A stretch of 64,000 nucleotides of DNA. Source: Chitinophagales bacterium (lineage in GTDB: Bacteria; Bacteroidota; Bacteroidia; Chitinophagales; Chitinophagaceae). Each line of letters opens with the position of its first letter. Position 1 is the first letter of the stretch. The stretch lies in assembly GCA_020636495.1 (NCBI GenBank), contig JACJXQ010000009.1:53823-117822 (forward strand), in the 5' to 3' direction. Under the pieces are notes generated by a model. It was not told the origin of the DNA. It worked only from the letters and a program-made list of their open reading frames with translations, and searched no databases. Shown piece by piece: positions 1 through 64,000 of this stretch. A program made the position numbers and the translations under genes.

Positions 1-525
1 AATCAAGCCATTATGGACCTGGGCGCTACCATTTGTAAACCTTCGGGGCCCTTGTGCGGTGAATGCCCGCTGCAAAAGAAATGTTTTGCCCGGCAACACG
101 ATATCATTAAAGACCTGCCGGTAAAAAGTAAAAAACTGAAGATACAGACGCGGTATTTTCATTATATCCTGTTTACCCACAACCATAAATTGTGGATACA
201 TAAACGTACAGGCAAAGACATATGGCAAAACCTGTATGAACCTTACCTGGTAGAACACACAGGCCCGCTTGATGCTGAAAAGCTCGCCAATAATGACACA
301 CTGAACAGCCTGAAGCTGAAAAAGGGAGCGCTTTCTGATGCCGGGTCATCCTCTCAAAGACTCACGCACCGTATTATTGATTGTCGTTTTTACACCTGCC
401 CGCTTACTGCCGTACAGGCGACAAAACAGAAGGGCGGTTTATGGGTAAGTTTCACAGAGCTGGACAAATACGCCTTTCCGAAGTCGGTAGTATCATTTCT
501 TGAAAAAAAATCATACTTTTATTAA
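1..525 (+). CDS. mutY: A/G-specific adenine glycosylase MutY, C-terminal part (5' end lies upstream of the window)
   Basis: Frame 1 is open from base 1 (NQAIMDLGATICKP...). It has the CX6CX2CX5C Fe-S loop (CKPSGPLCGECPLQKKC) followed by a NUDIX-like C-terminal domain. Confidence 0.85.
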   Translation, partial: NQAIMDLGATICKPSGPLCGECPLQKKCFARQHDIIKDLPVKSKKLKIQTRYFHYILFTHNHKLWIHKRTGKDIWQNLYEPYLVEHTGPLDAEKLANNDTLNSLKLKKGALSDAGSSSQRLTHRIIDCRFYTCPLTAVQATKQKGGLWVSFTELDKYAFPKSVVSFLEKKSYFY

Positions 526-570
526 TATGGGTAATAAATTCAGTTAATTGGCATATAAATATGAGTTTCA

Positions 571-1002
571 ATGAGAGGCGTTAATAAAGTTACATTGATA
601 GGAAATTTGGGGAAAGATCCGGATCTGCAATACCTGGAAGGCAATATAGCAGTAGCTAAATTCCCGCTGGCTACTACGGAAACCTATAAAGACAAAACAG
701 GTAACCTGGTATCCCAGACAGAATGGCACACAGTAGTACTATGGAGAGGATTAGCTGAATTGGCACAAAAATACCTGCATAAGGGCAGTTTGGTATACAT
801 AGAAGGCCGCCTGCGCACCCGCAGTTGGGAAGATAAGGATAAAAACCGCCGTTTCAGTACTGAAATAGTGGGTGATAACCTGGTAATGCTGGATAAACGT
901 AAGGACGGCAATGGCGACGAGGTTAGCAGTAATGACAGCTTTCCAGACCAGGACATCAGCTACAATTCAGGCGAAGGCGACAAAGACAATCTGCCATTCT
1001 GA
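571..1002 (+). CDS. ssb: single-stranded DNA-binding protein
   Basis: OB-fold N-terminus (VNKVTLIGNLGKDPDL...TEWHTVVLWRGLAE...VYIEGRLRTRSWEDKD), an acidic tail and a C-terminal DNLPF tip. Confidence 0.95.
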   Translation: MRGVNKVTLIGNLGKDPDLQYLEGNIAVAKFPLATTETYKDKTGNLVSQTEWHTVVLWRGLAELAQKYLHKGSLVYIEGRLRTRSWEDKDKNRRFSTEIVGDNLVMLDKRKDGNGDEVSSNDSFPDQDISYNSGEGDKDNLPF

Positions 1003-1025
1003 TAAATAAATAATGGTAAAGAAAG

Positions 1026-1059
1026 GGGAAAGACTTGCTGAAATTCTCTCCCTTTTTTT
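1026..1059 (+). terminator. putative rho-independent terminator after ssb
   Basis: Imperfect stem GGGAAAGA/TCTCTCCC (one mismatch) followed by a T7 run. Confidence 0.5.
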
Positions 1060-1091
1060 ATTTTTGAAAAAGAACCAAATCGTATAACTAC

Positions 1092-2450
1092 TTGGACAGC
1101 GCAGCAGAGGGTGATCCGAACCTTTCAATACTATTAATGATGGCTAATAATGAGGCGTTCCCTGCCTCAGCAGTTACCATACTCATCATCATCATACTGG
1201 TACAGTTGTTGCTGACCGCAATTACTTCAGGCTCTGAAACAGCCTATTTTTCACTTACCTCCAAGGACATCAACTACCTGAAGACCAAGGAAACCGGCGC
1301 TGCCAGGCAAACCATACGCCTGCTGGACCAACCCAAAATGCTACTGGCTACCATACTGATAGGTAACAACTTCATCAACATATCGATAGTTATCACCATG
1401 AAACTGCTGATGGACAAGCTGTTTCCCGGTATGAGCGAAGCCATGCTTTTCATTGTGAATGCTGTTGTGGTAACATTCTTACTCGTATTATTCGGTGAAG
1501 TGCTACCAAAAGTATATGCTACACAGAACAATATGCGCGCGGCACTTTTTGCCGCCCCTATACTGCAAACACTCAACAGGCTGTTTCGCCCCGTAAGCCG
1601 TTTGCTGGTGTCGTCTACCAATTACATTGAGAAACGCATCGGCTCAAAAACAGCCAGTGCTATCAGCGGCAAAGATTTCGAGCATGCGATAGAACTGACA
1701 GTGGGGCACACGGCAACCAAGCAGGAGGTAAATATCTTCAAAGGAATACTGAAATTCAGCAATATATCCGTTACGCAGATCATGCGTACTCGTATGGATG
1801 TGGGTTGCATACCTTATGACATCAGTTTTGCAGAGGTGCAGAAGATAGCCATAGAGCTTGGTTATTCTCGTATGCCTGTGTATAAAGAAAGTCTCGATAA
1901 GATAGTAGGTATCATACATACTAAAGACTTTCTGCCACATATGGACGAAACCACGTTTGACTGGCATACGCTTATCAGGCAGGCCTATTTTGTACATGAA
2001 GGCAAAATGATCGAAGACCTGCTGAAAGAATTCCAGACGAAACGCATTCACTTTGCCATAGTGGTTGACGAGTTTGGCGGTACTTCAGGCATCGTTACGC
2101 TGGAAGATATCATGGAGGAGATAATTGGTGAGATAAAAGATGAGTTTGACGATGATGAACACCAGTACAAAAAAATAGATGATAACAACTTCATATTTGA
2201 GGGTAAAACCCTTATTAATGATGCTTGTCGCATCATGGGCCTGTCGTCAGATACTTTTGATGAAGTAAGGGACGAAAGTGACTCTATAGCAGGATTAGTG
2301 CTGGAACTGGCAGGGAAATTCCCTGCTGTGAATGAGATGGTCAGCTACCAGAATTATGACCTGACAGTACTGAACCTGGACAAAATGCGCATACAACGCG
2401 TAAAAATAACCATCAACCGCCCACAGGAAGAAACTGAGGCGGAAGAATAG
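1092..2450 (+). CDS. gldE: DUF21-CBS-CorC/HlyC membrane protein, GldE-like
   Basis: N-terminal multi-TM DUF21 region, two CBS modules and a CorC_HlyC C-terminal domain. From memory, the mutY-ssb-gldE order matches the Flavobacterium gldE neighbourhood. The ORF starts at TTG; an alternative ATG is at 1137. Confidence 0.75.
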   Translation: MDSAAEGDPNLSILLMMANNEAFPASAVTILIIIILVQLLLTAITSGSETAYFSLTSKDINYLKTKETGAARQTIRLLDQPKMLLATILIGNNFINISIVITMKLLMDKLFPGMSEAMLFIVNAVVVTFLLVLFGEVLPKVYATQNNMRAALFAAPILQTLNRLFRPVSRLLVSSTNYIEKRIGSKTASAISGKDFEHAIELTVGHTATKQEVNIFKGILKFSNISVTQIMRTRMDVGCIPYDISFAEVQKIAIELGYSRMPVYKESLDKIVGIIHTKDFLPHMDETTFDWHTLIRQAYFVHEGKMIEDLLKEFQTKRIHFAIVVDEFGGTSGIVTLEDIMEEIIGEIKDEFDDDEHQYKKIDDNNFIFEGKTLINDACRIMGLSSDTFDEVRDESDSIAGLVLELAGKFPAVNEMVSYQNYDLTVLNLDKMRIQRVKITINRPQEETEAEE

Positions 2451-2479
2451 CTATCCTTCTTCGAACTACCCGAATATTA

Positions 2480-2686
2480 TTACTCTTTTACCTTACAGGT
2501 ATTAATACCGAAAAGCGTATACAAGGGACAAAAGTTAAGCAGGCTTGTCAGTAAAAAAACAGCTGCTACAACCATTAATACAATACCCAGTGTTCCTGTA
2601 ATAATATCAGCAAAGTATAAACCTGCAATAATAAGAGCTACAAATATTCTCAGCCTTTTATCCGCTGTACCCATGTTTCTTTTCAT
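2480..2686 (-). CDS. DUF2892 (YgaP-like) small inner-membrane protein
   Basis: 68 aa with two TM helices and the characteristic motif NFCPLYTLFGINTC. Confidence 0.8.
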   Translation of the reverse strand: MKRNMGTADKRLRIFVALIIAGLYFADIITGTLGIVLMVVAAVFLLTSLLNFCPLYTLFGINTCKVKE

Positions 2687-2794
2687 AATCCTGTTATTTT
2701 ATAAAGGTTCAAAACAATTATCAAATGTAGCTACATCACTTGCTACATAATATGATATATGTCATACAGAGGGGTAATTTATATCACCATAACA

Positions 2795-2825
2795 AAAGGG
2801 CCAGGAATATGTTTCCCGACCCTTT
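2795..2825 (-). terminator. putative rho-independent terminator for the T9SS adhesin gene
   Basis: AAAGGG...CCCTTT hairpin with an inner GGAA/TTCC pairing. On the minus strand it is followed by TTTTGTTAT. Confidence 0.5.
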
Positions 2826-2848
2826 GAATATTATATTTACAGCCTCTT

Positions 2849-5800
2849 CTACCGGGTCAATGTTACACGACCTGCAGCTATTACTTCACCGCCTTGCTGC
2901 AAACGATAGATATATACCCCCGCCGGTAAAGCATGTGTATCCCATACCGCTTTGCCATTGTTATCCAATCTTACTGATCCTGCTTTTTGTCCTACTATAT
3001 TATTCAATTCCACTGTTATTGCTCCTGCAGTTGTTGGTTCGCTGTATTCAAAAATAACATAATCGCGTGCCGGGTTAGGATAGACTTTCAGCAAAGCTTT
3101 CTTATTATCCATATCCCCGATACCTGTAAGCACTTTTACTGTAATACCATTGCTTATAGCAGTTGTGGGTTGCGGACAACGATAGTTGCTCGTCACCTCT
3201 ACCGTTATCACATCATTATCACTGATCGTATTCGCACTCCATTTATAGCTCGTTGCCCCCTGTACATTCTGGCCATTGCGCTTCCACTGGAACTTAGGTG
3301 CCGGACCACCGTTCGTTACTACCGCGGTGAACGTAACATACTCATCTATCTGTAAGGTCCTGTTCGGGTCGGCAGTAATAGTAACCGATGGCGCCAGCCA
3401 TGGCAATACTTTCATATCCACATCATTGCCCTGGTCTGTGTAAGCGGAGCTACACTTTGTATATTCCGTCATGTCGCACCTTACCACATCGCCATGATTC
3501 AGGGTTGTACTGCTGTAAGCAGGAGTATTCGTACCCACAGGGAACCCGTTCACGAACCATTTGTAGGTGGGTGTGCCTGCATAATTATTCGGCAGTGCTG
3601 TGAAGCTTGCTTTGTCGCCTACACATATCGTATCACCCGGTGTAGGGAAAATAACTACGAATGGTAGCGGGTTGATGGTGACCACTGTACTGCCTTCTGC
3701 TGATGTACAGCCATTAACCGTTGCCGTTACCTTGTAAGTACCCGTATCGCCAAACTGCATATTGGCCCGGGTTGGGTTCTGTGTTGTAGCACTGTAGTTG
3801 TTCTTGCCTGTCCATGTGTAAGTAGCTCCTGATATATTGCCAGCCTGTAACTGTAAGGTCTCGCCTGAACACAGCGGACTGCTGTAGCTTGCCGTTGGTG
3901 CGGCAGGTATCGGGTACACGGTAGCAAGGGTACTGTCTTTGAAGGAACAACCATTCAGGTCTACCGTGGCTACATACCAGCCTGTGGCCGATGCCGTACT
4001 GTTGGCTACATATGTGTTCTGCGTATTGGCGCTGAAACTGTTGGGCCCCGTCCATGTATAGGTGGCGCCTGTACTCGAAGTGCTTATATTGATGTAAAGC
4101 GTATCGCCCGCACACTCAGGGCCACTGTTACTTGCCGTCGTGGCTGTTGGCAGTGGTTTCACCAGCACGGTTGCTGTGTCTTTGCTGATACAGCCATTCA
4201 TCGTGGCTGTTACTATGTAGTTGCCCGACATAGCTGTGGTCGTATTGCTTAGGGATGGGTTCTGTTGGGCTGAAGTGTAGCTGTTGGGGCCTGTCCAGCT
4301 ATAGCTTACATTGCTACTGCTGCTCGACGAGGTCAGGTTCAGTGTTTCACCAGAGCATATGGGTGTATTACTACCTGCTACTGGTTTGTTAGGCAATGGT
4401 TTTACCTGTACGGTAAGGGTATCTTTCAATGCACAGCCGTTCAGCGTAGCGGTAACATAATAATCCCCATTATGAGCCGGGACAGCACCGCTGATAAAAG
4501 GACCCGGATTAGTAGAATTGAAACCATTAGGGCCTGACCATGCATAGGTAACTCCTGTTGAGGTAGAGGATGCAGAGAATAGTATGGTTGCGCCCGTACA
4601 CAAAGGACTGTTCACCGACGTGGTGAAGTTGGCAGGACGGGGTTTTACCAGTACCGTTACCGTATCTCTTGAAACACAATTTCCGTTGTTCGCATACAAA
4701 ACATAATCGCCTGACATGGTTGTTGTTGCCCCGGTAATAACAGGATTCTGTGCATTAGAAGAATAACTGCCTGGCCCGCTCCAGCTATAGGTATTAGAAG
4801 AGCCATTGGCCGTACCGAATAACTTCAATGTATCATCGGCACATACAGGGCTGTTAGTAGTAGCAGTGGTGCCCGTAGGGCCGGAACCTGCATATACTAC
4901 TGCTGTGGTAGTATCTTTTGCCTCGCAGCCGTAAATGTATGCGGTGACGATATAATTGCCACCATTGGCAGGAACAGGATTAGGAATAGATGGGTTTTGC
5001 GCAGCTGAGGTAAAACTGTTGGGGCCTGTCCAACGATAGCTGACACCCGATGTGGTCGTAGATGCGGTCAGTCTTAAAGTATCATTATTACAAACAGGGC
5101 TGTTGTTATTGGCTACGGGCTTTGCAGGCACAGTCGTGCCGATGCCTATATTCACGCCATTATCATAAGTAGTATCCTGGCCATTGCTGGATATCATACG
5201 AATACGATAACCACTACCTGTTGTGGTATTGGTTGGTATGATGCCTGTGATTGTATCAGAATAATAAGACGATTTAGTACCTATATTCACCGGGTTTGCA
5301 AAACTTCCCGATGCATCGGACAACTGGAGCGTAAATACATTGTTGGTCTGGAAGAACAATGGGGAAGTATTAGCATAATAGGGTACGCGAATGGTATCTC
5401 CTGCACATAATGTACTGTCTGTGAAGTTGACACCAAAGCGTTTAGCAATTTTCACAACAACAGAATCAAAATAATAATATATAGTTGCATTACTGGTACT
5501 GCATGAAGTAGTAAGGTTACTACCCTGGCGAAACCCGCCAATAGCGATATTGTCATAGGTTGAATCTGCTGTGAAGTTCTTAGTGAGCCTTACCCAGTTT
5601 TGCGTGTCTGATACAACAATATTGGTCCATTCTACTTGTGGCGTCACCCCGGGTGTCGTAGTCGTACTGTAGGAAGAAGGAGCGGCATCAAAAAAATAAA
5701 CTCCTATGTCATTCGTACCACAAGGGGTCACATTGGACAGGTTAACAGAAAGCGACACCTCGTATGTAAATCCTACCTGCATCGGTGTAATAGCCCTTGT

Positions 5801-6112
5801 AACATATTCTTTGTACGGATTGGTACCTGCGTTGCTGTACCCGCCCATATAACCATTACCACTGGCTGCAAGTTGGTATCCGCGAAAATTATTCGGAACA
5901 CCTACGCCAGACGTGCCGGATGTATAACATGAATTAAAATAATCGGACGTACCTGTAGTGAATTGCGACCAGCCTGTGCAAACATTTGTTTGTGAAAGGT
6001 TAGTCGGGCAACTTGTATAATATTCAAAATCTCCGTTAGGGACAAGGTTCTGCTGTGCAGAGACAGTATTAACCGCTGATGCCATTAAAAGCACAGCCAA
6101 TAATTTCTTCAT
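2849..6112 (-). CDS. large secreted cell-surface protein with tandem Ig-like repeats and a T9SS type-A C-terminal sorting domain
   Basis: Signal peptide (MKKLLAVLLMASAVNTVSAQ). Six ~80-aa repeats of the form Y(S/R/T)W(T/S)GPN.(F/Y).S...NGG.Y.VTA...GC...DT..V.V.P.P. The C-terminus KVYPNPARDYVIFEY...GVYIYRL resembles a Por secretion tail. Confidence 0.85.
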   Translation of the reverse strand: MKKLLAVLLMASAVNTVSAQQNLVPNGDFEYYTSCPTNLSQTNVCTGWSQFTTGTSDYFNSCYTSGTSGVGVPNNFRGYQLAASGNGYMGGYSNAGTNPYKEYVTRAITPMQVGFTYEVSLSVNLSNVTPCGTNDIGVYFFDAAPSSYSTTTTPGVTPQVEWTNIVVSDTQNWVRLTKNFTADSTYDNIAIGGFRQGSNLTTSCSTSNATIYYYFDSVVVKIAKRFGVNFTDSTLCAGDTIRVPYYANTSPLFFQTNNVFTLQLSDASGSFANPVNIGTKSSYYSDTITGIIPTNTTTGSGYRIRMISSNGQDTTYDNGVNIGIGTTVPAKPVANNNSPVCNNDTLRLTASTTTSGVSYRWTGPNSFTSAAQNPSIPNPVPANGGNYIVTAYIYGCEAKDTTTAVVYAGSGPTGTTATTNSPVCADDTLKLFGTANGSSNTYSWSGPGSYSSNAQNPVITGATTTMSGDYVLYANNGNCVSRDTVTVLVKPRPANFTTSVNSPLCTGATILFSASSTSTGVTYAWSGPNGFNSTNPGPFISGAVPAHNGDYYVTATLNGCALKDTLTVQVKPLPNKPVAGSNTPICSGETLNLTSSSSSSNVSYSWTGPNSYTSAQQNPSLSNTTTAMSGNYIVTATMNGCISKDTATVLVKPLPTATTASNSGPECAGDTLYINISTSSTGATYTWTGPNSFSANTQNTYVANSTASATGWYVATVDLNGCSFKDSTLATVYPIPAAPTASYSSPLCSGETLQLQAGNISGATYTWTGKNNYSATTQNPTRANMQFGDTGTYKVTATVNGCTSAEGSTVVTINPLPFVVIFPTPGDTICVGDKASFTALPNNYAGTPTYKWFVNGFPVGTNTPAYSSTTLNHGDVVRCDMTEYTKCSSAYTDQGNDVDMKVLPWLAPSVTITADPNRTLQIDEYVTFTAVVTNGGPAPKFQWKRNGQNVQGATSYKWSANTISDNDVITVEVTSNYRCPQPTTAISNGITVKVLTGIGDMDNKKALLKVYPNPARDYVIFEYSEPTTAGAITVELNNIVGQKAGSVRLDNNGKAVWDTHALPAGVYIYRLQQGGEVIAAGRVTLTR

Positions 6113-6262
6113 AATATTCAGAATCGTTTACCAGTTAAATATATTAAAAAAGCATCAATAGGGATATTAAAATGCAGAAAACAAGGACGGAATACATCAG
6201 CCCTTTTGCCAATATTACAATTCGCCTTTTCTCACTTACCTTTGCAACCTTAAAAAATCAAT

Positions 6263-7252
6263 ATGCGTGTAGCAGTAGTCGGCGCCACAGGGCTTGTGGG
6301 CAGCACCATTCTGAAGATCATGGAGGAAAGGAATTTTCCGGTAACAGAACTGATACCTGTGGCTTCTCAGAAGTCGGTAGGCAATAAGGTGCAATTTGGA
6401 GGTAAAGAATGGACAGTGGTATCGGCCGATACGGCTATTGAAATGAAGCCGGCACTGGCTATATTCTCCGCGGGCGGGGCTACTTCGCTGGAACTGGCAC
6501 CAAAATTCGCTGAGGCTGGTTGCCGGGTAGTAGACAATTCATCGGCATGGCGCATGGACCCTACCAAAAAACTGGTAGTACCTGAAGTGAATGCGCATGA
6601 CCTGACAAAAGATGATATGATCATAGCGAACCCGAACTGCTCTACTATACAAATGGTCATGGCTTTGAAACCGCTGCACGACCAGTACCGCATAAAACGC
6701 GTGGTAGTAAGTACCTACCAATCCGTTTCCGGTAGCGGTCAAAAAGCAGTAAGTGAGATGGAAGCTCAACGCAATGGCAGTACTGAGCACCAGGTCTACC
6801 CGCACATAATAGACAAAAATGTCATCCCGCAGATAGATGTTTTCCAGGACAACGGCTATACCAAAGAAGAGATGAAGATGGTGCTGGAAACCAACAAGAT
6901 AATGGGCGACAACACCATAAAAGTAACTGCTACCACTGTAAGGGTGCCTGTAAGCGGAGGCCACAGCGAAAGCGTGAATATTGAGTTTCATCATGATTTT
7001 GACGAGCATAAGGTAAAACAATTGCTATCGGACTTCCCGGGAGTAATAGTAGTAGACAACCCGGAAATGAACAGCTACCCAATGCCATTGGACGCTGCCG
7101 GCAAAGACGAAGTATTCGTTGGCCGTATCCGCAGGGACTACTCACAGCCAAATACCCTGAACTGCTGGATAGTGGCAGATAATCTGCGTAAGGGAGCCGC
7201 CACCAATGCAGTACAAATAGCCAAAGTATTGCACAACAACGGCTGGATATAA
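6263..7252 (+). CDS. asd: aspartate-semialdehyde dehydrogenase
   Basis: MRVAVVGATGLVG Rossmann N-terminus, an active-site-like IANPNCSTIQ motif, and typical length (329 aa). Confidence 0.95.
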   Translation: MRVAVVGATGLVGSTILKIMEERNFPVTELIPVASQKSVGNKVQFGGKEWTVVSADTAIEMKPALAIFSAGGATSLELAPKFAEAGCRVVDNSSAWRMDPTKKLVVPEVNAHDLTKDDMIIANPNCSTIQMVMALKPLHDQYRIKRVVVSTYQSVSGSGQKAVSEMEAQRNGSTEHQVYPHIIDKNVIPQIDVFQDNGYTKEEMKMVLETNKIMGDNTIKVTATTVRVPVSGGHSESVNIEFHHDFDEHKVKQLLSDFPGVIVVDNPEMNSYPMPLDAAGKDEVFVGRIRRDYSQPNTLNCWIVADNLRKGAATNAVQIAKVLHNNGWI

Positions 7253-7358
7253 GGTTAACACGGCATTAATCTTCTGTCACAGGATTGTAAAGACTTGCTT
7301 TGCAACAAGCCCAAAGCCCTGCGTGTGCGTACCTTTGAAGACTAAAAATCTATACTGG

Positions 7359-8717
7359 ATGAACTTTAAGTCTACACTGAGTATTCTTGCCGTAGCAATC
7401 AGCTTACAGGCAAACGCACAATCCTGGGTCGCTGACTCCGTGGAAATGGGTGCTAACTACAAAGATGATATATTTTATGACCTGTCTAACGGGAATGACT
7501 ATTCTGCTACCGCAGACAACTGGGATATTGCGTTCCAGATGACCGTTTTCGGCGATCCGATGTTTAATGCTACTGTTCGTGCCAATCACATCAAACGCGA
7601 TGTACAGGTTTATTCGCTGCACAAGCAAGCAAGCACAAGCTTTGGCACACTTACAGCCAGCGATACTGTGGTAACACAGAGTAACCAGCTTGTAAATATT
7701 GACACCAGCTGGGGTACCGGTGCTTTTACCAACAACAGGGGTTCTAATCCTTTTGATTACGGATGGGGTGCATATAACTCAACTACCCACTTTTTGGATG
7801 GCGACTCGTTGTACCTGGTTAAGGCCAACGGTGTTTTTTACCAATTGTGGCTGAAACAATATGTTAGCTTCGGCTCTCCTGGCTCTGTAGGGTACAAGTT
7901 CAGGGTGGCTCTTTGGGATGGCACAGGCGATCGCTCAGACAGTGTAATGAGGGTGAGCCCTTATGATGACCGTCTTTTTGCCTATTACGACCTGGCTACC
8001 GGTACTATAATAGACAGGGAACCTGCTCGCAAAAACTGGCACCTGTTGTTCAAACAATACCAGAAGAATGGTCAACCGGGCGGACAGAATCCTAACAAAT
8101 TGCAGGCTTATACCGGCGTACTGGTAAATGACCATGTAAAAGTGGCTAAGATCACAGGTGTATCTCCTAACAATATCAACAGCGGCAACTACACGTCTTC
8201 ACTTTCCGCATTGTCAGTAGAGACCAACACCATTGGTGACGACTGGAAAACATTCAATGGCGGAACGTTCATGTACGAGTTGGATACTAATACCAGCTTC
8301 ATCATAGCTCCTGATACTGCGGGTGGAAAGCAAACATACTACCACTTGCGTTTCACCAGGTTCGATGGTGGTTTTGCGCCTAACACAGGTAAAGTGATAT
8401 TTGAGACAAGGGTACTGGGTATGATAAGTGTAGGTGTAAATGATGTTACAGGAGTAAGTAAAGCTCAATACAGCATTTACCCCAACCCATCTGCAACAGA
8501 AGTGAACATTGTGGTAGATGCAAAAGAAGCAGTTGCTAATACCATGATGGTAGTGACAGATATTACAGGTAAAGTAATGCAGCAGAGCCGCGTGAACATT
8601 ACCAAAGGGTTGAATGCTTACAAACTGGATGTGGCTGCATACCCTGCAGGCACCTATATAGTAACTGTTGCTAACAGCAACTGGAGCGTAAGTGATAAGG
8701 TTTCTGTACAGCACTAA
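7359..8717 (+). CDS. HmuY-like domain protein with a T9SS C-terminal sorting domain
   Basis: Signal peptide starts at the ATG at 7359 (MNFKSTLSILAVAISLQANAQ). It has a NWDIAFQ motif typical of HmuY-like domains. The C-terminus YSIYPNPSATEVNIVV...GTYIVTV is a T9SS tail. It lies directly upstream of a TonB-dependent receptor. Confidence 0.6.
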   Translation: MNFKSTLSILAVAISLQANAQSWVADSVEMGANYKDDIFYDLSNGNDYSATADNWDIAFQMTVFGDPMFNATVRANHIKRDVQVYSLHKQASTSFGTLTASDTVVTQSNQLVNIDTSWGTGAFTNNRGSNPFDYGWGAYNSTTHFLDGDSLYLVKANGVFYQLWLKQYVSFGSPGSVGYKFRVALWDGTGDRSDSVMRVSPYDDRLFAYYDLATGTIIDREPARKNWHLLFKQYQKNGQPGGQNPNKLQAYTGVLVNDHVKVAKITGVSPNNINSGNYTSSLSALSVETNTIGDDWKTFNGGTFMYELDTNTSFIIAPDTAGGKQTYYHLRFTRFDGGFAPNTGKVIFETRVLGMISVGVNDVTGVSKAQYSIYPNPSATEVNIVVDAKEAVANTMMVVTDITGKVMQQSRVNITKGLNAYKLDVAAYPAGTYIVTVANSNWSVSDKVSVQH

Positions 8718-8745
8718 TAGGGTTGTACATGCAGAAATAAATACA

Positions 8746-8782
8746 AACCTTGCTACCTGCTCAACAGGTAGCAAGGTTTTTT
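8746..8782 (+). terminator. rho-independent terminator
   Basis: 14-bp perfect stem AACCTTGCTACCTG/CAGGTAGCAAGGTT, loop CTCAA, then a T run. Confidence 0.8.
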
Positions 8783-11072
8783 GAATAATAAAGAAATATA
8801 TAGTCAATTGAAAAGGATCTGCTATTTGCTGGGATTTATGTTTTGTTCTTTTGCTGTTGCTGCACAATCAATCAGTGTACAACTGGTAGACAAGAACAAT
8901 GGCAACACCATACCTTTCGCTTATATAAACATGATGTCTGCCGTAACAAATGCTGTAATGAATACTGTGCAGACTGACGAAAATGGCAATGCAACACTGA
9001 TACCCGAGCAATATCCTTTTTCCATTGAAATAAATGCGCTGGGTTTTGAATCTGTAAAGAAAACATTCCCCACTTCGCCCGCTGCTAACCGCCTGACCAT
9101 TTACATGAGCAAAAAGTTCTCTTCGCTGAATGAAGTTGTGATCACAGGGTTGAATACCCCGATGAAACAGAAGGATGCTTTGTCGATGTATAAGATCATT
9201 ACGAAAGAACAGATACAGGCACAGGGTGCCGTTACACTGAACGAGGTAATGAAGAACCAATTGAATGTTCGAGTAGACAACGATAACATCCTGGGCTCGA
9301 GCATGAGGATGCAGGGTATGAGTGGCGATAAAGTAAAAATACTTATAGATGGGCTACCACTCAACGGACGTGAGGGCGGTAACATCAACCTGAGCCAGAT
9401 CAACATGAACAATGTGGACCGTATTGAGATCATACAAGGGCCTATGAGTGTTGTTTATGGTACCGATGCGCTGGGTGGCATCATCAACATCATTACCAAA
9501 ACCGAGACCAAACCATTTTCTGTAAATGTGGGTGCCTACTACGAAACGATAGGCAGGTATACTTACGATGCCTCTATTACCAAACGCATTAACAAAAGGA
9601 ACCAGATCACGCTCGGTGGCGGCTCTAATGCCTTCCAGGGCTGGAAGCCAATTTCACAATACAAAATATATAACGAAGATACTTTGTTGTATCAGCGTAG
9701 TTTTCTTTTCAAGCCCAACACACAATATTTAGGCAACTTTGCTTATTCATATGTAGCGCCTTCGGGGTTCAACGTCCATTTTGCCAGCGATTATCTGAAT
9801 GAGCACGTGACCAACAAAGGTAATCTCGAAACATGGGACCCATTCAATGGTGCTTATGCGTATGATGAATATTATAATACTCAAAGATCAATGAACCGCC
9901 TGTCATTAAGCGGCAAACTGGGCAAAAAAGGTACATGGCAAAGCCAGAATGGCTATATGTTGTATTACCGTACCCGCAACAACTATAAAAAGGACATGGT
10001 GACCCTGACACAGGAACTCAATCCTCAGCAGGGCTCACAAGACACTTCATCATTCAGTGATGTGTATGCGCGTGGTAGCTATAGCAACAGCCTTAACAGG
10101 TTTTCTTATACCGTCGGTTACGACATCAACCTGCAATATGCCTACAGTCTGAAAATAAATGGTAACAACAAGACCATACAAGATTACGCAGCTTACACCA
10201 ACTTGTCGTATGAGCTGCTGAAAGACAAATTGAAAGTACAAGGTGGCTTAAGAGGCTCCCTTAACTCATTGTATAATCCACCCGTTATTCCAAGCGTGAA
10301 CCTGCTGTATACACCCGTAAAAAAAATACAGGTACGTGCATCTTATGCCGAAGGATACAGGGCACCGTCATTGAAAGAAATGTACCTGAGCTTTATAGAC
10401 CTGAACCACCACATACTGGGTAATGAGAACCTGAAAGCAGAAAGCAGTCAGCATTTCCAACTTTCTACGTCATACCAGGCATATGAAAAAGAAAACGACT
10501 ACCTGCAACTTATACTCACCGGCTACTATAACAATGTATTTAATGGCATAACGCTGGCACCCACACACCCCGAAGATTCTACCAGCATCGACTACACTTA
10601 TGCCAACCTGTCTCACCAGACCAATACGATCGCATCGGTACAGGCAGATGGACAATACAGCAGGTTGCACTACCAGGTAGGCTATTCATACAATTACACC
10701 TTTGCAGAGCCCGGCAGCTATGCTGCTTTTTCGGCCAGCGAAGCTACCGCTACTATACAATATGCCTGGAAGAGGCCCGGACTGAATGTAAATGTCTTTT
10801 ATAAGCTCAGTGGCAAACAACCATTCCTGCAATCAAATATCGATGGCAGTGCATCCTTCAACGGAGTACAAAAAGCATTTCAGTTATGCGATATATCGCT
10901 GGAAAAGAAATTCTTCGACCGCAAGTTGCAGGTTGTAGCAGGCGTTAAGAATGTGTTTGACTTTCAGCAGGCTACGGTGAGCGGCAGGGTATCATCGGGC
11001 ACACACGGTGGCGGCACCTCCAGCTTCCTACCCAGGAGTTTCTTCACTTCGGTAAGGTTCTCAATTAATTAA
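8781..11072 (+). CDS. TonB-dependent receptor (CarboxypepD_reg + plug + beta-barrel)
   Basis: Plug region (...MRMQGMSGDKVKILIDGLPLNGREGG...IEIIQGPMSVVYGTDALGGIINIITK) and a long beta-barrel. The ORF-track TTG start at 8781 overlaps the upstream terminator's T run. The TTG at 8808 (MKRICYLLGFMFCSFAVAAQ) is a more plausible start. Confidence 0.85.
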   Translation: MNNKEIYSQLKRICYLLGFMFCSFAVAAQSISVQLVDKNNGNTIPFAYINMMSAVTNAVMNTVQTDENGNATLIPEQYPFSIEINALGFESVKKTFPTSPAANRLTIYMSKKFSSLNEVVITGLNTPMKQKDALSMYKIITKEQIQAQGAVTLNEVMKNQLNVRVDNDNILGSSMRMQGMSGDKVKILIDGLPLNGREGGNINLSQINMNNVDRIEIIQGPMSVVYGTDALGGIINIITKTETKPFSVNVGAYYETIGRYTYDASITKRINKRNQITLGGGSNAFQGWKPISQYKIYNEDTLLYQRSFLFKPNTQYLGNFAYSYVAPSGFNVHFASDYLNEHVTNKGNLETWDPFNGAYAYDEYYNTQRSMNRLSLSGKLGKKGTWQSQNGYMLYYRTRNNYKKDMVTLTQELNPQQGSQDTSSFSDVYARGSYSNSLNRFSYTVGYDINLQYAYSLKINGNNKTIQDYAAYTNLSYELLKDKLKVQGGLRGSLNSLYNPPVIPSVNLLYTPVKKIQVRASYAEGYRAPSLKEMYLSFIDLNHHILGNENLKAESSQHFQLSTSYQAYEKENDYLQLILTGYYNNVFNGITLAPTHPEDSTSIDYTYANLSHQTNTIASVQADGQYSRLHYQVGYSYNYTFAEPGSYAAFSASEATATIQYAWKRPGLNVNVFYKLSGKQPFLQSNIDGSASFNGVQKAFQLCDISLEKKFFDRKLQVVAGVKNVFDFQQATVSGRVSSGTHGGGTSSFLPRSFFTSVRFSIN

Positions 11073-11081
11073 GCACAAGCA

Positions 11082-11537
11082 CTAAGAGCAACTGATCTTT
11101 TCTACCCTTCTTTCATGGCGGCCACCTTCAAACGGTGTACTGAGGAATGCATTCATCATTTCTTCTGCCAGCTCAACAGATACAAAACGTGCCGGTATGC
11201 AAAGTACATTAGCATTGTTATGCTGGCGGGCCAGCTGTGCCAGTTCTACATTCCAGCATAGTGCTGCGCGTATACCCTGGTGTTTGTTGGCTGACATACA
11301 TACTCCATTTCCACTGCCACATATCAGGATACCTGCGGCTGCTTTCCCCTGTTCTACCATTTCTGCCAGCGGATGCGCATAGTCAGGATAGTCAGTACTT
11401 TCAGTACTGTAGGTACCTTTATCCTCTACCTGCCAGCCGGCTTTTTTCAGTGCCTCTATTAATATTGATTTATACTCGAAACCTGCATGATCGCCGCCTA
11501 TAGCAACAGGTAATTCATTGTTAAAAACTGCTTGCAT
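11082..11537 (-). CDS. rpiB: ribose-5-phosphate isomerase B
   Basis: GGDHAGFEYK...ILICGSGNGVCMSANKHQGIRAALCW, a diagnostic RpiB/LacAB fold. Confidence 0.92.
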   Translation of the reverse strand: MQAVFNNELPVAIGGDHAGFEYKSILIEALKKAGWQVEDKGTYSTESTDYPDYAHPLAEMVEQGKAAAGILICGSGNGVCMSANKHQGIRAALCWNVELAQLARQHNNANVLCIPARFVSVELAEEMMNAFLSTPFEGGRHERRVEKISCS

Positions 11538-11547
11538 AATTATCGTT

Positions 11548-12393
11548 TTAATCTCTGCGTTTCAGATAGTCTTTGTTGGCGCGTTCGCTGATAGCAATAG
11601 ATACTTCGTACAACAACAGCATTGGCACACACACTAAAAATAAAGAAAATACATCAGGAGGCGTAATGACCGCCGCCAACACAAATATGATCAGTACAGC
11701 AAAATTTCTTTTACCGCGCATTACCTGTGGTGTCAGCAACCCTATCCTCGAAAGGAAATATACCAACACCGGTAACTCAAACACAATACCCACACCTAAT
11801 ACAAGATCGCTCAGCGTATCGTAATAGTTAGACATGGTAATGATATTCTTAAATATCGGGCTGAGGGTATAATTGGCAAAGAAATTAATAGTGAATGGTG
11901 CAATGATATAATAGGCAAAAAGCACTCCCATGAAAAACAGCAATGACGACCAGAAGACAATACCCCGGGCGTGTTTCAACTCGGCTGCTGTAAGTGCGGG
12001 CTTGACAAAACGCCAGAACTCCCAGAATACGTACGGGAATGCAATAATAAAGCCCAGCATGAACGAAACTGAGAAACTCATCATGAACTGGCCCGAAAGC
12101 TCTGTGTTCTGAAAGGAAATATTGATCTCCTTCATACAAAGCGAACTGACTTTTATCATATCAGCCAGTTTGCACATCCACTGGTAGGTAATGAATTCCG
12201 GTTTGGCCGGACCCATTATTATTTTGTCGAAAACAAAGTCCGTATTGATAAAAATGAATATCGCACCTATAATCACTGCCACGAGGGAGCGAACAATATG
12301 CCAGCGCAACTCCTCTATATGATCTATAAAGGACATCTCGGCATTGGGATCCTTAGTATTGCGTTTGTTAAGTACCTTTTTTAGCTTACTCAC
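11548..12393 (-). CDS. tatC: twin-arginine translocase subunit TatC
   Basis: SFIDHIEELRWHIVRSL N-terminal motif and six TM segments. Confidence 0.92.
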   Translation of the reverse strand: MSKLKKVLNKRNTKDPNAEMSFIDHIEELRWHIVRSLVAVIIGAIFIFINTDFVFDKIIMGPAKPEFITYQWMCKLADMIKVSSLCMKEINISFQNTELSGQFMMSFSVSFMLGFIIAFPYVFWEFWRFVKPALTAAELKHARGIVFWSSLLFFMGVLFAYYIIAPFTINFFANYTLSPIFKNIITMSNYYDTLSDLVLGVGIVFELPVLVYFLSRIGLLTPQVMRGKRNFAVLIIFVLAAVITPPDVFSLFLVCVPMLLLYEVSIAISERANKDYLKRRD

Positions 12394-12454
12394 TTTGTCA
12401 ACTTACAGGCGGCAAAGTTAGATAAATATATACCTGCGTGTATAAACTATTATA

Positions 12455-12481
12455 AATAAAAAAGCGGCATACGTGCCGCTT
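12455..12481 (-). terminator. rho-independent terminator after the sigma/anti-sigma operon
   Basis: 8-bp stem AAGCGGCA/TGCCGCTT with loop TACG. On the minus strand it is followed by TTTTTTATTTAT. Confidence 0.7.
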
Positions 12482-12504
12482 CTACTTATAAATTGAAATA
12501 ATAT

Positions 12505-13584
12505 TTATCGTTTATATACTTTAATGGAACAGGTATAATATTCCAGCTTTTCTATTTGCTGCTCCCTGTTCAGCCGGTTCAACCTGTTGGTGCCTGTTAT
12601 TTTTATACTGTTTTCTTTCGGCAGCGTATTCAACAGGTCTATTATCGCATCGGAAGCTACAGCATATGTAGTACCCTCACTCTCACTTTCTTTACCTGTA
12701 ATAATACCGATGATCGTACCCGACGCATCTGCTACAGGAGCACCGCTCTGCCCGGGTCCTGCAGTGATATCCAGCCTGTATTGTGTAGAATCACCACCAT
12801 AACCATTTTTAGCGCTGATATATCCTTCGTTATACACGATCTCATCCTGTGGGAAACCCAGAGTAAACACTCTCGCTCCCAGTTTCCTCTTATTCCTCGC
12901 TATATTATATGGTATTTCCTGTTTGCTGAACTTAAAATTCTTTGATTCTACCTTAAGAATTACAACATCAGTCGTTTCATTAAATGCTACTACATCAGCT
13001 TTGTAATATTCTCCATCTTTGTTCTGTATGTATATGGAGTCAGCACCTGTGATAACGTGGTAGCTACTAACCAGGTACCCGTCGTTGGTGATAGCAAAGC
13101 CGGTACCCGTGTACCTTGCCTCCTGTTGTGGCGTGTAGGTCTGTTTCTTAATGTCACCTATTATCTTATTCTGCGAACGCTTAACTGTTTCCAGGTCGCG
13201 ACGCAACAGGCTGTATTGCGAGGCTATTTTGTTATTGTTGTGCTGTGCTACCCAAAAAGTAGTTAGCGAAGTAAGTATAGCTATACCTGCTGCTATGGCT
13301 GCAGTGCGCCAGTTGTTGTGCCACAGCGAGATAGTTTTTGTCACCAGAGGTGAATGCTTTTCCGCAATAACTTGTTCGTGTATATCCTTCAGCAGTTGCC
13401 TGTATTCTTTTTGTTCGCCACTGCCTTTCAGTGAGCGTAACATATTAATACAGTCCTGGAATTCAGATGCAAATACCGAATCTACTGTCTTTCGCTCCTC
13501 TATGGCATGTTTATCCTCACCTGTAAGTTTTCCTTCCAGGTAAGCCTCGGCCATTTGCCATATATTGTTATCGTATAACATCAC
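12505..13584 (-). CDS. membrane-anchored anti-sigma-like protein fused to a periplasmic trypsin-like (S1) serine protease domain
   Basis: It starts 6 nt after the ECF sigma stop codon. A cytoplasmic N-terminal region of about 90 aa is followed by one TM segment (AAIAAGIAILTSLTTFWVA). The protease domain has candidate triad residues H (SSYHVITG), D (TDVVILKV) and S (GPGQSGAPV). Confidence 0.75.
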   Translation of the reverse strand: MMLYDNNIWQMAEAYLEGKLTGEDKHAIEERKTVDSVFASEFQDCINMLRSLKGSGEQKEYRQLLKDIHEQVIAEKHSPLVTKTISLWHNNWRTAAIAAGIAILTSLTTFWVAQHNNNKIASQYSLLRRDLETVKRSQNKIIGDIKKQTYTPQQEARYTGTGFAITNDGYLVSSYHVITGADSIYIQNKDGEYYKADVVAFNETTDVVILKVESKNFKFSKQEIPYNIARNKRKLGARVFTLGFPQDEIVYNEGYISAKNGYGGDSTQYRLDITAGPGQSGAPVADASGTIIGIITGKESESEGTTYAVASDAIIDLLNTLPKENSIKITGTNRLNRLNREQQIEKLEYYTCSIKVYKR

Positions 13585-13590
13585 AGATCA

Positions 13591-14163
13591 TCATTTCACT
13601 TGTGTGGTATAAAATATTTTCTTCAATCGTGCCAGGCACTTATATTTCTGTGTCTTGGCGTTGTCTGCATTGGTATAGCCAAAATCAGAGGCTATCTGTT
13701 GCATATTATTATTCTTAAAATAGAAGGAGCGGAGTAACGAACTGCAGGGTTCCCCAAGTCGTTGCAATGCATCATCCAGTTGTTTATAATGCATCTCCCT
13801 TTCGTGATGGGCTTTTATGTCATCTTCATAATTCCCTTCAATATTAATCTCCTCTTCATCGTCTATTGCTATGTGCGACTTTGGCTTTGCCTGTACTTTT
13901 TTATACCAGAGGTTGCGTGCGATAGCAAAAAGGTACGTACTCAGTTTACAAGTCAGCTCCAGGTCACCTCCCTTTGCCTTTTCGTACAACACGATCATCG
14001 ACTCCTGGCAAACATCTGCCGCATCATTCTCATCTCCACCTGCTTTTACAATCCATTTGCTGATAAAACGGTAATGATCGCGGTATACCTGCTCCATCAC
14101 CAAACGGTTGCCCAAAGCCAGCTGCCTTACTATCTCCTGTTCCGTGTATAGCTCTTTCTCCAA
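13591..14163 (-). CDS. ECF-family RNA polymerase sigma-70 factor
   Basis: Region 2 (YRDHYRFISKWIV...DAADVCQESMIVLYEK) and region 4 HTH (NNMQQIASDFGYTNADNAKTQKYKCLARLKK). The ORF-track start is TTG, only 3 nt after a promoter-like -10 box, so the true start may lie downstream (latest candidate is the in-frame ATG, Met23, at 14097). Confidence 0.88.
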   Translation of the reverse strand: MEKELYTEQEIVRQLALGNRLVMEQVYRDHYRFISKWIVKAGGDENDAADVCQESMIVLYEKAKGGDLELTCKLSTYLFAIARNLWYKKVQAKPKSHIAIDDEEEINIEGNYEDDIKAHHEREMHYKQLDDALQRLGEPCSSLLRSFYFKNNNMQQIASDFGYTNADNAKTQKYKCLARLKKIFYTTQVK

Positions 14164-14166
14164 TTA

Positions 14167-14194
14167 TTAATATGATTTTGCTCAAAAGGTAACC
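14167..14194 (-). promoter_or_regulatory. candidate ECF-type promoter GGTTAC-N16-TATTAA in front of the sigma gene
   Basis: Minus strand: GGTTAC (14194-14189), 16 nt beginning CTTTT, then TATTAA (14172-14167). Same architecture as the motifs at 14333 and 14779. Confidence 0.55.
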
Positions 14195-14332
14195 CAACAA
14201 TATTTACGTATTTGTTGTTATTCCTTATTATACCTGTAAAGTTAAGGGCAATAAGATTAGAATGGCAATCTAATATGCCTTGCCCGCAAAACATATAAAT
14301 AATATTTTATTGTATTATTTTGTGCATAAGTG

Positions 14333-14360
14333 GGTTACCTTTTGGTTTTCGGGGTATAAA
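14333..14360 (+). promoter_or_regulatory. candidate ECF-type promoter GGTTAC-N16-TATAAA
   Basis: GGTTAC at 14333-14338, 16 nt beginning CTTTT, TATAAA at 14355-14360. It ends 31 nt upstream of the ATG at 14391. Confidence 0.55.
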
Positions 14361-14390
14361 CATTTATACAAAACTTAAAACTGAACTATT

Positions 14391-14639
14391 ATGAAATTTG
14401 TAAAATTCGGAATTTTCGCATTTGCATTAAGCCTTTTCGTTATCTCTTGTGGTAACAATGAAACAGCTGAAGATAAAGCTGAAGACATGACAGAACACAT
14501 GGAAGAAGCTGCTGATGATGCTGGTGAAATGATGGATGAAGCTGCTAATGAAGTAGACACAGCTATGCACGAAGCAGGCGAGAATATGGAAAACGCTGCT
14601 GAAGATGTAAAAGAAGCTGCACACGACGCTACCCACTAA
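14391..14639 (+). CDS. small acidic Met/His-rich lipoprotein (paralog 1)
   Basis: Lipoprotein signal MKFVKFGIFAFALSLFVISC. The mature part is extremely Glu/Asp/Ala-rich with 6 Met and 4 His. It has its own terminator. Confidence 0.7.
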   Translation: MKFVKFGIFAFALSLFVISCGNNETAEDKAEDMTEHMEEAADDAGEMMDEAANEVDTAMHEAGENMENAAEDVKEAAHDATH

Positions 14640-14663
14640 ACGATACTGGATTAACCAAAACTA

Positions 14664-14696
14664 AAAAGCTGCCGGAAATTCCGGTAGCTTTTTTTA
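14664..14696 (+). terminator. rho-independent terminator
   Basis: AGCTGCCGG...CCGGTAGCT stem (one G-U pair) followed by a T7 run. Confidence 0.75.
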
Positions 14697-14778
14697 TGAA
14701 ATTAAAAATCACAAATTACTCATTATCAATTTTTTTCAAATAACAATAAAAAAACTTTAAAAAAATATGCGGATTGCA

Positions 14779-14806
14779 GGTTACCTTTTTTTGTTGTTTG
14801 TATTAA
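14779..14806 (+). promoter_or_regulatory. candidate ECF-type promoter GGTTAC-N16-TATTAA
   Basis: GGTTAC at 14779-14784, 16 nt beginning CTTTT, TATTAA at 14801-14806. It ends 35 nt upstream of the ATG at 14841. Confidence 0.55.
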
Positions 14807-14840
14807 TGAGTAAACTATTCATTTTTAAAAAACTACAATT

Positions 14841-15059
14841 ATGAAATTCGTAAAATTAGGCATCTTCACTCTGGCATTAGGTATGTTCATCGCTTCTTGC
14901 GGTAGCAACGAATCAGCTGAATCTACTGAAGAGGCTCCAATGACTGAAGAAGTAGCTCCTGCTGCTGAAGAAGCTCCAATGACTGAAGAAGCTGCTCCTA
15001 TGACAGATTCTACAGCTGCTCCTGCTGAAGCTCCAGCTACTGAAGAAGCTGCTCACTAA
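14841..15059 (+). CDS. small acidic lipoprotein (paralog 2) with APMT(E/D) repeats
   Basis: The signal MKFVKLGIFTLALGMFIASC is nearly identical to paralog 1. The mature part is Glu/Ala/Pro-rich with three APMT(E/D) repeats and a C-terminal His. Confidence 0.7.
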   Translation: MKFVKLGIFTLALGMFIASCGSNESAESTEEAPMTEEVAPAAEEAPMTEEAAPMTDSTAAPAEAPATEEAAH

Positions 15060-15084
15060 TTTTTATATTAGTAAGAGAAGAAAT

Positions 15085-15117
15085 AAAAAACATCGGCCAG
15101 TGGCCGATGTTTTTTTA
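15085..15117. terminator. bidirectional rho-independent terminator between the lipoprotein gene and rsmI
   Basis: Stem ACATCGGCC/GGCCGATGT flanked by an A run on one side and a T run on the other. Confidence 0.8.
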
Positions 15118-15137
15118 TGCTTTAAAACCCAGGGTTG

Positions 15138-15824
15138 TTATTCTTTTCCTGCCACCACAATTACGATCTCGCCCTTGGGTGGTTTGGCCTCATAGTGCGC
15201 CGCAAGTTCTGTAACGGTTCCCCGAAGCGTCTCTTCAAACATTTTGGTCAGCTCTCTGCATACAGCAGCCTGTCGTTCAGGGGCCAGGTATTCACCTAAT
15301 TCCTTTAATGTTTTTACCAGCCTGTGCGGACTTTCATATAGTACGATCGTCCTGTCTTCGTCAGCCAGTTTTTTAAAGAAGGTTTGCCGACCCTTTTTCT
15401 GTGGGGGAAACCCTTCGAAACAAAAGCGATTGGATGGTAATCCTGATTGTACCAAAGCAGGAACAAATGCACTGGCACCTGGCAGGCACTCTACTTGTAT
15501 ATCATTGCGGATGCATTCCCTTGCCAGCAAAAAGCCGGGATCGGAAATACCGGGCGTACCGGCATCTGTAAGCAGGGCGTAAGTTTTGCCTGCTTTCAGC
15601 TCATCTATTATCTTCTCCAGTGTTTTGTGCTCGTTGTGCTGGTGATGCGGGTACAGCGGTTTGTGGATATTATAATGATTCAGCAACACCGAACTAGTAC
15701 GGGTATCCTCACACAAAATGGCGTCAACTCTGTTCAGTATTTCTACTGCACGGTAAGTAATATCGCCCAGGTTGCCTATCGGGGACGGCACGAGGTATAA
15801 TCGTATATCCTTTTCCTGCTGCAA
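15138..15824 (-). CDS. rsmI: 16S rRNA (cytidine1402-2'-O)-methyltransferase
   Basis: LYLVPSPIGNLGDITYRAVEILNRVDAILCEDTRTSS, the tetrapyrrole-methylase-fold RsmI signature. Confidence 0.92.
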   Translation of the reverse strand: MQQEKDIRLYLVPSPIGNLGDITYRAVEILNRVDAILCEDTRTSSVLLNHYNIHKPLYPHHQHNEHKTLEKIIDELKAGKTYALLTDAGTPGISDPGFLLARECIRNDIQVECLPGASAFVPALVQSGLPSNRFCFEGFPPQKKGRQTFFKKLADEDRTIVLYESPHRLVKTLKELGEYLAPERQAAVCRELTKMFEETLRGTVTELAAHYEAKPPKGEIVIVVAGKE

Positions 15825-15827
15825 AAT

Positions 15828-16082
15828 TTAGCCTTCAATTACAGAAAGGTCGAATTGCTCCATTACAGGATTAGCCAGTAGCTTTTTGCACGCGTCATTC
15901 GCCATAGCTTCCGCCTCTTCTTTTGAGCCTGCTTCTATGTTCAGTGTAATGTGTTTACCTATGCGTACGCCGTCTATTGCATTCAGTCCCAGGTTGTGCA
16001 GACTGTTGTTCACAGCTTTACCTTGAGGATCCAGCAATTCTTTCAGAGGCATTACATTAATGTGTGCTATATATTTCATCAA
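15828..16082 (-). CDS. purS: phosphoribosylformylglycinamidine synthase subunit PurS
   Basis: 84 aa, with VMPLKELLDPQGKAVNNSLHNLGL...IGKHITLNIEA. Confidence 0.9.
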   Translation of the reverse strand: MMKYIAHINVMPLKELLDPQGKAVNNSLHNLGLNAIDGVRIGKHITLNIEAGSKEEAEAMANDACKKLLANPVMEQFDLSVIEG

Positions 16083-16090
16083 AAACTATT

Positions 16091-16855
16091 TTATACTTCG
16101 CTTGGTTTATGAATAAATGATAACAGAATATAGAGTAGGAATATTACAGGTATGATAGCTATATGCAGTACAAACCAGCCTGCTATACCTGCTACTATCA
16201 AGATAAGTTGCGGCCATATAGCAGCGATACTGAAACCTGATGGCATCAGTTTAAAGAAGCGTATTTTAGACAACATCAGCCAACTAAACAGGACGATGAT
16301 GATGTAAATAACCCACTTGTTCTGCAGGTACATACCCATACCAAAAGGATTGTACCAGTTGATAAGCGGGAATGATGCAATGAACAATCCTACAGCGGGG
16401 GTAGGCATACCTATAAAATGTGTTTTCTGCTCAGCAGAACTCTGGTTGAACTTAGCCAACCTGACTGCTGCTGCGCATGCAATAATAAATGCAGGCACCA
16501 TGGCAAACATATTCACGTCCAGAGCATAAGGCTCTGCCATATAGCTGGCCCACAGCATTTTGAACAGTATCATAGATGGTGCGACTCCAAATGATACCAC
16601 GTCGGCCAGTGAATCCAGGTCTTTACCAATAGGAGAAAATACCTGTAATGCCCTGGCTGCCAACCCGTCCAGCATGTCGAACACAGCCGCGAGCAATATG
16701 AACAGTGCTCCCATATAGGCCTGCTCCGTGCCTATCACCCAGTATTCGTTGTCGTTGAACGAGGATACGAAGGGTTGTGCATTAAGTATAAAAGCAATGG
16801 CTATACACCCGCTTACCAGGTTGGCCAGTGTCAGCAAATTGGGTAAATGCTTCAT
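16091..16855 (-). CDS. pssA: CDP-diacylglycerol--serine O-phosphatidyltransferase
   Basis: CDP-alcohol phosphatidyltransferase motif DMLDGLAARA...GKDLDSLADVVSFG. I chose the ATG at 16855 (MKHLPNLLTLAN) rather than the longer ORF-track start. Confidence 0.88.
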   Translation of the reverse strand: MKHLPNLLTLANLVSGCIAIAFILNAQPFVSSFNDNEYWVIGTEQAYMGALFILLAAVFDMLDGLAARALQVFSPIGKDLDSLADVVSFGVAPSMILFKMLWASYMAEPYALDVNMFAMVPAFIIACAAAVRLAKFNQSSAEQKTHFIGMPTPAVGLFIASFPLINWYNPFGMGMYLQNKWVIYIIIVLFSWLMLSKIRFFKLMPSGFSIAAIWPQLILIVAGIAGWFVLHIAIIPVIFLLYILLSFIHKPSEV

Positions 16856-16959
16856 GTGTTGGCAAAGATAATAGCTTATTACGGAAGCTAAGACAAAAAT
16901 TAATGGGGCTGATTGCCCCATTAATAAAATATCTTTTTAAAATTCAGGCACTGGCCCGC

Positions 16960-17577
16960 TTATAAAAATGAAAAACCAAGATGTATCTGTATCGTACCCA
17001 GTTTCCAGCTTTCACCTACTGATGAAAGGTTCTGATCGCTAAGTCCGAATGTATACCGGATACCGGCATTGAGTTTTGCAGGCAATTTCAGTTGCAAACC
17101 TACCACACCAGCAAAATCGCTGGTATTGAAAACTGTTGAAGTTGGCGTATTCAATATACCATCCTTATCCTTGGCAGACAGCAGGCTGCTGAATTGCGGG
17201 CCTAACTGTATGCTGGCATTGCCAAACATTTTCAGGTTCAGCAATACCGGGATATGCAGATATACAGCAGAGAAACTGCCTTGTGAAGTGCTATCTACAG
17301 GATTGAGCAACAATCCTGCATCCTGGAAACTTCTACCCTGGCCCGTAAATGTAGTGGTACTCACCAGGGCTTCGATCTGCCCTGCAATTTTTTTAACGCC
17401 TACACTACCAAAAGCACCGGCCAGTATGCCGGACCTGTAACCACCTGTCCATGTACTACCTTGTAAACGGGTAAAGTTCATTCCCGCCTTCAAACCGATG
17501 TTTACATCAAGAGGCCCCGGTTGTGCAAAGGCCAATACGGGTAAAAAAGCGCATATCAGTAACAAAAACTTTTTCAT
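16960..17577 (-). CDS. small outer-membrane beta-barrel (porin-family) protein
   Basis: Signal peptide MKKFLLLICAFLPVLAFAQ, alternating beta-strand pattern, and a C-terminal aromatic end (LGFSFL). Confidence 0.7.
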   Translation of the reverse strand: MKKFLLLICAFLPVLAFAQPGPLDVNIGLKAGMNFTRLQGSTWTGGYRSGILAGAFGSVGVKKIAGQIEALVSTTTFTGQGRSFQDAGLLLNPVDSTSQGSFSAVYLHIPVLLNLKMFGNASIQLGPQFSSLLSAKDKDGILNTPTSTVFNTSDFAGVVGLQLKLPAKLNAGIRYTFGLSDQNLSSVGESWKLGTIQIHLGFSFL

Positions 17578-17641
17578 ATCCTCTGATTTTGTACAACAAA
17601 TATATTAATCCTGAACGAATTATGCAGACAGGCTAATACCG

Positions 17642-19240
17642 TTAAAGAGATATAACAAGAAATTCACTTTTCAGGGGCAGGCATTCTTTCACGACCATAT
17701 CTATCAACTCAATACCGCATATGGGGTAATATTCAATAAAGTTCTCAACTCGCTCCTGTAAGCCCCCTCCTGGAAATAATATTGTCTTCAGTCGCTCTAT
17801 CCTACGCAATTCAGTCTCATGATTTCTTTTTTCAGCACGTAGCATCTTCTTCTCCAACACCTGTAACTGTTTCCTGATACGTGCCAACGCCGCATCTGCC
17901 GATGCTGACAGTGTAGGATCAAGAGACATGGCTTTTTCTTTCAACTTGCTCAACAAAGTTTCAAATCCTTCCTGTTCATTATCCGTATGCCAGTGCCCGC
18001 TACTCTCTTCGTCTATATATTCTTTTGTCAATTGTTCCGTTGACTTGAACAAATCGTTGACCGTATGTCCCGTTTTCTCCAGCAACTCTGCTGCTTTCTT
18101 CCCTATCAGCATTATCGACTGGCGTAGCAGTATCACCGGGTAAAACACCCCATAATGAGCGAACAGTTCTTTTAATTGTAACCAATAGGCCACCTCTGCC
18201 CCACCACCTATAAAGGCTACATTGGGCAGGATGCTCTCCTGCAAAATACCCCGTAATATTACATTCGGGCTGAAACGTTCGGGATGTGTTTTCAGTTCGT
18301 CCAGCATTTCATCTTTCGTCCACGAAATGTCTGTATTCAACACAACCCACTTATCCCCAGCTTTCTCAATTCTTTCTCTCAGTCCATCTGCCAGGTAAAA
18401 GATATTGATATCCCTCGGGTATGCCTGTGATTTATATTGTTCGGCCAGCAACCCGGCTTGTTTGGTTACTATGGGGTTAGCCGTATGGTTCAGCAAATCG
18501 TCTTCCAATACAGCTAATATCTCTTTCTTAAAGGCTGCCTCATCAGGATCCAGCACCAGCAAACCGTACTGCCCGAATAGTTCATTTACCAGGTACTTGG
18601 TAGCCTTTCCTATTGTATCATGTTTAAGATAGGCCTCAGTCAACATTTTTTTAAGCCTGTCAGCGTTCGGCCCCGGAGGACCCAGCACCCTAAACAGTTT
18701 ATCCAGCAATGGCTTCAGACTCTGGGTGTCCATTCTGCCCACAGCACCAGCCTGTCCGTCCGCATCCCATACATACTTTTCACCTCCATAGCGGAAGGTA
18801 CCCAGCTCATCCAGGTCGTTGTCCTCGCTACCCATATAGTAAACAGGCACGAAGTGTTTGCCGGGGTATTGAGCATTAAGATGTTGAGCCAGTTGTATGG
18901 CATGTGCTATTTTATAAATAAAGTACAAGTAGCCTGTCAGCAGGTTGGGCTGGTGTGCGGTACATATGGTAAATGTATTTTCATCCCCTAACCGTTTGAT
19001 ATTCTCAGCTACAGCTTCCGTTTGCACAAGGTTGCTGTATTGCATTGTCAGTGTTTCAACCAGCACTTTCCTGTTTACGGGAAATTTTGCCCTGTCATGT
19101 ATGGCCGCCTCTATTCCTGCTTCGTCAGGAGTGTATTTATAAAACGGGGATAACGCCTGGTTCTTGTCCAGGTAATCCGTCACCAACGACGAGAATGCAC
19201 CTGTTTCTTTATACGGTATGTATGTACACTTATACTCCAA
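17642..19240 (-). CDS. bshC: bacillithiol biosynthesis cysteine-adding enzyme BshC
   Basis: 532 aa. The N-terminus (IPYKETGAFSSLVTDYLDKNQALSPFY) and the overall length and architecture match the BshC (YllA) family as I remember it. Confidence 0.85.
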   Translation of the reverse strand: MEYKCTYIPYKETGAFSSLVTDYLDKNQALSPFYKYTPDEAGIEAAIHDRAKFPVNRKVLVETLTMQYSNLVQTEAVAENIKRLGDENTFTICTAHQPNLLTGYLYFIYKIAHAIQLAQHLNAQYPGKHFVPVYYMGSEDNDLDELGTFRYGGEKYVWDADGQAGAVGRMDTQSLKPLLDKLFRVLGPPGPNADRLKKMLTEAYLKHDTIGKATKYLVNELFGQYGLLVLDPDEAAFKKEILAVLEDDLLNHTANPIVTKQAGLLAEQYKSQAYPRDINIFYLADGLRERIEKAGDKWVVLNTDISWTKDEMLDELKTHPERFSPNVILRGILQESILPNVAFIGGGAEVAYWLQLKELFAHYGVFYPVILLRQSIMLIGKKAAELLEKTGHTVNDLFKSTEQLTKEYIDEESSGHWHTDNEQEGFETLLSKLKEKAMSLDPTLSASADAALARIRKQLQVLEKKMLRAEKRNHETELRRIERLKTILFPGGGLQERVENFIEYYPICGIELIDMVVKECLPLKSEFLVISL

Positions 19241-19659
19241 AGGGAACTATAATTTGACGCTAAGTTAAAGGTACATAATGATACTTGCCCCTATACTCCT
19301 ATAAACAATGGCGATTGTTTAACATTTAATGGCAGATGAACTGTATTACGAACCCTTATTGTCGAAACTATGAAATAAAATAAATTTCAAATAAACAATA
19401 ATTTAACGTATATTTACTTATCGATAAAGTGATTTATCAACACAGTTCTTTGACATGAAAACATAAGCTGAGGTTACGTATCACTCATTATACATTAAAA
19501 CAAGGCACATATAAATTAAACAACGTAGTACCCCCGTCAAAAACAATAAAAAACGATACAAAATGATACAAAACGGACTGTTTTTGACAATGCACATTCG
19601 GCATAAACAATAACATTAATATATAACTATATTCAACCAAACAAGGCTATATTTGATAC

Positions 19660-20349
19660 GTGACCATAACCAACAGCATAAAGAACTGGGCGGAAGATGA
19701 GCGCCCCCGTGAAAAACTACTGCATAAGGGTGCACCCGTACTTTCAGACGCAGAACTGCTGGCCATACTCATATCCAGCGGCACAAAGGAACGGTCTGCA
19801 CTGGACCTGGCCAGGGACATTCTGAAACTGGCAGATAATGACCTGCATACACTGGGCAGGCTCAGCGTGCAGGAACTGCAACAGACCAAAGGCATTGGCG
19901 AGGCAAGGGCCATAACCATAGCCGCCGCACTGGAGCTGGGGCGCAGGCGGCAACTATCCGCCGGGCTGTCACGGCAGTCTATTACTCAGAGCAAAGACGC
20001 GGCAGAAATATTCATACCGCTTATGCGCGACCTGGGACACGAGGTGTTCTATGTATTGTACCTGAGCCAGTCGGGCGGCGTGATACGTTGCGAGAACATC
20101 GGCAAAGGCGGACTGACAGGAACCGTAGCCGATATCCGCATCATATTAAAGAACGCCTTGCTATATAGTGCAGCCAGGCTGATAGTCAGTCATAATCACC
20201 CATCCGGCAACCTGAAACCTAGCAAAGAAGACATCGCCATGACAACAAAGCTGAAAGAAGCTGCTACCTTGATGGATATAAAGCTGCTGGACCATATAAT
20301 AGTTGGTAATAATAACTATTGCAGCATGGCCGATGAGGGGATTATTTAG
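19660..20349 (+). CDS. radC: RadC-family JAMM-domain protein
   Basis: IKNWAEDERPREKL N-terminus, HhH region, and the JAMM motif HNHPSGNLKPSKEDIAMT. GTG start. Confidence 0.9.
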   Translation: MTITNSIKNWAEDERPREKLLHKGAPVLSDAELLAILISSGTKERSALDLARDILKLADNDLHTLGRLSVQELQQTKGIGEARAITIAAALELGRRRQLSAGLSRQSITQSKDAAEIFIPLMRDLGHEVFYVLYLSQSGGVIRCENIGKGGLTGTVADIRIILKNALLYSAARLIVSHNHPSGNLKPSKEDIAMTTKLKEAATLMDIKLLDHIIVGNNNYCSMADEGII

Positions 20350-20400
20350 TGGCTGATTATTTGCTATCTTGCGGCGACAAAAGCTAATTACAAGGGATCA

Positions 20401-21387
20401 ATGTTAAAAATAGGTGTTTTTGGTGCCGGCCACCTGGGCAGGATACATATCCAGCAGTGGAAAGAAGTACCCGGTATAGAGTTGACGGGCTTTTTCGACC
20501 CTGATGATGCTAAGGCTGATGCTGTGAGCAAAGAGTTCGGGGTACAACGCTACACGAGTATCGACGAACTTATAGAGGCATGTAGTGCGCTGGACATTGT
20601 CTCTACTACCGTCACCCACTATGAGATAGCCCAAAAATGCCTGCTGGCAGGTAAGCATATCTTTATAGAAAAGCCATTGGCACAGTCTATTGAAGAAGCG
20701 CAAAAACTGGTGCAACTGGTAAAGGAAGCTAATGTAAAATGCCAGGTAGGACACGTAGAACGTTATAACCCTGCGTACCTCGCATTAGAAGAGCAGGGGC
20801 TGCAACCCATGTTTATTGAAGCGCACAGGCTGGCACAATTCAACCCTCGCGGCACTGACGTATCTGTGATACTGGACCTGATGATACATGACATAGACAT
20901 CGTGATGCACCTGGTCAAATCGCCCGTAAGACGCATTTCGGCAAGTGGTGTATCAGTTGTCAGTGAGTCTGCAGATATAGCCAATGCACGCATCGAGTTT
21001 GACAACGGCTGTGTGGCCAACCTGACATCCAGCCGCATATCGATAAAAAAGATGCGTAAGATGAGGTTGTTCCAGCGTGACGCATATATCGGCATTGACT
21101 TCCTGGAAAAGAAGACAGAAGTAATACGACTGAAAACCGAAGATATGGCTAAGGGGGCTTTCGACTTCCCGATAGAAGTACCGGGTGGCGAACAAAAGAC
21201 CATATCTATACAAATGCCTGAGATACAACCCGTAAACGCTATAAGAATGGAGTTGGAAGAATTCTCAAAAGCCATTCTGGAAGATAAACCAGTCAGGGTA
21301 TCTGTATATGATGGGTACCAGGCCATGGATGTAGCTCACCAGATACTTAAAAAAATGAGCATCCACAATGAACTACATAACGTTTAA
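20401..21387 (+). CDS. Gfo/Idh/MocA family oxidoreductase
   Basis: IGVFGAGHLGRIH Rossmann N-terminus and an EKPLA motif. Confidence 0.85.
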   Translation: MLKIGVFGAGHLGRIHIQQWKEVPGIELTGFFDPDDAKADAVSKEFGVQRYTSIDELIEACSALDIVSTTVTHYEIAQKCLLAGKHIFIEKPLAQSIEEAQKLVQLVKEANVKCQVGHVERYNPAYLALEEQGLQPMFIEAHRLAQFNPRGTDVSVILDLMIHDIDIVMHLVKSPVRRISASGVSVVSESADIANARIEFDNGCVANLTSSRISIKKMRKMRLFQRDAYIGIDFLEKKTEVIRLKTEDMAKGAFDFPIEVPGGEQKTISIQMPEIQPVNAIRMELEEFSKAILEDKPVRVSVYDGYQAMDVAHQILKKMSIHNELHNV

Positions 21388-21446
21388 CACAATAATAGAA
21401 GCGTAAAAGGCGTTTTAAACGCAGGTGATCTAGAATTATTGCACAG

Positions 21447-22313
21447 ATGAGACTTAAAAATTTGTTGTTTTTGGTGCCGGTGATATTATCTGTAACAGGA
21501 TGCAATATCATCAACCCGGCAGAACCTGTACCCACCTATATCAAGATAGATTCATTTCATTTTGTGTCCAATAACCCTGTTAAGGAAGGTCCGATATCGC
21601 AGGGCATTACTAATGTATGGATATATTACAATAACTCCCCCGTAGGCGCATTTGACCTGCCTTGTAATGTACCGGTGATAACAGATGGTGAGAAAGGACA
21701 GATATCTGTCGCCCCGGGTATAAAGCTTAACGGATTGGTTGCACTACAGCCGCAGTATCCATTCTACCGTTTTGACACCACTACCTTGATAACCAATCCC
21801 GGCAACGTACAGGAATTTATTCCGACAACCTCTTATATTGATGCCGCAAAGTTCCCGTATAAAGAAGATTTTGAAGTAGGTAACTCATTCCAGGCCTTTA
21901 TACCTGAAGCTACTGACGATACCTCTATCTTCAGAACAACTGACCCCGATAACGTTCTTACCGGAGGTGGGGCGGGTATGATATACCTTACATCGGAACA
22001 TGCTTATTCACAAAACATCAGCAACACGGGTTTTGATATACCACAAGGAGAAGCCTACATTGAGATCAACTACAAAGGAAATATATCTTTTGAAGTAGGG
22101 TTGTACAACACATTGACCAATGGTGTTGATGCTTACGATTCAATTTTTGGCGTAAATGCAAGTGACACCTGGAAAAAGATATATATCGAGCTGGCATCTT
22201 ATACTGGTGCAAATAAAGGAACCAACTATAAAGTGATGATCATGACATCACTAAAAGAAGGGCAGACATCCGGCCACCTGGCTATTGACAATATTAAAGT
22301 GGTAACCTTCTGA
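21447..22313 (+). CDS. hypothetical lipoprotein
   Basis: Lipobox LSVTGC. I recognise no family. It lies directly upstream of the sugar transferase. Confidence 0.6.
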   Translation: MRLKNLLFLVPVILSVTGCNIINPAEPVPTYIKIDSFHFVSNNPVKEGPISQGITNVWIYYNNSPVGAFDLPCNVPVITDGEKGQISVAPGIKLNGLVALQPQYPFYRFDTTTLITNPGNVQEFIPTTSYIDAAKFPYKEDFEVGNSFQAFIPEATDDTSIFRTTDPDNVLTGGGAGMIYLTSEHAYSQNISNTGFDIPQGEAYIEINYKGNISFEVGLYNTLTNGVDAYDSIFGVNASDTWKKIYIELASYTGANKGTNYKVMIMTSLKEGQTSGHLAIDNIKVVTF

Positions 22314-22321
22314 TATAAACA

Positions 22322-23746
22322 ATGAACCTGTCAAAAACCAAAATAGCTGCTATCAGGAAGCTGGTGATATCCGACTATATCGCTGCGCTGGTTGCCTGGT
22401 TGTTATTTTGGGGCTACAGGCACTATTTGCTGGAACAAATAGACTTCTGGAATTCATGGAAAATATTCGGTGCCAGGGACTACCTGATGACCATCGTGAT
22501 CATACCTGGCGGATGGCTGGTACTCTATATGCTGGCTGGTACTTATTTCGACCTGTATCGCAAGTCAAGGCTCGACGAAGTGAACCGTACACTCATCTCT
22601 TGCATACTCGGTAGCATATTGGTTTCCCTATTCATTTTTGCCAATGATGCCGAAGACTATTCCTACTTCATACGCACTACCGGAAGATACCTGTTCATTC
22701 ATACGGCAGCTACTTTATTCAGCCGGCTTTTGTTGCTGAACCATGTAAAGAACAACCTGATAGAAGGTAAAGTAGGGTTCAATACTCTTATCATCGGCGG
22801 TAACCAGAAGGCCATTGATATATACAAAAAAGTTAGCGGCAGCACCAAAGTACTAGGCAACATTTTTAAGGGTTTTATTTATAGCACAAAAGAGAATGGT
22901 AACGGCATGAGTCGGCACTTACCACAACTGGGACACCTATCGGAACTGGAACAAATAATAGACGAGCACGAAATAGAAGAGGTGATAGTAGCTGTAGACA
23001 CATCAGAACACCACCTGCTGGAGAATATCATTACCCGTCTCAGCTATCGACCTGTTGTGGTGAAGATTCAGCCTGACCTATACGATATCATATCAGGCTC
23101 TGTAAAAACGAGCAATGTATACGATGCCGTACTGATACATATATACCCCGACCTGATGCCCCACTGGCAGCGAGTATGCAAGCGTGCCTTCGACATATTC
23201 GCTTCTGCTATGGCACTGACCATTTTATCTCCTGTACTCTTGTTTGCAGCTATCAGGGTAAAGCTATCGTCAGCAGGGCCTATCATCTACAAACAACAGC
23301 GCATAGGGCTGTTTGGAGAACCCTTTTACATCTACAAGTTCCGCTCTATGTATACCGACGCAGAGCAGCACGGGCCCGCCCTTTCCAGCACAGATGATAA
23401 GCGCATTACCCCCTGGGGCAAGTTCATGCGCAAATGGCGCATAGACGAGCTGCCACAATTCCTGAACATACTCAAGGGCGAAATGTCGCTGGTAGGCCCC
23501 AGGCCCGAAAGACAATACTTTATCAATAAGATCATAGAGACACACCCTCACTACAAATACCTTCATAAGGTAAAACCGGGACTCACATCGTGGGGTATGG
23601 TACAATTCGGCTATGCTGAGAATGTAGACGAGATGGTAGACCGTATGAAATACGATCTGCTGTATATAGAGAACTGCAGCCTGATGCTGGATGTAAAGAT
23701 CATGGCCTATACGCTTATTGTACTCTTCCAGGGCAGGGGCAAGTAA
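22322..23746 (+). CDS. polyprenyl-phosphate glycosyl-1-phosphate transferase (bacterial sugar transferase, WbaP/EpsB-like)
   Basis: Multi-TM N-terminus. The C-terminal domain carries FDIFAS...PIIYKQQRIG...FYIYKFRSM...DELPQFLNILKGEMSLVGPRPE. Confidence 0.9.
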   Translation: MNLSKTKIAAIRKLVISDYIAALVAWLLFWGYRHYLLEQIDFWNSWKIFGARDYLMTIVIIPGGWLVLYMLAGTYFDLYRKSRLDEVNRTLISCILGSILVSLFIFANDAEDYSYFIRTTGRYLFIHTAATLFSRLLLLNHVKNNLIEGKVGFNTLIIGGNQKAIDIYKKVSGSTKVLGNIFKGFIYSTKENGNGMSRHLPQLGHLSELEQIIDEHEIEEVIVAVDTSEHHLLENIITRLSYRPVVVKIQPDLYDIISGSVKTSNVYDAVLIHIYPDLMPHWQRVCKRAFDIFASAMALTILSPVLLFAAIRVKLSSAGPIIYKQQRIGLFGEPFYIYKFRSMYTDAEQHGPALSSTDDKRITPWGKFMRKWRIDELPQFLNILKGEMSLVGPRPERQYFINKIIETHPHYKYLHKVKPGLTSWGMVQFGYAENVDEMVDRMKYDLLYIENCSLMLDVKIMAYTLIVLFQGRGK

Positions 23747-23748
23747 AA

Positions 23749-23773
23749 AAGGAGAGCCTGCGCCCTCCTTTTT
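23749..23773. terminator. putative bidirectional terminator
   Basis: AGGAGAGC/GCCCTCCT hairpin flanked by A6 and T6 runs, between convergent genes. Confidence 0.6.
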
Positions 23774-23798
23774 TGTATTTATTATCAGCCCCATATTA

Positions 23799-25244
23799 TT
23801 ATTTCCTCAGGCGCTTGAGTATCAAATCCTCCTGTGCTGCTTTCAATGCCTCCACTTTGTCTACAGATTTGCCTTTGTTATTCTCTAAATGATCCTGGAA
23901 CACATGGCTCAGGTAGAGCGGTGATGTACTGTCACTACTGTTGAACGATACACCTGTATGACAAGAGAAACAGTTGGCCAGGTTTGATGCTTTAATGGTG
24001 CTGATGCTGGTCTGGAAGGTCTGCATAAAGCTCTCCATTGTCACATTAGCACAATTGACACTACCACGTGCAGAACTGCCGGGTGTAGCAGCACCTATGT
24101 TGTAGCCCAGGCTTTTTATCAAAGCTGCCTGTTGTTCAGGTGTAGTACCGTCCATGTTCAGCCATAAGGCCCCATTGTAAAAGTAGTTCTCCCACACATC
24201 ATCCAGTTTGCCCTGTACACATACGTTTATACCCTGTGTATTGTTATAATTGACAGGCTCCTGCTGCGAGGTAGACATGAAACCTCCACCAGCATCGCGA
24301 GGTACGCCATACTCAAACAGGTCGAATACCTGGTATGGTGTCATACCCAGTTTGGTGGTCTTGTCGTAGCGAATACCATCAATACCTGACACACTTCCTT
24401 TTTTGAACAGGAGCATATCTTCCGTTGCACTCGCTGAATTGGCAACCCAGTCGTAATCAGGTGCCAGGTCGTTATGCTCGAAAGTGGCCCATATAAACTC
24501 GGGATGGTTCTCAACCACACCCACGACATGCATACCTATCAGCGCTACTTCAGTGTTCTTATATGTATTACCACCATCAGCAGAAAGAGATGCGGTTGTA
24601 GTGTAATAGTTGATCTGTTTGTCGGCGGGTATTGCTGATACAGGCACCCAGGCTACTTTCAGTTCAAAAGAACCTACAGGGTAGGTAGATGAATTATCTG
24701 CAGGCAACTTACCACTGATGATCTCCTGCGCGAAAGCTACACCGCTTTTGTACATTATATCATTCATGTGTATAGAATAATACACCGTTTCGCTGGTACC
24801 ACCATAATCAGCATTGGTCTGCAAAATAGGGCTACCACTACCTGCCTGTTTAGTATCCTGCAACACCACCATTGTACCTGCCGGTATGGTTATAGGCGAC
24901 ATGTAGGTGGTTATCTCCTGAATATCGGAAGAAGTAAGGAACAATGGATTACCATTTGCATCCGGTTTGGTCAGCCACAGAAACTTATTGTAAGCCCACT
25001 GGTGGAATATCTGGTTCGTGGTGCTCTGGGCATCAAAAGGACTTCCTTTTCCTTCGGCAGGGGGCGGTGTTTGCGTGTGTGGGAACCAGCTTGGTGTTAC
25101 AATACACAGATCGTCAGGATTGGTAGTAGTATCCGCGTTTGCGGCATAGTCGTCAGTCTTTTCGTCTGATTTTTTTTCGTCTGAGCAACGAGTGAGCAGC
25201 ATAGCAGTAGCTGCTATTGTGCATAGCAAGAGCGTCTTTTTCAT
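23799..25244 (-). CDS. hypothetical lipoprotein with a single C-terminal CXXCH motif
   Basis: Lipobox LLTRC, 481 aa, and CFSCH near the C-terminus. I recognise no family. Confidence 0.65.
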   Translation of the reverse strand: MKKTLLLCTIAATAMLLTRCSDEKKSDEKTDDYAANADTTTNPDDLCIVTPSWFPHTQTPPPAEGKGSPFDAQSTTNQIFHQWAYNKFLWLTKPDANGNPLFLTSSDIQEITTYMSPITIPAGTMVVLQDTKQAGSGSPILQTNADYGGTSETVYYSIHMNDIMYKSGVAFAQEIISGKLPADNSSTYPVGSFELKVAWVPVSAIPADKQINYYTTTASLSADGGNTYKNTEVALIGMHVVGVVENHPEFIWATFEHNDLAPDYDWVANSASATEDMLLFKKGSVSGIDGIRYDKTTKLGMTPYQVFDLFEYGVPRDAGGGFMSTSQQEPVNYNNTQGINVCVQGKLDDVWENYFYNGALWLNMDGTTPEQQAALIKSLGYNIGAATPGSSARGSVNCANVTMESFMQTFQTSISTIKASNLANCFSCHTGVSFNSSDSTSPLYLSHVFQDHLENNKGKSVDKVEALKAAQEDLILKRLRK

Positions 25245-25416
25245 AAGAGATAGTTTTAATGAAACAATGTTTTACATGTGATGATAATCTATATCAATGC
25301 AAACTTACACATTTAGAACAGGAAATCATATAGTTAATAATAAAATTATTTAACCACATACGCTACTATTGGTTTGTCGAGTACATCGACCAAAGAGAGG
25401 ATATCTTAATAATAGT

Positions 25417-26766
25417 CTACACTAAAGAGGTAGGGAAGAGCTTACCATTGTTCACGTTCAAGTACTGAATAGCTTCGCCTACAACGAATACACTGCCTGT
25501 TATCAGCAGGGCATCGTTCTTGGCCAGTGCTTCGCGTGCTGCTTTTACAGCATCTGCTACCGATACATACATATTCCCTTCCAGCCCTGCTACTTTTGCA
25601 GCTGACTGTAGTTGGCTGGCAGGCATGGCACGCGGTATATCCGCATTGCAGAAGTAGTAGATATTGTCTTTGGGATACAGTGCCAGTGCGGCGGCTACAT
25701 CTTTATCTTTTACAAAACCGGTAACGATATGTTTCTTACCTGCAGTGATGTTGTTCCATTGTTTCATTGCACCGGTAAGCCCTGCAGGGTTATGTGCCAC
25801 ATCGGCAATAATGAGCGGCTCCTGCTGAAGCACGTCCCAACGGCCGCGCAGGCCTGTTAGTTTTTTCACTTTAGACAAGGCAGCAAATGTTACGTCCAGC
25901 GGCAGCTCTGCCATACCTGACGACACGAGCACATCTCGCACGGCAAGCACAGTTTTTATATTAGCCGCCTGGTAGTCGCCCAGCAGGTCAGTAGTAATAT
26001 CATGCATCTCCCTGCGGCCGCGGTGTATGGCTTTGAACACCTGATATTGCAGGTCGTTTTTCGTGCGTACCATATCCCACATACTTTCGGCGTGATACAC
26101 TACACTTTGTTTGTGTACCGAATTCTCGAAAAACACTCCTTCTGTTTCGGGGTGCTGCTCTCCTATAACCACAGGTACACCTTGTTTGATGATACCCGCT
26201 TTTTCAGTAGCTATCTCCGGCAATGTCTGCCCGAGAAATTCCATATGATCGAACCCGATATTGGTAATAACAGACACCAGCGGTGTGACAACATTGGTAC
26301 TGTCCAGCCTGCCACCCATGCCTGTTTCTATTATAGCTATATCTACTTCCTGTTCGGCAAAAGCGGCAAAGGCCATAGCCACCGTTATCTCGAAGAATGA
26401 AGGTTCTATCTCTTCTATTTGCTGCTTGTAGCGTTCAACAAAATCTATCACCCACTGTTTGCTCACCGGCAGTCCGTCTATGCGTATACGTTCCCTGAAA
26501 TCGATAAGATGGGGAGAAGTGTACAGGCCTGTTTTATAACCCGCCTCCTGGAATACTGCCGCCAGCATATGTGTAACGCTGCCCTTACCATTGGTACCTG
26601 CTACGTGTATAGACTTGAATTTGTCCTGTGGATTGCCCAGCATCCCGCACAGGCGTATGGTATTAGTGAGGTCTTTCTTAAAAGCCGCCGCACCTATGCG
26701 CGTGAACATGGGCAACTGCTCATATAAATAATTGACTGTTTGCTGATACGTAATTTGCTCTTGCAT
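25417..26766 (-). CDS. folC: bifunctional folylpolyglutamate synthase/dihydrofolate synthase
   Basis: HVAGTNGKGS P-loop and Mur-ligase architecture. I chose the ATG at 26766 (MQEQITYQQTVNYLY), which removes the overlap with the upstream TonB gene. Confidence 0.9.
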   Translation of the reverse strand: MQEQITYQQTVNYLYEQLPMFTRIGAAAFKKDLTNTIRLCGMLGNPQDKFKSIHVAGTNGKGSVTHMLAAVFQEAGYKTGLYTSPHLIDFRERIRIDGLPVSKQWVIDFVERYKQQIEEIEPSFFEITVAMAFAAFAEQEVDIAIIETGMGGRLDSTNVVTPLVSVITNIGFDHMEFLGQTLPEIATEKAGIIKQGVPVVIGEQHPETEGVFFENSVHKQSVVYHAESMWDMVRTKNDLQYQVFKAIHRGRREMHDITTDLLGDYQAANIKTVLAVRDVLVSSGMAELPLDVTFAALSKVKKLTGLRGRWDVLQQEPLIIADVAHNPAGLTGAMKQWNNITAGKKHIVTGFVKDKDVAAALALYPKDNIYYFCNADIPRAMPASQLQSAAKVAGLEGNMYVSVADAVKAAREALAKNDALLITGSVFVVGEAIQYLNVNNGKLFPTSLV

Positions 26767-26773
26767 AGAGAAC

Positions 26774-27613
26774 CTATGAACGGGTTTTGAATACAAAGGT
26801 AATATTCCCGAACTGTTCTTCAGGGGCTGTATCACTTTTATTGAAGCGGATGCTGCTTATCTTCTTTAATGCTATTTCCCTGAGTTGCGAGTTGGACGAC
26901 GATACTATGCGCCTGTCAGTAATAATTCCTTGCCTGTTGACTGTAATACGCACTGTCACCTGTCCCCCTTCCTTAAATTCAGCATCACGTGGAGGGAAGG
27001 CTACTATATTACGCCCACTTATGTCGTGGCTAATGCCACTACCTCCGCCGGGAGTGCCTTCATAGTTAGTAGCACCGGGCGTACCACCAGGTACACCTCG
27101 ATCGCTGTTGCCTGTCGTATTGCCTTCGCTGCCACCTTTGGCATCGGTCGTTGCACCATTGCCACCTGTGCCTGTCGCGCCTCCATATACATAGCGTGCT
27201 TTGGGGGCAGGAGTTGTATTATTGTTGGCCGGGCGATCGTTTTTCTTTGCCCTGGTTGTATTGGGTTTGCCTTTTGTATCTGCAGTCTTGTTTGTCTTTA
27301 CAGTATTTACTTCGGGAGATTCAGGATCATTACTTTCCACCATTTCTGCCGGCAGATCAGCCTGTGATGCCGCGGCTACTGTAGCACTGGCCTCATTATC
27401 AGGTGCCGGCTCTTCAGGAGCCATAGGCTGCTCCGTTCCATAGCCATCTGCAGCCGTACCCAGGTTCACTTCAATGCCCATATCACCCGGGCTCTCCATT
27501 TCGGGCACCTTATAAGTTATAAAAAAGAAGAGGAGCAATAACAGTATATGCGCACCTACCGTCCATGCAGCGGCTCTTACATCTATTGTTTGTTCCTGTT
27601 GTACGGTACTCAT
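26774..27613 (-). CDS. energy transducer TonB family protein
   Basis: N-terminal TM anchor, a Pro/Gly/Thr/Asn-rich linker, and a C-terminal TonB_C-like domain (GGQVTVRITVNRQGIITDRRIV...). Confidence 0.8.
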   Translation of the reverse strand: MSTVQQEQTIDVRAAAWTVGAHILLLLLFFFITYKVPEMESPGDMGIEVNLGTAADGYGTEQPMAPEEPAPDNEASATVAAASQADLPAEMVESNDPESPEVNTVKTNKTADTKGKPNTTRAKKNDRPANNNTTPAPKARYVYGGATGTGGNGATTDAKGGSEGNTTGNSDRGVPGGTPGATNYEGTPGGGSGISHDISGRNIVAFPPRDAEFKEGGQVTVRITVNRQGIITDRRIVSSSNSQLREIALKKISSIRFNKSDTAPEEQFGNITFVFKTRS

Positions 27614-27688
27614 CTTGCTTTCAAAAATAAAAAATCAAAATTCAAAAAAGCCTGTCAGCCTTTATACTTTAACTGTTTAACAAAATAT

Positions 27689-29044
27689 TTAGTGTGCGAA
27701 GTTTTTGTCATAGTCTGACATTCGCTCTGCCGGAGGGTTGAAATATCCGAATTTGACATTAGGAAACTCTTCGTGTATCAATTCCATCATCTGTTTGATG
27801 CCCAGGCACTCACCTGTATCTGTAGCACCTATTTTGCCAAGGTACCAATCAGGGTCAATATTGAAATTGCGCCACTGTATCATACTCAGGTCGGTGTATT
27901 TTATCACTTCACGAAGTGCCTCATATTCTGCGACGCTATCTGTCATACCCGGGAATGCAAAATAGTTGATAGATGCCCAGCCACCATATTTACGCACTAT
28001 CCTAAGGCTTTCTATTATATCTTCCATCTGGTAGTTGTTAGGCAGGTAATAAGGAGTATATACTTCTTTACGTACCGAATTGGTACTTACCCTGATGCTG
28101 TTCAGCCCTGCTTGCATCAGCTTTTCTACTGCATCAGGTTTGCTGCCGTTAGTATTGATGTTGATGCTACCCTTCTGTGTGTGCTTACGTATCTCAATGA
28201 TCGCATCCCTTATAGTTTCCCACATCAGCAGCGGTTCTCCTTCACACCCCTGACCAAAGCTCACTATAGGGTATGGCGCACTTTCAAGGTGCGGAACAGT
28301 GTACTCAACTATTTCTTCAGCAGTAGGTTTAAACGACAGCCTGTCCTGCGGTGAGAATATCTCCTCATCCTCGGGCTGGAAAGAGATACAACCTACACAG
28401 TTAGCATTACATGCGGGGGATGAAGGTATCGGACATTCCCAACGCCCCATAAAATAGTTGCGTGCTGCCGGGCAGCTGTAGGTCAGTGCGCAATTTTCTG
28501 CAATATGCTTCACCAGTCTGTTGTGCGGGTAGGCGGCCATCATTTTACCAACCCCTTCTTTCACCTTTTCATCATCAAAACCGCTATGCTCCTGGCGAAT
28601 ATCATCTTCTATACGTACTGCGGTAACATAAAACTTATCGTCGTACCATCCTGCGGCCGTATAACAATACAAGGGTAATAATTGTGCCTCGGGCAAACTT
28701 TCATAAGCCGCCATATACAAGCTGGTATGCGCAGGTGGTACAAAAGCAGCTACCGCCCAGCCTTTGTCGCAAAGGCGCATCTCACCCGTTTTTACATCTA
28801 TACCTATACCTCGCCTATCAGGCAATTCATAAAGGCTGCCACCATCGGGCATCTCTATCCAGTCATCCTGTTCCAGTGGAATGGCATCCCAACCTGTACG
28901 GCCAATGGCATACAGGCTTGTGTCTTCGTAAATATTGCCTTCTCCGTCGCTGTACAACAGGTAAGGGCTTGCAGCAGGATGCTTTATTGCTTGCCTTGCA
29001 CTCATATAAAAATATTCAGTATCAATGGGCAAAGTTAACCCCAT
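27689..29044 (-). CDS. radical SAM protein with an N-terminal domain of about 200 aa of unknown function
   Basis: CX3CX2C motif CNANCVGC, a GQGCEGEPLL glycine-rich motif, and extra Cys residues upstream of the cluster motif. An alternative start is at 29005. Confidence 0.85.
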   Translation of the reverse strand: MGLTLPIDTEYFYMSARQAIKHPAASPYLLYSDGEGNIYEDTSLYAIGRTGWDAIPLEQDDWIEMPDGGSLYELPDRRGIGIDVKTGEMRLCDKGWAVAAFVPPAHTSLYMAAYESLPEAQLLPLYCYTAAGWYDDKFYVTAVRIEDDIRQEHSGFDDEKVKEGVGKMMAAYPHNRLVKHIAENCALTYSCPAARNYFMGRWECPIPSSPACNANCVGCISFQPEDEEIFSPQDRLSFKPTAEEIVEYTVPHLESAPYPIVSFGQGCEGEPLLMWETIRDAIIEIRKHTQKGSININTNGSKPDAVEKLMQAGLNSIRVSTNSVRKEVYTPYYLPNNYQMEDIIESLRIVRKYGGWASINYFAFPGMTDSVAEYEALREVIKYTDLSMIQWRNFNIDPDWYLGKIGATDTGECLGIKQMMELIHEEFPNVKFGYFNPPAERMSDYDKNFAH

Positions 29045-29112
29045 TTAGGGTATTAGTGGCAGATATTAGTATAAACTAAACTGTTTAAAGAGTAGAATAG
29101 TATTTACGTACA

Positions 29113-29988
29113 TTATTCCGGCAAAAGGATACTCACTATCGTACCCTTACCTTTCTTGCTTTTTATCAGGAACTTGGCATCTACCAGCTTCAAAAGGTCT
29201 TTAATAATAAGATAACCCAAACCATTTCCCTTACGGTTGTTAAGGTTGGCAGACGATACGATAAAATGCTCAGACATGATGTTGCTTATCTGTTCAGTAG
29301 TCATACCAACCCCCTCATCGCGCACACGGATAAGGATTCCCTTAGCGCTGTTGCCCCCACTAATGGTAATGTTCCCCTTCTCTGTAAAATTAAGTGCATT
29401 GAGAATGATGTTGTATAACACTATACGCAATGGTTCAATATACTGGTGTAATATCAATCCCTTATTGATGTTGTTCACAAACCTGATATTCTTCTGGCGT
29501 GCCAGGCCATGAAAAATGCTGAATATCTGGTTTACCATATCATGCAGGTCAAACTCTTCCTTTTTCAACCTGCGGTTCTCATTCTGATATTTTATCCAGT
29601 TCAGAATATTAGTAGATAGCAGTTCCAGTTCTTTTGACGAATGGGATATCTCCAGCAGCATTTCATTATAAAGATCTTCAGACAATGTATCTTTATTCTC
29701 ATACAGGTTCTTGCTGGTCATATGTATGAACTTGAGCGGGCTGATCAGGTCGTGACTGATGATTGAGATAAGCCTTGTCTTTATAAGGTTGTTCTTTTCC
29801 AGTTCAATATTCTGCTGTTTAGTCTCGCGCGTTTTGCGCTCTACCAGCATCTTCAGTATCTTTTGTTTGGTGATAATATTCTTTATTGCCAGCCTGGCCA
29901 CCAAATACAAAAGAATAGATATGATCGGAACAATAAGGAATACAAATAGCCAGTTGCCGGTTAATAACTCCGATTTAATAGTCTGCAT
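29113..29988 (-). CDS. sensor histidine kinase (one TM, coiled coil, HisKA, HATPase_c)
   Basis: H-box ISIISHDLISPL, N-box IILNALNFT, G-boxes RDEGVGM and GNGLGY. Confidence 0.88.
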   Translation of the reverse strand: MQTIKSELLTGNWLFVFLIVPIISILLYLVARLAIKNIITKQKILKMLVERKTRETKQQNIELEKNNLIKTRLISIISHDLISPLKFIHMTSKNLYENKDTLSEDLYNEMLLEISHSSKELELLSTNILNWIKYQNENRRLKKEEFDLHDMVNQIFSIFHGLARQKNIRFVNNINKGLILHQYIEPLRIVLYNIILNALNFTEKGNITISGGNSAKGILIRVRDEGVGMTTEQISNIMSEHFIVSSANLNNRKGNGLGYLIIKDLLKLVDAKFLIKSKKGKGTIVSILLPE

Positions 29989-30056
29989 TGTTTTGTTCTG
30001 TTTGCAATAAATTGTTTCGCAAATAAATATGCCGGCACTCCACGCACCGGCCTTGT

Positions 30057-30668
30057 TCAGAAGTTTATGTCGTATAGAGATGCCAACTCCATTAGCTGTT
30101 TCAGGTTCTCTGTTTCTGTTTTTTCAAATATCCTTTTTTTCAGGGTAGAGACAGTGCTCATACCCAGGTTGAGTGTTTTGGCAATGGCTTTAGTTTGATG
30201 CCCGTTCAGCAGGTAGTGTATCACTTCCAGTTCTCTTGGTGATAAAGATGAAAAAGGGTTCTTTTGATTGATCGCATTCATTTCGATCACCGGAGGAGCT
30301 TCATTATGCAAGAACTTCTTCAACATCATGATCGTCATCTCTTCGCTTGATGACTTAGACATAAAATAATGTACATCATATTGCCTGAAAGCTTCAGCGT
30401 AAACCTCTGCCAACTGCATACTAAAGACCATGACATTGAGCGAAGGATACAGGCGCCTGATGTTGCCTATCACCTCGAGAGCTGTTCCGTCAGAAAAAAT
30501 AATATCCAGTATCAGGTGACTGCAATCTCTCTTCATCAGTTCCATCATCAGCGCATTGCAGGTTGTTGTCTCCCTGACATCTGTATAACCTAAACTGGCC
30601 TGGAGCAACAGTTTCATACCCTTCCGGATCATTGAGTGATCATCGGCAATAATTATGGATGGTTGCAT
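30057..30668 (-). CDS. NarL/LuxR-family response regulator
   Basis: REC domain (IIIADDHSMIRKG...LILDI) plus a LuxR HTH (LSPRELEVIHYLLNGHQTKAIAKTLNLGMSTVSTLKKRIFEK). Confidence 0.92.
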   Translation of the reverse strand: MQPSIIIADDHSMIRKGMKLLLQASLGYTDVRETTTCNALMMELMKRDCSHLILDIIFSDGTALEVIGNIRRLYPSLNVMVFSMQLAEVYAEAFRQYDVHYFMSKSSSEEMTIMMLKKFLHNEAPPVIEMNAINQKNPFSSLSPRELEVIHYLLNGHQTKAIAKTLNLGMSTVSTLKKRIFEKTETENLKQLMELASLYDINF

Positions 30669-30770
30669 AAAGGTGTAATGGATAATATTTACTTAGCTGA
30701 CAGTAACATTATCTATCCGTCTATATTATAATTATCTATTTATATTTCTCTCTCTTAATTACCACACAAA

Positions 30771-30815
30771 TTTGTAGAATTAATTTTACATATACAGTAG
30801 AATTAATTCTACAAA
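30771..30815. promoter_or_regulatory. operator-like repeat cluster with a perfect 16-bp palindrome
   Basis: TTTGTAGAATTAATT occurs at 30771-30785 and its exact reverse complement at 30801-30815. GTAGAATTAATTCTAC (30797-30812) is a perfect palindrome. Confidence 0.45.
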
Positions 30816-30870
30816 CAAGATATTACAGGGAGACTATCATTGCAGCGGAATTAAAAACCACACCTGCAAG

Positions 30871-31122
30871 ATGACCAGGAACAGATTTACAATAGAGGTA
30901 AACGGAGAGACCTTCCATTTTATCAGGGTAAATGAAGAAGGCGACAGATTTTATCTGTATGTACTGCCTAATGACAGCAGTAAGAACGGATTTTTCATGA
31001 CACAAACAAACGGAGAAGCCTGGCAGATAGCCAACAAAGTACTTGTTATGAAAAGTATTTTGCTGATAGAGCAGGAACTATCTGAACTGGTAGCAGAAAA
31101 GCTCGGCCAGAAAACCCCTTGA
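30871..31122 (+). CDS. hypothetical small protein (83 aa)
   Basis: An ORF with balanced composition, 59 nt downstream of the palindrome. I recognise no family. Confidence 0.4.
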   Translation: MTRNRFTIEVNGETFHFIRVNEEGDRFYLYVLPNDSSKNGFFMTQTNGEAWQIANKVLVMKSILLIEQELSELVAEKLGQKTP

Positions 31123-31140
31123 GATATTCAACTATGTATA

Positions 31141-31800
31141 TCAGAAGCCGATATTTATTCCCAATCTGAAAGCAACAGTATTGCGGTACGGGCTATTCTG
31201 ATCCTGCAGCACATCATACAGTGCCATAAATACCATAGATGCTCGGTCGCTGATTGGTTGACGTATACCGCCACCGGCTAGCAAGCTGGGCACAGTTAGT
31301 GTTGTATTTTTCGTTATTACAGGAGGTGGAGACTTTGTATAGTCGTTTGTATATTCTTTATAGCTTGAAATATTATGCTCGTACTCAACATGAGCAAATA
31401 TATTATTCCATATTACGTAGCGCATCCACACACTGGGCGAATAGAAATGTGCATTAAGCGGGTGTAATTCCTCCCTCGCAGTAACCGGATCTACAATAAC
31501 ACTGAAATAATTTTTTATATGTAAGTACTGATAACCAAATCCTACTCCTGCCGAAAAATGGTCGGTAATCCTATAACCCAATATTGGTGTGGCACCTATA
31601 TTGGTTACACCAGATGCAATACCGAATATTCCCCATCCTCCGAATATGATCCTCTGTGGGTCTATCAGCTTATCACTTTTTACATTCGTCTCGCTCCTGT
31701 TCAGTGGTTTGCCTGAGCTGCTGTATACATCCTGCGCATAGATAGCTGGTACTAACAGCAGGCCGAATGTCAAAGTCAACAATATTTGTTTCATATTCAT
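31141..31800 (-). CDS. hypothetical secreted or outer-membrane protein
   Basis: Signal peptide MNMKQILLTLTFGLLLVPAIYAQ, beta-rich and Gly/aromatic-rich, C-terminal GINIGF. Confidence 0.6.
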   Translation of the reverse strand: MNMKQILLTLTFGLLLVPAIYAQDVYSSSGKPLNRSETNVKSDKLIDPQRIIFGGWGIFGIASGVTNIGATPILGYRITDHFSAGVGFGYQYLHIKNYFSVIVDPVTAREELHPLNAHFYSPSVWMRYVIWNNIFAHVEYEHNISSYKEYTNDYTKSPPPVITKNTTLTVPSLLAGGGIRQPISDRASMVFMALYDVLQDQNSPYRNTVAFRLGINIGF

Positions 31801-31899
31801 CTGTATTGAAGGGCTATAACGAAGTTAACATAAAACGCGTTAAAAGGCTGTAATATTACGCCTTACAGTCACACCAAATTGTAAAACTTTTCACAAATC

Positions 31900-33303
31900 C
31901 TACGGGAATATCTTGCCGGGATTTAATATACCATTGGGGTCAAAAACATCCTTTATCGCCTGCATGAGTAGTATCTGAGCATTACCAAAAGCGATATTCA
32001 TATAGTTCTTTTGCACAAGGCCAATACCATGTTCACCTGATATCGTACCTCCGAGTTTCACTGTTTCGGCAAATATTTTTTCTATTGCTATTGGTAACTT
32101 CTTATTCCAGTCCTCATCAGTCATATCTCCCTTTACAATATTCACGTGTAGGTTACCATCACCGGCATGGCCATAACAAACAGACGTAAAACCATACTCT
32201 ATTCCTATCGACTTAACCGTTGACAATAACAATGGTAATGCTGCCCTTGGCACTACGGTATCTTCTTCCTTGTAGATAGAATTGGATTTCACAGCTTCCC
32301 CCACCTTACGACGTAATGCCCAGAGCATTTGTTTCTGTTCGTGACTTTCTGCAAATAATATCTCACCAGTATCAAAGCTTTCCAGTGTAGCACTTATCTG
32401 TTCGGCCTGTTTATATAATACATCCATATCATTACCATCTACTTCTATCAACAGGTGCGCCTGTATATCGTCGGGTAAGGTCATGATAGTATTCTCTGTA
32501 TATTGTATTGCCCATTGCAAAGCGTCTCGCTCCATAAATTCAAGCGCCGATGGCGTAATACCTGTAAGCATTATTTTATTCACAGCCGTACAAGCTTCAG
32601 CCGCAGAACGAAAAGGCACCAACAGTAATAAGTCGTATTGTACTGCGGGTATCAGCCTGAGTACAATTTTCGTAATAACCCCAAGCGTACCTTCGCTCCC
32701 CACCAGCAACTGTGTTAGATTGTAGCCTGTAGCATTTTTCAGAACGTTGGCACCTGTCCATATTATTTCACCATTGGGCAAAACGACTTCCAGGTTCAGT
32801 ACATAATCTTTTACCACACCGTATTTCACAGCTTTGGGGCCACCTGAATTTTCTGCCACATTACCACCAATGAAACAAGAACCTTTGCTGGCAGGATCCG
32901 GAGGGTAGAATAATCCATGTTCTTGTACATACTCCTGCAATACCTGTGTAATGCACCCCGGCTCTACTGTTACCTGGAAATTTTGGGTATCCAGGTGCAG
33001 TATCCTGTTCATTCTGCGCATATCCAACACTACTCCGCCATATGCAGGCAGTGCTCCACCGCTCAGCCCTGTTCCCGCACCACGGGTAGTCACTGCTATT
33101 TTATGCTCGTTGCAATAAGACAATACGCTGCTTATCTCTACCGGACTTACAGGACTGATAACCAATTCAGGCATAAACACAAGGTCTTCTGTCTGGTCCG
33201 ACGCAGCTATTGTAAGGGTTTCTATGTCATCGAACACGTTCTCCTCTCCTGATACCGACCTGAAATGGCTTACATCTTCAGCAGTAAGTTTCCTGAATTT
33301 CAT
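31900..33303 (-). CDS. FAD-binding oxidoreductase (GlcD / D-lactate dehydrogenase-like)
   Basis: FAD_binding_4 motifs (VTTRGAGTGLSGGALP) and a C-terminal FAD-oxidase domain (GGTISGEHGIGL). I chose the ATG at 33303. Confidence 0.88.
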   Translation of the reverse strand: MKFRKLTAEDVSHFRSVSGEENVFDDIETLTIAASDQTEDLVFMPELVISPVSPVEISSVLSYCNEHKIAVTTRGAGTGLSGGALPAYGGVVLDMRRMNRILHLDTQNFQVTVEPGCITQVLQEYVQEHGLFYPPDPASKGSCFIGGNVAENSGGPKAVKYGVVKDYVLNLEVVLPNGEIIWTGANVLKNATGYNLTQLLVGSEGTLGVITKIVLRLIPAVQYDLLLLVPFRSAAEACTAVNKIMLTGITPSALEFMERDALQWAIQYTENTIMTLPDDIQAHLLIEVDGNDMDVLYKQAEQISATLESFDTGEILFAESHEQKQMLWALRRKVGEAVKSNSIYKEEDTVVPRAALPLLLSTVKSIGIEYGFTSVCYGHAGDGNLHVNIVKGDMTDEDWNKKLPIAIEKIFAETVKLGGTISGEHGIGLVQKNYMNIAFGNAQILLMQAIKDVFDPNGILNPGKIFP

Positions 33304-33367
33304 GTAACAAAGTTCTGATTCCTGCGATGAAAGTAAAGAGCTATTTAACAAAATTTTCTTTGTTTTT

Positions 33368-33394
33368 ATAGTACCTTGTTTTGCATAGTACTAT
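33368..33394. promoter_or_regulatory. possible PadR operator
   Basis: ATAGTAC (33368-74) and GTACTAT (33388-94) are inverted repeats. ATAGTACTAT (33385-94) is itself a perfect 10-bp palindrome, 35 nt upstream of padR. Confidence 0.35.
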
Positions 33395-33428
33395 ATTTTT
33401 ACTAAGTTTGCATCATAAACAGTAACAG

Positions 33429-33761
33429 ATGAACATAGAAAATACAGAATCGCAGATGAAGAAGGGCTTGCTGGAGCTGTGTATACTAGGTATTATCAGG
33501 AAGGAGAAAGAAGCTTACCCGAGTGATATACTGGAGCAGTTGAAGAGCAGCAAGTTGGTAGTATTGGAGGGAACTTTGTACCCATTGCTGACGAGATTGA
33601 AGAACGCGGAACTGTTGAGTTACCGTTGGGAGGAATCGCCTTCGGGACCACCAAGAAAATATTACGCGCTAACGGATACAGGAGAGACAGCTTATGAACA
33701 ACTAAAAACCGCATGGACGGAACTCAGTACATCAGTTAATCATTTAACCACCACTATATAA
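33429..33761 (+). CDS. PadR-family transcriptional regulator
   Basis: LELCILGII...YPSDILEQL...LEGTLYPLLTRLKNAELL...RKYYALT winged HTH. Confidence 0.92.
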   Translation: MNIENTESQMKKGLLELCILGIIRKEKEAYPSDILEQLKSSKLVVLEGTLYPLLTRLKNAELLSYRWEESPSGPPRKYYALTDTGETAYEQLKTAWTELSTSVNHLTTTI

Positions 33762-33771
33762 ATAAGTAATT

Positions 33772-34422
33772 ATGCAAAGGATCATACAAATAACCATTGG
33801 CGGACGCGTTATCCCGATAGAGGAATTGGCTTATGCCCGTCTGAACGATTACATTACCTTGTTAGAAAGGCAATTTTCCGGAGAGCCGGGTAGAGATGAG
33901 ATAATACTGGATATAGAAAGCCGTATTGCCGAGCTGTTTGCAATAAGACTGGAAAACGGGGCACAATCTATCGACACATCTGATGTACAGAAAGTGATAG
34001 CTACTCTTGGTAATCCCAGCGACTTTAATGAAAACAGTGGTGCCGGAAGTCAGCAAGCAAATTATCAGTACACATCACAATACGAACCTAGCACTAGACG
34101 CCTGTACAGAAACCCCAAAGATAAGATGCTTGGAGGTGTATGTAGCGGTATAGCCAACTATTTTGATATAGATACTGTACTGGTAAGGCTTGTATTTGCG
34201 ATATTGTTCCTGACTATGGGAGTAGGACTACTGGCTTACATTTTAGCATGGATCATTATTCCTGTGGCACGTACGCCACAGGAAATGTACTATATGAAAG
34301 GAGCTCCACCCATGGATTTTCAGACTATGAAAAAAAATATGGGGGATGAATTACAGGACTTGAAAAAGAAAGGGGAAGAGATGAGCCAGGAACTGAAAGA
34401 TTTTTTCAGGAATAAAAAGTAA
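33772..34422 (+). CDS. PspC domain-containing membrane protein
   Basis: LYRNPKDKMLGGVCSGIANYFDIDTVLVRLVFAILFL is a PspC domain followed by a TM segment. Confidence 0.88.
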   Translation: MQRIIQITIGGRVIPIEELAYARLNDYITLLERQFSGEPGRDEIILDIESRIAELFAIRLENGAQSIDTSDVQKVIATLGNPSDFNENSGAGSQQANYQYTSQYEPSTRRLYRNPKDKMLGGVCSGIANYFDIDTVLVRLVFAILFLTMGVGLLAYILAWIIIPVARTPQEMYYMKGAPPMDFQTMKKNMGDELQDLKKKGEEMSQELKDFFRNKK

Positions 34423-34463
34423 CCAAATGGGTAGCAACCAGATTGTTGTATCCACGCATATCG

Positions 34464-34488
34464 ACCTGCTTCTTCAAGCAGGTTTTTT
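34464..34488 (+). terminator. rho-independent terminator
   Basis: ACCTGCTT/AAGCAGGT stem, loop CTTC, T6 run. Confidence 0.8.
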
Positions 34489-34568
34489 AATGCCTGTAAA
34501 TGCGATAAATAAAGCATTTTTCATTCGTAAGGGTTATTAATTACTTTAGTGGCTACAAATCCACACGG

Positions 34569-35999
34569 ATGAACGATCTGAAAAAAAGAAGAATACCACT
34601 ACATTTTCAAATAATTATAGGCCTTGCTTTAGGTGTAGCATGGGCATTTTTGTCAGGCTACCTGGGGTTAAAGAGCTTCACGCTAAACTGGATAGCTCCT
34701 TTCGGTGATATCTTCATCAACCTGTTGAAGTTGATTGCAGTGCCACTGGTGTTGTTCTCTATCATAGATGGTATAGCCGGATTATCTGATACAAAAAAAC
34801 TGGGCAGACTGGGCATAAAAACACTTGCAATGTACCTCATAACGACTGTTACTGCTGTAAGCCTAGGACTCGTTCTGGTCAATATGATAAAGCCGGGAAA
34901 CAGAATAAGTGATGAATTGCAGACCGTCAACCGTTTGTCTTACGAAATGTGGGCCGGCGATAATAACGTAAAAATAAAAGATGGTAAACATTACCTGGAC
35001 AACGCAGAATACACTTCATATATCAACGAAGCAAAAAGCAAATTATCGCAAGAAGAAAGCAATGCTACTATAGAAGAAAAAATGCAGACCGCCCGTTCGC
35101 AGAAAGACAAGGGGCCTTTACAATTTCTTGTTGAGATGGTACCCAGCAATATCTTCCTGTCGTTCAACAACAGCCTCATGCTACAGGTGATATTCTTCGC
35201 TATATTTTTTGGTATTACACTCATATCGCTACCCCGCAGTAAGGTGGCAGGCATGATCAACTTTGTTGAAGCAGGCAGCATGATATTCATTAAGATGGTG
35301 GATATTGTTATGCGTGGTGCGCCTTATTTCGTATTCGCACTCATGGCCGGCAAGCTCACACAAATGGCCAATGACAATACAGACCGTATCATCAACCTGC
35401 TGGGAGCAATAACAACCTATATGGTAGTAGTAATTGCGGGCCTGTGTATCATGGCATTTATCCTCTACCCTTTACTCATAACACGAATTGTAAAAAAGCT
35501 GAACTACCGTGGCTTTTTCAAAGCAATGGCGCCTGCACAGTTCCTTGCATTTTCTTCTAGCAGCTCTGCAGCAACACTGCCAGTAACTATGGATTGCGTG
35601 CAAAAGAACCTTGGCGTGAAAGAAGAAGTAAGCAGCTTTGTATTGCCCATTGGAGCTACTGTAAACATGGATGGCACCAGCCTGTACCAGGCAGTGGCGG
35701 TAGTATTCCTTGCACAACTGCATGGCGTTGACCTGAACCTCACACAACAACTTACCATCGTGATGACTGCTACACTGGCATCTATAGGCACAGCCGCCGT
35801 ACCCAGTGCAGGGCTTATCATGCTTATCATAGTATTGCAATCTGTAGGATTGAACCCGGCATGGATAGCACTTATATTTCCCGTAGACAGGATACTGGAC
35901 ATGTGCCGCACAGTAGTCAATGTAACTGGCGATGCAACTGTTGCTACTATAGTAGCCAGCACTGAGGGAATGATGGAATATCCACCAAAAGAGGAGTAA
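34569..35999 (+). CDS. dicarboxylate/amino acid:cation symporter (DAACS family)
   Basis: Multi-TM protein with the family motifs SSSAATLPV and GATVNMDGTSLYQAVA. Confidence 0.9.
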   Translation: MNDLKKRRIPLHFQIIIGLALGVAWAFLSGYLGLKSFTLNWIAPFGDIFINLLKLIAVPLVLFSIIDGIAGLSDTKKLGRLGIKTLAMYLITTVTAVSLGLVLVNMIKPGNRISDELQTVNRLSYEMWAGDNNVKIKDGKHYLDNAEYTSYINEAKSKLSQEESNATIEEKMQTARSQKDKGPLQFLVEMVPSNIFLSFNNSLMLQVIFFAIFFGITLISLPRSKVAGMINFVEAGSMIFIKMVDIVMRGAPYFVFALMAGKLTQMANDNTDRIINLLGAITTYMVVVIAGLCIMAFILYPLLITRIVKKLNYRGFFKAMAPAQFLAFSSSSSAATLPVTMDCVQKNLGVKEEVSSFVLPIGATVNMDGTSLYQAVAVVFLAQLHGVDLNLTQQLTIVMTATLASIGTAAVPSAGLIMLIIVLQSVGLNPAWIALIFPVDRILDMCRTVVNVTGDATVATIVASTEGMMEYPPKEE

Positions 36000-37037
36000 C
36001 TATTCCCGTTCATGTTCTTCCCAACCCTTATCATAACGTTCAAGGGAGGTTTGGTATTTTTTATAAATGATCTTCCTTAGCCTTTTGGGGGCTACCACAC
36101 GTATGCCATCACCAAAACCCATGATCTCTTTCTCTAGCTCAAAGTTCAGCTGTACCTTAATTTGTACCAATATGCTGTTCTTCCACCTTTTAAGTACCTG
36201 TTGAGAATGATGCAATGGTTTTGTTTCAATATATGGCGCGTGTTGGTTGGTTACTTCCAGCAACACAGTGCTGGGCCGCTGGTTACGGGAAACTGTAACA
36301 CCGATGACATCCTTATAAAAATCAGCCGCGGCGACCCGATTATTAGGCAGATATTTTACCTTGTCAGCTATCTTAACACTTACGATCCTGTCCAATGCCA
36401 GGTTCACAATGTCCCCGTCCTCCTTTCTGATACCTACTGCAAACCACCGGTTCTTAAACTCCTTGAGCCACCATACGTGAAAAAAGAATGTATTCGCCTC
36501 CCTTGCTTTAAATGAGCGATATTCCATTTCTACTGCCTTTCGTTCAATGACAGCATTATATATCAGGTCAAGATATTCCAATCCTTTCAGTTGTTCATTT
36601 TTTTCAAACTCAATAACTGAACGGGTATGATGCGCAGCCGTGTACACATGGTCTTCCAGTTTTTGCACTACTTCATTCAGCGATGAGAAATGCGAAAATC
36701 CTTTGAACTGTTTTAACACTTCGACAGCTTCATTCATACGCTCCAGGTCTTGCGGGCTGAGCGGTATATTGGTAATACTGTATTCAGGATCTTCATAGGT
36801 ATAATACTTCTTTTCAGCTATTACAATAGGTGCATTATAACCCAGCTTATCGCTACGCATCATTTGTATATCGGCTTGTACGGTACGTCTGCTGATACCT
36901 TTATCTATGCCTTCGTATTCATATAATGCTTCAGAAACTTTGTCTATAAGCATATCAAGCGTCCATTTACGCCTTCGGTTGCGCAGGCAAGCATCAATAG
37001 TTTTATAACGTATTAGGGCGTTCCTGTTTACAGGCAT
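36000..37037 (-). CDS. HTH + WYL domain transcriptional regulator
   Basis: It starts at the ATG at 37037 (MPVNRNALIRYKTIDACLRNRRRKWTLDMLIDKVSEALYEYEG). The central region (YRSFKAREANTFFFHVWWLKEFKNRWFAVG) is WYL-like. It is divergent from rtcB. Confidence 0.85.
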   Translation of the reverse strand: MPVNRNALIRYKTIDACLRNRRRKWTLDMLIDKVSEALYEYEGIDKGISRRTVQADIQMMRSDKLGYNAPIVIAEKKYYTYEDPEYSITNIPLSPQDLERMNEAVEVLKQFKGFSHFSSLNEVVQKLEDHVYTAAHHTRSVIEFEKNEQLKGLEYLDLIYNAVIERKAVEMEYRSFKAREANTFFFHVWWLKEFKNRWFAVGIRKEDGDIVNLALDRIVSVKIADKVKYLPNNRVAAADFYKDVIGVTVSRNQRPSTVLLEVTNQHAPYIETKPLHHSQQVLKRWKNSILVQIKVQLNFELEKEIMGFGDGIRVVAPKRLRKIIYKKYQTSLERYDKGWEEHERE

Positions 37038-37137
37038 GAGATTTTTTTTGAAAATAATGAAAATAATTCTTACTACGCAGAAAGATTGCGCACATGGGTA
37101 GCATCTTTGTATCATCAAGTTTAAAAACAAGACCAAA

Positions 37138-38547
37138 ATGAAACCATTAACACTGAAGGGAAAAGAATTACTGGCAATGGGGTATCCTGAATCGGAAGCT
37201 ATAGCTTTTGCTATCACCTTTGCTGCTGAAAGATATAATGAGGAAGAAAAGGAAGTTGCGTTAACGCAACTGGCCAAAGTGTTGAGCAATCCCGAATCTT
37301 TTATTGAAGATGAGGCACTGGGAGCATTAGCAGGTAAACTGATAGTGAAAGACGACAACATTGTGCTGCAGGAACAGTTGGAATACGCTGTATATGGTGC
37401 AGAACATATTGAAGATGGAGCGCACAGGCAAATGGAACTGGCCACAAGGCTACCCATCAGCATAGCGGGTGCTTTAATGCCTGATGCGCACCAGGGTTAC
37501 GGATTGCCGATAGGTGGCGTGCTGGCTACAAACAATGCCATCATACCATATGGCGTAGGTGTGGATATAGGCTGCAGAATGTGCCTGAGTATATATGATA
37601 TACCGGAGCAACATTTCAAAGACAATATCATGCAATATAAAAGGGACCTGATAGCTCATACAAAATTTGGTGCCGGAGCAGGTTTCCATGGACAATATAA
37701 AAGTGAGCATGCTGTGTTGGATGATGCTGCATTCAATATGAATACCCTGGTGAAGAGTCTGAAAGACAAGGCATACTCTCAACTAGGTACATCAGGTGGT
37801 GGCAATCACTTTGCAGAGTATGGCATCATAGAGATATTGTCAGAAGATAATGGCTATAATCTGCCAATGGGAAAGTATTTGGCGCTACTGACACATTCCG
37901 GTTCCAGGGGTTTGGGGGCAACAATCGCTAACCACTATACCAAACTGGCAAAAAGCCTGAGCAAACTACCTAAAGAGGTACAGAATCTGGCCTATTTTGA
38001 TCTTGACAGCCATGAAGGACAGGAGTACTGGAAGGCTATGAACCTGGCCGGGAAATATGCCAGTGCTTGTCACGAAGTGATACACGACAAACTAGCATTG
38101 GCAACCGGTGGACAGGTACTGGCAAGGGTGGAGAATCACCACAACTTTGCCTGGAAAGAGCAGTGGAATGGGCAGGATGTGATCGTACATAGAAAAGGTG
38201 CTACTCCTGCGGGTAAGGGTGTCATGGGTATCATACCGGGATCGATGACGGAACCTGGATACCTGGTGAGGGGACGTGGACAAGCCTCTTCTATCAACTC
38301 AGCATCACATGGCGCAGGGCGGCAGATGAGCCGTACACAAGCTAACAAAACATTCAACAGGCAATCGTTGAAAACATTGCTGAGAGAAAAGGATGTGATG
38401 CTGATAGGAGGTGGACTGGATGAGGCACCTGGTGCCTATAAAGACATCAATACCGTAATGGCCGCTCAAACCGACCTTGTAGATGTACTGGCAAGGTTCC
38501 TGCCTAAAATGGTAAGGATGGCAGACGATGGAAGCCGGGAAGACTAA
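37138..38547 (+). CDS. rtcB: RNA 3'-phosphate/5'-OH ligase RtcB
   Basis: MPDAHQGYGLPIGGV, GVDIGCRM, GGGNHFAEYG, HSGSRGLG, ENHHNF and HRKGATPA motifs, including the active-site His region. Confidence 0.95.
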   Translation: MKPLTLKGKELLAMGYPESEAIAFAITFAAERYNEEEKEVALTQLAKVLSNPESFIEDEALGALAGKLIVKDDNIVLQEQLEYAVYGAEHIEDGAHRQMELATRLPISIAGALMPDAHQGYGLPIGGVLATNNAIIPYGVGVDIGCRMCLSIYDIPEQHFKDNIMQYKRDLIAHTKFGAGAGFHGQYKSEHAVLDDAAFNMNTLVKSLKDKAYSQLGTSGGGNHFAEYGIIEILSEDNGYNLPMGKYLALLTHSGSRGLGATIANHYTKLAKSLSKLPKEVQNLAYFDLDSHEGQEYWKAMNLAGKYASACHEVIHDKLALATGGQVLARVENHHNFAWKEQWNGQDVIVHRKGATPAGKGVMGIIPGSMTEPGYLVRGRGQASSINSASHGAGRQMSRTQANKTFNRQSLKTLLREKDVMLIGGGLDEAPGAYKDINTVMAAQTDLVDVLARFLPKMVRMADDGSRED

Positions 38548-38724
38548 GCGGCTGTTTAAAACGAAAATGTTCTTTGAATATAAAAGACTCCTTTGACAAA
38601 AGGAAAAGAAGGTGTTGCTCTTGTGTTTGCGTCAGACCCGATAATGGTTTCTGTATAGCCACATAGTATTGCATGCCACTGGTATGGCAATATGCTGCTG
38701 GGTTAATACATCAACATCCACGAT

Positions 38725-38866
38725 CCAACGTGTTGGAGGTTCGAATCCTCCCTCCGGCTTGCCGGAGTAGCTCAATCAGGTAGAGTAGTTGACCAACGCA
38801 GGTTCGAATCCTGCTTCCCCTTGAGGGAATAGCTTAGTGGACGAAAGCAACGGATTCAGGTTCCGG
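38725..38866 (+). ncRNA. candidate structured RNA: two tandem circularly permuted tRNA-like modules (YrlA-like tRNA mimic)
   Basis: T arms GGAGG-TTCGAAT-CCTCC (38735-51) and GCAGG-TTCGAAT-CCTGC (38798-814). Each is followed by a closed acceptor-like hairpin (CTCCGGC-TT-GCCGGAG; TTCCC-CTTGA-GGGAA), a TA dinucleotide and a D arm (GCTC-AATCAGGTA-GAGT; GCTT-AGTGGACGA-AAGC). An anticodon-like hairpin CGGA-TTCAGGT-TCCG lies at 38851-65. The transcript ends are unknown. Confidence 0.6.
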
Positions 38867-39169
38867 TGATTATGAAGTGGCAGCTTCTGAAATATGCGAT
38901 AAAGAAAGCCCTGTAGCGGCAGGTTTTAAAACGGTTCTCAGAACATTGATAAAACAACTGCTATATGCCAGGAATAAGCAAATACCGTTTGTGTGCATTG
39001 CCATGCTTTGCGTACAGGGATCATTTACAGAATATCGATAGATGACAGGTGTACAATAACCATTGCGATAGCAGATATACTCAAGCTTATTTCCGTGTAC
39101 AGTGGTTGCCGCTACAGTTGCTTTCTTTTTGAAACAGATTAAAAACATGAACACTTAAACCGAATAATT

Positions 39170-40285
39170 ATGCAACGCGTAAGAGTAAAAGCCTACTGGA
39201 TAGGCATGAAATACAAAAACGGGCGGTATATAAAAATGCTGAACGAGGGTACTTACTGGCAGTATGCAAATGAACAGGTGGTAACCTACGACCAGGCGAA
39301 AATATACGTAGCTCCTGACAACATTAATGTATTGCTGCAGGATACGGACTTTGCGGCCGCAGCAACGATCGCAGAGGTTGCGGATAACGAACGTGTCATC
39401 CTGTATGCCAACGGACTGTACAAACAGATACTGCAACCCGGCAAATACATATTATGGAACGCATTTGTGAACTATACAATGGTACGTATAGACCTGAACA
39501 AGGTATATCTGCCTGAAGGTGTAGACAAGGCAGTACTGATGAAGTCTGAGATATCCCGTATCGTTACTGTACATACAATAGAGCCTTATGAAAAAGGGAT
39601 ATTGTACATCAATGGTCAGTTTGATAAAGTGATGGAATCAGGCGTGTACTACTTCATAAAAAATGAAACTCCTGTATTAATACAGAAGGTAGATATGCGC
39701 CTGCAACAGACCGATGTGAACGGACAGGAAATACTGACCAAAGACAAAGCAGTATTGCGCGTAAACTTCTACGCACAATACCGTGTGACAGATATAATGA
39801 AGGCATTGGTAGACAACCGTGACATGAATGGACAACTGTATACCATACTGCAATTGGCCATACGGGAATACATAGGCGGATATACGCTGGATGAATTGCT
39901 GGAAAAAAAGAACGAGATAGCTGGTTTAGTGCTGGAAACTATCCGTAACAAAGCAACACGCATGGGTGTAGACATAACAGACTGTGGAATAAAGGACATC
40001 ATATTACCCGGCGATATGAAAGACATCATGAACCAGGTATTGATAGCTGAAAAAAGGGCGCAGGCAAATGTTATCACCCGCAGAGAGGAGACTGCCGGTA
40101 CCAGGAGCATGCTGAACACCGCAAAGCTGATGGAAGAGAACGAGATGTTGTTCCGTTTGAAAGAAATGGAATACGTTGAAAAGATAGCAGAGAAGATCAA
40201 TGGCATCTCCGTTTCCGGTACAGGTGACCTGATAGGACAATTAAGCAAAATATTTGTACCCACGAAATCAGGTACAAATAAATAG
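39170..40285 (+). CDS. SPFH/band-7 (slipin-like) domain protein
   Basis: The C-terminal half carries a band-7 core (LTKDKAVLRVNFYAQYRV...VDITDCGIKDIILPGDMKDIMNQVLIAEKRAQANVI) and a coiled-coil tail. Confidence 0.88.
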   Translation: MQRVRVKAYWIGMKYKNGRYIKMLNEGTYWQYANEQVVTYDQAKIYVAPDNINVLLQDTDFAAAATIAEVADNERVILYANGLYKQILQPGKYILWNAFVNYTMVRIDLNKVYLPEGVDKAVLMKSEISRIVTVHTIEPYEKGILYINGQFDKVMESGVYYFIKNETPVLIQKVDMRLQQTDVNGQEILTKDKAVLRVNFYAQYRVTDIMKALVDNRDMNGQLYTILQLAIREYIGGYTLDELLEKKNEIAGLVLETIRNKATRMGVDITDCGIKDIILPGDMKDIMNQVLIAEKRAQANVITRREETAGTRSMLNTAKLMEENEMLFRLKEMEYVEKIAEKINGISVSGTGDLIGQLSKIFVPTKSGTNK

Positions 40286-40292
40286 GAGCGGC

Positions 40293-40328
40293 CCCGCCCT
40301 GCAGCCGCAGGGCGGGTTATTAATTTTT
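40293..40328 (+). terminator. rho-independent terminator
   Basis: 10-bp GC-rich stem CCCGCCCTGC/GCAGGGCGGG, loop AGCC, then TTATTAATTTTT. Confidence 0.85.
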
Positions 40329-40388
40329 GCACATTAAAACAGAAGGTATTTTATAAAAAAAGTCGCCCCTAAGGACGACTTATGAATG

Positions 40389-40462
<74 letters not shown>

Positions 40463-40530
40463 GTTCGGGACGGCAAATATACTCAGCATTCCGGTTTTTA
40501 TCCAAATTTGACTAACTTTAATTATACGCA

Positions 40531-40701
40531 ATGGTAAATATTATGTGGAAACAGATACTAACATACCTCTACATACGTAAACGCGACCCCAACGAACCTA
40601 AGAGTATTGACCTTAAGTTCATGCATGGCATGAACCGCATATCCATACTCATGTTCCTTATAGCCATCATTGTTATGATAGTAAGATTAATTACCAAGTA
40701 A
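40531..40701 (+). CDS. possible small membrane protein (56 aa; below the ORF-track cutoff)
   Basis: MVNIMWKQILTYLYIRKRDPNEPKSIDLKFMHGMNRISILMFLIAIIVMIVRLITK has one C-terminal TM segment. I recall similar small proteins in Bacteroidota but cannot verify this. Its 3' end overlaps the lpxB stop region. Confidence 0.45.
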   Translation: MVNIMWKQILTYLYIRKRDPNEPKSIDLKFMHGMNRISILMFLIAIIVMIVRLITK

Positions 40702-41790
40702 GGTCAGAATTTCATCAGCAGCTAGTTCCGACGTACTGTAAGTACCCAGTTTATCCCACAGTTCGGCGTAATCAGCCTTCAGTTCTTCAATGTAGCTTTC
40801 GTTTTCCAGTATTTTAGTCAGCTCAACATACAACATTGCCGGGTTGAAATCTTCCTGTATCAGTTCCTTTATTACTTCCTTATCCATGATCAGGTTCACA
40901 AGTGATATATATTTCACGTCAACAAGCTTTGTAGCCAGCCAGAACGAAACAGGGTTTCCTTTATAACACACCACTTCAGGCACACCAAACAATGCAGTTT
41001 CCAATGTAGCTGTACCACTGGTCACCAAAGCTGCACGTGCCTGTTTCAACAGGTTATAGGTCTGATTATTAGCTATCAGTACATTTTTGTCACCTATAAG
41101 TCCATGATATAAACTATCCGGTTGTGCCGGTGCCTGTGCTACTACAAATTGGTAGTCCGGGAATTTCTCTACCATTTCCAGCATTACAGGTAGCTTCACA
41201 AGTATTTCTTGCTTCCGGCTACCTGGCAACAGGGCTATCACAGGTTTATCACCCAGCTTTTGCACAGGCACATTATCCTTCTCATTCTGAATGGCCTCTG
41301 TAAGCGGGTGTCCTACATAGGTCACATCATAATCCCATTTGTCTTTATAATAATCTACCTCAAATGGTAATATGACTAACATTTTGTCTACATCGCGCTT
41401 TATTTTCTTTACACGATTAGCTTTCCATGCCCACACTTGCGGAGAAATATAATATACAACCTTCAACCCCTGTTTTTTTGCCCATTCGGCTATACGCAGG
41501 TTAAATCCAGGATAGTCTATCAGCACCAGCACATCAGGCTTGTAAGCTATGATGTCCCTTTTACAAAAGTTTATGTTATTAAGAATTGTACCCAGATTGG
41601 CCAATACCTCTACAAAGCCCATAAAAGCAAGGTCCCTGTAATGTTTTACCAGCACACTGCCGGCAGCCTGCATTTTATCACCACCCCAGCATCTTACGTC
41701 TGCGGCAGCATCTTTTTTATGTAAAGCTGTTATGAGGTTACCGCCATGCAGGTCTCCACTCGCCTCACCCGCTATGACGTAATAGCGCAT
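40687..41790 (-). CDS. lpxB: lipid-A-disaccharide synthase
   Basis: MRYYVIAGEASGDLHGGNLI N-terminus and typical length (367 aa). Confidence 0.93.
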   Translation of the reverse strand: MRYYVIAGEASGDLHGGNLITALHKKDAAADVRCWGGDKMQAAGSVLVKHYRDLAFMGFVEVLANLGTILNNINFCKRDIIAYKPDVLVLIDYPGFNLRIAEWAKKQGLKVVYYISPQVWAWKANRVKKIKRDVDKMLVILPFEVDYYKDKWDYDVTYVGHPLTEAIQNEKDNVPVQKLGDKPVIALLPGSRKQEILVKLPVMLEMVEKFPDYQFVVAQAPAQPDSLYHGLIGDKNVLIANNQTYNLLKQARAALVTSGTATLETALFGVPEVVCYKGNPVSFWLATKLVDVKYISLVNLIMDKEVIKELIQEDFNPAMLYVELTKILENESYIEELKADYAELWDKLGTYSTSELAADEILTLLGN

Positions 41791-42081
41791 TTACCAGACA
41801 AACTTAAGTAAGACAATAAGCACAGCATACAATACCGTTGCAATAAGGATGCCCCTGGCCGTGAGGTCAAGCCGCCTGTTGGTATAATAGATGAACGGTA
41901 TGATGTTGGCCAGGATACTGAAACTAAGCACCAATGCTGCCATATCAAAATTATGCGTCATGGTCTGGACAAAGGCATTAAAAGACTGCCCGCCAAACTT
42001 CACCAGGTACATGATCATCATCCCAAGCATAGGTACGATCAAACCAATTATCAAGCCTAATATCGATATATTACGTTTCAT
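41791..42081 (-). CDS. hypothetical small membrane protein
   Basis: Three predicted TM segments. It abuts the lpxB start. I chose the ATG at 42081. Confidence 0.55.
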   Translation of the reverse strand: MKRNISILGLIIGLIVPMLGMMIMYLVKFGGQSFNAFVQTMTHNFDMAALVLSFSILANIIPFIYYTNRRLDLTARGILIATVLYAVLIVLLKFVW

Positions 42082-42189
42082 AGCCGTTAAATATACCGCT
42101 AATATACAAGTCAAAAAATCATTTTGCTAACGTTGGTCTGTCAATGTTGAAAGAATTACCTTTGCATCCAGATTGATAAAACCGTTTAC

Positions 42190-42951
42190 ATGAACTTCTT
42201 TTTAAAAAATATACCTGAACGTACCCAACAGCCACGCACTTACGGGCTGACAATGGCTATGGATAAGGGAATGGGACTGGATGATGTACGAAATTTCATG
42301 TCTGTTGCTTCTCCGTTCGTTGATATAGTAAAGTTCGGCTTTGGTACTGCATTTGTAACCAATAACCTGCGCGAGAAAATAAACATATACAAAGAAAACA
42401 ACATGCCGGTATACTTCGGAGGCACGTTGTTTGAAGCATTTGCTATTCGTGACCAGTTTGACGACTACCTGGCAGTGATCAAAGATTATGGGTTACAGTA
42501 TGTTGAAGTATCTGACGGGTCTATTACTATTCCACATGAACAAAAATGTGAATATATATCAGAACTGGCTAAACACGTAACAGTTCTTTCTGAAGTGGGG
42601 TCAAAAGACGCTGCTCATATTATTCCGCCTTATAAGTGGATCGAGTTGATGAAAGCAGAGCTGGGTGCAGGTGCCTCATATGTTATTGCAGAGGCAAGAG
42701 AGTCTGGTAATGTAGGCATATACCGTGGATCAGGCGAGGTTCGTGAAGGGCTGGTACAGGAAATTCTGACACAGATCCCGGCGGAAAAAATAATATGGGA
42801 AGCTCCGCTGAAAGCACAACAGGTGTACTTTATGGAATTGCTTGGTGCTAATGTGAACCTTGGTAACATTCCACCATCAGAAGTACTGCCACTCGAGGCC
42901 ATGCGTAATGGATTGAGGGGAGATACTTTCCATATGTTCCTGGATAAATAA
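42190..42951 (+). CDS. comA: phosphosulfolactate synthase (ComA family)
   Basis: RTYGLTMAMDKG...VDIVKFGFGT...VYFGGTLFE matches my recollection of the (2R)-phospho-3-sulfolactate synthase family. Confidence 0.75.
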   Translation: MNFFLKNIPERTQQPRTYGLTMAMDKGMGLDDVRNFMSVASPFVDIVKFGFGTAFVTNNLREKINIYKENNMPVYFGGTLFEAFAIRDQFDDYLAVIKDYGLQYVEVSDGSITIPHEQKCEYISELAKHVTVLSEVGSKDAAHIIPPYKWIELMKAELGAGASYVIAEARESGNVGIYRGSGEVREGLVQEILTQIPAEKIIWEAPLKAQQVYFMELLGANVNLGNIPPSEVLPLEAMRNGLRGDTFHMFLDK

Positions 42952-43007
42952 TTTTTCTAAAAAAGGGTATGCGATGCATACCCTTTTTATTTCCTCATAT
43001 TTGCAGA

Positions 43008-43745
43008 ATGAGCAGCAAAGCCTTATACGGTCTGATTGGCTATCCGTTAGAGCATAGTTTTTCTCCTGCTTATTTCAGTGATAAGTTCAGGCTTGAAAAC
43101 CTCAATGCGGAATATAGGACGTTCCCTATTTCTGCAATTGAGGATTTACCTATTTTGCTACAGCAATACCCTCGCCTGAAAGGACTAAACGTAACTATAC
43201 CCTATAAAGAAACTGTATTATCTTTTTTGGATGCATTAGACCCTGATGCAGCAGTTATCGGAGCTGTCAACTGTATCAGCTTTGCTGGGGGTAAAAAAAC
43301 AGGCTACAACACAGATGTTATTGGCTTCCGGAACAGCCTGTCCCCGTTGCTGCAACCCTATATGACGCACGCTCTGGTATTAGGCTCCGGGGGAGCTTCA
43401 AAAGCGGTTAAATTCGTATTACAACAACTGGGTATAGACTACAATGTAGTGTCCAGAACCAAGAATACAGGATATATTACATATAAAGATGTGGATGCCC
43501 GCATGATAACCGAAAATACACTTATCGTCAACACAACTCCATTGGGTATGTATCCCACTATCAATGATCGTCCGGGTATACCTTATGAAGCCCTTACCAA
43601 CCGTCACTTATTATTCGATTTGATATATAACCCAGAAGCTACCCTATTCCTGCAATCAGGTGCAAAACATGGCGCTATGATAAAAAACGGCAAAGAGATG
43701 TTGCAGCTTCAGGCGGAGGCATCATGGACCATATGGAACTTATGA
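43008..43745 (+). CDS. aroE: shikimate dehydrogenase
   Basis: YGLIGYPLEHSFSP N-terminus, NVTIPYKE, and the NAD(P) site LVLGSGGASKAV. I chose the ATG at 43008. Confidence 0.9.
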   Translation: MSSKALYGLIGYPLEHSFSPAYFSDKFRLENLNAEYRTFPISAIEDLPILLQQYPRLKGLNVTIPYKETVLSFLDALDPDAAVIGAVNCISFAGGKKTGYNTDVIGFRNSLSPLLQPYMTHALVLGSGGASKAVKFVLQQLGIDYNVVSRTKNTGYITYKDVDARMITENTLIVNTTPLGMYPTINDRPGIPYEALTNRHLLFDLIYNPEATLFLQSGAKHGAMIKNGKEMLQLQAEASWTIWNL

Positions 43746-44534
43746 TATGCCTACGGTATAATACACACAGGTTGTAAGGAAATTACGCAGGTAAGGCATG
43801 GCAGAGATCAACCGGGATTGCTTAATAGGTTTCCATCCGAATTTATATTTATAGATCGGGTTCAACAAGTAATGTTGTTTGTTCATGGTCTGTAACCCAC
43901 TCTTCTTCAATATACGTTCAAAACGTTCGATACTTATCTGCGTATCATGTATTTCCATCAATTCAGTGATAACACCTTTGTCTTCTCCAAAGGCCTTCAA
44001 TACACGCTTATATAATTTCTTGGGCAAGATATGATAATATGGCATCATGGCTATCTTCCTGGTTGCTATCTGCTGGTGTCCGCCAAACGGCATATACCAC
44101 GGCGGAAATCCGAAAAATATCTGTCCATCCCTTTTTATGAGGTTCTTGAGATACGGAATGAACAACTCCTGGTCAGGAATATGTTCTATAGCGTCCTTTA
44201 GTATGATCACATCAAAATGATTCTTGAACCTGTGCAGGAAATCGTCATCATAAACATTCTGGCACAAAAACTCAGCTTTACCTGTCTTTACATACCCTGA
44301 CAGGAATTGTTTGGCCAGGTCTGTTCTGAGGCAATTCAGGTCTACTCCTACACAATTGCAGCCCATTTCAGCAAATGGGACTAATACCCCACCTTCCCCA
44401 CAGCCTATTTCCAGCACATTTACGCCCTTACCCAATGGTTTGGTTTGTGCGATAAAGGGCAATACATAAGAGCGGGAATTATCTACTTGCTGCTCGTAGC
44501 GTATGCCTTCGTCTTTGTGTTGTTTTAGTGCCAA
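43740..44534 (-). CDS. class I SAM-dependent methyltransferase
   Basis: VLEIGCGEGG motif I and a downstream DVIILKDAIEHI motif. Confidence 0.85.
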   Translation of the reverse strand: MALKQHKDEGIRYEQQVDNSRSYVLPFIAQTKPLGKGVNVLEIGCGEGGVLVPFAEMGCNCVGVDLNCLRTDLAKQFLSGYVKTGKAEFLCQNVYDDDFLHRFKNHFDVIILKDAIEHIPDQELFIPYLKNLIKRDGQIFFGFPPWYMPFGGHQQIATRKIAMMPYYHILPKKLYKRVLKAFGEDKGVITELMEIHDTQISIERFERILKKSGLQTMNKQHYLLNPIYKYKFGWKPIKQSRLISAMPYLRNFLTTCVYYTVGIS

Positions 44535-44563
44535 TGTATCTTTTATGTTTAGGGAGAGTAAAG

Positions 44564-45643
44564 TTAACTTTTTACCTGTTTTATCAAACCTTGCAATATC
44601 TCTAATTGTTTACTGATGCTATGGTGGTGAATTTTTTCATATAATTCAACAATAAACTCCTTGGACAGCCCTAGTTGCTCAGCGCGCGTACCGCGGGTAT
44701 TTACTATGTCGCTCCAGCGTTCCGGCTGGTAGGCCGTCATGTTATATTCTTTTTTCAGGTGGCCGATTTTCTCACTCAGTTCCATTCTACGGGCTATCAG
44801 GTCTATTATCTCAGCATCTACCCCATCCATTACCTGGCGCAGATATTCCATCTCTACACCTTCAGCCTGACCTGCATCGGTATTATCACGCACTACGAGT
44901 TTATCGAGTATATCTGCCAGTGTAGCCGGGGTAACCTGTTGTGCGGCATCGCTCAGTGCATTATCCGGGTCGGTATGGGTTTCAATCATCAAACCCTCAA
45001 ATCCCATATTCATCGCCTTTTGTGCAATATCAGCTACCAGCTTACGATTTCCTGTTATATGGCTGGGGTCGCAGATGATAGGCATATCAGGCATCCTGCG
45101 TTTAAGCTCAATAGGTATGGGCCAGTTGGGCTGATTACGGTAAACTGACGCAGCATTATAGGAAGAAAAACCACGATGTATAGCTGCAATATCAGTAATA
45201 CCAGCCGCAGCCACCCGTTCGATAGCACCCTGCCACAGGTCAACATCCGGATTAACAGGGTTTTTGACCATGACAGGTATGTCCACCCCCTTAAGAACAT
45301 CTGCAATACGTTGTACCTGGAAAGGGTTCACGGTTGTTCGGGCACCTATCCACAGCACATCAATACCATATTTCAATGCCAGCTCCACATGCTGGGGACT
45401 AGCCACTTCTATGGTCACAGGTAAACTATATTGCACTTTTACATCCCTAAGCCATTGTAGGGCTTCTTCTCCCATTCCTTCGAAAGAACCGGGTCGTGTG
45501 CGGGGTTTCCACACACCAGCCCGAAAAAGGTGTACTGGCAACTGTTGCAAAGCCGAAGCAATACCCGAAACCTGCTCATATGATTCTGCGCTGCAGGGGC
45601 CTGCAATTAAAAATGGTTTGCCTTTTTGTTGAAAAAATGACAT
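44564..45643 (-). CDS. bifunctional 3-deoxy-7-phosphoheptulonate synthase / chorismate mutase
   Basis: N-terminal type I-beta DAHP/KDO8P synthase fold (LIAGPCSAES...CDPSH) and a C-terminal chorismate mutase type II helix bundle (LRQVMDGVDAEIIDLIARRMELSEKIG). Confidence 0.9.
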   Translation of the reverse strand: MSFFQQKGKPFLIAGPCSAESYEQVSGIASALQQLPVHLFRAGVWKPRTRPGSFEGMGEEALQWLRDVKVQYSLPVTIEVASPQHVELALKYGIDVLWIGARTTVNPFQVQRIADVLKGVDIPVMVKNPVNPDVDLWQGAIERVAAAGITDIAAIHRGFSSYNAASVYRNQPNWPIPIELKRRMPDMPIICDPSHITGNRKLVADIAQKAMNMGFEGLMIETHTDPDNALSDAAQQVTPATLADILDKLVVRDNTDAGQAEGVEMEYLRQVMDGVDAEIIDLIARRMELSEKIGHLKKEYNMTAYQPERWSDIVNTRGTRAEQLGLSKEFIVELYEKIHHHSISKQLEILQGLIKQVKS

Positions 45644-45729
45644 AATGCAAAGATAAACGTGATTTGCTGAACCGACGACAACTAATTATTTATAGTACTA
45701 TTCCGTGTATTGAAGGTATCTTTGCAGAC

Positions 45730-46416
45730 ATGAAGCAACTACCCCTGCTTGCCGACCTGAAAGAAGGCGGTGTGATACTGGTAGATAAACCATACGAATG
45801 GACATCTTTTGACGTTGTGAACAGACTGCGTAAACAACTGAAAGTAAAAATAGGACATGCCGGTACGCTGGACCCGTTAGCTACGGGTCTTTTGATATGC
45901 TGCACAGGCAAATTCACCAAAAAGATCACCGAATACCAAAAACAACCAAAAGAATACACTGGCATCTTTCACCTGGGTGCTGTAACACCAACTTACGACC
46001 TTGAGAGTGAACCGGAGCGATTTGCATCATACGAAGGGTTGTCTGACGATGATATCAGGAATGCTACTACACAATTTACCGGAAATATAGAACAATTACC
46101 TCCCATACACTCTGCCATAAAAAAGGATGGCAAAAGAGCCTATGAATATGCACGTGCAGGCAAAGAGATAAAACTGGATGCTCGCCCGGTACAGATAACT
46201 GAATTTGAGATAACCGCTATCAAACTGCCTGAAGTACATTTCAGGGTAGCATGCAGCACAGGTACGTACATACGCTCACTGGCGCATGATTTTGGGCAGG
46301 TATTGGGTTGCGGTGCTTACCTGCAGGCATTGAGACGTACAAAAATTGGTGATTTCAGTGCAGACAATGCACATAGTCCTGCTGAACTGGTGGCATACTG
46401 GCAGACTGTTGAATAA
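45730..46416 (+). CDS. truB: tRNA pseudouridine(55) synthase
   Basis: [18 protein letters not shown]...[14 protein letters not shown] catalytic Asp motif. I chose the ATG at 45730. Confidence 0.92.
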
Positions 46417-46487
46417 GCCAACATTCCTGCAAATAACAATTCCGCTTAGAAATTAAGAATCACATATACGTTGATTCACAATATCTG

Positions 46488-46540
46488 TTCGTCAAACCAA
46501 AATGGTCCTTCGTCGAACGAAATATGCTATTCGTTCAATG
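46488..46540 (+). repeat. three direct TTCGT(C/T)-type repeats phased exactly 21 bp apart
   Basis: TTCGTCAAACC at 46488, TTCGTCGAACG at 46509 and TTCGTTCAATG at 46530. Confidence 0.4.
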
Positions 46541-46701
46541 CTTACTCTAACTAAGTGCTTTATAAGTTACTTTACATCATAACCTATAAACGACCTGTAA
46601 ACCCACTTTTAAACCCTGTCGCAACAATTAGCTGGTCTTCAGATCAGCCCCTGTAAACTGAGGTAACTGTGTATATGGTTACCTTTTTTTATTTTAGGGC
46701 T

Positions 46702-47130
46702 ATGAGAAATATAATCATACTTTTCACGATAATCATTCTATTCCAGGCATGTAGTAATAACATCGGAAATGATGTAGCAGAGATCACTAAAGTGATGAAC
46801 GAACAGGTAGCAGCCTGGAATAACGGCGATATAACAACTTATATGCAGGGATACTGGAACAATGACAGTCTGCAATTTATAGGTAGTAAAGGGCCTAAAT
46901 ACGGCTACCAAACAACCCTGGAAAATTACCAAAGATCATACCCTGATAAAGCTGCTATGGGAGAACTCCATTTCTCATCATTGCAATACAAACGATTATC
47001 AAATGAATATTACTATGTAACAGGCGCATGGAGCCTGACCAGGGAAAAAGACAACCCCCATGGCTACTTCACGTTGCTATTCAGGAAGGTTAATGACAAG
47101 TGGGTGATCATTGCAGACCACAGCTCATAA
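46702..47130 (+). CDS. SnoaL/DUF4440-like (NTF2 fold) lipoprotein
   Basis: Lipobox LFQAC, and the motif VAAWNNGDITTYMQGYWN...FRKVNDKWVIIADHSS. I chose the ATG at 46702. Confidence 0.75.
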   Translation: MRNIIILFTIIILFQACSNNIGNDVAEITKVMNEQVAAWNNGDITTYMQGYWNNDSLQFIGSKGPKYGYQTTLENYQRSYPDKAAMGELHFSSLQYKRLSNEYYYVTGAWSLTREKDNPHGYFTLLFRKVNDKWVIIADHSS

Positions 47131-47133
47131 AAA

Positions 47134-47162
47134 GGCGGTGGTACAAATAATGTACCACCGCC
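47134..47162. terminator. bidirectional rho-independent terminator
   Basis: 12-bp perfect stem GGCGGTGGTACA/TGTACCACCGCC with loop AATAA, between convergent genes. Confidence 0.8.
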
Positions 47163-47179
47163 ATATTCATTCATACAGT

Positions 47180-48106
47180 TTAGTTCAATACCGTAGCATC
47201 TTCAAAAACGAATTTTGCAAACAGTTCCTTTATTGCTTTGGACAGTTGTTTGTCGTTTAGCTTCTTGTCTTTCCAGTCAGCCTCTACGGCATACAGGTGC
47301 TGAAATAGCATTTCGTCATCTACCTTATCTTTCACCACCAATACAGCTTGTTTATCAATATAATGGTCCCACTCTTTTCTTACCACAACCCAAAACTCTT
47401 TACTTTCTTCCCAGTTTTTTAATGCAGCAGCGCATTTACTTTCTTCAATTTTATGGTAAGTATTCATACCCTTTTCCTGTACCAGCAATTTGTCGCCATT
47501 ATCAGTTCTGATGATCTTATCATTATCCTGTTCATGCAGCCAACCATCTGTTCCCGGTACGATGCGATTGGTACGTTTCATCAGGTTATAATCATCACGC
47601 GTTGTGTACTCTCGGCGGGGCAATGGCGCATATACAGTACTCTCCCAATAAGTTTTCCCGTCATTGTTTATCCATGAGCTATAGCCCTGGTAACGTGGCA
47701 TATCGTCTACCTGCCATACGGTTTGTGTCCATTTACCCACAACCTTTTCAGTTGGTTGTTTTTCTTTGATCCAGGTATTATTACCATTATACGTAAGCAG
47801 CATCGGATTTTCGTAGGTCCAGTCTTCGCGCCAGTGTTTGATAATATAATGTTCATTCACCAAAAGCATATGTTGCAACACAACTTTCTTTTCCGAAACT
47901 TCTATAGGAGTTATCAATTCCCGTGCATGCGAGGTTTCTCTTTTATGGAATTCATAATTACTATCCGGCGAAAATGTTTCGGCATACGTAAATGTTACAT
48001 CGTAACATCCGCATAATTTCTTTATTGTTTCAGCACCTTTTTCCTGTGCATTTACGGTTGTTGCTGCCAGCATTATCAACCCGTTTATGATGTATTTCCC
48101 TTTCAT
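47180..48106 (-). CDS. hypothetical secreted protein
   Basis: Signal peptide from the ATG at 48106 (MKGKYIINGLIMLAATTVNAQ). I recognise no family. Confidence 0.6.
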   Translation of the reverse strand: MKGKYIINGLIMLAATTVNAQEKGAETIKKLCGCYDVTFTYAETFSPDSNYEFHKRETSHARELITPIEVSEKKVVLQHMLLVNEHYIIKHWREDWTYENPMLLTYNGNNTWIKEKQPTEKVVGKWTQTVWQVDDMPRYQGYSSWINNDGKTYWESTVYAPLPRREYTTRDDYNLMKRTNRIVPGTDGWLHEQDNDKIIRTDNGDKLLVQEKGMNTYHKIEESKCAAALKNWEESKEFWVVVRKEWDHYIDKQAVLVVKDKVDDEMLFQHLYAVEADWKDKKLNDKQLSKAIKELFAKFVFEDATVLN

Positions 48107-48210
48107 GTGTATTACAATTTGATGACAAAGCAACAGTAAATAACAGTCAATGATTTTCAGATTCGGAAAATCAGTTTTCATTATCAGAAAAGAAACAAGC
48201 ACAATAAATA

Positions 48211-48238
48211 AAGGCTGCCTCCGTTCAGAAGCAGCCTT
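48211..48238 (-). terminator. putative rho-independent terminator after rho
   Basis: AAGGCTGC/GCAGCCTT stem. On the minus strand it is followed by TATTTATTGT. Confidence 0.6.
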
Positions 48239-48264
48239 TACTGACTATAACATGTCTTATATAA

Positions 48265-49971
48265 TTACCGTCCCATCTGCATCAGGAACTCCTCGTTATT
48301 CTTCGTTCCTTTTATCTGTCCCATCAAGAAGTTCATTGCCTCATCTGTATGCATATCGGCAATATGATTGCGGATGATCCACATTTTGTTCATCACTTCT
48401 TTACCCAACAGCAGATCGTCGCGGCGTGTAGATGAAGACGTGATATTGATAGCAGGGTAAATACGCTTGTTGGCCAGTTTACGGTCAAGCTGCAGTTCCA
48501 TATTACCAGTACCTTTGAACTCTTCAAATATCACCTCATCCATTTTACTACCAGTATCTATCAGCGCGGTAGCCAGTATGGTCAGCGAACCTCCATTCTC
48601 TATTTTACGTGCAGCACCAAAGAACTGCTTAGGCTTCTGCATTGCGTTTGCTTCTACACCACCACTTAATACCTTACCGGATGCCGGCGCTACGGTATTG
48701 TGCGCACGTGCCAGGCGTGTGATCGAGTCAAGCAATATCACCACGTCGTGACCCACCTCTACCAGGCGTTTGGCTTTTTGCAGTGCTATAGTAGACACTT
48801 TTACGTGTTTATCAGCAGGCTCATCGAAAGTAGAGGCAATAACCTCTGCATTTACACTTCGCATCATATCCGTTACCTCTTCAGGACGCTCATCTACCAG
48901 TACGATCATCAGGTAACACTCAGGATGGTTAGCTGCAATTGCATTCGCTACTTCCTTCAACAGCATGGTCTTACCTGTCTTCGGCTGCGCTACTATCAGT
49001 CCGCGTTGACCTTTACCTATCGGTGTAAACAAGTCCATGATACGTGTACCAAGATTACCGGCTGTTGTATACAGGTTCAGTTTCTCGTAAGGGAATAAAG
49101 GCGTCAGGTAATCAAAAGGAACGCGGTCACGGATCTCGTCAGGAAGTTTGCCATTGATGGTCTCTACCTTCAGCAGTGCGAAATATTTTTCTCCTTCTTT
49201 CGGCGGACGAACAGTACCTTTTACGGTATCACCTGTTTTCAGACCGAACAGTTTTATCTGCGACGGAGATACATAAATATCATCCGGTGAACTTAAATAG
49301 TTATAATCGCTGCTACGCAGGAAACCATATCCGTCCTGCATCATTTCCAATACACCTTCGCTGGTTACGGCTGCATCAAACTCTACATTGAAATTATTAT
49401 TACGTTGGGGCTTTCTCTCACTCGGGAATCTTACCTGGTGTTTTCTTCTGTCGCCCCTGTGATCATTGTTTTCATTATTGTCTGCCTGCTCGTCATCATC
49501 CGTGCTTTCCGGCTGAGCCTTTTGTTCTTCACCTTCTGCATCATCATCTGATGTAGGCATTATGATACCAGACTCATCGTCTTCCTCCTCATCTTCAATA
49601 TCTGCAGGTTCTTTCTTTTCAACCGGCCTCTCTTTGCGAGCAGCATCTTTTTTAGGTTTGCGGTTACGTTCTTTTTTATCTGAATCTTCTTTTGCTGCCG
49701 GAGCATCTTCAACAGTCTCTTTTTTTGCAGCAACTTCTTTTTCTGCGGGAGCTTCTTTTTTCGGAGCCGCTTCCTTTTTAGTTCTGCGGGTACGCGTTTT
49801 TTTCTCATCTGCAGCAGTATCTCCACTTTCGTTCAGTGCCTGCTGATCCAGTATCTTATAAATTAGCTTTTGTTTGTCTAAAGATTTAGTGTCTTTGATC
49901 TTCAGCTCATTAGCAATGTCTACCAGCTCGGGAACGAGCATATCGTTAAGTTGTAAAATATCGTATGGCAT
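48265..49971 (-). CDS. rho: transcription termination factor Rho with a long disordered N-terminal insertion
   Basis: Rho_N helix bundle ([18 protein letters not shown]), a K/E/D/A-rich low-complexity insert of about 150 aa, a CSD-like RNA-binding domain, Walker A (AQPKTGKT), and the C-terminal ATPase. Confidence 0.95.
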
Positions 49972-50179
49972 ACGAGCGAGTTATTTTTCTCTACAAGAAT
50001 TTTTAGTTTGTACTGTTTTGCCTGACCTTATTTATCTGCTTCGAACAAGGCTTTCATGTTCGTAGATCAAATAGTAAGAAATGGGAAATACTCAGTAAAC
50101 TGATTAGTTAATATTAGGAATAAGGATATTCCTCTGTTGCAAGATTACAAATGTTTTGCATTATAATCCAAATATTTTT

Positions 50180-51184
50180 TTAAGATTTTAGATTTTCTTC
50201 ACTTAAAAAGGCTTTTGCTATCCTTTTTACCGTCTCTTCAAAGGGTGTATACGCGAAACCAGGAAAGGCTTTCAGCAATTTTGCATTACTGTACAGGGCC
50301 TTTCTTTGAGCTGTTCTCGCAGTTTCGCGAGTTATGGTCGCGGCGCTGCCCGTTAGCATACTTTTCAATACACTTACCCGCCAGACGATACCACTCAGAA
50401 AACTACCCGCCAACTTATGCGGCGGCTTCTTATTCATGGCATGCGCCATCATAGTAAACACATCTTTGTAAGAAAAGTTGCCCGCACTCAAAATAAACCT
50501 TTCTCCTTCTACTTCACTTTTCATCAGCATGTACATGGCGCTAACCACATCTACTACATCAACCCAGGCATTAATACCTCCCGTATAGTAGGGGAACTCT
50601 TTGTACACGATCTTTACCAGGTTGGTGGAACCGGTATCCCAATCGCCCTCACCTATGATTATGCCGGGATTAACAACTACCGCTTCCAGCCCCTCGCCCT
50701 GGCCGCGCCATACTTCCTGCTCGGCAAGGTGTTTGCTTTCAGCATATACCGAGTTGTATTTACTCTCCTCCCATTGCTCCTCTTCAGTAATCTCCGCCCC
50801 TTCTTTACTCCTACCCAGCGCAGCTATTGAGCTGACATACACCATTTTACGTACACCGCGCTCCAGGGCTTCATTCACCACATTGGCAGTACTTTCCGTG
50901 TTGAAATGTAAGAGCTGCTGTTTATCCTCTTTTTTGAATGAGACAACGGCAGCGCAGTGGTACACTTCAGTTACATCCTGCATTACTTCTTCTACATCAT
51001 ACACATCCAGCAGGTCACATTTAATCCAGCTTACACCGGGGAGGTTCTGCATGTCCTCTTTGGGGGGACGACTGTTGTAGAGTGCCTTTACTGTTTCGCC
51101 CCTGGCTGACAGGAGTTTTACCAGGTGATTACCAACAAATCCGCTGGCACCGGTAACTAAAACGATATTTGGGACAGAAGTCAA
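50180..51184 (-). CDS. NAD-dependent epimerase/dehydratase family (SDR) protein
   Basis: VLVTGASGFVGNHLV Rossmann motif and a YAESK catalytic motif. Confidence 0.85.
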   Translation of the reverse strand: MTSVPNIVLVTGASGFVGNHLVKLLSARGETVKALYNSRPPKEDMQNLPGVSWIKCDLLDVYDVEEVMQDVTEVYHCAAVVSFKKEDKQQLLHFNTESTANVVNEALERGVRKMVYVSSIAALGRSKEGAEITEEEQWEESKYNSVYAESKHLAEQEVWRGQGEGLEAVVVNPGIIIGEGDWDTGSTNLVKIVYKEFPYYTGGINAWVDVVDVVSAMYMLMKSEVEGERFILSAGNFSYKDVFTMMAHAMNKKPPHKLAGSFLSGIVWRVSVLKSMLTGSAATITRETARTAQRKALYSNAKLLKAFPGFAYTPFEETVKRIAKAFLSEENLKS

Positions 51185-51255
51185 AATTCAAAAGTAAAAA
51201 GTAAAAAGTCGGTTTTCATGTATTCTTTGAGTTTTGCCTTTTGAACTTTGCATTT

Positions 51256-52281
51256 TTATAGCGACTGAAACTGTTTAAGAAACCGGACATCATTCTGCGA
51301 ATATAACCTCAGGTCGTTTACCTGGTATTTGATCTGCGTGATACGCTCTACCCCCATACCGAAGGCAAAACCCGTGTACACTTCAGGATCGATACCGAAA
51401 TTGCGGAGCATATTAGGGTGTACCATACCACAGCCCAGTATCTCTACCCAGCCAGTATGCTTACAGAGGCTGCAACCGCTACCGCCGCAAACGGTACATG
51501 AGATATCCATCTCTGCACTCGGCTCTGTGAATGGGAAATAGGATGGGCGGAAACGCACTTTAGTACCCTCGCCAAACATCTCTGTTACGAAATAGTACAG
51601 TGTCTGCTTCAGGTCGGCAAAAGAAACATTCTTATCTACATACAATCCTTCGCACTGGTGGAAAAAGCAGTGCGCGCGGGCAGAAATGGTTTCGTTACGG
51701 TAAACACGGCCCGGGCAGATGATGCGAACAGGCAGTTCATTTTGCTCCAGTACCCTTGCCTGTACGGATGATGTATGCGTTCGCAGCACCCAATCAGGAT
51801 TCTGCGATACGTAGAATGTATCCTGCATATCGCGGGCCGTATGGTTTTCCGGCATATTCAGCGATGTGAAATTGTGCCAGTCGTCCTCTATCTCAGGGCC
51901 GGTAGCCACACTAAAGCCTATCTTCTCGAATATAGAAACTACCTGGTTCTCTACCATCCTTAAAGGGTGGCGGGTACCAGCCGGCAACGGCGTACCGGGC
52001 AGGGTTATATCCCGGCCCTCGTTCTTATTACTGCCCGCGCCTTGCAGGTGCTTGTATTCCTCGTATTTAGCCTCAGCCATTTGCTTGAAGCTGTTCAACA
52101 TCTGGCCGGCATCTTTTTTCTGCTCTTTGGGCACATTCTTCATCTCCCCGAATATATCCTTGACGATACCCTTGGTACCGAGGAATTTTATCCGGTAAGC
52201 CTCCAGTTCAGCCGCGTTTTGGGGCTGCGTAGCTGCTATTTCTGCTTCAAATGCCTGTATTTTCTCCTGTAACGACTGCAT
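51256..52281 (-). CDS. pheS: phenylalanine--tRNA ligase alpha subunit
   Basis: Class II aaRS motifs (RTHTSSVQ, GRVYRNE, FGMGVERI). I prefer the ATG at 52281 (MQSLQEK) over the ORF-track TTG at 52290. Confidence 0.93.
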   Translation of the reverse strand: MQSLQEKIQAFEAEIAATQPQNAAELEAYRIKFLGTKGIVKDIFGEMKNVPKEQKKDAGQMLNSFKQMAEAKYEEYKHLQGAGSNKNEGRDITLPGTPLPAGTRHPLRMVENQVVSIFEKIGFSVATGPEIEDDWHNFTSLNMPENHTARDMQDTFYVSQNPDWVLRTHTSSVQARVLEQNELPVRIICPGRVYRNETISARAHCFFHQCEGLYVDKNVSFADLKQTLYYFVTEMFGEGTKVRFRPSYFPFTEPSAEMDISCTVCGGSGCSLCKHTGWVEILGCGMVHPNMLRNFGIDPEVYTGFAFGMGVERITQIKYQVNDLRLYSQNDVRFLKQFQSL

Positions 52282-52381
52282 AGGGGGCAAAGATAATGGT
52301 TTGGAAATAGGATTTCAGATAGTTGATATTGGATTTTAGATAATTGAAGGTTATTGATGATGTGTTACGTTTTGTTGTGTT

Positions 52382-52559
52382 ATTTGCGAGTGTTCCACCC
52401 CCGCCGGCGGGGGACATATTTGTAGTGCCAAAGAGTGATTTGTTCCGTTTTCGCGAGTCAACCACCCCGATCGGCAAATTGGTGCCGTAGGCACTTTTGC
52501 CGATATCCTCCCGCCAAGGCGGGACAAGCTCTCCTAGTAACAGGAGGGGAATCTGTGCA
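52382..52559. repeat. GC-rich hairpin-dense module bounded by 12-bp direct repeats
   Basis: TTTTGTTGTGTT at 52370-81 and 52560-71 flank four GC-rich hairpins: the CCCCCGCCGGCGGGGG palindrome at 52398-413, ATCGGCAAA...TTTGCCGAT at 52470-504, CCCGCCAAGGCGGG at 52510-23, and CTCCTAGTAACAGGAG at 52531-46. Confidence 0.4.
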
Positions 52560-52666
52560 TTTTGTTGTGTTTTGTTAAGTAAAATAAGCAACCGACAATC
52601 AAAAAACGGGCATTTACTATACTTAAAACAATGGTTTTCATCCAATTGTGGCAAATTGTTAAGTAT

Positions 52667-52819
52667 TGTTAAGTGAATGATGATTTTTGGCCTTAACGAG
52701 TTCGCAAGCTCAGTTGTTAAGTGAATGATGATTTTTGGCCTTAACGAGTTCGCAAGCTCAGTTGTTAAGTGAATGATGATTTTTGGCCTTAACGAGTTCG
52801 CAAGCTCAGTTGTTAAGTA
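52667..52819. repeat. 48-bp tandem repeat, three full copies plus a partial fourth
   Basis: The unit TGTTAAGTGAATGATGATTTTTGGCCTTAACGAGTTCGCAAGCTCAGT starts at 52667, 52715 and 52763, with a partial copy at 52811. The copies look identical by eye. The array is flanked by the 12-bp inverted repeat ATTGTTAAGTAT (52655-66) / ATACTTAACAAT (52836-47). Confidence 0.9.
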
Positions 52820-53018
52820 ACAGCGGAAGGTCTCGATACTTAACAATCCGGCAGAACGGGGGCTGATATCCGGGGCTGTATGGTGCGGGGATAAAGGTGT
52901 CATGGCATAAGCAATTTTCAATAACAAATATACGCATTTATTGTCAATAATTCAATTTTAATGATACGCGTTGCGAGTCGTTATACATTCGTATATTCGT
53001 AATAGAAAAACGGGGACG

Positions 53019-53606
53019 ATGAAAACGATACTTACCATATTACTCTTTATACTACTGGTACCACTGTCTCACGCGCAGGATATAATGACCCTGAATAACC
53101 AACGCATCAACACCAATAAAACAGGGCTGCTGGTACTCACGGGCTGGGGTGCGGCTAATGTGGTTGCGGGTGCAACAGGATATTTTGTTAACGACAACAT
53201 AGAGCGCAAGTATTTCCACGGTATGAATGTGATATGGGGCGCAACGAATGGCCTGATAGGTTATATGGGCTACCGCGGCGCATTGAAAGAAAGCAGTATG
53301 AACTTTGATGCTGAAAACGCGGAAAAAAGATACCGGTCGAACAAAAGGTTGTACCTGGTAAATGCAGGGCTGGATGTATTGTATATAGGTACGGGGGCAT
53401 TTATCAAATACGGCATTGTTACGCACGAATCCCGCCCCAGTTATCTTGTGGGTATCAGCGAGTCGTTCATTATTCAGGGCATTGCCCTGTTGGTATTCGA
53501 CTGCACCATGTTCGGGCTGCACCAATCACAGAACAAAAAATGGGCGAAATTAGTCAGCGGTATCAGCTTTACCGGCAATGGTGTTGGTTATGTGTACAGG
53601 TTTTGA
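53019..53606 (+). CDS. hypothetical membrane protein
   Basis: Signal/TM from the ATG at 53019 (MKTILTILLFILLVPLSHAQ) and several further hydrophobic segments. Confidence 0.6.
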   Translation: MKTILTILLFILLVPLSHAQDIMTLNNQRINTNKTGLLVLTGWGAANVVAGATGYFVNDNIERKYFHGMNVIWGATNGLIGYMGYRGALKESSMNFDAENAEKRYRSNKRLYLVNAGLDVLYIGTGAFIKYGIVTHESRPSYLVGISESFIIQGIALLVFDCTMFGLHQSQNKKWAKLVSGISFTGNGVGYVYRF

Positions 53607-53613
53607 TATTTGC

Positions 53614-53664
53614 GTTGCAAACGCTGTGCCTTTGGGTCCTAGTTACAAACGAGGACCAGTGAAG
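53614..53664 (+). repeat. ~51-bp hairpin repeat, copy A
   Basis: GTTGCAAACGCTGTGCCTTTGGGTCCTAGTTACAAACGAGGACCAGTGAAG. It aligns with copies at 54574 and 54911. Confidence 0.8.
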
Positions 53665-53685
53665 TTATCTTGTTATTAACAGGGG

Positions 53686-54318
53686 TTACTCTCCCGTAGC
53701 TAATTCGAAAAAAGATGACAACTTATCTTTTATTCTTTTAGCTTCGTCTTTTTTAACCTGCTTTTGTGGTATTATTATTTTAATAAATGCCCCTTCTCTC
53801 TTTTCATATGGTTGCGTTGGCTGTCCCATATAATAGTTACAAACATAATAAATAGCCTTTACCTTATAGCATGATATAATATACCCTGACTTACTGAAAG
53901 AATATTTCATTTTCAAAATTCTCATACCCCTTAGAAAACTATCGATCACGCCAGTAAAATATTGCTCCTCTTTAGCCTCTGACTGCTCTTCTTTCGTTAA
54001 TTCATGTGCCTTAGTGACATCATGATATTTCATACAAGAATATGTAGCCGACATATGCTGAAAATTCGCTAAAAAATGCCCACCAATTTGTGTTAATCTT
54101 AAGAGTAAGTATGGCGGATTTGAATAATCAAACCCTGAATCAATCAAAGAGCCGAAACTATCTACTGGAACAATTGCATGTGCTGTAGAATAGTATTCTG
54201 GATGATCTTTATTATAGTGTTCAATTTTAAACAAGTAACATGAAGTCAAGTCATGGCTTTGAGAAAATGTGAACACTGGACACAATAACATTAACAATAC
54301 TTGAACACGAAAATTCAT
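53686..54318 (-). CDS. hypothetical secreted protein in a visibly AT-rich segment
   Basis: Signal peptide MNFRVQVLLMLLCPVFTFSQ, Lys/Tyr/Ile-rich composition. I recognise no family. Confidence 0.6.
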   Translation of the reverse strand: MNFRVQVLLMLLCPVFTFSQSHDLTSCYLFKIEHYNKDHPEYYSTAHAIVPVDSFGSLIDSGFDYSNPPYLLLRLTQIGGHFLANFQHMSATYSCMKYHDVTKAHELTKEEQSEAKEEQYFTGVIDSFLRGMRILKMKYSFSKSGYIISCYKVKAIYYVCNYYMGQPTQPYEKREGAFIKIIIPQKQVKKDEAKRIKDKLSSFFELATGE

Positions 54319-54451
54319 ATGTTATTTTATTACCTGTAGTTGAGTTTCTGGTAAATTGATAAACAAATATAATCGCTCAAATGAATTGTGGAACCTGGTA
54401 AAAAGAATTTTGAATTATTATTTTATTCAATTCGTCGTTATTGTATTTTTA

Positions 54452-54472
54452 TTTTTTTTTTTGGGGGGGGGG
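54452..54472. repeat. adjacent homopolymer tracts T11 and G10
   Basis: Counted directly: T x11 at 54452-62 and G x10 at 54463-72. The tract lies 134-154 nt upstream of the minus-strand start codon at 54318. Confidence 0.9.
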
Positions 54473-54573
54473 TGATGTAAGCCTGTTTTTCTATGTCAAA
54501 AAAAGCTTAAATATAGCTTAACACTCGTTTTTTAGCAGCATGATTTATTGTTGGTGATACTTCACAGGACTAT

Positions 54574-54611
54574 GCCTTTGGATCCTCGATGCGAACGAGG
54601 ACCAGTAAAGG
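54574..54611 (+). repeat. hairpin repeat, copy B (5'-truncated)
   Basis: GCCTTTGGATCCTCGATGCGAACGAGGACCAGTAAAGG. Confidence 0.75.
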
Positions 54612-54777
54612 TACAATCCTCACGTGTTACTAATATGAATCACTATTAAGCCAATCAATATTAATCAATCATTTACAGCTCTATTTAGCTGCCGTTCATT
54701 TCTTTTATTTCGCGCATCATGTCGTTTCAATTACCTCAATGAGTCGCATTGCTTGTTGCCCCTCCAAAAGAAACGAA

Positions 54778-54820
54778 CCAAAGAAAAAGAGGCCGAAACC
54801 ATAAGCTCCAATGGTTTCGG
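54778..54820 (-). terminator. rho-independent terminator on the minus strand
   Basis: 10-bp stem CCGAAACCAT/ATGGTTTCGG (54793-54820). On the minus strand it is followed by CCTCTTTTTCTTT. Confidence 0.7.
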
Positions 54821-54910
54821 AAGTTGCCTTGATGAGACGACATTACTACTGCACTGCCAAGCCTGAGGATTGCTACATTTTATTGCGGTAATAAATGTGT
54901 AGTATTATCG

Positions 54911-54963
54911 GTTGCAAACGCTGTACAGTTGGGTCCTCGTTGCAAACGAGGACCAGTAAAGAG
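54911..54963 (+). repeat. ~51-bp hairpin repeat, copy C
   Basis: GTTGCAAACGCTGTACAGTTGGGTCCTCGTTGCAAACGAGGACCAGTAAAGAGG. It contains a stem GGTCCTCGT/ACGAGGACC of 9 perfect pairs (a terminal U-A would give 10) capped by a GNRA-type GCAA loop. Confidence 0.8.
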
Positions 54964-54969
54964 GTGCTA

Positions 54970-55974
54970 TTATTCCAAAATGAAACTAACCGGCAACACA
55001 TAATATTCCCTTATCGGGCGATTGCGATACTTAGCCGGTTTCCATGCCGGCAACAATCCTATTACCCTAAGGCTTTCATCATCAAAGCACTTGTAACCAC
55101 TTCCTTTTGCAATTTCAGGACAGCAAATTTTACCGTCAGTGTTGATCGTAAATTTTACCATTACAACATGCCTGCCCCACAGACCTTTATCTTTAGCTTC
55201 ATCAGGCATTTTGCAATTTTTCGCTAAATATTCATAAGGATTGTAAGTAGGCCGGGGAGCAACCTGACCAGAATCACATTTTGACATTGTAATTTGCTCT
55301 CCATTCATGTCATAGCATGAGCAATCGGCCAACTTTCCACTATCATAATTGCCGGTAAAACTCACTTTACGGTTTTTATGATAATAAGTCCATACACTAT
55401 CTTTAATATGACCAGCGGCAAATTTGCCATATTCCGACACTGAGCTATCCTCATAATATGATGTCAAATATCCTGCTCCGGTGCCTTTCATATCATAATC
55501 ACCATATTGCACTAAGTGTCCCTCCTCATCCCAATAGAATGATTTATGAAAGGGCATTCCTGTAGATTTATACCTCGAAGAATCAGCTAACACACCATTT
55601 TTATAATATGCCCTGGATAATCCAACAGGGTTGTTTTGATAATAAGTATGTTCACTTGCTAATTTGCCATTATCGTAGTATTCATAGAACTTGCCATCTT
55701 TTACGGTCATGCTGTCATCCAGGTACATACCTTCTGATTGCAACGATTTTGAATCCGCATAAAAAATCTGCACATGCCACGCCCCCTGCTCTGTCTTTTT
55801 TGCGATCCTGTAATATGTAAAATCCGAGCTGTCAGGGTTTACTACTCTATAGCCTGTGATCTGGCCATTAGCATCAACGTTATTTAACAAGTACTGCCTG
55901 ACAGTATCTGTATATTGAGCGTCTGCGTTGTATGCGTATAGCGAAAAGGCTAACAGGAATAATAGTTTCTTCAT
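54970..55974 (-). CDS. secreted protein with MORN/YwqK-like repeats and a C-terminal TonB_C-like domain
   Basis: Signal peptide MKKLLFLLAFSLYAYNADAQ (ATG at 55974), repeated G.(F/Y)..YY.NG.L motifs, and a C-terminal GRHVVMVKFTINTDGKI...AWKPAKYRNRPI. Confidence 0.75.
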   Translation of the reverse strand: MKKLLFLLAFSLYAYNADAQYTDTVRQYLLNNVDANGQITGYRVVNPDSSDFTYYRIAKKTEQGAWHVQIFYADSKSLQSEGMYLDDSMTVKDGKFYEYYDNGKLASEHTYYQNNPVGLSRAYYKNGVLADSSRYKSTGMPFHKSFYWDEEGHLVQYGDYDMKGTGAGYLTSYYEDSSVSEYGKFAAGHIKDSVWTYYHKNRKVSFTGNYDSGKLADCSCYDMNGEQITMSKCDSGQVAPRPTYNPYEYLAKNCKMPDEAKDKGLWGRHVVMVKFTINTDGKICCPEIAKGSGYKCFDDESLRVIGLLPAWKPAKYRNRPIREYYVLPVSFILE

Positions 55975-56048
55975 GAGTTGAACTTGGATTCGGTGCAAAA
56001 AAACACAAAACTACCCGTCTTGCAAAACGCAGGGTACATACCACATGT

Positions 56049-56897
56049 CTACAACTCCCCCGAAGCAATGATCATCCAATCTTTTTTGGCGTTGCCTGCG
56101 GCTATCCATTTGTCCATTTGCTGAGCGGTGGCTGTGGTGCCGGGCACTTCCCTGCCACCCCTTGCGGCTTCTTCTATCATCAGGCGTGCGTCTTTGCGGG
56201 CCATCTGCAGTTCCCATGATGGCGTGTCGAACTGCCCGTTCAACACCCTCCTCAGCCTTTGCGGTGTTGAGGCTCCGGGGTTCCACTCGCTGAGCAGGGT
56301 GAATATGTCTTCGCCCGTTACGTCTACCGCTTTGGCCAGGGAAAGCATGTCTGATATGCCCGCTGTCAGCGCCAGTAAGAACTGGTTGCCTATCAGCTTT
56401 ACTCCTGCCGCCTTACCTGTAACATTGCCAAAGTTCAGCACTTTGCCCGTCATGGTCTCCAGCCAGGGCATGATCTTCTGTGCTATATCGCCATTATCAG
56501 ATATCAGCATATAGCCGGTACTGTCCAGTGCGTTGGACGGCCCCATAAATACAGGTACGTGTACATAAGTATGCCCTTTTGCCGCCCACTGCACGGTACG
56601 TTCGATGGCACCTTCTACCGTAGTGGTTGTATGGTCGATTATTATGCTGCCCGGCTCCAGGTTGGCTTCTGCCAGGGCCAGTACTTCGTTCACAGCATCA
56701 TCATCAGACACCACAATGTGCACCCTGTGTACTCCTTTCACCGCCTCACCGGGGCTATCAAACACCTTAGCACCATGTTCTTCCAGTGCTTTCGCTTTTT
56801 CTATGGTCCTGTTCCATACATGCACGGTCTCTCCTTTTGCCAGAAGCGCCCTCGTGAAATTACCTCCTAAATGTCCTGTTCCTAAAAATGCTATCAT
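56049..56897 (-). CDS. NAD(P)-dependent oxidoreductase (beta-hydroxyacid dehydrogenase-like)
   Basis: MIAFLGTGHLGGNF dinucleotide-binding N-terminus and typical length (282 aa). Confidence 0.85.
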   Translation of the reverse strand: MIAFLGTGHLGGNFTRALLAKGETVHVWNRTIEKAKALEEHGAKVFDSPGEAVKGVHRVHIVVSDDDAVNEVLALAEANLEPGSIIIDHTTTTVEGAIERTVQWAAKGHTYVHVPVFMGPSNALDSTGYMLISDNGDIAQKIMPWLETMTGKVLNFGNVTGKAAGVKLIGNQFLLALTAGISDMLSLAKAVDVTGEDIFTLLSEWNPGASTPQRLRRVLNGQFDTPSWELQMARKDARLMIEEAARGGREVPGTTATAQQMDKWIAAGNAKKDWMIIASGEL

Positions 56898-57073
56898 AGT
56901 CTGTGTTTTATACTTCTAAAATTAGCATTTTACCCCGGCAAGAACGTATATACTAACAAGGCATGTATCTTTGCCGGCACCGCAATAAAAAAGCCAAACA
57001 AAGATTAAACCAAAGGCATGCCGGACAGTCTATGTTGTGTGTGCAACAAAATGCATAGTATATCTATACAATA

Positions 57074-59920
57074 ATGAGCTTCAACTACTTAGTTAAATTA
57101 CACATATACATATTTCTTTTCGCTTGTGTCGGCTTTATGCAAACGGCTGATGCACAGTTATATACCATAAAAGGGCGTGTGCTGGATGGGAAAGACAAGT
57201 CGCCTATGGTAGGGGTGACCGTGAAAACCACGCTGCAGGACAAAGACAAAGCAGCCATAACGGATATAGATGGTCATTATACCATTGCAGACCTGCCACG
57301 CGGGCAATACAAAATAAGCTACAGGTACCTTGGCTACCGGGAGGTAACAAAGACCATAGAAGTGACCAATAAAGATGTTACTGTAGACGACTTACAAATG
57401 AGTACGGACAAGAACCAGCTGAAAGAAGTAGTGGTGAAAGACGTACGTGCAAGGGCCGAAATAAAAGGAGATACCGTACAGTTTAACGCAGACGCTTTCA
57501 AGACCAACCCCGATGCTACTGCTGAAGACCTGGTGAAGAAAATGCCCGGTGTGGTAGTGGGCCCCAATGGCGTGCAGGTAAACGGGGAAACGGTAAAAAA
57601 GGTATTGGTAGACGGTAAAGAATTCTTTGGCAGCGACCCTAACGCAGCGATGAAGAACCTGCCCGCAGATATCATCAGCAAGGTGCAGGTGTTTGACAAC
57701 ATGAGCGACCAGGCAAGCTTTACAGGTTTTTCGGATGGGACTACCGATGCGGCGCTGAACTTTATTACCAAAGACGGTATGGCCAAAGGGCAGTTTGGCA
57801 GGGCATACGTAGGATATGGTACGAACCAGCGATATAATGCGGGATTGTCGCTGAACTTTTTCAATGATGATCAGCGTATCTCTATCCTAGGCATGTCTAA
57901 CAACATCAATCAACAGAACTTCAGTACAAGTGACGTAATGGGGCTGATGGGCAGTGGTGGGCCGAGGCGCGGACCAGGGGGTGGCGGCAACAGCGGCGGC
58001 CTGGATGTACGCAGCTTAGTGAATGGAGGAACCAGCAATGGTAATACCACCACAAATGCAGGAGGCATCAACTATACTGACCAGTTAGGCAAAAAAGTAA
58101 AACTGACAGGTAGTTATTTTTTCAACTCGACAGATAATGTGAATGAGGCAAGCATTGTGCGTAACTATTTTACAGCCGACCAATTGCTGTATAATGAAAA
58201 GAGCCTGACAGAAACAAAGAATATCAACCACAGGGCCAGCCTGCGTGTTGAATACGCAATTGACAATAAGAACTCTATTATATACACGCCTACCTTCACC
58301 ACACAACAAAATAAATACAGCACCTCGCTGAATGGTGTATATAATACTACCAGCGATGGCCTGACCAGCAGTACGCAGAACAACCAGTATTCTGATAATA
58401 CCAGCTACAATATCAACAACAACCTGTTGCTGAGGCACAAGTTCAACAAACGCGGCAGGACCTTATCGCTGGATCTGTCGTCGAAAAACACCACACAGGA
58501 TGGTACGGGCAACTACTATTCGCTGACTGAATATAAAAGCCAGGTAGGTAATAAACTGCTGGACCAGGAATATACTAACAACAACAACGTGAACAGCTAT
58601 TCGGCCAACCTGACCTATACAGAGCCTGTGGGCAAAAAGGGGCAGGTGATGATCAGCTACAATCCATCAATACAAAAAAGTGTAGCGGATAAGACAACCA
58701 ATGATAAAGACAGTGTGACGGGGGACTACACACAACTGAACAAGATACTATCCAACAAATACAACAACAACTATACTACACAAAGGGGCGGAGCCACCTA
58801 CAGGGTGAACGTGGGCAAAACCAGCTACTCGATAGGTGCGGACGTGCAATCGGCCGACCTGCAGGGAGAACTGATATACCCATCGGCAGGGCAGGTGGAC
58901 AGGAACTTTCTGAATGTATTGCCTACGGCTATGTTCACATACAGGAAAAGCAAAGAGCAATCGCTGCGTGTGATGTATCGTACCAACACCAACGCACCGG
59001 CTATTACCGACCTGCAAAACGTGGTGGACTATTCTAACCCATTATTACTGAGCACAGGTAACCCCAACCTTAACCAGAGTTACGATCACAACCTGATGAT
59101 ATTTTACCGTACGGTGGACACTAAAACATCGAGGACCTTCTTCAGTATGGCCAGGGGTAAGTATACCAGCAACTATATCTCATCTCAGACCATCATACCT
59201 ACTGCTGACACTATCATCAATAACGTACAGGTGAACAAGGGCAGCCAGATGGTGATGCCGGTGAATATGAACGGCTATTACAGCCTGAATACTTTTATGG
59301 TATATGGTACGCCCATATCATTGCTTAAATCAAATATTAACCTGAGTGGTGGTGTGAACTATACACGTACGCCTACTATCATCAACGACCAGGAAAACAT
59401 ATCAAATAATACCGCCTTCAGCCTGAGGACCTACCTGGGCAGTAACATCAGCGAGAAAGCAGATTTCAACCTGAGCTATTCCGGCACCTACAACATAGTG
59501 AAGAATAGTTTGCAAAAACAATCGGACAATAACTACTTCACACACACGGCCAGCGCCAACGTGAACTTTATACTCGGCAACAGGATAGTACTGAACAGCA
59601 GCTACAACTATACTGTTTACGCCGGGCTGACAGATAGCTACAACCAGGGATACCAGTTATGGAATGCGTACGTCGGTTACAAATTCCTGAAACAAAAGCA
59701 ACTGGAAGCCAAGCTATCTGTTTTCGACATACTGAAACAGAACACCAACATCAGCCGTACCGTGAACGCTACCTATACACAGGACAACCAAAGCACTGTA
59801 CTGCAACGCTACTTCATGGTGACGCTGACATATACTCTAAAGAACTTTGTGAAAGGCGAAATGCCTGTCGACAACAGGCCACCGGGTATGCCTATGCATC
59901 CACCACATCGCAGGGACTAA
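57074..59920 (+). CDS. large outer-membrane beta-barrel protein, TonB-dependent-receptor-like (CarboxypepD_reg N-terminus)
   Basis: Signal peptide, the IKGRVLDGKDKSPMVGVTV carboxypeptidase-regulatory-like domain, a plug-like segment (DLVKKMPGVVV...VLVDGKEFFG), and a long Asn/Tyr/Thr-rich barrel. Confidence 0.85.
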   Translation: MSFNYLVKLHIYIFLFACVGFMQTADAQLYTIKGRVLDGKDKSPMVGVTVKTTLQDKDKAAITDIDGHYTIADLPRGQYKISYRYLGYREVTKTIEVTNKDVTVDDLQMSTDKNQLKEVVVKDVRARAEIKGDTVQFNADAFKTNPDATAEDLVKKMPGVVVGPNGVQVNGETVKKVLVDGKEFFGSDPNAAMKNLPADIISKVQVFDNMSDQASFTGFSDGTTDAALNFITKDGMAKGQFGRAYVGYGTNQRYNAGLSLNFFNDDQRISILGMSNNINQQNFSTSDVMGLMGSGGPRRGPGGGGNSGGLDVRSLVNGGTSNGNTTTNAGGINYTDQLGKKVKLTGSYFFNSTDNVNEASIVRNYFTADQLLYNEKSLTETKNINHRASLRVEYAIDNKNSIIYTPTFTTQQNKYSTSLNGVYNTTSDGLTSSTQNNQYSDNTSYNINNNLLLRHKFNKRGRTLSLDLSSKNTTQDGTGNYYSLTEYKSQVGNKLLDQEYTNNNNVNSYSANLTYTEPVGKKGQVMISYNPSIQKSVADKTTNDKDSVTGDYTQLNKILSNKYNNNYTTQRGGATYRVNVGKTSYSIGADVQSADLQGELIYPSAGQVDRNFLNVLPTAMFTYRKSKEQSLRVMYRTNTNAPAITDLQNVVDYSNPLLLSTGNPNLNQSYDHNLMIFYRTVDTKTSRTFFSMARGKYTSNYISSQTIIPTADTIINNVQVNKGSQMVMPVNMNGYYSLNTFMVYGTPISLLKSNINLSGGVNYTRTPTIINDQENISNNTAFSLRTYLGSNISEKADFNLSYSGTYNIVKNSLQKQSDNNYFTHTASANVNFILGNRIVLNSSYNYTVYAGLTDSYNQGYQLWNAYVGYKFLKQKQLEAKLSVFDILKQNTNISRTVNATYTQDNQSTVLQRYFMVTLTYTLKNFVKGEMPVDNRPPGMPMHPPHRRD

Positions 59921-59980
59921 AACTGTATTTTTTCAACAACATAATAAGGAGGGTTTTTTGCCTTCCTTTCTTTTTAAAAT

Positions 59981-60006
59981 AAACTTTCAGAAAATTTTGA
60001 AAGTTT
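59981..60006. promoter_or_regulatory. near-perfect 26-bp palindrome upstream of the tandem membrane-protein genes
   Basis: AAACTTTCA-GAAAATTT-TGAAAGTTT. The 9-bp arms are perfect and the centre AAAATTTT is also self-complementary. Confidence 0.3.
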
Positions 60007-60079
60007 AAAACATTCATCTTACCTTTATGTTGAGCAAAGGAAATAAGGGAGATCATAAAGAACTAAAAGTTTTCTGATC

Positions 60080-60442
60080 ATGAACTACAATATCCCCGCA
60101 TACGGAATCTACCTGGCCATCATGGTGTTCATCATTGTCTATGTCGGCAGATTGTTTCACAAGAACGGGAGGGTGTTCATTCTTAACCTTTTTAACGGCC
60201 ACACCGCACAAACCGATAACCTGAACAATATCCTGCTGCTGGCGTATTACCTCTTCAACATCGGGTATGCATTTGTGAAGCTGAGTTTCTGGACCGAAGT
60301 GACCAACATTGATATACTGGTATCGAGTTTGGGAACCAACATAGGAGTGCTGACACTGATACTGGCAGTGACCCACTACTTCAACATGCTGCTTATCTAC
60401 TACTTATCAAAAAGACAATCTTTATCATTCACACATAAATAG
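60080..60442 (+). CDS. hypothetical 3-TM membrane protein (paralog A)
   Basis: 120 aa. It aligns with the next ORF at (L/V)F.KNG.VF...FNG...(F/L)NIGYAF / LNLGFAL. Confidence 0.6.
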   Translation: MNYNIPAYGIYLAIMVFIIVYVGRLFHKNGRVFILNLFNGHTAQTDNLNNILLLAYYLFNIGYAFVKLSFWTEVTNIDILVSSLGTNIGVLTLILAVTHYFNMLLIYYLSKRQSLSFTHK

Positions 60443-60450
60443 TTTCAATC

Positions 60451-60861
60451 ATGGCTAATCAATTTGTTGTAACCGCTTATTTCATATATCTGCCCATTGT
60501 TTTAGTACTGACATGGTACGTGGCTTATACACTGTTCAAAAACGGGCTGGTCTTTATGCGCGATATATTCAACGGCCGCGAGGAAATAGCCGTTGCTACC
60601 AACAGCCTGTTCAAAATAGGGTTCTACCTGTTGAACCTGGGCTTTGCCTTGTACATACTGAAAATACACAACTACTTAGATGACACACAAAGCACTATCG
60701 AAGCCCTGAGTTATAAAATAGGCGGCTTCAGCATTTACCTGGGTATTATGTTGTTCTTCAACCTCTATATGTTCTTCAGAGGCAAAAGGGTAGCCAAACA
60801 AAGGCGCATGGATATGCAGATCATGCAGGCACGTATGGGAGGCAGGAATAACGAAGAGTAG
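60451..60861 (+). CDS. hypothetical 3-TM membrane protein (paralog B)
   Basis: 136 aa, a tandem paralog of 60080-60442, with a basic C-terminal tail. Confidence 0.6.
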   Translation: MANQFVVTAYFIYLPIVLVLTWYVAYTLFKNGLVFMRDIFNGREEIAVATNSLFKIGFYLLNLGFALYILKIHNYLDDTQSTIEALSYKIGGFSIYLGIMLFFNLYMFFRGKRVAKQRRMDMQIMQARMGGRNNEE

Positions 60862-60891
60862 TTAATAGTTGTTTCATTAATTGTTGCACAG

Positions 60892-60925
60892 GCGTCGCCC
60901 TTCCGGGTGGCGCTTGTTGCTTTTT
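60892..60925 (+). terminator. putative rho-independent terminator
   Basis: GCGTCGCCC-TTCC-GGGTGGCGC stem (two G-U pairs) followed by TTGTTGCTTTTT. Confidence 0.6.
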
Positions 60926-60983
60926 GAGTGTGCTATAACTATCCTCTTTCTTCCTTTATTATTACCTTCATCCTGTTATTACA

Positions 60984-61574
60984 ATGAGACTACTCATCCT
61001 GGCCATATTACTATTTGCGGGTTGCAACCGCGACCACCGAGACATTGGCATGTTGGGCGACTCTCATATGAAACACGGGCAATGGGACAGCCTGGGTGTA
61101 CATGCGTATAATTTTGGCGTTGGCGGAGAAAAGATAGCTGGTGTTATAAAACAGGCAGACAGGGTGAGGATGTATAAACCTACTACCTGTTTTATAGAGT
61201 GCAGTGCAAATGACATTCACTGGGATTCAGGTTATGCACAAATAACAAGAGATTACAGGCGACTGATAGATACCATGAGCCTTTTATGTAGCCCGATAGC
61301 AGTGAAAGTGCCCTATGTAGGTAAAGATTATCCCCGCTCCGATACCTTCAACATGATGGTGGCTCGTGTAAATACATACATCGACAGCCTTGGTATTCCT
61401 ACTATAGACCTGAACAGGCTTGTTTCTGCCGATGGCTATATGAAACAGGAATATGTTATGCCGGACGGTATCCATATGAACGAGGAAGGTTACAAGCTAT
61501 TCGCACAATCAGTAAAATGCTGGCTGTATCGCCGAGAAATGGACAAATGGTACAACCGCTTGCTGCTTTGGTAA
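60984..61574 (+). CDS. SGNH/GDSL-type hydrolase lipoprotein
   Basis: Lipobox LFAGC, block I GDSH, and block V DGIHMNEEGY. Confidence 0.8.
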   Translation: MRLLILAILLFAGCNRDHRDIGMLGDSHMKHGQWDSLGVHAYNFGVGGEKIAGVIKQADRVRMYKPTTCFIECSANDIHWDSGYAQITRDYRRLIDTMSLLCSPIAVKVPYVGKDYPRSDTFNMMVARVNTYIDSLGIPTIDLNRLVSADGYMKQEYVMPDGIHMNEEGYKLFAQSVKCWLYRREMDKWYNRLLLW

Positions 61575-61658
61575 TTGTGGTGACACTCATTAATTTAATA
61601 ACAATACGAACATTCTCCCGCTCAAAATCTATCGCTCTGTTAAGATTTAAGCAACTAC

Positions 61659-61680
61659 AGCCCATACTCGGGGCTTTTTT
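61659..61680 (+). terminator. rho-independent terminator
   Basis: AGCCC-ATACTCG-GGGCT followed by a T6 run. Confidence 0.7.
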
Positions 61681-61714
61681 AGTAATTTGTAGTACTTAAA
61701 AACGACAGGACATA

Positions 61715-64000
61715 ATGAACAGGGCTATAAGGAAAGTAGCGGTAATAGGTAGTGGTGTAATGGGCAGCCGTATCGCAGCACATTTTGCAGGCATAGGCGT
61801 CGAGGTATTATTGCTGGACATCGTTCCACGCGAATTATCGGAACAGGACAAGGCAAAAGGAATTACTACAGACAATCCCGCATGGCGCAACAGTATTGTG
61901 AACAGTGCTTTGCAGGCTACACTCAAGGCTAACCCAAGTGCCGTGTACACAAAAGACGTAGCTAAAAACATCACCACGGGCAACATTGAAGACGACCTGC
62001 ACAAAATAAAAGACTGTGATTGGATCATGGAGGCCGTAATAGAGCGGCTGGATATAAAACAAAACGTTTTTGCAAAAATAGAAGAGCACCGCAAACCGGG
62101 CACACTCATTACCACTAATACTTCGGGTATTCCAATACACCTGATGAGTGAAGGCAGGAGTGAGGATTTCCGTAAGCATTTTTGCGGCACACACTTTTTC
62201 AATCCACCACGCTACCTAAGGTTGCTGGAAATAATACCCGCACCGGATACTCAACAAGACATCATAGATTTCCTTGTCGATTACGGCAGTCGTTTCCTCG
62301 GCAAGACAACCGTGTTGTGTAAAGACACTCCTGCTTTCATAGCCAACCGTGTGGGCGTGTTTGGCTTTATGGCTGTGTTTCATGCCATGCAGCAACTGGG
62401 CCTGAATATTGATGAGACAGACTCGCTGACGGGCACTATCATGGGCAGGCCTAAATCGGCTACCTTTCGTACAGGTGATGTAGTGGGACTAGACACGCTG
62501 GTGCATGTGGCCAAAGCACTACCGGAGAATGTACCCAACGACGAAGCGAAAGACATTTTCAAGATACCTGCCTTCATCGAGAAGATGATAGAGAACAAAT
62601 GGCTGGGGGATAAAACAGGACAGGGTTTTTATAAAAAGGTAAAAGGTGCAGGTGGAAAAAGCGAGATACTGACACTGAACCTTGAAACGATGGACTATGT
62701 CCCCAAGCAAAAAGCGAAGTTCGCTACGCTGGAAGTGGCTAAACCTATAGATGACCTGAAACAGCGGTTAAAAGCATTATATACCGGTCAAGACAAGGCG
62801 GGTGAGTTCTACCGTATGTTCCACCATATGCTGTTTGCTTATGCCAGCAACCGCATACCTGAAATAGCAGACGAGTTATACAAAATAGATGATGCACTAA
62901 AAGCAGGTTTTGGGTGGGAGATAGGTGCTTTTGAAAGCTGGGACTCACTTGGCGTAAAAAAAGTACTGGAGCATATGGACAAAGCGGGCATCAAAGCCGC
63001 ACCATGGGTTCAGGAAATGCTGGATGCGGGTATAAATAATTTTTACAAAACAGAAAACGGGCAGCGTATGTATTATGACATACCTGCTAAAGCATACAAA
63101 GCCATACCTGGTAGTGGTTCAGTGATCATACTGGAGCACATGGATGATAAAGTAGTATGGCAAAACAGTGCTTGTAAACTGGTGGACATAGGCGATGATG
63201 TGGTGGCATTAAGCTGGAACACAAAAATGAACAGCATAGGTGGCGAAGTATTAGCCGGTGTACAAAAAGCGGTAAGTATAGCCGAAGAAAAATATAAAGG
63301 ATTAGTTATAGCCAACAGCGGTGCCAACTTCAGTGCAGGTGCTAATGTAGGCTTGATATTCATGTTTGCCGTAGAGCAGGAATATGATGAACTGGACATG
63401 GCTGTTCGCCAATTCCAGAACACAACCATGCGATTGCGTTACAGCAGCATACCGGTAGCTGTGGCTCCTCATGGCATGGCGCTGGGTGGTGGTTGCGAAA
63501 TGTGCCTGCATGCCGACGCGGTACAGGCTGCGGCAGAAAGCTATATAGGACTGGTAGAAATGGGTGTAGGCCTGATACCCGGTGGTGGCGGCACCAAAGA
63601 AATGGTAGTACGCGCATCGGACAGGAACATAAAAGAGGATATAGAACTGAACTACCTGCAACAACTGTTCATCAACATAGGTACAGCCAAAGTGGCTACC
63701 TCTGCACACGAAGCATTCGAAATGTCGATACTGCGTAAGGGAACAGACGGCATATCCATTAATCCTGACAGGCGTGTTACTGATGCGAAAAGAAAGATAT
63801 TATCGCTGTGGGAACAAGGGTACACACAACCAGTTTTACGTCACGACATAAAGGTACAGGGCCGCGGCGGATTAGGTCCGTTGATGGCAGGCATACACGG
63901 TATGTGGCGTGGTAACTACATCAGCGATTATGATAAATTTATTGCCGAAAAGCTGGCGTATGTCATGTGCGGTGGCGACCTCTCTCAACCTACCTTAGTG
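61715..64000 (+). CDS. 3-hydroxyacyl-CoA dehydrogenase / enoyl-CoA hydratase family protein (FadB-like); 3' end beyond the window
   Basis: This ORF is not in the ORF track because it has no stop within the window. My own translation from the ATG at 61715 reads MNRAIRKVAVIGSGVMGSRIAAHFA...CGTHFFNPPRYLRLLEII...FIANRVG... and stays open to base 64000. The crotonase-like part is downstream (GLVIANSGANFSAGANV). Confidence 0.9.
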   Translation, partial: MNRAIRKVAVIGSGVMGSRIAAHFAGIGVEVLLLDIVPRELSEQDKAKGITTDNPAWRNSIVNSALQATLKANPSAVYTKDVAKNITTGNIEDDLHKIKDCDWIMEAVIERLDIKQNVFAKIEEHRKPGTLITTNTSGIPIHLMSEGRSEDFRKHFCGTHFFNPPRYLRLLEIIPAPDTQQDIIDFLVDYGSRFLGKTTVLCKDTPAFIANRVGVFGFMAVFHAMQQLGLNIDETDSLTGTIMGRPKSATFRTGDVVGLDTLVHVAKALPENVPNDEAKDIFKIPAFIEKMIENKWLGDKTGQGFYKKVKGAGGKSEILTLNLETMDYVPKQKAKFATLEVAKPIDDLKQRLKALYTGQDKAGEFYRMFHHMLFAYASNRIPEIADELYKIDDALKAGFGWEIGAFESWDSLGVKKVLEHMDKAGIKAAPWVQEMLDAGINNFYKTENGQRMYYDIPAKAYKAIPGSGSVIILEHMDDKVVWQNSACKLVDIGDDVVALSWNTKMNSIGGEVLAGVQKAVSIAEEKYKGLVIANSGANFSAGANVGLIFMFAVEQEYDELDMAVRQFQNTTMRLRYSSIPVAVAPHGMALGGGCEMCLHADAVQAAAESYIGLVEMGVGLIPGGGGTKEMVVRASDRNIKEDIELNYLQQLFINIGTAKVATSAHEAFEMSILRKGTDGISINPDRRVTDAKRKILSLWEQGYTQPVLRHDIKVQGRGGLGPLMAGIHGMWRGNYISDYDKFIAEKLAYVMCGGDLSQPTLV

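Follow-up and report, generated by a model that had tools for sequence, protein, structure and literature searches.

The window analysed here is a 64-kb stretch of Chitinophagales DNA, and the segment flagged within it spans 142 nt (38725–38866). Upstream of this segment lies a gene for the RNA ligase RtcB (rtcB; 37138–38547, + strand), which matches Pfam RtcB with an E-value of 2e-83 and has 80 relatives at 60–65% identity. Downstream, and directly 3' of the RNA described below, is a Band-7/SPFH (slipin) gene (39170–40285, + strand; Pfam Band_7). A WYL/WCX-domain transcription regulator (36000–37037, − strand, start codon at 37037; Pfam WYL and WCX) is encoded divergently from the operon, and the same regulator gene, encoding 341–350 aa, is called in five close relatives. 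An operator-like palindrome, ACTACGCA-N7-TGCGCA, at 37072–37095 is followed by a putative promoter box of the Bacteroidota −7 type, CATCTTTG; the two occupy 37072–37112 on the + strand, 5' of rtcB. The pattern ACGCA-N6-9-TGCG matches once in the window, where 1.55 matches are expected by chance, and the same palindrome and box are found 5' of the RNA in loci with the order RNA–Band-7–rtcB. These observations suggest that 37072–37112 would function as an operator and promoter. The + strand has no terminator-like site from rtcB through the RNA to the Band-7 gene, and no gene was called in the gap between rtcB and Band-7 in five relatives. A minus-strand ORF of 94 aa (38870–39154) was rejected, since it is not conserved as a protein. 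Most likely, the RNA, rtcB and the Band-7 gene belong to a single WYL-controlled operon.

The initial annotation linked the segment to rtcB, directly upstream of it; comparison with other loci points to a different partner. In each of the 19 assessable loci the RNA lies 5' of the Band-7 gene; 14 of these have it ahead of a Band-7–rtcB pair rather than after rtcB, and its place 5' of Band-7 holds whether rtcB precedes or follows the pair. The RNA scores 88–182 bits in 18 of these Band-7 loci and about 45 bits in one (L077), and no locus without Band-7 exceeds 56 bits. The gap between the RNA and the Band-7 gene is 245–440 nt in all assessable loci, with 277 nt following the modelled segment in the window. 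The conserved genomic partner of the RNA is the Band-7/slipin gene, not rtcB. Cultured carriers include Pedobacter sp. Leaf176 (L045), Pedobacter vanadiisoli (L041), Sphingobacterium siyangense (L070) and Flavobacterium hibernum (L022). A scan of viral contigs for the T-loop-pair pattern returned only tRNA arrays, scoring at most 57 bits with model R1 versus at least 88 bits for true homologues, and gave no evidence for phage copies of the RNA within that sample.

The AlphaFold2 (AF2) model of the Band-7 protein has three N-terminal beta repeats, a stomatin-like SPFH domain and a long helix. The protein has no hydrophobic N-terminal segment, as judged by eye, and is predicted to be soluble. 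Among solved structures its nearest relatives are stomatin, QmcA and HflK, and the solved relatives assemble as rings of 16 to 26 subunits.

Two permuted tRNA-shaped modules

Every element coordinate given for the segment in the initial annotation matches the sequence on re-checking. Module 1, which is YrlA-like (38725–38792, + strand), is closed by an anticodon-stem-like helix of 38725–29 with 38788–92 (CCAAC with GTTG at 38788–91). The equivalent of the variable loop, GUGUU, separates the first closing strand from the T arm (38735–51), which is followed by a closed acceptor hairpin (38752–67), the dinucleotide UA and the D arm (38770–86). Module 2 (38798–38865, + strand) has the same order of T arm (38798–814), closed acceptor hairpin (38815–29), UA and D arm (38832–48), and continues into an anticodon-like arm (38851–65) with the loop UUCAGGU and the “anticodon” CAG; its chain is open at the variable-loop position. 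The acceptor stems in the window are 5–6 bp with loops of 4–5 nt, and module 1 lacks an anticodon loop. Across homologues the acceptor stems are 5–7 bp with capping loops of 3–9 nt and have neither a discriminator base nor CCA. The elbow formed by the T-loop and D-loop is intact in each of the two modules.

Folding of 38720–38870 as a single sequence is no better than that of shuffled sequences (z −0.57), such that the sequence alone is uninformative on the fold. It is the comparative evidence that settles, decisively, the reality of the structured RNA. A covariance model (R2) built from 20 loci of other genera, with the window and its close relatives left out, matches 38722–38892 with 117.8 bits (E 2e-24), and this is its sole match in the 64 kb. 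In an alignment of 21 homologues the proposed pairs are formed in 95.6% of cells, compared with 72.4% for shuffles and about 45% when the partners are slid. Of the 41 pairs, 33 show compensatory changes, and all nine helices are supported. The proposed stems are hence both conserved and covarying in the homologues, which upholds the permuted order and closed acceptor described for both modules, as well as the CCAAC/GTTG closure of module 1.

Each module contributes to this support. Helices 1–4, in module 1, are 93–100% paired, with a compensatory change in 17 of 20 pairs, and the Levitt pair 15–48 of this module covaries in every sequence, as G-C in 19 and as A-U in two. Helices 5–8, in module 2, are 85–99% paired and also show compensatory changes; the anticodon stem of module 2 covaries in the window clade (CGGA/UCCG versus UGGA/UCCA). 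RNAalifold, applied to six close relatives independently of the model, recovers the first T arm, acceptor and D arm, the second T arm and acceptor, and the anticodon arm. The closed hairpins and all arms are kept by compensatory changes across orders of Bacteroidota. These data confirm that two permuted tRNA-shaped modules form the core of a conserved structured RNA.

The larger structured RNA

While the two modules described in the initial annotation are real, the 142 nt that they occupy are only the middle of a longer RNA with further covarying domains. This RNA is most likely about 560 nt long, from roughly 38569 to 39128, and its 5' domain, modules and 3' domain would be parts of one molecule, all on the + strand. 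Near its 5' edge is a conserved box, GUUCUUUGA (38569–38577); the window clade and Pedobacter-type loci share it, some 25–30 nt past the promoter box. A hairpin, H0 (38589–38604; UCCUUU-GACA-AAAGGA), was recognized by eye; the same position in relatives holds a hairpin of varying sequence, for example AUCCC-GAAA-GGGAU, again by eye. The 5' domain proper (38622–38710) was delineated by RNAalifold on six relatives. It contains hairpin P1, with UGG (38645–47), the conserved loop UUUCUGUAUAG (38648–58) and CCA (38659–61), and hairpin Hd (38666–77 with 38681–93). The P1 stem covaries between genera (GGG/CCC, GAG/CUC, GGUG/CACC, CCUG/CAGG). Helix Pc (38622–40 with 38695–38710) is likely to close the domain: alternative complementary pairs were seen by eye (AACAUC/GAUGUU, CUAUC/GAUAG, CUGAUC/GAUCAG), and the duplex z-scores are modest.

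Downstream of the modules, helix 9 of the 21-homologue alignment is the stem of a 3' hairpin (GAAG at 38874–77 with CUUC at 38884–87), which is part of an H-type pseudoknot (38874–38897) in which the hairpin loop pairs with sequence 5–8 nt downstream. The pseudoknot is weak in the window, where it has 3 bp (GCA at 38880–82 with UGC at 38895–97; RNAalifold chose the same pair), and has 4–8 bp of differing sequence in most relatives (GGGC/GCCC, GGCCA/UGGCC, UGUAUUCG/CGAAUACG), with a combined p of about 1e-7. Long-range pairing of 38901–38921 with 39107–39128, in a helix of about 20 bp, closes the 3' domain (38901–39128, about 230 nt), which includes inner helices and the conserved motifs UCGG, GAUACCG, AACCAUU, CUCAAG and UUUCCG. 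In most loci a helix of the same approximate length, 20 bp, occupies the corresponding place and is formed from unrelated sequences; the duplex in the window has an energy of −40 kcal/mol and a z-score of −5, and RNAalifold reports compensatory changes in the 3' domain within the window clade. A “terminal helix” (38610–16 with 39150–56), proposed by RNAalifold in the window clade, was rejected as unsupported across genera (mean z −0.3).

No Rfam family matches at the gathering score at this site. The Rfam models for GOLLD, ROOL, OLE, HEARO, raiA and other large bacterial non-coding RNAs gave no match at that score in the window or in 19 homologous loci, and with E-values of up to 10 allowed there was no relevant match in 38500–39150 or in positions 1100–1750 of locus L041. 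The RNA of about 560 nt is without an Rfam family.

Alternative explanations and a scaffold model

In order of parts, module 1 equals a tRNA permuted at the anticodon loop and module 2 one permuted at the variable loop, as might be expected of decayed tRNA genes, or of permuted tRNA genes that mature through a circle made by RtcB. Proteobacterial Band-7 loci hold tRNA-like units in canonical order at the same place, which suggests descent from tRNA. However, the compensatory changes that keep the hairpins and arms across orders, together with short, capped acceptor stems, make either kind of tRNA gene extremely unlikely. Canonical-order acceptor pairing is at chance level (50.7% versus 49.3%), and none of the relatives carries a canonical tRNA here. 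ARAGORN called no tRNA at the modules. Both acceptor stems are closed hairpins, without the free, paired 5' and 3' acceptor strands and discriminator of a canonical tRNA gene; nor do the modules combine the 7-bp acceptor, processable insert and full anticodon arm of a circularly permuted one. Also rejected was a hybrid canonical tRNA in which D arm 1 and T arm 2 lie between the 3' strand of acceptor 1 and the 5' strand of acceptor 2: its acceptor pairing is no better than chance in 21 sequences. The Rfam tRNA model gives this reading 28.9 bits in the window, out of register, and up to 38.5 bits in Pedobacter. A second possibility is that module 1 belongs to a genuine Ro-binding YrlA RNA whose Ro60 gene lies elsewhere in the genome. 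In a cmscan search, 38727–38793, the core of module 1, aligned to positions 23–88 of the Rfam YrlA model (RF02553) with 42.5 bits (E 4.7e-8). The proposed likeness to YrlA is borne out for the core, but the score falls short of the gathering score of 69 bits. That threshold separates poorly in Bacteroidota, since Ro60-adjacent YrlA-like copies in sister loci also score just 38–47 bits, and in this respect module 1 resembles the Ro-linked candidates. Ro binding by module 1 is nevertheless very unlikely. The alignment is local, leaving model positions 1–22 and 89–114 unmatched, and is thus without the Ro-binding helix, just as the initial annotation had seen no such stem; the 4–5-bp closing stem of module 1 instead leads into the 5' domain upstream and module 2 downstream. 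The reported lack of a TROVE gene also held, with no TROVE domain in the neighbouring ORFs and nothing better than E 0.5 by tblastn in the 64 kb. Moreover, in sister loci with orthologous WYL–rtcB genes, a TROVE/Ro60 gene and two to six YrlA-like modules replace Band-7 and the RNA; Ro60 and Band-7 alternate across loci. Because of this swap, the suggestion that the RNA is Ro-independent is plausible.

Two further explanations concern function. The RNA could be a cis-acting leader that controls translation, stability or processing of band7 (and of a downstream rtcB), and as such might bind RtcB, the WYL protein or a damaged-tRNA signal. The RNA is always directly 5' of Band-7 on the same strand, the gap between them, constant at about 250–340 nt, is itself structured, and no terminator-like site intervenes. 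The rejected helix described above would, in the window clade, place 7 bp just 14 nt ahead of the start codon; its lack of support beyond that clade counts against the model. A simple leader would not need the conserved tertiary features (the Levitt pair and the T- and D-loops), and the homologous YrlA modules of Ro60 loci act in trans (Chen 2014), which leaves the leader model rather unlikely. Alternatively, the RNA may be a sacrificial bait or sensor: an invading anticodon nuclease would cut module 2, and the cut RNA would either soak up the toxin or release a fragment with a 2',3'-cyclic phosphate to activate the WYL regulator, with RtcB then resealing the RNA. The anticodon loops do mimic those of real tRNAs and differ by species. 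In 14 of 21 sequences the module 2 loop is 7 nt long and retains U33; its triplets vary among homologues, being Leu-, Tyr-, Asn- or Lys-like; in locus L046 the arm has a 15-nt core identical to the anticodon arm of a tRNA-Tyr encoded 1 kb away. In several loci, arrays of Asn, Asp, Tyr, His and Lys tRNA genes adjoin the RNA, and these are the tRNA families typically attacked. In addition, the Salmonella rtc operon is induced by damaged tRNA halves (Hughes 2020). The idea of a decoy, sensor or substrate, put forward in the initial annotation, thus gains some support from anticodon-arm mimicry and stays speculative. Against a bait, the anticodon arm is missing or reduced in five of 21 homologues (L007, L022, L014, L049 and L058) and so cannot be essential, the damage-induced nuclease leaves Salmonella YrlA uncut (Hughes 2020), and no nuclease gene is linked. 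The RNA is also encoded within the induced operon, such that little of it is expected before induction. On this evidence a bait or sensor is unlikely.

The favoured model, to which a probability of roughly 0.55 is assigned, is that the RNA is a cofactor of a Band-7 scaffold and shows tRNA mimics during RNA repair. Based on gene neighbourhood, the RNA would be the cognate RNA subunit of an oligomeric Band-7 protein, and the two together would be the functional counterpart of the Ro60–YrlA particle. The non-tRNA domains may bind the scaffold, with the two modules displayed to proteins that recognize the shape of tRNA, such as the RtcB ligase, partner nucleotidyltransferases or tRNA-cutting nucleases. 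With their acceptor ends closed as hairpins, the modules could not be charged. Module 2 appears to copy the anticodon stem-loop of a real tRNA, and so could be a bait or competitive inhibitor of anticodon nucleases. Some observations sit less easily with a scaffold cofactor, namely the pseudoknot of just 3 bp in the window and the loss or reduction of the anticodon arm in some homologues. The invariable place of the RNA 5' of Band-7 suits a cis-acting leader equally well.

A bolder version of the scaffold model is more tentative. It holds that the region between rtcB and band7 may be one ornate RNA of about 560 nt, representing a new class of large non-coding RNA, within a vault-like particle built by a ring- or cage-forming soluble SPFH protein. 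Such a particle would show two permuted tRNA mimics, one of them a specific anticodon-arm copy, so as to trap or ward off toxins that cut tRNA and to organise repair by RtcB.

Comparison with known tRNA mimics, Ro60 operons and the vault

Functional tRNAs are made from permuted genes of the Cyanidioschyzon merolae type after circularisation and end processing. The modules share with these genes the placement of the tRNA 3' half upstream of the 5' half; unlike those genes, they have a short capped hairpin as acceptor, and module 1 is without an anticodon loop. According to Wang et al. (2018), a study by Burroughs and Aravind (2016) predicted tRNA-like RNAs associated with Band-7 (b7a-tRNA) in RtcB systems and remarked on YrlA adjoining Band-7, and Band-7 and Ro60 were earlier proposed as alternative scaffolds with cognate tRNA-like RNAs. 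The class of RNA is not new in view of that 2016 prediction, and the comparison here is with b7a-tRNA as the citing paper describes it. In both cases a non-coding tRNA-like RNA adjoins a Band-7 gene in an RtcB repair locus, and tandem units occur in both, with two in Photobacterium. The proteobacterial examples examined have canonical tRNA order and an open 7-bp acceptor (Burkholderia 4223–4295; Photobacterium 3626–3697 and 3699–3763), whereas the Bacteroidota RNA is permuted and both of its acceptor stems are closed. [quoted passage not shown] 2018) fits the proteobacterial loci and, by ARAGORN and the Rfam tRNA model, does not fit the Bacteroidota RNA.

Module 1 has the part order of YrlA (RF02553; Chen et al. 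2014; Wang et al. 2018), namely closing stem, variable region, T arm, closed acceptor-like hairpin and D arm, and it keeps the conserved T- and D-loop bases and the RtcB-operon location. It differs from YrlA in being fused to a second module with an anticodon arm, inside an RNA of about 560 nt, and in having a Band-7 partner. In operon logic the locus also parallels Salmonella rsr-yrlBA-rtcBA, since both combine a divergent regulator with genes for an RNA ligase, a scaffold protein and a tRNA-mimicking RNA, and the sister loci in Bacteroidota have exactly the Ro60 version of this arrangement. The Band-7 locus departs from the Salmonella operon in having an SPFH protein as scaffold in place of a TROVE ring, a WYL regulator in place of RtcR with sigma-54, and the RNA 5' instead of 3' of the scaffold gene.

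The pairing of an SPFH-related cage-former with a small structured RNA recalls the eukaryotic vault, which comprises MVP with its SPFH-like shoulder, the TROVE protein TEP1 and vault RNA. The full-length Band-7 model is matched over its whole length by MVP chains alone. However, the N-terminal repeats alone have no significant match in the PDB, MVP included (E about 0.1). The MVP-like architecture of the Band-7 protein, and with it the likeness to the vault, is kept as an analogy only.

To our knowledge, the Ro60–Y RNA version is the only tRNA-mimic system of RtcB operons that has been studied. The Band-7 locus, common in Bacteroidota, is a well-defined second version. With a covariation-backed structure, clear boundaries and cultured carriers, it makes the question of scaffold versus decoy directly testable. 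The tRNA mimics of RtcB systems come in permuted and canonical topologies. They can bear species-specific copies of anticodon arms and can be embedded in a far larger structured RNA. Rfam lacks this RNA, which adds a candidate to the few large structured RNAs of bacteria. The Band-7 version differs from the Ro60 version by a clean swap of scaffold and RNA.

Two permuted tRNA-like modules

The initial annotation proposed two tandem, circularly permuted tRNA-like modules, and direct inspection of the sequence found every element that it listed, all on the plus strand. Module 1 (38725-38792) begins with CCAAC (38725-29), the 5' strand of a closing stem, followed by T arm 1 (GGAGG-TTCGAAT-CCTCC, 38735-51), an acceptor-like hairpin (CTCCGGC-TT-GCCGGAG, 38752-67; effectively 6 bp with a CUUG loop), TA and D arm 1 (38770-86), and GTTG (38788-91), the 3' strand of the closing stem. 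Module 2 (38798-38865) consists of T arm 2 (38798-814), a second closed hairpin (38815-29), TA and D arm 2 (38832-48), and an anticodon-like arm with the loop UUCAGGU (38851-65).

Standard RNA models recognize the site in part. ARAGORN called no tRNA there; its sole call in the window is a tRNA-Ala(GGC) gene (40388-40462, minus strand) just past the Band-7 gene. This tRNA also occurs in L037 and is probably unrelated. Rfam gave no match at the site at gathering thresholds. With relaxed thresholds, 38727-38793 matched the YrlA model at 42.5 bits (E 4.7e-8) against a gathering score of 69, so that the proposed YrlA resemblance holds for the tRNA-like core (model positions 23-88), to which the match is confined, and falls short of the curated cut-off. 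The Rfam tRNA model, likewise relaxed, returned an out-of-register hybrid of D arm 1 and T arm 2 (28.9 bits). Since the window sequence alone does not fold better than shuffles (z -0.57), single-sequence folding is uninformative and the case depends on comparative data.

A genome scan with the window RtcB yielded 80 Bacteroidota loci at 60-65% protein identity, about 20 of which carry paired T-loops 62-69 nt apart. A covariance model of the two-module segment built from nine sequences (R1) found 21 strong matches, scoring 88-182 bits, and no others of similar strength. Across these 21 sequences, standard pairs fill 95.6% of cells, compared with 72.4% after column shuffling and about 45% after partners were shifted by 1-3 columns, and 33 of 41 pairs show two-sided changes. 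Support extends to each of the nine helices, among them the closing stem of module 1 (CCAAC/GTTG) and the anticodon-like stem in module 2.

Because this alignment was fitted to the model, three controls were added. A second model (R2), built on 20 loci from other genera with the window and its near relatives left out, matched the window once in 64 kb, at 38722-38892 (117.8 bits, E 2e-24). RNAalifold, run on the complete intergenic regions of the window and five close relatives in an ordinary MAFFT alignment, independently recovered the T arm, acceptor hairpin and D arm of module 1 and the T arm, acceptor hairpin and anticodon arm of module 2. In module 1, the tertiary Levitt pair joins D-loop position 15 to position 48, ahead of the T stem; 19 sequences have G-C and two, one of them the window, have A-U, with zero exceptions. 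A competing canonical-order tRNA, pairing the 3' strand of hairpin 1 with the 5' strand of hairpin 2, was rejected, as its pairing (50.7% versus 49.3%) is at chance. The agreement of these controls confirms that the permuted two-module feature is real and its structure well supported. In one locus, from Sphingobacterium siyangense (L070, 1296-1541), there are three modules, with an extra YrlA-like unit ahead of the usual pair.

The anticodon-like arm of module 2 has a lineage-dependent triplet. It has a 7-nt loop with U33 in 14/21 homologues and is reduced or missing in five of the 21. The triplet is CAG in the window, UAG or AAA in near relatives, and CAA, AAG, GUU, GUA, GUC or UUU elsewhere. 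The window loop UUCAGGU is presumably identical to the anticodon loop of E. coli tRNA-Leu(CAG), and in L046 a 15-nt arm core is identical to the anticodon arm of a tRNA-Tyr gene 1 kb upstream. In several loci, rtcB is followed directly by an array of 3-6 canonical tRNA genes (L038 5172-5677, L040 5334-6101, L046 4915-5419, L003 4619-5085, L036 6955-7376); their families (Asn, Asp, Tyr, His, Lys, Leu, Phe, Pro, Gln, Arg) overlap the module 2 "anticodons". A separate repeated element lies upstream of rtcB in Flavobacterium loci that lack Band-7 (L008, L012, L017, L024, L035, L072; near 25-700), comprising a T arm with a CCA-like end, then a conserved segment (AATTAATGGTCAATTAAAACTTACTTC) and another hairpin resembling a T arm.

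The predicted wider RNA

The RNA as predicted (about 38569-39128, plus strand) is much larger than the flagged segment, with a 5' domain, a pseudoknot hairpin and a 3' domain. Its 5' region includes a conserved GUUCUUUGA box (38569-77) and a hairpin (38589-38604), followed by the 5' domain. There, hairpin P1 has a conserved UUUCUGUAUAG loop (38648-58) and a covarying stem (UGG/CCA in the window; GGG/CCC, GAG/CUC, GGUG/CACC and CCUG/CAGG elsewhere), and conserved AUAGUAUUG and CAAUAUNCUG lie on either side of hairpin Hd (38666-93). A helix whose complementary pairs switch between genera likely closes the domain. On the 3' side of module 2, a small hairpin (38874-87) is predicted to pair with sequence 5-8 nt further on as an H-type pseudoknot, which comprises 4-8 bp of unrelated sequence in relatives (combined p about 1e-7) and only 3 bp in the window. 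A helix of about 20 bp (38901-38921 with 39107-39128) encloses the 3' domain of about 230 nt. A helix of this length occurs at that position in almost every locus, formed from entirely different sequences, and RNAalifold detected compensatory changes in the 3' domain within the window and its five close relatives. One more helix, extending to 14 nt ahead of the start codon of Band-7, was predicted in that clade only; it fails across genera and is not claimed. Rfam 15 matches no part of the RNA beyond the YrlA core. The RNA is possibly a new large structured RNA.

Linkage to Band-7 and the Ro60 alternative

In the window, a WYL/WCX regulator gene (36000-37037, minus strand) diverges from rtcB (37138-38547, plus strand), which is followed by the RNA and a Band-7/SPFH gene (39170-40285, plus strand). 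Mapping the three proteins onto the 80 loci placed Band-7 directly 3' of the RNA, on the same strand and 245-440 nt past the modelled segment, in every RNA-bearing locus. The order is regulator (minus strand), RNA, Band-7, rtcB in 14 loci and regulator, rtcB, RNA, Band-7 in the window and three others (L014, L022, L076); in L038, L040 and L046 a tRNA gene array separates rtcB from the RNA. The RNA is present in 19/19 loci where the region upstream of Band-7 lay inside the fetched DNA (L077 at only about 45 bits), and no locus lacking Band-7 exceeds 56 bits with R1. The RNA is thus obligately linked to the SPFH gene, and its genomic partner is Band-7 rather than rtcB.

The weaker R1 matches in Band-7-less loci are arrays of single YrlA-like modules, 2-6 per array, with a TROVE/Ro60 gene on one side and rtcB on the other. 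They score 38-47 bits against Rfam YrlA, in some cases aligning across the full model. All are below the gathering threshold, so the curated cut-off appears to miss Bacteroidota YrlA candidates. In L013 (283-2900), L025 (757-2800), L005, L010, L021, L027, L033, L037, L057 and L063, Ro60 and then its modules lie upstream of rtcB, with 110-230 nt from one module to the next. The window holds no TROVE homologue anywhere in its 64 kb, as the annotation had noted. Orthologous WYL-rtcB loci therefore carry one pair or the other, with Ro60 and YrlA-like RNAs taking the place of Band-7 and the RNA in sister loci.

Promoter signals point to a shared transcript. Just 5' of rtcB, the WYL-rtcB divergent region holds a CATCTTTG promoter box preceded by a palindrome, ACTACGCA-N7-TGCGCA, that resembles an operator (37072-37112 for the two together). 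The same pair lies upstream of the RNA where the order is RNA-Band-7-rtcB; as it heads the operon in other genera, the palindrome is probably the binding site of the WYL regulator. No plus-strand terminator-like site separates rtcB, the RNA and Band-7, no gene is called in the 575-610-nt gap in five close relatives, and a minus-strand ORF of 94 codons in this gap shows no conservation at the protein level. Co-transcription of rtcB, the RNA and Band-7 is therefore likely. Genes for RlaP-family nucleotidyltransferases (pol-beta family, RNA repair pathway) lie between Band-7 and rtcB in some loci, consistent with an RNA-repair system. They follow Band-7 in some Pedobacter loci (L048 1127-2975) and in Citrobacter freundii (L201 6128-6913), whose locus has rtcR, Band-7 and RlaP and no rtcB.

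The Band-7 protein carries the annotation of a slipin family protein from a Chitinophagales MAG. Its residues 130-345 form a stomatin-like SPFH domain, and by eye its N terminus lacks a hydrophobic segment. Its AlphaFold model shows three five-stranded N-terminal beta repeats (residues 1-175), each weakly matching the first 56 positions of Pfam Band_7, then SPFH and a long helix. Solved SPFH relatives form 16- to 26-mer rings. Major Vault Protein chains are the sole structures that align end to end with the full-length model; since the N-terminal repeats alone have no significant structural match in the PDB, the vault parallel is an analogy rather than a finding.

Proposed function and known systems

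The RNA is conserved and structured, with two tRNA-shaped modules. In the favored model, the WYL regulator would release the operator so that rtcB, the RNA and band7 are transcribed together; the non-tRNA domains would bind a Band-7 oligomer; the two uncharged tRNA mimics would recruit, or compete for, proteins that recognize tRNA shape; and module 2 would copy one specific anticodon arm. All steps taken together, the probability of this model is about 0.55. The invariable position 5' of Band-7 also fits a cis-acting leader, a considerably less likely reading. A bait or sensor role is unlikely, and could coexist with the favored model. That the RNA is a Ro-binding YrlA with a distant Ro60 gene is very improbable and poorly supported. 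Least credible are tRNA remnants or permuted tRNA genes, also poorly supported, as no Bacteroidota relative examined has a canonical tRNA at this position and the stems covary. The initial annotation was partly right: it saw a YrlA-like core and no Ro gene in 64 kb; the conserved partner is Band-7. As a second model for tRNA-mimic RNAs in RNA repair, the RNA/Band-7 locus is tractable.

YrlA itself is a Ro60-bound RNA with a tRNA-mimicking effector domain, and in a version whose acceptor stem has 7 bp, RNase P even cuts the RNA and CCA is added (Chen et al. 2014). Wang et al. 2018 describe a Band-7-associated tRNA-like RNA in RtcB systems as predicted by Burroughs and Aravind 2016 and never validated, and YrlA as occasionally found beside Band-7. 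Proteobacterial loci of full-length homologues of the window Band-7 protein were compared. In Burkholderia stagnalis (L202 4185-4324), a sigma-54 promoter and one extra T arm precede a canonical-order unit that lacks CCA and has an open acceptor stem of 7 bp and an anticodon loop of 6 nt (ARAGORN tRNA-???; Rfam tRNA 42 bits). In Photobacterium (L210 3626-3763) two canonical-order units lie side by side, at 54 and 46 bits, the second with a 4-bp acceptor, and Citrobacter (L201, about 4808-4850) has a T arm and closed hairpin only. The order T, acceptor, D, anticodon, T is common to the proteobacterial units and the Bacteroidota RNA but is paired differently, which suggests that canonical and permuted topologies have interconverted. 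Given the earlier prediction and the proteobacterial RNAs, this kind of system is already known at the level of prediction. Unlike the canonical-order proteobacterial units, the Bacteroidota RNA has both modules permuted, with closed acceptor ends, inside a large multi-domain RNA, and is a distinct, uncatalogued variant.
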